From positions 1-24,875 of the IMG/VR virus record IMGVR_UViG_3300002092_000181: a stretch of DNA of 24,875 bases; one strand, 5' to 3'. Below, piece by piece: positions 1 through 24,875 of this stretch. Made by a program: the position numbers and the translations under genes. The stretch comes from a virus (taxonomy: Duplodnaviria; Caudoviricetes). Within the stretch, counting starts at the first letter, position 1. Each line of letters starts with the position of its first letter. The notes below the pieces were generated by a model that worked only from the letters and a program-made list of their open reading frames with translations, did not search any database and had not been told where the DNA came from.

Positions 1-726
1 CCGCCGGTCGTGATCCTGTCTCCCCCGCCTGCCGGCGGCGTGCAGGCCACGGCGATCGCCACCCTGTCTTCGGGCGTTCCGTCCTTCACCGTGATTGATC
101 AGGGTGCGGGTTACACCTCCGCTCCGACCGTGACGGTGATCCCGGATCCGCGTGAAGCCTCCGCTTCGACGCCGGGTCCGACGACTGCGGTCGTGGCCAC
201 CACTGCTCTGGTTGCCTCCGGTTCTGCCGGTGGTGCTCAGACGGTGTCGGCAGTGATCTGCACCAACCCCGGCACGGGCGTTCTGGCCGGTACGGCGATC
301 CCGACGCTCACCTTCTCGGGTGGTGGTGGTTCGTCTGCAGCGGCGACCGTGGTGATGTGCATGTGCGCGACCCCGACCAACTCGGTGGTCACGGGCACGT
401 ACTCTGGTTTCGGCACGAACAACTTTGCGCTGCGCACCATTGGCGGTCTGAACGCGTCCAGTCCGACCGTGAAGAACCCGACCCTGGGCGCCAACGTGTT
501 CACGCCTCGTCAGGCTCAACTGTTCAACGCGACCAATGCCGGCGCGATTGCAACGGCCCAGCTGACCGGCGCGACCGTGGTTGACGGTGGTCTGTTCCAG
601 GCCATCCCGAGCACGGTGATCGACACGGCCATCACGGGAACCTCGACCTTCCCGACTTTTGGCACCAGCATCACGCTGGGTCTCGGTGCGTCCCCGACCG
701 ACACCAGCTTGATCCAGCCCTTCTAA
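1..726 (+). CDS. 5'-truncated virion structural protein, probably head decoration/minor capsid, with a GxGYTSAPTV module
   Basis: Frame 1 is open from base 1 to TAA at 724-726. Thr/Gly/Ala-rich with GAGYTSAPTVT and strong GC3 bias. It lies before a hairpin and the adaptor gene, where decoration genes usually sit (positional inference). Confidence 0.6.
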   Translation, partial: PPVVILSPPPAGGVQATAIATLSSGVPSFTVIDQGAGYTSAPTVTVIPDPREASASTPGPTTAVVATTALVASGSAGGAQTVSAVICTNPGTGVLAGTAIPTLTFSGGGGSSAAATVVMCMCATPTNSVVTGTYSGFGTNNFALRTIGGLNASSPTVKNPTLGANVFTPRQAQLFNATNAGAIATAQLTGATVVDGGLFQAIPSTVIDTAITGTSTFPTFGTSITLGLGASPTDTSLIQPF

Positions 727-768
727 TCTGAACGATCTCTTCGCGTGGGGGCACGCTTAGGGCATGAT

Positions 769-809
769 GGGGGATCGGTGCGGCAACGTGCCGGTCCCCC
801 AACTGTTTC
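769..809 (+). terminator. 14-bp GNRA-capped hairpin; leaky terminator or mRNA-stabilising stem
   Basis: GGGGGATCGGTGCG-GCAA-CGTGCCGGTCCCCC (769-800) with G-U pairs on the + strand, followed by a weak U tract (AACTGTTTC). Confidence 0.6.
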
Positions 810-821
810 AAGGATCTTGGC

Positions 822-1748
822 ATGGCGCTGACGCAGTATCTCACCGACACAGCCTTGATGCTGAACGATCCGAACAACCTGTTCTTTTCGCAATCGACCC
901 TGACGAACTTCATCAATCTCGCGCGGAAACGCATCTGTGAACTGACCCAATGCGTGCGTGTTCTATTGCCTTCCACGAGCTCTATCACGGCTGTGGCAGC
1001 TGGTAGCGTCGGATCTGGCTACACGGCTCCTGTCGTCACTGTGAGCCTTCCAGACGGCATCAATGGCGGCACCCAAGCGGTGGTGACCGCAAACCTGACC
1101 GGCACGACCATTTCCAGCTTCACGGTTGTGAACGGCGGATCTGGATATGTGATTACGCCCACGATCACGATCACCGATCCTACCGGCGTTGGGGCGACGG
1201 CGGGAACCATCACCCTGTCCGCAGCTGTGAAGACGATCGTCAACCAGGAAGTCTACGCCTTCTCGAGCTACATCCCGGCCCTGCAGCTGGTGCAGCCTGG
1301 GGCGTCCGAGATCATTGGCCTGCAGTCCATCTCCGCGTCCTGGGGATCGATGAAGCCCACGCTGGACTACAAGAGCTGGACGACCTTCCAGGCCCAGTAC
1401 CGCGCATGGAATGTGGGCCAGCAGAACTACCCGGCCATCTGGTCTCAGTATGGTCGAGGCAGCGGCGGGCAATGTTACCTGTGGCCCATCCCGGCTGTGG
1501 TCAGCCAGATGGATTGGGACGCGTATTGTAATCCGATCCCTTTGGTCACCGACGCTACGGTCGAGGCAATCCCGGATCCGTTCACCGAGAGCGTGAAATA
1601 CTATGCGGCCTATCTGGCCTATTTGAACGCCCAGCGTAAGGACGACGCCCAGTTCATGCAGGCCCTGTTCCAGCAGAACCTGATCGAGAATGGCGTTGCC
1701 ACAACACCCTCCAACGCGCCTAGTGCCTATGACAGTGAGGTCTGGTGA
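822..1748 (+). CDS. Head-to-tail adaptor (tail tubular protein A-like) with an inserted beta-rich module
   Basis: AAGGA RBS. N-terminus ...[25 protein letters not shown] and C-terminus YLWPIP...[18 protein letters not shown] resemble podophage adaptors. A central [20 protein letters not shown] insertion is present. Confidence 0.7.
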
Positions 1749-4180
1749 TGGGTGTCCCACGAGCAGGGAATAGCCAGGAAACGCCTATTGAAGAATGGGT
1801 GATTGAAGACTTTGGTTCATTGGACACCAAGGTTCTGCGCCCTGCGGTCAAGGACAGCGACTTCTACTGGACCCAGAACTGGATGCCGATCGCGCTGGGT
1901 AGGTACAAGACCCTATACGCTGAAGGCACAACGCTCTATACCGCGACGGGTGGAAAGACGATCGTCTACACCTACCAGTATGTGCTCAACAGCATTCCGT
2001 ACTGGGCGGTGTTCCTGAACGACGGCACCGCGGTCCAGGTCAACGGCAACACGTCTGCAGTCACGACCATTAGTTCAGTGGTCGGAACATTTTACGGCTC
2101 CGCATCATTCACGGCATCGTTCTCCGGAACCACCATGACGGTCTCGTCTGTAGCAAGCGGGACACTGGCTGTTGGCCAGCTGGTGTTTGGAACGGGCGTG
2201 GCATCCGGCCAATCCATCACCGCCTTTGGCAGTGGTTCGGGAGGTACGGGCACTTATACGTTAAGCGCTTCTAACGCCACGCTTGGCGCAACATCATGTA
2301 CGTCAAACAGCGCCAGCTTGCCGGCCTGCGCGCAGTTCCAGAACAAATATCTGGCGATCGTAAACACGATTTACGCGTCCAATTACTGGATCTGGGACGG
2401 CGCCTATCTGTACGGATCGGTGACCTCGGGCACCACATCAACCACGTCCTTGAGCCCCGACACCACAATCACCAATGCGGGAAGCAAATATACAAGCGTT
2501 CCCACGGTCACGGTAAGCGGCGGAAGCGGAACGGGCGCCACCGCAACGGCGACTGTGAAAAATGGTGCGGTAACCCAGATTACCATTACCAATCCAGGTT
2601 CTGGCTATCTGCTGAACGATCAACCCGTCATTAGCATTAGTGGAGGTGGATCAGATAACGCAGCAACAGCCACCGCAACTGTGTCTCAAAATACTGGTGG
2701 GATTGGTCAAGTTTACGTATTGGATGGGGGATCAAGCAATATTTCCGGAGTTACCACAATCGTAGTTTCTGGTGGGGGAGGGTCCGGTGCGGTCTTGGTT
2801 GTTACTGGATTTAATCAAGGTGGTAGCAACCAAAATGTTGTTACCAGCATTGGTATAGTAAATCCCGGAAGCGGATATACATCCGCGCCAACTATCACTT
2901 TTAGTGGTCTGACAGGCACGGCCCCAACAGTTGTGGTTAAATTGGCGTTGGGTGAGATTACTGGATTAAATGTGGTCACTGGGGGATCGGGGTATGTCGG
3001 CCCGCCTAGCGTCAGCATAATTGGGCCTGGAACAGGGGCCGTGTTTAACGCTGTAACGTCCGGAGGTGCGCTTACGGGGTTCACAAAGATCGCTGGTGGA
3101 TCTGGATACGTCCAATCTTCCACGACCGTGCAGTTGTCTGGCGGCAACAATTCAGCCGCCGGCACTGTCAGCATCATGCCCTTGGGCGTTCAGGGAACCA
3201 CTATCGAGACGTATCAAAACCGCGTCTGGATCGGCAACGGCATCAATTTGTACGCTAGTGTTCCTGGCACTGTGGCCAATTACGCAACGTCTGTGGGGGG
3301 CGTCACCACTCAGCTGACAGACGCCACGCTCAGGGCACAGATCACCCGTGTGATCCAGTCCAGTGGCTATCTCTATGTGTTCGGGGATTCATCAATCTCT
3401 GTCCTCTCGAACGTCACGGTCAGCGCTGCGGGCGTCACCACCTACAATCTGGTGAACGCGGATCCGCAAATGGGCACGTCCTGGCGCGACAGCATCGCGG
3501 CTCTTGGTCGAGCTCTGGTGTTTGCCAACCCGTCCGGGGTTTACACGCTCTACGGCGGCGCGGCAGAAAAGGTCTCGAACCAGCTGGACGGCTTGTTCTT
3601 GACCGGCAATTTCACCAACGTAACACCCAGCGCAGCGATCGCCACGATCTACAATGACCGCGTCTACATGCTGAATTTCAATACCGTGAACCCTTACACC
3701 GGATCCAGCCAGACCATGATGGCCATGTGGAACGGTCAGAAGTGGTTCACGTCCACACAGGTCAAGACGCCGTCTTTCATCCAGACCCAGGAGGTCAACT
3801 CGACCATTCAGGCATGGGGCACAAACGGAACAAGCCTTTATCCCATGTTCCAGACGGCATCTTCCAGTCTCACCAAGGTGCTCCAGACCAAGCTGCGCAA
3901 AACACCAAATTACACCTCTACCAAACGCGCGCTGCGGTATTTTGTTGTGGGCCAAAGCAACGGGAGCGAGACAAGCCCCACCGTCAGCGTCGGTCTGGAT
4001 ACCGACGCCGGCAACGGAACGCCTCAGCCCATTCCGCTTCTGCAAACCAACCTGACCATCACCGGAACCGGCATCAGTGCGTATGGAAAGATGATAGGGT
4101 TCTCTCTTTCGACAACCGCCTCCGATCTTGATATCATCTCGTTCACAACCCAGTTCGGCGAGTTTGCGCCGTTCGGCTAA
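1748..4180 (+). CDS. Tail nozzle / tail tubular protein B-like with inserted Gly/Thr-rich repeats
   Basis: TGATG coupling to the adaptor (alternative GTG at 1745); ~810 aa. Propeller-like segments ([38 protein letters not shown]) and several GSGY repeats. Confidence 0.7.
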
Positions 4181-4190
4181 GGAGCTCGCT

Positions 4191-4415
4191 ATGTCGCGCT
4201 ACAAGGAATTTACAGCCTGGAACCGCATGCCGCCCTGCGAAGTCAAGGTGGATGCTCCGGATGGCACGCTCACCGTGTTTGACACCGGCCTCAGCGAAAG
4301 CACGATGTACGACAATCTGGATCACCCGCTGATCCAATCCGGCGATTGGCAAGTGAACCACCAGCGCTATGGGCGCACCAACGAAAAGACCAGCCAGAAC
4401 AAGAACGGTCGCTGA
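4191..4415 (+). CDS. Hypothetical protein (74 aa)
   Basis: TAAGGAG RBS before ATG 4191; TGATG-coupled to the next gene. Confidence 0.7.
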   Translation: MSRYKEFTAWNRMPPCEVKVDAPDGTLTVFDTGLSESTMYDNLDHPLIQSGDWQVNHQRYGRTNEKTSQNKNGR

Positions 4416-4753
4416 TGGGTCTGGCCCAGATCATCTACCCAAGGCCCACGCCCAAGGGCTTTGACGAGTGGACCTGGGACCACTATCAGCACCACCTTGC
4501 CATCATCCATCAGGCGGCGACCGCAGGCTTCTCCCTGAACCAGTATCAAATCTGGCCGGTGACGAAGGAAAACTTCAAGGACTTCCTGCAGCAGCATCAG
4601 CAGATGCACGCCGAGATGGACGCGATCGCCGGCGTGCAGGGATCTGACCTTCAGGATCTGGACCTGAAGGACAAGAAGAAGGCGGACGCTTGGTTCTATC
4701 TCCAGTACGTGGAGCACCAGTCGGTCGCCCAGTTCCTGGGGGGTGGCATCTGA
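4415..4753 (+). CDS. His-rich helical hypothetical protein with repeated HxxxH motifs
   Basis: TGATG coupling at both ends. Segments WTWDHYQHH, FLQQHQQMH, WFYLQYVEH. Confidence 0.75.
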   Translation: MGLAQIIYPRPTPKGFDEWTWDHYQHHLAIIHQAATAGFSLNQYQIWPVTKENFKDFLQQHQQMHAEMDAIAGVQGSDLQDLDLKDKKKADAWFYLQYVEHQSVAQFLGGGI

Positions 4754-5160
4754 TGGCTGAAACAGTCCTTCATGATGGACCGGGCCGCTGGAAAAGCCCG
4801 CAAGTGTACAAGATCCAATCGCGACAGGTGAAACTGACGGGTGCCGCGCACCCCATCCTGATGCGCCCGGTGATTGCTCCTACCGGGCTGATCGGTCAGC
4901 TATACGGCCCCAGCGTGATCGTGACCCAAGGCGGTCGCCCCCCGTACACATTCAGCATCCTGTCAGGCTCTCTCCCGCCGGGTCTGTCCATCAGCACGAC
5001 CAGCGGGACCATCACCGGGACGCCTACGACTGTGGGAACCTACACCTTTGTGGTAAAGGTGATCGACACGCACCAGACGACGCAGACCACGCCCTCAATA
5101 ACCATCCGCACCGGGTATGGTTTTGATTTTGCGCTCTGGGACGCTGCCTACTGGTCGTAA
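4753..5160 (+). CDS. Putative Ig-like (He_PIG-type) virion protein
   Basis: TGATG start. GGRPPYTFSILSGSLPPGLSISTTSGTITGTPTTVGTYTFVVKVID is the characteristic putative-Ig pattern. Confidence 0.8.
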   Translation: MAETVLHDGPGRWKSPQVYKIQSRQVKLTGAAHPILMRPVIAPTGLIGQLYGPSVIVTQGGRPPYTFSILSGSLPPGLSISTTSGTITGTPTTVGTYTFVVKVIDTHQTTQTTPSITIRTGYGFDFALWDAAYWS

Positions 5161-5178
5161 AATCTAAGGGGGACCGCG

Positions 5179-6960
5179 ATGGCGCTGCCGTATATCTTCT
5201 CGTCTGGAACGATCATCGCGTCTGCACAGGTCAACGCGAACTTTGCCGCTTGTGCGCTGACGGATTTCTCCAACACCTCCAACACGGGATCAGGTCTCAA
5301 CGTCTTGGGGGTCAGTCCCACACTGGTCGCGCCCGCCCTCGGGACACCGATCAGTGTCACCCTGACCAATGCCACCGGCCTTCCGCTCACATCGGGTGTC
5401 AGCGGCATTCTGCCGGTACTCAATGGCGGCACCGGCACGGCGTCTCCAAGCCTTGTGCAGGGATCGGGTATCACCATCACTGGTACGTGGCCGAACCAGA
5501 CCATTTCTTCCAGTATTTCGTCTTACCCAGGCGCGGGCATCGCCAACAGCACAGGATCGGCTTGGGGAACGTCATACAGCACCACGGGAACCGGCACTGT
5601 GGTGGCGTTGGCGACCTCTCCAAGCTTGACAACGCCCGGTATCGGGGCGGGCGGCGCACTTTTCGCGGGGTCCAGCTTCACCGTTACGCTCAAGGCAAGT
5701 GCCTCTACGACGGGCAGCTACACCTTCACCTTGCCTGTGAGCGGTGGAACAACCTCCGGGTACGTGCTGACCACAGATGGTGCTGGGACGACTTCATGGT
5801 CCGCGCCCGCAAGCGGGTCTGGTCTTGTTGTTGGTGGCTCTCCCATCACCGGGGGCACGTCTGGATACATCCTGTACGTCAATGGCAGCACCCTAGGGAA
5901 CATTCAGACCATCCCGACCGCTAATGGTGGCACGAACCTTACCAGCTTCACCTCTGGAGGCGCGGTATACGCGACCGCTACCAATGTCCTCACCACCGGC
6001 ACACTTCCTGTCGCTTCGGGGGGCACGGGGACTGCAACGGCGTTCACGGCTGGATCGGTACACTTTTCCGGCGCGGCGGGTGTCTACAGCCAGAACAACG
6101 CCCAGTTCTTCTGGGACAACACCAACTACCGGCTGGGGGTAGGGACATCATCTCCAAATACAAGTATGCATATCCAACAGTCCGTAGACGGGGAAATTTT
6201 CCGCGTTCAAAGGTCTGGTGGAACAAACATACCAATTCTTCAATTTATTTTGAGCGAAACAAATAACGTCGCAACCATATCTGAAACTGGAGCAGCGGCG
6301 GGCGCTATTGCTTTTCAAACTAACGGCTCCGAGCGCATGCGGATCACCCCCACTGGCCTTGTCGGCATCGGCACCAACAACCCGCAGCGGATTCTCGATG
6401 TCGAGCAATCGGGCGTGGACTACCAGTTCCGGCTGGGTGATGCGGGCGGGTCGAACTATTATGACATCGGTCGGGTTCAATCCAACGGCCTACTGACCTT
6501 CTACGGCAGCCAAGCCGTTGCAAGCGGGTTTGTGTTCACCACGGTCAACGGCGAGCGCCTCCGCATTGCCAGCAGCGGCGAAATCTACATGGCCGCAGCC
6601 CAATCCCCGACGCAGATTTACGACGTGGGGTATTTGGGAATTCCGGTCAGCGGAGGCTCCACCAAGACTACCAGCTACACTGCCGTTTTGACTGACGCGG
6701 GTCAGCAACTCCAATTCGGAGCGGCGAGCCTTACGGGGACGATTCCAGCCAATGCCTCGGTCGCGTATCCGGTCGGCACAACCCTGATCTTTGTCAACCT
6801 GTACAGTGGGAACCTGACTATCGCCATCAACTCCGACACCCTCTATCTGGCCAATTCGGGATCGACCGGAAGCCGCACACTGGCTGGAAATTACGGTGTC
6901 GCCACAGCGTTGAAAATTGGTTCCACCTCATGGGTGATCTATGGCAACGGGCTTTCCTGA
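5179..6960 (+). CDS. Tail fibre protein
   Basis: AAGGGGG RBS. N-terminal attachment-like segment (IIASAQVNANF), LPVxxGGTG shaft motifs, GVGTSSP/GIGTNNP and ERMRI/ERLRI repeats, and a C-terminal TIPANASVAYPVGT...WVIYGNGLS knob. Confidence 0.8.
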   Translation: MALPYIFSSGTIIASAQVNANFAACALTDFSNTSNTGSGLNVLGVSPTLVAPALGTPISVTLTNATGLPLTSGVSGILPVLNGGTGTASPSLVQGSGITITGTWPNQTISSSISSYPGAGIANSTGSAWGTSYSTTGTGTVVALATSPSLTTPGIGAGGALFAGSSFTVTLKASASTTGSYTFTLPVSGGTTSGYVLTTDGAGTTSWSAPASGSGLVVGGSPITGGTSGYILYVNGSTLGNIQTIPTANGGTNLTSFTSGGAVYATATNVLTTGTLPVASGGTGTATAFTAGSVHFSGAAGVYSQNNAQFFWDNTNYRLGVGTSSPNTSMHIQQSVDGEIFRVQRSGGTNIPILQFILSETNNVATISETGAAAGAIAFQTNGSERMRITPTGLVGIGTNNPQRILDVEQSGVDYQFRLGDAGGSNYYDIGRVQSNGLLTFYGSQAVASGFVFTTVNGERLRIASSGEIYMAAAQSPTQIYDVGYLGIPVSGGSTKTTSYTAVLTDAGQQLQFGAASLTGTIPANASVAYPVGTTLIFVNLYSGNLTIAINSDTLYLANSGSTGSRTLAGNYGVATALKIGSTSWVIYGNGLS

Positions 6961-7607
6961 TGGCTGGCGCGGTTGCAGGATTGCTGGCTTCGACGGCGGG
7001 GTTCCCGAAATTCAACCAGTATGTCACTGGTTCCGGCAGCATTACCGCGCCCTCGGGGTCTCGCAATGTGACCATTTACATGTGGGGCGCGGGCGGCGGC
7101 GGTGGCGTCAATGCGGGCGGCGCGGGCGGCGCGGGCGGCGGCGGCGGCGCGTATGTGACCTACACTATGAGCGTCACGGGCGGATCGACCTCGTTTACCT
7201 ATTCTGTGCCCGCTTTCGGGGGTGCTGGAGCCGTTACGTTGAACACGGCGGGCAGTGCCGGTAGCGCGACCACAATAAGCTCTCCCGCCCTGTCAGCGGG
7301 CGGCGGTGGTGGTGGCGGTGTAAGTTCCGGGGGCACGGCTGGCGTTCAAAGCGGCGGTCAGGCTGGTAGCGCCAACGGCGTTGCGGGAACGTCCTCGGCC
7401 AGCGGCGGAGCGGGCGGAAATGCGGGCGGCACCGGCACCTCGGTCACAACCTCGAATCCGTCTGTGGCGACGTTCCAAGGGGGTTTGGGAGACGTCTTGG
7501 GCGGTGGCGGTGGAGCCTATGGCGGCGGCGGGGCCGGTGGCGCGCTGACCGGAACTTTTACTGGCACCAGCGGGGCCGGTGGCGCTATCGTATTTGCTTG
7601 GAGCTAA
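6960..7607 (+). CDS. Glycine-rich tail-fibre-associated (adhesin-like) protein
   Basis: TGATG coupling to the fibre. VTIYMWGAGGGGG...GGGGGAY...GAGGAIVFAW is a typical phage Gly-rich domain. Confidence 0.7.
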   Translation: MAGAVAGLLASTAGFPKFNQYVTGSGSITAPSGSRNVTIYMWGAGGGGGVNAGGAGGAGGGGGAYVTYTMSVTGGSTSFTYSVPAFGGAGAVTLNTAGSAGSATTISSPALSAGGGGGGGVSSGGTAGVQSGGQAGSANGVAGTSSASGGAGGNAGGTGTSVTTSNPSVATFQGGLGDVLGGGGGAYGGGGAGGALTGTFTGTSGAGGAIVFAWS

Positions 7608-7616
7608 GGGAACACC

Positions 7617-7946
7617 ATGGCCATCACCTACACTTGGACCTTTCCGCAGTTGAACGTGCAGACGAGCGCCTACGGCAAGACCAACGTGGTCTACTCGGTG
7701 AACTGGGTCTGCACTGGCGATGACGGGGAGGGCCACACCGCGCAAGCCTACGGGACTTGCACGGTTCCGTATGTGGCTGAAGACCCGTTCATCGCATATC
7801 CTGACCTGACGCAGTCTGAGGTGCTGTCGTGGACCACGGCCAATCTGGACGCGGAACAGGTCACCAACATTGAGACCTACCTCTCGACGCAGATCGCGGA
7901 CCAGATTAATCCTCCGACTGCAACTCTGCCCCCACCGTGGAACTAA
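7617..7946 (+). CDS. Tail-fibre-associated protein, possible assembly chaperone
   Basis: AAGGG RBS. The pattern ITYTWT...VVYSVNW...FIAYPDLTQSEVLSW...PPW is commonly found next to fibre genes (recognised by eye). Confidence 0.65.
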   Translation: MAITYTWTFPQLNVQTSAYGKTNVVYSVNWVCTGDDGEGHTAQAYGTCTVPYVAEDPFIAYPDLTQSEVLSWTTANLDAEQVTNIETYLSTQIADQINPPTATLPPPWN

Positions 7947-7957
7947 TGGAGACCTCT

Positions 7958-8113
7958 ATGGACACGACCGCTGAACACCGCGTCAAAATGACCATTGGTG
8001 ACCTCATTTTTCAGGTCGAACTGCTGCGCGATCAGGTCTCCAGCCTGACCGCCGAACTTGAGGCCGAGAAGGCCAAGAACGCCCCTGCTGAACCGCCCGT
8101 TGAACAGGCGTGA
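7958..8113 (+). CDS. Small coiled-coil protein (51 aa; not in the ORF track)
   Basis: GGAG RBS. MDTTAEHRVKMTIGDLIFQVELLRDQVSSLTAELEAEKAKNAPAEPPVEQA; GTGA overlap with the next gene; in-frame ATG also at 7946. Confidence 0.7.
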   Translation: MDTTAEHRVKMTIGDLIFQVELLRDQVSSLTAELEAEKAKNAPAEPPVEQA

Positions 8114-8529
8114 TCAGACCAGCCACTGCGGGCGATTTCGACCGTATTTTCGAGATTTCCCGCGAAGCCTACCCGCAATATCAGATCGACCAGGACGATT
8201 GCCGCCAGTGGGCTCTCAGAGCCCTCCAGAACCCCGACGTTCTCATTGCCATAGGTGAGCGCTCGTTCGGTATTTCAGGCGTCTCAGCGCCGTTTTGGGC
8301 CCCCGCCAAGCGCAGGGGTGTGATGGTGTTTCTGGCCTCGACAAGCGGGTCTGGATATGAACCGTGCGCGCTGCTCCGCTACATGGTAAAGTGGGCTCTG
8401 AAAGATCGCGGCGCGAGTACCTATCATTTTGGCGAGGACACGGGTGCCAACCTTGCACCGCTTGCCAAACGAGTTGGGGCTACGCTTGATCGGGCCAGCT
8501 ATGTGGTGACCAATGGGCAAGGAACTTGA
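8110..8529 (+). CDS. GNAT-fold acetyltransferase-like protein
   Basis: MIRPATAGDFDRIFEI N-terminus. Its position between tail and ejection genes is typical of podophages. Confidence 0.6.
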   Translation: MIRPATAGDFDRIFEISREAYPQYQIDQDDCRQWALRALQNPDVLIAIGERSFGISGVSAPFWAPAKRRGVMVFLASTSGSGYEPCALLRYMVKWALKDRGASTYHFGEDTGANLAPLAKRVGATLDRASYVVTNGQGT

Positions 8530-9193
8530 TCAAGCGATCAGCATCATTTCTGATGTTGCGGGGTTCATCCCTGGATTTCAGTGGGCTCCCGTGGCCGGCA
8601 ATGCAATTGCAGGCGTTGACGAGGCCAGGCGGGGAGATCTTCTGTCGGCTGCGTTGAGCACAGTTGCGGCGGGGGCTCCGGCCCTGACATCCGGCATAAG
8701 TCAGGCCGCTGGAGGCGCTGCTGAGAATGCTTTGGCACCCAGCGCGTCTACGGTGGTTGAGGGCCTCGACAATCCGGCGACAATGGCTAGCGCACAAGGG
8801 GCCGCGGACCTTGCATCTGGTGCCGGCAACGCTGTGCAGTACGGCACAAGCGCTGCAGCCAACGCGGCTCTGGGTGCCGGGGCTCAACCGCTTTTTCAAT
8901 CCTTGGGACTGAGAGATGCAAGTGCGCAAGCACCGGCTTCTACGCAGCCAAGCCTGACCCCTGCGGCCAAGGGCGGGCTTGTGGGCGCCGGCGGTGGCGC
9001 GGGCCCAGGTCTTGGGGCTGGTGGTCTTGATATCCAGGGCGGCACCGCGCCGAAAATCTACCCCTACGTTCAATCCAACCAGGGCCCGCCTGTGGGCTCG
9101 TCCAGCCAGCAGGCGTCCGGGGCCGGTACGTCGGGATCGGGCATGCAATCCAGTTCGCAACCGGGCATGCAACAGCAGTCGAGGAGCATCTGA
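8513..9193 (+). CDS. Probable ejection (internal virion) protein, Ala/Gly-rich
   Basis: Low-complexity Ala/Gly sequence with a mildly hydrophobic N-terminus; first gene of a coupled run after the GNAT gene. Confidence 0.55.
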   Translation: MGKELDQAISIISDVAGFIPGFQWAPVAGNAIAGVDEARRGDLLSAALSTVAAGAPALTSGISQAAGGAAENALAPSASTVVEGLDNPATMASAQGAADLASGAGNAVQYGTSAAANAALGAGAQPLFQSLGLRDASAQAPASTQPSLTPAAKGGLVGAGGGAGPGLGAGGLDIQGGTAPKIYPYVQSNQGPPVGSSSQQASGAGTSGSGMQSSSQPGMQQQSRSI

Positions 9194-10296
9194 TGGGACA
9201 AGACGCACTCAGTTCCTTCGGGAACATGTTCACGGGCGCGGAAAACGCGATCGGCGGCGCAGTCAACAGCGGAGCCAACGCCCTTGGCGGCATGTTTGGG
9301 GCTGGCCCTTCCGCATACGACAGCACTGCAGCTAGCGGAGCCACGACGGGATCGGGTCCTGATGCTGCTGGCGTGGCCAATGCCCTTGGCGGAACGCAAA
9401 TGCCGGCAGCGCTGAACCAAGGCCTGTCTGCCGCTCAAGGAAATCTGAGCGCGGGCGCCAATACGCCTGTTACCGCACCCCAAATCCCCGGAGCAGGCGG
9501 CGCCGGAGGCATTGGAGGCATTTCCACGGCCATGGCGGACGCTCTTCCGGGTGCTGCTGGGGCCAATTCTGGCACGGGTTTTAACATCGGCTCGGTGACC
9601 GGCAGCGCCCCTTCTTATGACGCGAATGCTCCAGGCAATGTTGGACAAGTTCCTACAGTCCAGGACGCTAACCCGACGACGTATGGCGGGCAGGGGAATT
9701 ACATGGCCAGCTTGAGCCCCACCGCAGCCCCAGGCGCTGCTACGGGCGCTGCGCAGCCCAACATGATGAATTCCATGGCGCAGTACCTGATGAACCCGCA
9801 GAACATTCCGCGGGAGCTGTCTCTTGGTCTGACGGGTGTGAACTTGTTCAACGCCCTGCAGCCCAATCCGCTCGAGAAGCAGATGAAGCAACAACTGAAC
9901 AATGCCCAGAGCGAGCAGGCCCTGTATCAGAACCGCGTCAACACTGACCAAGCGGGTGGCGTTTCGCCGGCCCAGCAGGCCGCTCTGGATCTTGAGCGGC
10001 AACAGGCCAAGGCGCGCATCCTCAGCCAGCCTGGGGGCATCCTGAGTGCCCAGAACGCGGATCTTTCGGCTGTGGATACCGCGATCAACAAGCAGCAGTT
10101 CGACGAGGCCCAAGCCAATCTGGCGCAGGACGCAAAACTGATGGGCGGTTACGACACCGACACCCAGAACTATCTGAACAATCTGTTGAAGCTCGAGCAG
10201 CAGCAGAACGGGCAGTTCAACCAGTCTCTGGCTTCGCTGTTCCAGGCTCTGGGGATGGGCAATCCCGCGAACTACGGCAAGCAACCAAACGGGTAA
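9193..10296 (+). CDS. Probable ejection (DNA transfer) protein
   Basis: TGATG coupling; Gly/Ala-rich N-terminal half and Gln/Asn-rich helical C-terminal half. Confidence 0.6.
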   Translation: MGQDALSSFGNMFTGAENAIGGAVNSGANALGGMFGAGPSAYDSTAASGATTGSGPDAAGVANALGGTQMPAALNQGLSAAQGNLSAGANTPVTAPQIPGAGGAGGIGGISTAMADALPGAAGANSGTGFNIGSVTGSAPSYDANAPGNVGQVPTVQDANPTTYGGQGNYMASLSPTAAPGAATGAAQPNMMNSMAQYLMNPQNIPRELSLGLTGVNLFNALQPNPLEKQMKQQLNNAQSEQALYQNRVNTDQAGGVSPAQQAALDLERQQAKARILSQPGGILSAQNADLSAVDTAINKQQFDEAQANLAQDAKLMGGYDTDTQNYLNNLLKLEQQQNGQFNQSLASLFQALGMGNPANYGKQPNG

Positions 10297-10305
10297 GGCG
10301 CCGAT

Positions 10306-12264
10306 ATGGACGGAACAGATGATCCTCGCGTTGCGCAGCTGGCCAGCCAATATGGTGCTGACCCATCTGTCATCGCCCAGGTACTAGCCTCGAGCCCCAA
10401 CGCGCAGATCACCAGCGGGAGGCGCGATCCCGCGCGCAATGCCGCGGTCAAGGGCGTTCCGGGATCAAGTCATCTGTCCGGAGAGGCCGTGGATTTTGTG
10501 GCGGGTGATCCGGCGCAGATGGAATCGCAGGCGAAAGCCTTCAACGCACCTGGATACCGCGAGATTTATGAACCCGCAGGCCCGCACAGCACGGCTCCGC
10601 ATCTCCACATGGAGAAGTTGGGTGCCCAGCCCAAGCCTCCTGAACCGCCCCCCAATCTGATCCAGGGCGCGAACCCTGAATACGGCCTTGCGGGCATGAC
10701 GCGCGAACAGCTTCTGGCCAACATGCAGGCGATCGAGACCGGGCCTGAAGCCCAGCGTGCCGGTGAACTCGCGAAGATGGAATCCGAGGCCTATGTCGAG
10801 GCCGCGCAAACGCGCAAGGAGCTCCTGCCTGAGTTCAAGAAGATCCAGCAGGCCAGGATCGACAATTTCAAGAACCGGCCCAACACGCCGCAGTACGATC
10901 AGGTCAAGGCCGAACAGCTGCCCGAGATCCGCGACCCTGCACGGGCCCTGACCCAGTTTCTGCCCATGCTGGCGTTGATTTCGGGGGCCTTCAACAAAAA
11001 GTACGCGCTGTCCGCCATCCAGGGCATCACTGCAGCGGCCAACGCGCAGAAGGAGGGCGACTATGAGCGCCGGCAGCAAGCGCATGAGTCCTATATGGAC
11101 GATCTGAAGCGCACGCTTGAGAATAATTCGATAAAAGCCAAACAATATCAGGCCTTAATCGATAATGTTAACCTGACGGATAACGAATTTAAGGCCCAGG
11201 CCGAGGCTCTGGCCAGCCAGTGGGGCGAAAGCGAACAGCTAGCCGCCGACTACGGTAAAGGCAGAGAGGCCCTGCAGCGCCGCGTGGACATGCTCGTCAA
11301 GACGATGGCCCCGATTGCCCGTGTGGTCGAGGCAATGGACAACCATAAGGGCGATCAGGTCTTCCGTGGCCTGGATGATGGTCGGGAGTACATATACGAC
11401 AAGAATGCCCGAAAATTGTGGGATCCCGAGACGCAGCAATATGTCGAGGGCAAGTGGCCCAGGCTCGCGCCGATCGCGCAACGGCCTCTGACGGCCATTC
11501 AGGACGCATACCAGAAGTACATTGCGGACAATACCAACCCCCAGCATCCTGCGGGGCCCAGCGCAGCTGAACGAGCGGCATGGATTTCGAACCAAGCAGC
11601 GCAGACTTCCGCCGATCGGTATTGGTCCGCTCAAGGGGGTGCCAAGCAGCTGCAGTCTTTCAACGCGACGATCGCTCACATCGGTCTTTTTCGCGAGGCC
11701 GTTAAGGGCCTGGAAAATGGGGACATCCCGGCGATCAATGCCAATGCTCAACGCATCGCATATGAATTAGGCAAGCCTAACGTGACCAATGTAGAGGCCA
11801 TGAAGGGGATTGTGTCTGACGAAATTGCCAAGGCCGTTCTGGGTGGCCCAGGTGCTGTGGCCGACCGTGAAGAACTCAAGAAGCAGCTGGACGCGGCCAA
11901 AAGCCCTGCCCAGCTGGCCGGAGTGATCGACAGCTTCCTGAAATTGATGGCGGGTCAGGTTCGCGCGGCTCAGCAGAATTATCTGTCAAGCACGAAACAG
12001 AGCAACGACACGTTCTCGGCTCGATTGTTGCCCGAGACGATCGAGGCCATGCAGGCCGTAGGCGAGGATCCGACCCAACCGCCAACGGCCAAGCCCCCAC
12101 CCCCTCCTGCGCCGGCCCCTCCGCCGGCAGCGGCCAAGGGCCCACCCAAAGCGCCTCCCCCTGAAAGGTTCAAGGGTCTGAAGCCTGGACAGGCCATCAA
12201 GGACAAGCAGGGGAACATCTGGAAGATGGGCCCCAAGGGACCGGAGCTTGTGAAACATGGCTGA
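10306..12264 (+). CDS. Internal virion protein with an N-terminal peptidase M15 (Zn DD-peptidase fold) domain
   Basis: ITSGRRDPARNAAVKGVPGSSHLSGEAVDF...HLHME matches SxHxxGxAxD plus HxH of M15A peptidases. Helical body and Pro-rich C-terminal linker. Confidence 0.75.
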   Translation: MDGTDDPRVAQLASQYGADPSVIAQVLASSPNAQITSGRRDPARNAAVKGVPGSSHLSGEAVDFVAGDPAQMESQAKAFNAPGYREIYEPAGPHSTAPHLHMEKLGAQPKPPEPPPNLIQGANPEYGLAGMTREQLLANMQAIETGPEAQRAGELAKMESEAYVEAAQTRKELLPEFKKIQQARIDNFKNRPNTPQYDQVKAEQLPEIRDPARALTQFLPMLALISGAFNKKYALSAIQGITAAANAQKEGDYERRQQAHESYMDDLKRTLENNSIKAKQYQALIDNVNLTDNEFKAQAEALASQWGESEQLAADYGKGREALQRRVDMLVKTMAPIARVVEAMDNHKGDQVFRGLDDGREYIYDKNARKLWDPETQQYVEGKWPRLAPIAQRPLTAIQDAYQKYIADNTNPQHPAGPSAAERAAWISNQAAQTSADRYWSAQGGAKQLQSFNATIAHIGLFREAVKGLENGDIPAINANAQRIAYELGKPNVTNVEAMKGIVSDEIAKAVLGGPGAVADREELKKQLDAAKSPAQLAGVIDSFLKLMAGQVRAAQQNYLSSTKQSNDTFSARLLPETIEAMQAVGEDPTQPPTAKPPPPPAPAPPPAAAKGPPKAPPPERFKGLKPGQAIKDKQGNIWKMGPKGPELVKHG

Positions 12265-14239
12265 TACCGAAAAGGACGACTACGAGGTCGTGGATCTGCC
12301 TTCAGAGGCCTCCACACCCCCCAAAAAGCCTGTCGCGCCTCTGAAGCCTGGGCAATACCGCCTGCCTTCAGGCGAAGTGACCTATCGGAGCACGGATCCG
12401 CTGGGCGTCACTGGTGCAGCGAAGGATTACATGGCCCGGCAGAGTCAATATGGCCGTGAAGGCGTTGCAGAGGCTCAAAGAGGCCTCAGGAACTTCGGGA
12501 ACATCCCCGAGTACTCCAGAACGCATGATCCGCTCAGAACGGCTCACAGAGCGGCGGAAGATGTGACCCAAACGGCTTTGGGGGGCCTGGAGTACGCTGG
12601 AGCGCCCATTTCAGCGGGTCTGGACACCATTTTTGGCCGAAATATCGACGTGCAGACGGGTGGACGCGTTCCAACCCGTGTGGGGGGTGCAATAGCCGGT
12701 ATTGCGACCCCGGCGGCTGAATTTGCGGCCTCCAGGCTGGCCAAGCTGCCATCTACGCTTAAGGCGGGAACCAGCGCTGTGGAAGCCGCAGAAGCTGCCA
12801 AGATCGCAGAAGGAGCCGCGCCATCAGGCGTTGGTATCTCGATGCCCAAGACCCCGCATGTGGCATCGATCAGGCCCTCCGGTGGATCGCCCGCGTCCCT
12901 AGGCCCTACGCTCTCGGCATCGGCAGAAGCCAAGCCCAGCCAAGCCGAGCGCAAGGTGGCCCGCGTGCTGTTTGAGAAGATCCAGGACGACAACATGACC
13001 GTGGATCAGTTCCTGGCAGAGGCCGAGAAGCACCCTGACAGGCCAACCTTCATTGCCGGCGGGCCCAATATCAGAGGATCCGCAGGGGCCCTGTATCGCG
13101 TTCCGGGCAAGCACCAAGCGGTCATCCGCACTGCCGCCGAACGGTACAAGGCTGAACTGAGACCCAAGATCGAGGCCCACATTAGCGAGGCCTTGGGAGG
13201 CACTGGGGACTATCTGGCCAAGCAGGATGCCATGCTTCAGGCACGACGCCTTGAAGCAGGCCAGCAGATGGCCCAGGTGGAGAACCTTCCTGTCAGTCTT
13301 AATCCGGACACCCTGCATGCCCTGCAGAGCCCTCTGGTGAAGCCTGCCATCAAGGCGGCGATCGTGCGCAACCAGTCCTCTCTGGATCCGGCTGTCCGCA
13401 TGGCTGGTCAGGGCCTCGAGCAGCTGATTGAGGGTGATGCGAGCCTTCCAGCCAGTGTGCGGGTGCGCGATGTGCAGGACATCTCGTTCGCGCTCAATTC
13501 CGCTGCGGATGAGGCCTACAAGGCCGGCAGGGGCAGTGATGGCAAGGTCTTGAAGGATCTTGCCCGAGCGCTGCGCGAGAACGCGTCAGATCCTGCCAAG
13601 GGCGGGCACGTCAAGTATGGTGAGTTCCTGACGAGATACGGTGACGCCAGCGACGAGCTCGATGCCCTTGAACTGGGCCGGGGCGCGATCAAGAAGAGCG
13701 AGACCAATACCGCGGAGCATATCGAGAAGGAGCTGTCCCAGATGGCTCCGGAAGCGCGAGATTATTACAAGAAGGGCCTCGCTGAGGCGATCTTCTACGA
13801 GGTCGATCACGCGCCTGAGGAAAACCCGACCGCAGCCCTCAAAAAGCTAAACACCCCGGCCATGCGCCGGAAGATCAAGATTGCGTTTGGCGACGAAGCC
13901 TCGGTGAATGACTTCTACACCGAAATCGCCAAGCGGATGATGGAGCGCGAGACGCTCAACAGCCTGGGTGGGTCTGTAACGACGCCCTCGAGTGAGGCGA
14001 TCAAGAGCCTGACCGCAGCCGGTCGCAAGGGCGAGTACGAAAAGCGGATCCAGAAGCTTTCAGATGTGCTGAAGAAGCCGGTGGAGACCGCAGGCGCTCA
14101 TGCGCTGAACCTGATGGCGGAACGCGATGCAGAGATCCTCGGGGATCCGGAGGCCGCAGAGCTCCTGGCTCGAGCCTTGGTGGACCCGAAGGAAATGGAG
14201 CGCCTGCTTCGCAACCCGCGTCTCAGGCCCCGCCGGTAG
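12257..14239 (+). CDS. Probable large ejection (internal virion) protein
   Basis: GGAG RBS, overlaps the previous gene, 660 aa. Hydrophobic Gly/Ala segment followed by a charged helical region. Confidence 0.6.
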   Translation: MADTEKDDYEVVDLPSEASTPPKKPVAPLKPGQYRLPSGEVTYRSTDPLGVTGAAKDYMARQSQYGREGVAEAQRGLRNFGNIPEYSRTHDPLRTAHRAAEDVTQTALGGLEYAGAPISAGLDTIFGRNIDVQTGGRVPTRVGGAIAGIATPAAEFAASRLAKLPSTLKAGTSAVEAAEAAKIAEGAAPSGVGISMPKTPHVASIRPSGGSPASLGPTLSASAEAKPSQAERKVARVLFEKIQDDNMTVDQFLAEAEKHPDRPTFIAGGPNIRGSAGALYRVPGKHQAVIRTAAERYKAELRPKIEAHISEALGGTGDYLAKQDAMLQARRLEAGQQMAQVENLPVSLNPDTLHALQSPLVKPAIKAAIVRNQSSLDPAVRMAGQGLEQLIEGDASLPASVRVRDVQDISFALNSAADEAYKAGRGSDGKVLKDLARALRENASDPAKGGHVKYGEFLTRYGDASDELDALELGRGAIKKSETNTAEHIEKELSQMAPEARDYYKKGLAEAIFYEVDHAPEENPTAALKKLNTPAMRRKIKIAFGDEASVNDFYTEIAKRMMERETLNSLGGSVTTPSSEAIKSLTAAGRKGEYEKRIQKLSDVLKKPVETAGAHALNLMAERDAEILGDPEAAELLARALVDPKEMERLLRNPRLRPRR

Positions 14240-14284
14240 AAATCAGAGAATTTATGGTGTATTCCTGAACCATAGGAGAAATTT

Positions 14285-14653
14285 ATGGCCATCAGAGCGA
14301 TCCAGGAAAGTGAAGAGCGCCCCCCTCTTCGATTTGTGGCGCCTGATGACCCGCCAGAGGCAATCCAGCCCCCCAGGGATGAGCCTCTGGCGTCTCCTCC
14401 CCCTAAACCGCTCAAACCGGCCCGTGAGGTCCGCGTTGTGCAGTTTCCGACCGCTGAGACGGTCGCGGTCCTGTCAATCCTCATGAAGATCCTGGGAACG
14501 CGGGTGATCCTGCTGGTGGCTGGGATCGGGGCATTTGCCTTGGCCATGGTCGCGCTTGATCGGAACAGCATTCAGTCCATCATCACCAGCGCTCTGTACG
14601 ACGGCCTCGTCTTCGCGCCCTGCATCTATCTGGCTCTGAGGAGAGAAGCATGA
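14285..14653 (+). CDS. Two-TM membrane protein with a Pro-rich N-terminus
   Basis: AGGAG RBS. Hydrophobic stretches VILLVAGIGAFALAMVAL and SIITSALYDGLVFAPCIYLAL; basic C-terminus. Confidence 0.7.
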   Translation: MAIRAIQESEERPPLRFVAPDDPPEAIQPPRDEPLASPPPKPLKPAREVRVVQFPTAETVAVLSILMKILGTRVILLVAGIGAFALAMVALDRNSIQSIITSALYDGLVFAPCIYLALRREA

Positions 14654-14994
14654 GTACGGCGTCTATGTTTTTTCTGGAGACGACGACGCCTTTGGGCGGT
14701 AGCGCGACCTATACTGGTCCTACAAGAGATGCCTACGGAGTGGGTACGGCTGGCTCTGTAAGCCAGTTCTGCTACTTCCAGGTTGTGGTCAGCACGAACC
14801 AGACCGGAACGCTGAACATCAACGCCAGCACCAATGGAACGACTTGGTCATTGGTTGCAACCGCGTCTCTGGCTGCAACGGGTGCCACTACGCTCAAGGT
14901 GCCGATCACTCAACAGTTTTATCAAGTCGTAATCACTAACGGATCAACCACTCAGACGGCCCTAAACGCGAGTTCGGCGTTTACCGTGTCTTAA
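14650..14994 (+). CDS. Small beta-rich putative virion protein
   Basis: GAGGAG RBS and ATGA overlap; Thr-rich; paralogous to the N-terminus of the next gene. Confidence 0.7.
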   Translation: MSTASMFFLETTTPLGGSATYTGPTRDAYGVGTAGSVSQFCYFQVVVSTNQTGTLNINASTNGTTWSLVATASLAATGATTLKVPITQQFYQVVITNGSTTQTALNASSAFTVS

Positions 14995-15003
14995 GGGCAA
15001 AAC

Positions 15004-16128
15004 ATGACAACGAACGCGGTTTATCAGCTTGAGACGACCACGCCGTTGTCGGCCAGCGCCACCTTCACGGGTGCGACCAGAGACGCCTACGGGGTTGGCA
15101 CACAAGGTGCTGTGTCCCCGTGGGCATTCTTCGTGGCCAGCATCTACGCGGACCAGAGCGGCACCGCCTACATCGACCTGTCGAGCGATGGCACGACGTG
15201 GGTGATTGCGGCTGTGCTGGCTGTCTCGCCCTCGACCCCCGCCACGATCTCCGCGCCTGTGATGGCCCAGTTCTGCCGGGTGCGGGTGGTCAATGGGTCC
15301 ACAACCCAGACCACCTTTGCGGTACGGTCAGGATTTGCGGCCACGGGCGCGTCCCTGTCTGCTCAGGCCGGTGTGAACGCCACCGGAAGCACCCTTGTAG
15401 CGCCGTGGAACACTCAGGTATCTCGGGGTCTGGTGCCCGGTGCCTCTACGGTCTCAATACAGGGCTACACGTCGTCTATCACCGCCGGGAATTACTACCC
15501 CATGTGGGAAGGGGGGGGATATTACGTGTTCCCGCCCTCCGCGATCCAGATGCTGCTCTATAGCTCGTCTGGGTCCGACACGGCTGTGTCGATCCTGATC
15601 AGCGGGTTGGATGCCAACTACAACAATCTGTCCGAAACGCTGGTCCTGACCAACGGCACGACAGGCGTGACCACGGTCAACAGCTACCTACGGATCAACG
15701 GCATTCAGGTGACCGGCACCACCAATCCGGTGGGCGCAATTACGCTGGCAAACGCGGGCAAGACCGTCACCTACGCCCAGATCAACACCGGATCATTCAA
15801 CGGATCCACGATCTCCAAGGGCAAGTCCAGCATGAGCATCTATACGGTGCCGGCTGGGTACACGTTCTACCTATATCGGGTTCAGGCGTATTGCCCGCCC
15901 CCCACAGCAACGGATATCACTTTGTATCGCGTGTATACGCAGAGCAGCACCGGCCTCACGCAGATATTCCTGCAAGCGCCGTTTCAGGGATCAGGCTATG
16001 ACAGCACCCGTATTTCCCCCCGAGCCTATGCCGCAAAAACAGATGTGCAGTGGCAGTTGAACGTTACCACCGCTACTCAAGGATCCATCCAGTTGGAAGG
16101 GATCCTGATAGCTAACACGGCGGCATGA
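15004..16128 (+). CDS. Beta-rich putative virion protein (duplicated N-domain plus C-terminal domain)
   Basis: AAGGG RBS. LETTTPLSASATFTGATRDAYGVGT closely matches LETTTPLGGSATYTGPTRDAYGVGT of the upstream gene. Confidence 0.7.
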   Translation: MTTNAVYQLETTTPLSASATFTGATRDAYGVGTQGAVSPWAFFVASIYADQSGTAYIDLSSDGTTWVIAAVLAVSPSTPATISAPVMAQFCRVRVVNGSTTQTTFAVRSGFAATGASLSAQAGVNATGSTLVAPWNTQVSRGLVPGASTVSIQGYTSSITAGNYYPMWEGGGYYVFPPSAIQMLLYSSSGSDTAVSILISGLDANYNNLSETLVLTNGTTGVTTVNSYLRINGIQVTGTTNPVGAITLANAGKTVTYAQINTGSFNGSTISKGKSSMSIYTVPAGYTFYLYRVQAYCPPPTATDITLYRVYTQSSTGLTQIFLQAPFQGSGYDSTRISPRAYAAKTDVQWQLNVTTATQGSIQLEGILIANTAA

Positions 16129-16129
16129 C

Positions 16130-16285
16130 ATGACCCAGGATGACTACATCTACACCCTGCCCTTCGTGGTGATTTTGGTTTGCGTGGTGTGCAAGGCCCT
16201 GGGGGGGCCTGACACTTTCCTGATGCCTGTGATCATGGGCGCGTTTGCTCTCATCCAACCTCCTAAGAAGCCGCCACAGCCATGA
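16130..16285 (+). CDS. Small hydrophobic protein, holin candidate (51 aa; not in the ORF track)
   Basis: MTQDDYIYTLPFVVILVCVVCKALGGPDTFLMPVIMGAFALIQPPKKPPQP has two hydrophobic segments, fills the gap exactly and overlaps the lysozyme start (ATGA). Confidence 0.6.
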   Translation: MTQDDYIYTLPFVVILVCVVCKALGGPDTFLMPVIMGAFALIQPPKKPPQP

Positions 16286-16713
16286 ACCGCGCCCTTCTGG
16301 AAGACGACCTCAAGCGCGAGGAAAACTGCCGCCTGCTGGCCTACCTCGACACGGAGGGCGTCCCCACGATCGGCTGGGGGCACACCGGTCCGGAGGTCCA
16401 TCTGGGGCTCGTCTGGGGTCAGGAAATGGCAGACCAGACGCTGGAGTTGGATATCGACCACGTCATCGATCAGCTTGACCAGATGCTGCCGTGGTGGCGG
16501 ACGCTGGATGACATCCGCGCCAACGTGTTGGCCAAGATGGCCTACCAGATGGGGATCGGCGGGCTGCTGGGGTTCAAGCAGATGCTGGCCCACGTCAAGG
16601 CCGATGAATGGGACCTCGCCAAGGCGGCTGGCCTCGATTCCCTGTGGGCTCGCCAGACGCCCGAGCGGGCCGACCGCGAATTGACCGAACTGGACACCGG
16701 AGTTCACGCATGA
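16282..16713 (+). CDS. Endolysin, GH24 (T4-like) lysozyme
   Basis: EENCRLLAYLDTEGVPTIGWGH gives the E-x8-D-x5-T triad; also MAYQMGIGGL and DSLWARQTPERA. Confidence 0.9.
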   Translation: MNRALLEDDLKREENCRLLAYLDTEGVPTIGWGHTGPEVHLGLVWGQEMADQTLELDIDHVIDQLDQMLPWWRTLDDIRANVLAKMAYQMGIGGLLGFKQMLAHVKADEWDLAKAAGLDSLWARQTPERADRELTELDTGVHA

Positions 16714-16958
16714 ACTGGATCATGGGCGTCATCGAATGGGTGTTGGGCCTGTGGCTCAAGCAGCCCCCCGCAGAGACCCAAGAGGCGGTGCAAGCCGGGA
16801 AGGCCGCAACTGCCGAAACCGAACTCAAGATCGTGGAGACCTCCAATGCTCAAGTTCAAGCCGCGAGTGTGGCCCGCGATGCTGTCACTGGCCGCTTTCT
16901 CAAGTCTGGTGGGCTGCAGCAGCTTGAAGCCAGCGACCCCAACAATCTTGACCGATAG
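16710..16958 (+). CDS. Inner-membrane spanin (Rz-like)
   Basis: ATGA overlap with the lysozyme; N-terminal hydrophobic anchor MNWIMGVIEWVLGLWL and an Ala-rich helical body. Confidence 0.7.
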   Translation: MNWIMGVIEWVLGLWLKQPPAETQEAVQAGKAATAETELKIVETSNAQVQAASVARDAVTGRFLKSGGLQQLEASDPNNLDR

Positions 16959-17091
16959 TCACGCCGCCACGCCGGCGGATGTGTGTCTGGTGTGGAAGAC
17001 GATCCAGTATCACGCCAAGACTGACGCCCCGGACACGATCGAACGGATCATGGCTAACAACGCGGCCAGAGCGAGCCTCTGCCACAAGTGA
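16846..17091 (+). CDS. Outer-membrane lipoprotein spanin (Rz1-like)
   Basis: GGAG RBS; signal peptide with lipobox LVGC; overlaps the i-spanin in another frame; two further Cys residues. Confidence 0.75.
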   Translation: MLKFKPRVWPAMLSLAAFSSLVGCSSLKPATPTILTDSHAATPADVCLVWKTIQYHAKTDAPDTIERIMANNAARASLCHK

Positions 17092-17148
17092 TTATTCTGT
17101 GGTAAAAGTGTGGATCCGCCCCAGTGGCCCCCCACGCAGGAAACACAG

Positions 17149-17532
17149 ATGAGCATTCTGACCGACGTTCTGGAAAAGAAGATCACCCCAGTTCAGGGAG
17201 TGGAAGAGGCGTTGCAATGGGGCCAGGCCCTTATCACGCATTCTCCTGACATGACTGCTTCGGTAAACACTGTAACCGCAGATTTAAAGCATGCGGCATC
17301 CAATGCCCTTGATCTGGCTGAAACCGACATTGGCGCGTCTGTCTCCGCGATCGTGCCGGCCATTGAGACCGCTCTGGAGGCCGAACTGGCCAAGCTCACC
17401 GGCGGCGCAAGCGTGGCCTTCAACAAGTTTATCAATGATGGCGTCGATCGCCTGGGCGCAGCCCTGCATGCCGAGATCGACGCGTATCTCCTCAAGTACA
17501 AGGCGTCCCTCACCTCCCCCCCGGCCCCATGA
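17149..17532 (+). CDS. Hypothetical helical protein (127 aa)
   Basis: AGGA RBS before ATG 17149; amphipathic helical sequence. Confidence 0.7.
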   Translation: MSILTDVLEKKITPVQGVEEALQWGQALITHSPDMTASVNTVTADLKHAASNALDLAETDIGASVSAIVPAIETALEAELAKLTGGASVAFNKFINDGVDRLGAALHAEIDAYLLKYKASLTSPPAP

Positions 17533-17801
17533 GCGGTGACAGGGAGCTCGTCTCCCTCCTCCGCTCACTCCTCAAAAGGATTGACACAATGTCTGCTGCC
17601 ACCGACGCGCTCACCAGCGCCACCAATGCCCTCACAGGCGCTGTGCAAGCCCTCCAGGCCTCTGCTACGGCTGCTGAAGCTGCCAGAGCCGCTGCTGGCC
17701 CTCCTGAGGATACTGCGGCCATCACGGCTGCTACGTCCGCGATCGAGGCAGCTGCCACTTCGCTGAACGCCATCGCCACCTCGCTCACGCCGGTTGCCTG
17801 A
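17529..17801 (+). CDS. Ala/Thr-rich coiled-coil hypothetical protein
   Basis: ATGA overlap; a second in-frame ATG at 17589 has an AAAAGGA RBS. Confidence 0.7.
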   Translation: MSGDRELVSLLRSLLKRIDTMSAATDALTSATNALTGAVQALQASATAAEAARAAAGPPEDTAAITAATSAIEAAATSLNAIATSLTPVA

Positions 17802-17811
17802 TTGATCTAAT

Positions 17812-17842
17812 CCCCCCGGTTTGCGCCGGGGGGGCTGTTTTG
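17812..17842 (+). terminator. Probable intrinsic terminator
   Basis: CCCCCCGGT-TTGC-GCCGGGGGG stem followed by GCTGTTTTG. Confidence 0.65.
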
Positions 17843-17863
17843 TGGTGTGACATGGGGGGCTTA

Positions 17864-18103
17864 ATGCCGACGTGGGCTGATATCGTAGCAATCGGAGCAG
17901 CGGTGATGAGCGGTGCTTACACATTCGGGGTTATGGGTCAGAAAGTCCGCTCCCTCGAGGAAAAGGCGATGAAGGCAGAAGACCTGGAACGCGATTTCCA
18001 CGACCTGACCGATCGGTTGATCCGCCTCGAGGTCGGCATGGCCAATGTGCAGACATTGCTGACCGAGGTTCGAGACACAGTCCGCAGATCAAGCCGGCCT
18101 TGA
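17864..18103 (+). CDS. TM plus coiled-coil small protein (holin/antiholin-like topology)
   Basis: GGGGGG RBS; hydrophobic IVAIGAAVMSGAYTFGVMG followed by heptad repeats. Confidence 0.65.
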   Translation: MPTWADIVAIGAAVMSGAYTFGVMGQKVRSLEEKAMKAEDLERDFHDLTDRLIRLEVGMANVQTLLTEVRDTVRRSSRP

Positions 18104-18110
18104 GGTCATC

Positions 18111-18281
18111 ATGAGCGAAGTGTGGGAACGCCCGCGGCCTAAGGGCTTGAAGTCAACCAAGCTGAGCCCAGCTGCGAAAGCTTCCGCCAAGCGCGATGCC
18201 AATCGGTCTGGATCCGTCTATCCGTCTTTGGTCGCCAACATGCGCGCGGCCCAACGTCAGAAAAAGCGGGGCAAGCGGTGA
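18111..18281 (+). CDS. Small basic phage protein (56 aa; not in the ORF track)
   Basis: GAGG RBS. MSEVWERPRPKGLKSTKLSPAAKASAKRDANRSGSVYPSLVANMRAAQRQKKRGKR; GTGA overlap with the next gene. Confidence 0.75.
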   Translation: MSEVWERPRPKGLKSTKLSPAAKASAKRDANRSGSVYPSLVANMRAAQRQKKRGKR

Positions 18282-18550
18282 GCGGGGCCTGGAGCCGCAA
18301 GGAAGGCAAGAACCCCAGTGGTGGCCTCAATGCCAAGGGGCGGGCCTCCCTGCGGGCCCAGGGCCACAATATCAAGCCGCCGGCGCCGCATCCCAAGACC
18401 GAACGGGACGCAGGCCGGAAGGCCAGCTTTTGCGCCAGGATGAGCGGCATGCCAGGGGCCATGCGCAAACCCAATGGCGAGCCCACCCGAAAGGCGTTAA
18501 GCCTGAAGAAGTGGAACTGCCGGGGCACTCGCAAGGGTGGCCGGAATTAA
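18278..18550 (+). CDS. Small basic phage protein (resembles DUF6321)
   Basis: AWSRKEGKNPSGGLNAKGRAS...RKASFCARMSG...LKKWNC is a recurrent phage pattern; the family name is from memory. Confidence 0.75.
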   Translation: MSGAWSRKEGKNPSGGLNAKGRASLRAQGHNIKPPAPHPKTERDAGRKASFCARMSGMPGAMRKPNGEPTRKALSLKKWNCRGTRKGGRN

Positions 18551-18658
18551 ACACTCTGGCCACTCTTCGGTAGGCCATTTCCACACACAATGACGCCAGC
18601 AATAGCGCACACCAGACGGTAATGCGTGCGGATCCAGATTGACGCAATTTCCGCACAT
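18497..18658 (-). CDS. Small Cys-rich protein (53 aa; not in the ORF track)
   Basis: TGATG-coupled to the KGG gene. MCGNCVNLDPHALPSGVRYCWRHCVWKWPTEEWPECLIPATLASAPAVPLLQA. Confidence 0.5.
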   Translation of the reverse strand: MCGNCVNLDPHALPSGVRYCWRHCVWKWPTEEWPECLIPATLASAPAVPLLQA

Positions 18659-18852
18659 CAGTCTGGAACCTTTGATTTAGCGGCCTTCGCAAGGCCTCCC
18701 AAGCGCGCGGAATCCTTGGCCAAGGTGCTGTCGAGGGCGAATGTGCGCTTCTCTGGTGGAGTACCCTTTCCGCCCTTGGACGAGATCTCCAGCAGCTGCT
18801 CGCGGGACATGGCGGCGAAGCCACGCCGGCTCTTCGGGGGTGTGTCGGTCAC
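18658..18852 (-). CDS. KGG-motif general stress protein homolog (64 aa)
   Basis: GTG at 18852 with a GAGGA RBS and GTGA overlap. RRGFAAMSREQLLEISSKGGK matches the KGG stress-induced repeat; a degenerate second copy is KRTFALDSTLAKDSARLGG. Confidence 0.75.
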   Translation of the reverse strand: MTDTPPKSRRGFAAMSREQLLEISSKGGKGTPPEKRTFALDSTLAKDSARLGGLAKAAKSKVPD

Positions 18853-19121
18853 TGGGGCATATCCTCGTTCAGGATCAGGCGGAACGCGTTCTCGCCATCC
18901 GGGATCATGGGCAAGGACAGCCATATGCCGTCCTCGGAGACGTGCGGGATCCCGTGCTTGGGCGTGTTGGACCACCGGCCCAGCCACTTGAACAGGACAC
19001 CACAGTCAGCGCAGCGCGCGGCAATGTCGGTCAGCATGACGTTCGTCCCTGGCTGGGCCAGTCCGCCAACATCATACTCGATCGACGTGTGCTTGCAGTT
19101 CGCGTCTATTTCATCAGCCAT
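18849..19121 (-). CDS. Hypothetical protein with CxH and CxxC motifs (90 aa)
   Basis: AGGAGGT RBS before ATG 19121; CKH...CADCG. Confidence 0.75.
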   Translation of the reverse strand: MADEIDANCKHTSIEYDVGGLAQPGTNVMLTDIAARCADCGVLFKWLGRWSNTPKHGIPHVSEDGIWLSLPMIPDGENAFRLILNEDMPQ

Positions 19122-19253
19122 GGGGGCACCTCCTACGCTCAAGCTATATCGGAATGCTCAAGGAAAAAAGTGCAATTCCTGCCTTGACCGTAAGGGGGGG
19201 ATGTGAGAGAACAAATCCGTGGCCACAAGGGCCCCAGTCAAAGGACTAAGGAC
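19122..19253. promoter_or_regulatory. Divergent intergenic/promoter region
   Basis: Lies between oppositely oriented genes with strong RBSs; TTGACC at 19184-19189; no unambiguous -10 element. Confidence 0.45.
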
Positions 19254-19577
19254 ATGACCACCCAGCACACCCCCGGCCCGTGGACGTTTGAAGGAGATCA
19301 CACTCACCGTTCATTCAATATCCGCCAGCTTGGCCATTTGATTGGTACAAGCGATCAAGCCAAGCACATTTGCACCATTAACAATCTTCCGCCTCACGTG
19401 CTGGCAAACCGTGATCCTGGCATAGCGGAAGCCAACGCCCGCTTGATCGCCGCCGCGCCCGAACTGCTCGCCGTGCTTAAAAAGTGGGCCACATTCGCCC
19501 ACGATAACTACACCGACGAGGACATTACGTGGCTGGTCGAGATGCGCGCCGCCATCGCCAAAGCGGAGGGAAAGTGA
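19254..19577 (+). CDS. Phage protein of the HTPGPW...ANARLIAAAPEL type
   Basis: TAAGGA RBS; both hallmark motifs plus C-terminal RAAIAKAEG. Confidence 0.8.
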   Translation: MTTQHTPGPWTFEGDHTHRSFNIRQLGHLIGTSDQAKHICTINNLPPHVLANRDPGIAEANARLIAAAPELLAVLKKWATFAHDNYTDEDITWLVEMRAAIAKAEGK

Positions 19578-19732
19578 TGCTTTACCAAATCAGCCGCCGC
19601 GCCTGGGGCGAATACATTCAGGTCGAACTGTTCACCGGCTCGCTCTCGGAGATGTACGATCGGTGCCGCTATTTGCAGGAAACCAACGCAGATGGAGAAT
19701 ATTTCGGGTGGCCAACGGCTGCGTTCAAATAG
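19577..19732 (+). CDS. Hypothetical protein (51 aa)
   Basis: TGATG coupling and GGAGG RBS. MLYQISRRAWGEYIQVELFTGSLSEMYDRCRYLQETNADGEYFGWPTAAFK. Confidence 0.6.
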   Translation: MLYQISRRAWGEYIQVELFTGSLSEMYDRCRYLQETNADGEYFGWPTAAFK

Positions 19733-19785
19733 GGAGTGCGATCCGAACCCCTAGTGCTAACCTTGATACGTTTGGCTACCACTCC

Positions 19786-19815
19786 GGAGCAGGCTAAGGC
19801 CTGCTCCTTTCCTTT
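19786..19815 (+). terminator. Intrinsic terminator
   Basis: Perfect 9-bp stem GGAGCAGGC-TAAG-GCCTGCTCC followed by TTTCCTTT. Confidence 0.8.
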
Positions 19816-19843
19816 GTGCACTGCATCAAGCCCCTATGCTTAC

Positions 19844-20288
19844 TGGTGAGGTTTGAGCGAGAGGCATAGGACCACTTCCCCTAAAAACATGCTCATTCGC
19901 ACGCTCTCAGGGGGTGGTCCCACACCTCTGACGATCTCGCGCATGCTCACCGGAGCCGGCTGTCGCATCGAGGCCCTGCAGTCGCGTGAGCGCGCCACAG
20001 GTCAGCGGCAACTTTGCAGAGCGCCTCACGCTCCTCACCAACGGGTCCGCCTGTCAGGACACCCGCGCCGGCTTGGGGTGTTCCACGGTAGCCGGCCAGA
20101 CCGGAGCGCGCCGCCCAAGAGTAAGGACCACGATCCGGGGGCGAGCAGTGTGCGATGACTTGATCTGGTGGGGGACCTTGGCTATGCTTAAGCCAGTGGC
20201 CATCCTCCCCAGCGTGGTCATAGGAACGCCCTGATCGCCCAGGTCGCGTTCCAGGGGGTGAGTTGAGCCTTCCGAGCTCCTCACCCCC
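19844..20288 (+). ncRNA. Candidate large structured RNA, family not recognised
   Basis: Many nested helices, a 17-bp interrupted long-range stem (19844-19865 with 20023-20040) and loop-loop complementarity. G-U wobbles favour the + strand. A TATGCT -10-like box lies at 19835-19840. No credible ORF. Confidence 0.6.
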
Positions 20289-20311
20289 GCCCTCCTAAAA
20301 AACACCCGTTG

Positions 20312-20340
20312 TTTTCTCCCGTCAAGGGAGGTGCTATTTT
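20312..20340 (+). promoter_or_regulatory. Possible extended -10 promoter for the downstream operon
   Basis: TG-C-TATTTT at 20332-20340 in a locally AT-rich stretch about 40 nt upstream of ATG 20383. Confidence 0.3.
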
Positions 20341-20382
20341 AAGTTGGTGCACACCGCCAACCCCTAGCTAGGAGAACTATCC

Positions 20383-20511
20383 ATGGAAGGTCATCCCACC
20401 GACAAGGTCCGTTCCTACAATCCTGACAAGCGCCCTAGGACGCCTGCCAAGCTTCACAAGGCCAAGTCCGCCCTGAAGCGCAACGCCAAGCGCGCCGACA
20501 ACCGCGCCTGA
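20383..20511 (+). CDS. Small basic peptide (42 aa; not in the ORF track)
   Basis: AGGAG RBS. MEGHPTDKVRSYNPDKRPRTPAKLHKAKSALKRNAKRADNRA; GC3-biased codons. Confidence 0.65.
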   Translation: MEGHPTDKVRSYNPDKRPRTPAKLHKAKSALKRNAKRADNRA

Positions 20512-20559
20512 TCCTCTCCTGCGGGGTTGCTCCCACCCGCAGGATCCCGGAGACAACAC

Positions 20560-20700
20560 ATGCCCCTCCGTCGTGGAAAAAGCCCCGAGGTCGTGAGCGC
20601 GAACATCCGCACCGAAATCCGCGCTGGAAAGCCTCAAAAACAAGCTGTGGCGATCGCACTGTCCAAGGCTCGTGGAAGCAAGCGCTCCAAGCGCAAATAA
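20560..20700 (+). CDS. Small basic phage protein (46 aa; not in the ORF track)
   Basis: GGAG RBS. MPLRRGKSPEVVSANIRTEIRAGKPQKQAVAIALSKARGSKRSKRK has the common phage KQAVAIAL pattern. Confidence 0.8.
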   Translation: MPLRRGKSPEVVSANIRTEIRAGKPQKQAVAIALSKARGSKRSKRK

Positions 20701-20709
20701 GAGATTCAT

Positions 20710-23700
20710 ATGGCTGACGATCAATCCTTGGAATCGATGCTCAGCCCGCTGGCAGCGCTGCGCGCGCGCTTGCCGGATCAACCGAAGCTCACGCCTGATG
20801 AGATGCGTGCAGCCTCTAATTTCGCAGCCCCCACTGGCCCCGCCCCCACGCTCCGACCCTCGACAGGCCCGCATCGCACCTTGGGCGAACGCCTGGGCCA
20901 AAACGCCACAAACGCGGTGCAGAACAGCCCTACGGGTGCTGCAATGCTTGGGGCCTTGATCCAGACCCTCAAGGCGTCTGGGCCTGACGTGTACGGCAAG
21001 AACCCGGGTCAGGATCTGGCTGGGGCGGTCAAACGCTCGAACGAACAATATGAGGCCCAGAGCCAAGCTGATCCTTTCTACTCGGCCCCAGGCGGCATGT
21101 TTGACAAGACCCTTGCGGGTGGCGCGACCCTGGCCGGGAATCTGGTAGGCCTGGGAGATCCGCTTTTTGCTGCTGCCACTCCCCTGACAGAGGGGGCAGC
21201 CGCGGCCAACGCCGGCAAGAAGACCCTGGCTCAACTGGCCAAGGAATTCGCCGCGCGCAGTGGCAAGATGGGCGCCCTCAACGCTGGCGCCGATACCGCG
21301 ACCCAGCTGGCACAGCTGGCCGGTGGAACGCGTGACAAATACGACCCCACGCAGACCGGCGAGGCCTTCGCTATGGGCCCCGCGTTCGAGGTCGGCAAGG
21401 AGGCCCTCGTAGGCGGTGCTCGCGGCTTGCTGAGCCTTCTGAAGCCCGGTGACCGCAAGTTGCTTGACACCATGCGGTTGTCGGCAGATGACACGCTCAA
21501 GGCAAAGGGACAATCTGATGACACGCGAAGAGATGCTGGCGAGCTATCCTCAACTGAGGCCGGGAGAGCACCCGGAAAACCTGGAACTGCGCCAGGAACA
21601 ATGGCGCAGGACGGTGGGCCGCAATTTGGGGCAGATGGGCGCTCTGGAGCGCCACGGCCTCCGCTCCCCGGCCACCCCGGCACCTTCACCGTTGGCGGCG
21701 TCCCCAGGACCATCCTCCCCCACGAACCCGCTCGCATCGCTGCTGAATCTTATAAAGCCCAACGCGGGCTAACCACGCCCTCACCGTCCGAATACGTGCC
21801 CCTTGACAAGGACCGAGGTGTCCGGATTGCGCAAGCTTACGGGGCGATGGAAGACAACCCGCGAGATCCCAAGGTCCAGCGTGCATACAGTGCACTCGCA
21901 AACGAGACCCTGGCGCAATGGGAGGCCATGAAGCGCTCCGGTATCACGGTGGAGTTCAACCCGCCCAACGAGTACCCTTACGAACTGCCGCACGATGCCC
22001 TGGACGACATTTCCAGGAACAATCACCTGTTCATATTCCCCACCGACGAGGGATATGGGGAGAGCCCGATCACGGCAGAGGCTGAGGCCATAAATCCAAT
22101 GCTGCAGATCGTCCCGGGCGAGACCTGGAACGGTCGCCCCGTACGGGTGAACGATATCTTCCGCGCCGTGCACGACTATTTTGGCCACGCCTCCGAAGGA
22201 TCCGTCTTCCGCGCACAAGGCGAGGAAAACGCGTTCCGGTCCCACCTCCACATGTTCAGCCCAGACGCTCAACGCGCTTTGGCGACTGAAACACGGGGGC
22301 AGAACAGCTTCGTGAATTTCGGACCCGAAGCTGCAGCCAACAAGGGCGCATCTCAGGCTGAAACGCGATACGCCCCGCAGAAGATCGGGCTCCTGCCTGA
22401 CTGGGCCGTGTTCGAGGGAACAGACTTCGACCCTGCCAGAGGCTCGAGGAAGGCCGCTGGAGCCGATCGCGCGCCCGCAAGCGCCCAGGACATGCAAGGC
22501 CACGTAGACCGCCTCACAGAGAGCTGGAAGAGCGGCACGAAGGCCAAGGTGGTTGCCAGCGAGGATCAGCTCCCGCCGGAGGTTGCAGCCCAGCTGAAGC
22601 GCGACGGCATGTCTGGCAAAACGGGTGCGCTGGTGGGCCCGGATGGCAAGGTCTATCTGATCGCGGACCAGATCGGATCTCCCGAGAACGCGACCTCAGC
22701 CCTCTATCACGAGACGCTGGGCCACCTTGGCCTGAACGCCAAGTACGGAGAGCAGCTGGATCAAGCGCTGGGCCGGATCTACCAGTCCAGCCCTACCGTA
22801 CAGCGCGAGGCCGAAGAATGGCTCCGAGCGCACCCAGAGGCCTACCCAGACGACCCCAACAAGCAGATGCGCGCCGTTGAGGAAGTGCTCGCCGCCAAGG
22901 CCGAGAACGGCGTTCTGGACGCTTCCATCAAGTCCCAGCTTACCGCGATGATCCGGCAGTTCGGGCGCATGATGGGCATGAACCTCGAGATGTCCGACAA
23001 GGAACTCGCGGCCATCCTGCGATCGGCGCAACGCAAGATCACCCATGGTCAAGGCACAGCGGATGGCGCCGGGGCCAACCGCTACATCTTCGTTGGTCAG
23101 AAGGCCTACGAGAACCTGAAGAAACAGGATCCGCGTAAGCTGTTCCCCGAGAACCAGAACCTGATCGCGAACTGGGAAGAGGGCCAACGCATGATGGCGC
23201 AGGGCTTCACCCCGGAGCAGATCTTCGACAAGACCGGCGTCTTCATCAATCCGTCCGACCAGATGCCGCGGTATGAGCTCTCCGACGTGCCCGCTGTGTT
23301 GAACCAGGACTTTAGAACTTGGCAGCTTGGGCAAGAGGCCCCGCTCAACCAGATGCTGACGCACCCGACCCTGATGCAGGCCTATCCTGACAAGGTGAAA
23401 CAATGGACGATCGGCAGGTCTGACAACCCGGACTACTCGGGCTCCTTCGATGCCAACAAGAACCGCATCGAGATCACCGATAAGTCCCAGGATCCGCGCA
23501 GTACCGCACTGCATGAAATCCAACACGGCATCCAGTTCCACGAAGGATTTGACACTGGCAATAACCCTGAATCCGTCTTGGCGTCCGCAACGCCGGAACA
23601 AGTGGAACGGTACGCCACCGAGCTTCTGCCTGCCTTTGAGCGCAAAGCCCAGGGTGCCGAAATTGATGCAATGATCATCAGGGAAATGAAAGACGATCCC

Positions 23701-24875
23701 CGCATGATCGAGTATCTGCAGCTCAACAGCATGAAGGCGGCATCGCTGCGTGCTGGCGTCCCGCTTGCACAACTGGCCCCGCTTGAAGCTCAGATCAAAG
23801 CCTCTGAAGGCCCTGCGTTGCAAGCTGTTTATGACGCAACACAAGATCAAAGCAGAGCAAACGACGAGTGGAGAAAAATATCATCCACCGTACTTGGTAA
23901 TGCAATCAAAAGAATAGAGACAACTCCCAATGACATATTTTTTGGACCGTTATCAAAGGCAAATATAGAAGCAGAAAAATATCAACAAGTTGTTGATGAT
24001 ATTAAGTCAAAAGACAAATGGGGAATGAGAGATGCCATTGCATGGGGCGACACTGTCCCGGAAGCGGCATCTATGCGTCTGCGTATGTACAAGAACGTCT
24101 CCGGAGAAATGGAATCGCGAGACGTTGAGGCGAGAAAAAACCTCCCTGAGTATGCTCTCCGCACCATCCGGCCTTTGAGCACCACAAACGACACGGCGCT
24201 GGTCAAGCCGGAAGACGTGATCCGGACCCAACGAAAGGGCATGAGCAATCCTGCCATCGAGGGGGGCCTGTCAGATCGCGACCGTGAACTTGCAGGCCTG
24301 ATGGCGTCGGTTGAGGACGGCAACAAGCACGGGGTAGAGCCCTCCCTGCGCGTCGAGGTTCCCAATCCGCCCCCACCCGGAACCAAGGCAAAGTTCACGC
24401 AGACGACCAACAACAAGAATGCGCCCAAGCAGCTGGAGAACATCACGCCGGTTCTCGAGGCTCACCCTGACGCGACCAAGAGCACTGACGCTTGGGAAAA
24501 CATGATGGGCGATGCGCTGGGCTTCAGCGAGGTTCCGATCCCCCCCTACGCGTTCATTCGCGATATCAACGGTCAAGGATCGATTGAGAAGCTACAGACC
24601 CTCAAGCCTGGGCAGATCGCTGACGCTGACCACGGGTTCGAGCAGGCGAAGCTTTTCCGCCAGAAGTACGAAGCCGGTGAAATGTCGATCGGAACCACAG
24701 GCGAGCTCCTGATGTGGTCGTTCCTGTCGCGTGGCGTGTCGCCCTACGCGCAGGAAGGCCTGTTCATCGACTCGATCGACGGCATCGAACCTTTCATTCG
24801 CATGGCGGCGGACGGTAATTTCACCAAGGATCAATTCCCGGCCTACGAGGAATGGGTCAAACAGCAAGCCCCCAA
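20710..24875 (+). CDS. Large polyvalent protein (3'-truncated, >1388 aa) with metallopeptidase-like and LPD23-like domains
   Basis: Manual translation shows frame 1 open from ATG 20710 to the window end. HDYFGH (22171), HETLGH (22708), IFDKTGVF...RYELSD...HPTLMQAYP, HEIQH (23512), YKNVSGEMESRDVEAR. Confidence 0.85.
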   Translation, partial: MADDQSLESMLSPLAALRARLPDQPKLTPDEMRAASNFAAPTGPAPTLRPSTGPHRTLGERLGQNATNAVQNSPTGAAMLGALIQTLKASGPDVYGKNPGQDLAGAVKRSNEQYEAQSQADPFYSAPGGMFDKTLAGGATLAGNLVGLGDPLFAAATPLTEGAAAANAGKKTLAQLAKEFAARSGKMGALNAGADTATQLAQLAGGTRDKYDPTQTGEAFAMGPAFEVGKEALVGGARGLLSLLKPGDRKLLDTMRLSADDTLKAKGQSDDTRRDAGELSSTEAGRAPGKPGTAPGTMAQDGGPQFGADGRSGAPRPPLPGHPGTFTVGGVPRTILPHEPARIAAESYKAQRGLTTPSPSEYVPLDKDRGVRIAQAYGAMEDNPRDPKVQRAYSALANETLAQWEAMKRSGITVEFNPPNEYPYELPHDALDDISRNNHLFIFPTDEGYGESPITAEAEAINPMLQIVPGETWNGRPVRVNDIFRAVHDYFGHASEGSVFRAQGEENAFRSHLHMFSPDAQRALATETRGQNSFVNFGPEAAANKGASQAETRYAPQKIGLLPDWAVFEGTDFDPARGSRKAAGADRAPASAQDMQGHVDRLTESWKSGTKAKVVASEDQLPPEVAAQLKRDGMSGKTGALVGPDGKVYLIADQIGSPENATSALYHETLGHLGLNAKYGEQLDQALGRIYQSSPTVQREAEEWLRAHPEAYPDDPNKQMRAVEEVLAAKAENGVLDASIKSQLTAMIRQFGRMMGMNLEMSDKELAAILRSAQRKITHGQGTADGAGANRYIFVGQKAYENLKKQDPRKLFPENQNLIANWEEGQRMMAQGFTPEQIFDKTGVFINPSDQMPRYELSDVPAVLNQDFRTWQLGQEAPLNQMLTHPTLMQAYPDKVKQWTIGRSDNPDYSGSFDANKNRIEITDKSQDPRSTALHEIQHGIQFHEGFDTGNNPESVLASATPEQVERYATELLPAFERKAQGAEIDAMIIREMKDDPRMIEYLQLNSMKAASLRAGVPLAQLAPLEAQIKASEGPALQAVYDATQDQSRANDEWRKISSTVLGNAIKRIETTPNDIFFGPLSKANIEAEKYQQVVDDIKSKDKWGMRDAIAWGDTVPEAASMRLRMYKNVSGEMESRDVEARKNLPEYALRTIRPLSTTNDTALVKPEDVIRTQRKGMSNPAIEGGLSDRDRELAGLMASVEDGNKHGVEPSLRVEVPNPPPPGTKAKFTQTTNNKNAPKQLENITPVLEAHPDATKSTDAWENMMGDALGFSEVPIPPYAFIRDINGQGSIEKLQTLKPGQIADADHGFEQAKLFRQKYEAGEMSIGTTGELLMWSFLSRGVSPYAQEGLFIDSIDGIEPFIRMAADGNFTKDQFPAYEEWVKQQAP
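21518..21772 (+). CDS. Nested +1-frame ORF inside the polyvalent gene (84 aa)
   Basis: AAAGGGA RBS 7 nt before ATG 21518. MTREEMLASYPQLRPGEHPENLELRQEQWRRTVGRNLGQMGALERHGLRSP...; the host frame is a low-complexity linker over much of this span. Confidence 0.5.
   Translation: MTREEMLASYPQLRPGEHPENLELRQEQWRRTVGRNLGQMGALERHGLRSPATPAPSPLAASPGPSSPTNPLASLLNLIKPNAG

Follow-up and report, generated by a model that had tools for sequence, protein, structure and literature searches.

A small +1-frame gene, very probably overprinted in the linker of a giant phage protein, may encode an inhibitor of the adjacent HDYFGH domain

In the lambda Rz/Rz1 system, a small gene with its own start lies wholly inside a larger one, on the same strand and in the +1 frame, and its product binds the product of the host gene, the two forming a fixed two-subunit lysis complex. 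In polymorphic toxin-immunity and type II toxin-antitoxin systems, a small cognate protein is encoded beside the effector; in such pairs immunity comes from a neighbouring ORF of its own, and the effector mostly sits at the C-terminus. An example of an effector-immunity pair, according to the available part of its description, is Rehh-RehhI (10.64898/2026.09.22.753552). Two further described systems are relevant. ShiLan is presented, in the accessible portion of the source, as a selfish homing endonuclease, an out-of-frame HNH protein inside a phage methylase insertion (PMC11855218). The peptidases found in polyvalent proteins include, as given in the main text of their survey, an HEXXXH clade in which the following helix carries a Glu (Iyer et al. 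2017, PMC5512222). The phage locus analysed here carries a nested ORF embedded in the Rz/Rz1 manner, that is, with its own start and stop, in another frame and wholly within the host ORF.

The window (the whole stretch of DNA that was analysed, 24,875 nt) is a phage fragment with genes for an adaptor, tail, a peptidase and a lysozyme; the tail and adaptor genes lie upstream of the host ORF. In a PHROG search, this ORF matches phrog_3170, phrog_14770 and phrog_13543. It also shows weak matches to LPD23 (E 0.0055) and DUF6782 (E 0.003), both under their cut-offs, and contains two further HE motifs, HETLGH at 22708 and HEIQH at 23512. The features needed below are as follows.

20710..24873, plus strand: host ORF of at least 1388 codons, running off the window end; multidomain, polyvalent-type
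21487..21526, plus strand: two copies of GATGACACGC, 30 nt apart, at 21487-21496 and 21517-21526
21504..21510, plus strand: Shine-Dalgarno-like AAAGGGA (by sequence), followed by 7 nt and then the nested ATG
21518..21772, plus strand: nested ORF of 84 codons in the +1 frame of the host ORF; ATG at 21518, TAA at 21770-21772
21518..21637, plus strand: selected core of the nested gene, codons 1-40, according to the substitution pattern and a weak in-register family match
21638..21772, plus strand: P/S/A-rich tail, overlapping the linker end and the domain start, with no +1 selection
21697..22404, plus strand: HDYFGH (HDxxxH) domain, 236 aa, predicted target of the nested peptide
22171..22188, plus strand: HDYFGH motif with invariant H159, D160, G163 and H164, a likely metal site

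An earlier note on this DNA, made from the sequence alone, had reported an 84-aa +1 ORF starting 7 nt after AAAGGGA, and its coordinates are exact. The note also credited the ORF with its own ribosome-binding site. AAAGGGA is indeed present at this distance, but by the scoring used here the Shine-Dalgarno (SD) match is only 4 nt, and the combination of SD, ATG and length does not go beyond chance. When the host gene was recoded synonymously, the 84 nested codons remained open in 62% of 1000 trials, and an ORF of at least 84 codons with SD and ATG appeared near the site in 26% of 1000 trials. Therefore, we dropped ORF length and the ribosome-binding site as evidence for a gene. The direct repeat said to mark the start of the ORF exists, but it is just a 10-nt two-copy match for which no role was found, and we did not count it as a signal; its first copy supplies an alternative in-frame ATG at 21488 (94 codons) with a weaker SD. 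The ORF was further said to stop where the domain begins. Its tail in fact reaches about 25 codons into the modelled domain start (21697 onward).

Codon usage, by contrast with length, does favour the nested frame at this site, as the same note had claimed. For nested codons 1-50, the score is +0.11 bits per codon in the +1 frame and -0.20 in the host frame. We scanned the 13 genes of the window with sliding 50-codon windows (n=537), and the five largest +1-minus-host scores all come from windows starting at 21493-21613.

Selection in the phage's own lineage could be followed in a relative's contig from run X15 (a single contig of depth 4.7, spanning 21245-21890); in three of the four runs examined there was no contig covering the stretch. 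The X15 contig shows 94 differences from the window across 21245-21890. They amount to 18 in the 277 nt of 21496-21772 (6.5%) versus 76 in the 369 nt of the flanks (20.6%; Fisher p 2.5e-7), the nested and flank counts being drawn from two separate alignments of the contig. The frame-by-frame tally covers 15 of the 18 differences, the other three lying near the ends of the stretch (the RBS/ATG region is outside the tally). Eight of the 15 fall within nested codons 1-40. Read in the +1 frame, these codons show five synonymous and two conservative changes (M6L, S9T), whereas the same codons read in the host frame show no synonymous change and seven replacements. In codons 41-85 the pattern is reversed, with four synonymous changes and two replacements in the host frame versus two and five in the +1 frame. 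Since synonymous changes switch frame at codon 41, we interpret the ORF as a functional gene of about 40 codons followed by an unselected tail. The low depth of the contig is unlikely to explain the pattern, because errors would not sort by frame. The frame-specific selection check proposed in the earlier note thus came out in favour of the nested frame: in the +1 frame that opens at 21518, selection acts at the protein level on the first 40 or so codons.

To place the nested ORF in a wider context, we collected 280 loci with the HDYFGH domain, window included. We left out 15 of them that have no HxxGH motif (265 stay) and merged 89 more at 80% domain identity, which gave 176 representatives. 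Removing 42 representatives with fewer than 260 open codons upstream, as well as the window itself, resulted in a final set of 133 loci. For every locus we asked whether an ATG-initiated +1 ORF of at least 40 codons, with an SD of at least 4 nt, ends 380-560 nt before the HD codon, an interval picked after a first view of the loci. Such an ORF is present in 63 of the 133 loci, while the synonymous-recoding null gives 14.8±3.6 (maximum 23 in 100). The +2-frame equivalent occurs in a single locus out of 133. With the SD requirement raised to at least 5 nt, 41 loci remain versus 5.1 expected. There is also a positional peak, as 64 of the 133 fall in one fixed 180-nt bin and 2-21 in the others. 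The loci are related, and therefore these counts do not represent independent events. The question of whether domain homologues keep an upstream +1 ORF, raised together with the original proposal, is thus answered by open, SD-preceded +1 frames at several times the null number. On the other hand, 70 of the 133 loci, including most of the window's neighbours on the domain tree, have no ORF of this kind, and among the standalone bacterial domain genes inspected none has a peptide gene upstream. The inhibitor, if it is one, is therefore not obligatory. In eight loci, further nested ORFs occur just ahead of a second shared domain in the same arrangement, which hints at a general rule.

One peptide family (family 1) is common to 37 of the 176 representatives, being encoded in the +1 frame in 36 and un-nested in one; 32 hand-picked members of the 37 served as the family seed. 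Its consensus is roughly P-x-R-E-x-F-x3-E-x-(F/Y)-E-E-A-x3-W-x2-R-x-G, and an SD of at least 4 nt stands ahead of the ATG or GTG in 34 of the 37 loci. Among 32 nested members, amino-acid identity is 0.38 in the +1 frame versus 0.28 in the host frame, and the entropies at the three +1 codon positions are 1.03, 1.10 and 1.36, the third position being the most variable. The same members have 18 stops in the +2 frame and none in the host frame, the latter count being biased since most of them were chosen for an open host frame; across the motif, the host frame is also open in 39 of 39 pattern matches that were not picked for openness. The family profile matches 396 clusters among 1.84 billion proteins, with cluster lengths of 43-346 aa among the matches listed (150 of 396). 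Two further peptide groups, each an acidic helix followed by a basic part, occupy the same site and are interspersed with family 1 on the domain tree.

The peptide is closely tied to the domain. A DNA pattern for the peptide alone gave 40 matches in viral contigs, and in 39 of them the domain follows 119-152 nt downstream in the host frame (21 of 22 if counted by distinct motif); the sole match without the domain is a head scaffolding protein. In one locus, L226 of Paraburkholderia sediminicola, the peptide is un-nested, and a gap of 1 nt separates its stop from the ATG of the domain, which here is a standalone gene. Bacterial genes surround this pair, an integrase is located about 4 kb away, and none of the 21 neighbouring ORFs scanned is a virion gene. 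Because L226 falls within a clade of nested members (FastTree, supports 0.89-0.96), the pair appears to have been kept together on leaving the giant protein, although it is a single example and may be a remnant. We also searched with the peptide of L208, a locus on a Paraburkholderia saeva contig. There was no match in plasmids, and phages gave one true match plus nine scaffold matches at E 0.6. Motif copies were counted in 23 virus records: 21 have one, one has none and one has a weak second match. The ESM Atlas yielded no usable match for a family peptide. MW202675 and OQ594354, the two annotated phage records that contain a family peptide, give only the host CDS across the stretch.

Is the window's own peptide a member of this family? 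It goes undetected with the family HMM (E above 10 among 29,332 segments), and on the family profile it scores -8.8 bits, members scoring 31-82. Five residues that hardly vary in the family core (R, F, F/Y, E and A) are replaced in it, and at the best-predicted contact, I37, it carries Asn. Direct comparison with the family gives E values of 0.063 (hhalign) and 0.021 (pairwise HMM). In the best ungapped register, P11 falls on the invariant Pro and W29..VGR on the family W..VGR (shuffle P 0.010); W29 is at -569 nt from the HD codon, the range for members being -569 to -536. Nine N-terminal columns, chosen after the likeness had been noticed, give P 0.0008-0.006. The window's domain is itself a long branch on the domain tree. 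The earlier note had recommended a homologue search; direct searches with the window peptide found nothing in the protein database, Pfam, PHROGs or viral contigs. Judging from register and position, we read the window peptide as a diverged positional homolog of family 1. Its core is likely a helix ending at W29..VGR, by weak likeness to the modelled family, and the peptide probably binds its domain.

As for the domain, 16 columns are invariant in 144 domain sequences, including N152, D153, R156, H159, D160, H164, H183, E198, Q202 and N207, and E176, located in helix 172-184, is nearly invariant. The AF2 model of the domain has a pLDDT of 95.9. The domain has no PDB match by sequence or Foldseek and no NCBIfam family, and in the ESM Atlas it is found in unnamed viral clusters only. 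The best VIA-align hit is YbeY, at a weak Z of 2.7 (rmsd 4.2, 103 aligned), followed by two minimal metallopeptidases, abylysin (Z 2.6; 4.5, 93) and jannalysin (Z 2.3; 4.7, 94), likewise weak. These Z values are too weak, and therefore we did not assign a fold. Pfam MATCAP matches 6 of the 144 members. HEXXH or HEXXXH motifs with the catalytic Glu are absent from the 144 sequences, in which the invariant HDxxxH has Asp in place of Glu. We considered whether the domain might be Rehh but dropped this identity, because the motif described for Rehh differs (the two were compared by description only). In several bacterial genomes a standalone domain gene adjoins an SAH-hydrolase-like gene and/or DUF3293, and in one locus (L259) the domain is fused with both. 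A weak SAM-lyase match (E 0.002) was seen for one DUF3293 protein; a literature search on DUF3293 found nothing. These bacterial gene neighbours offer a lead, and only a lead, towards a SAM/SAH- or adenosine-type substrate instead of a peptide. We infer a metal-dependent enzyme for the domain, one that would harm either the cell in which it is made or the development of the phage.

The earlier note had also suggested modelling the complex. This was done for the best-aligned family pair, that of L208 (domain, zinc and peptide), and not for the window's own pair; the matched L208 pair comes from a cultured Paraburkholderia genome. The L208 complex scores 0.88, 0.90 and 0.90, whereas the best of three controls scores 0.00. 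Of 157 solved pairs, 116 reach the mark that the model passes, as do 2 of 215 mismatched ones; these counts apply only roughly here, given our own alignments and the ligand. The L208 runs agree in at least 89% of contacts, with a partner pLDDT of at least 84 and 138-145 contacts. No solved relatives of either chain that could explain the pass by memory were found. The peptide modelled alone consists of an extended arm and one helix (residues 20-47); there was no fold match for this model, and an E 0.0099 match to an anti-CRISPR chain was treated as chance. In the predicted complex the peptide helix lies over the invariant residues of the domain. The interface includes N152, R156, H159, D160, E176, E198, Q202 and N203, all of which are kept in the window's domain; overall, the window and L208 domains are identical at 31 of 54 interface positions and at 105 of 236 positions in total. 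In the window lineage, selection stops near codon 40, roughly at the end of the predicted interface. The model supports binding of the family peptide to the domain across its conserved pocket. The idea that the ORF encodes a hidden partner of the adjacent domain, with which the earlier note had started, is therefore supported by retention of the ORF in homologous linkers, +1-frame selection, the tie to the domain and the model of a relative's complex.

The reading that we favour, with a probability of roughly 0.6, is that the nested peptide is a separately translated helix that binds the adjacent domain across its conserved pocket and holds the domain inactive. The peptide would be made from the same mRNA as the giant protein, which, judging from the polyvalent-protein literature, would be made late, packaged and injected. 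While the giant protein is being made, the peptide would hold the domain switched off; after injection it would presumably be absent or lost. Since the peptide gene occupies the linker and leaves the host frame intact, domain and inhibitor could shuffle between polyvalent proteins as one in-frame cassette, and a domain moving from phage to phage would bring a hidden off-switch along. The G/R/P-rich make-up of the linker might then be largely a shadow of the peptide gene. A broader proposal would see polyvalent proteins as built from portable cassettes, in which each harmful enzyme domain has a cognate immunity peptide overprinted in the +1 frame of the preceding linker, many "disordered" linkers as immunity genes, and the peptide here as a plug for a metallo-enzyme of no clearly known fold that may attack SAM/SAH pools. 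We regard it as tentative, with odds somewhat short of even.

It might be argued that there is no gene at all and that the +1 frame is open by chance over a low-complexity linker, as ORF length and SD are within chance. However, the frame-specific substitutions, the three-fold lower divergence, the codon flip and the enrichment across the family make this highly improbable, and the nested gene is very probably real and overprinted. A real gene could still be unrelated to the family and non-binding, being either an independent overprinted gene or a translational-coupling element for an internal domain start. In line with this, the family HMM misses the window peptide, direct search finds no relative, and several dissimilar peptides occupy the site. 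Yet P11 coincides with the invariant Pro and W29 lies within the members' positional range, selection stops close to the predicted interface end, and the divergence is shared by the window's long-branch domain; selection at the amino-acid level disfavours a purely translational role. We therefore consider an unrelated gene improbable.

If the peptide does bind, inhibition need not be the outcome. The scaffold matches suggest a packaging adaptor, with one face binding the domain and a scaffold-like motif on the other bringing the giant protein into the procapsid, inhibition being incidental or absent. Weak matches to the head scaffolding family phrog_8865 are seen for 20 of 102 family peptides (best E 7e-4), the one pattern match without the domain is a scaffolding protein, and the core aromatics F17 and F23 do not figure among the residues listed for the predicted interface. 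Moreover, the P22 scaffold has been proposed, in the available part of the source, as a docking site for ejection proteins (PMC12005531), which would suit an adaptor. However, the score of that scaffolding protein is circular, because it was itself picked out by the peptide pattern, and a residue unlisted in the interface may still touch. The window peptide and other subfamilies have no scaffold-like core, and the un-nested L226 pair sits among bacterial genes without a virion gene in the 21 ORFs scanned, so that an adaptor seems unlikely, if the least so of these alternatives. The peptide could also serve the domain as a chaperone for its folding, or activate it as a subunit completing the pocket rather than blocking it. 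The L208 model fits inhibition and activation alike, and the interface is large (138-145 contacts). Nevertheless, the domain models at pLDDT 95.9 alone, many domain loci, standalone bacterial ones included, are without the peptide, and the peptide is predicted to cover invariant residues; such a helper role is distinctly improbable.

If inhibition by the nested peptide is true, it would offer an answer to how a phage can make and package a giant protein full of harmful domains, and reshuffle these in frame, without self-poisoning during infection. Inhibition of this kind would also imply a class of inhibitor genes that annotation overlooks when they are nested (cf. MW202675 and OQ594354). A widespread uncharacterised domain would become testable, since the cognate inhibitor would permit cloning, co-crystallisation and activity assays.

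Embedded genes and effector-immunity pairs are each known separately. In the literature searched, which covers few subscription journals, we found no account of their combination and none of an inhibitor gene lying nested within a polyvalent protein. The locus resembles Rz/Rz1 in having a small same-strand +1 gene with its own start within a larger gene. Unlike Rz1, the gene here lies in a linker between domains of a modular protein, accompanies one particular domain through many architectures, and encodes a peptide predicted to cover an enzyme pocket. With toxin-immunity pairs it shares a small partner beside an effector domain, predicted here, from a relative's pair, to cover a conserved pocket that is a likely metal site, and the possibility that unrelated partners serve one domain family. 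The linkage is tight (39 of 40 pattern matches plus L226), yet 70 of 133 loci have no nested ORF by our test. In contrast to those pairs, the partner here is overprinted upstream in the same reading unit, so that even an internal domain could carry its inhibitor. The family-1 peptides resemble podovirus head scaffolds (phrog_8865) in a short Pro/aromatic/acidic-helix/Trp motif, but the scaffolds are separate genes of about 300 aa, and the window peptide has lost most of the motif. Like the polyvalent zincin-like MPTases, the HDYFGH domain is part of a giant multidomain phage protein and has the His spacing of the HEXXXH clade; its motif, however, is HDxxxH, and the structural likeness is weak (Z 2.7 or less). 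The main text of the survey of these peptidases contains no occurrence of 'overlapping' or 'alternative frame' (PMC5512222). Finally, the locus and ShiLan, as far as the accessible portion of its description goes (PMC11855218), both have a stretch that looks like a loop without stops in the host frame, while another frame carries the actual protein, very probably so here; unlike in ShiLan, the hidden product at this locus would be a peptide of 40-60 aa, and its predicted target is the domain next to it.

In contigs from four runs, the match to the gene of the giant polyvalent-type protein ends at window position 21419, beyond which the contigs run into other sequence. This position, which precedes the nested gene by about 100 nt, is likely to be a module-exchange point. 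Such an exchange point would be consistent with the cassette (the HDxxxH domain and its nested peptide gene) being swapped as one unit. Farther along the host gene, the host-frame codon score drops a second time (window 23770-24069), without a rise in either the +1 or the +2 score.

Distant clades of the HDxxxH domain have dissimilar +1 ORFs of their own at the same site:
L012, L228, L230, L022; L026-L028, L265; L029, L031-L033: loci of distant clades with own +1 ORFs

At two further loci (L213 and L286) the nested peptide is intact, yet the host frame has a stop within the HDxxxH domain, reflecting either decay of this copy or an error in the sequence.

A modular make-up is seen in some of the nested products (P0001, P0040, P0063, P0083 and P0115). 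Two of them, P0001 and P0115, contain two copies of the family-1 motif within one nested product. In some products the motif is joined to other short motifs, which stand alone at L239 and L038. In P0057, P0113, P0116 and P0144 it is fused in frame with unrelated-looking domains. A motif nearly identical to that of the family-1 peptides is also present in a head scaffolding protein (phrog_8865; L306:1501-1565), a likeness due either to shared origin or to convergence.

Standalone bacterial HDxxxH genes adjoin an SAH-hydrolase-like and/or a DUF3293 gene (L245, L246, L247, L242, L250, L253, L257, L264, L259, L254 and L238); at L259 all three are fused. Pfam confirmed the identity of seven of the neighbouring genes, and the remainder were assigned by likeness. 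We consider this gene group an undescribed operon, possibly functioning in SAM/SAH metabolism.

Further nested +1 ORFs lie directly 3' of the HDxxxH domain at eight loci:
L147, L164, L197, L183, L135, L190, L161, L188: downstream nested +1 ORFs with strong SD sites, at roughly +255 to +520 nt relative to the HD codon

None of these eight loci was scored positive for a nested ORF (SD-preceded, ATG start, +1 frame) in the interval scanned upstream of the HDxxxH domain. The downstream ORFs lie closely before a second domain that these loci share, or overlap its beginning. Pfam gave no match for this domain, and its His and Y-F-G pattern is, we presume, reminiscent of the ADP-ribosyltransferase fold.
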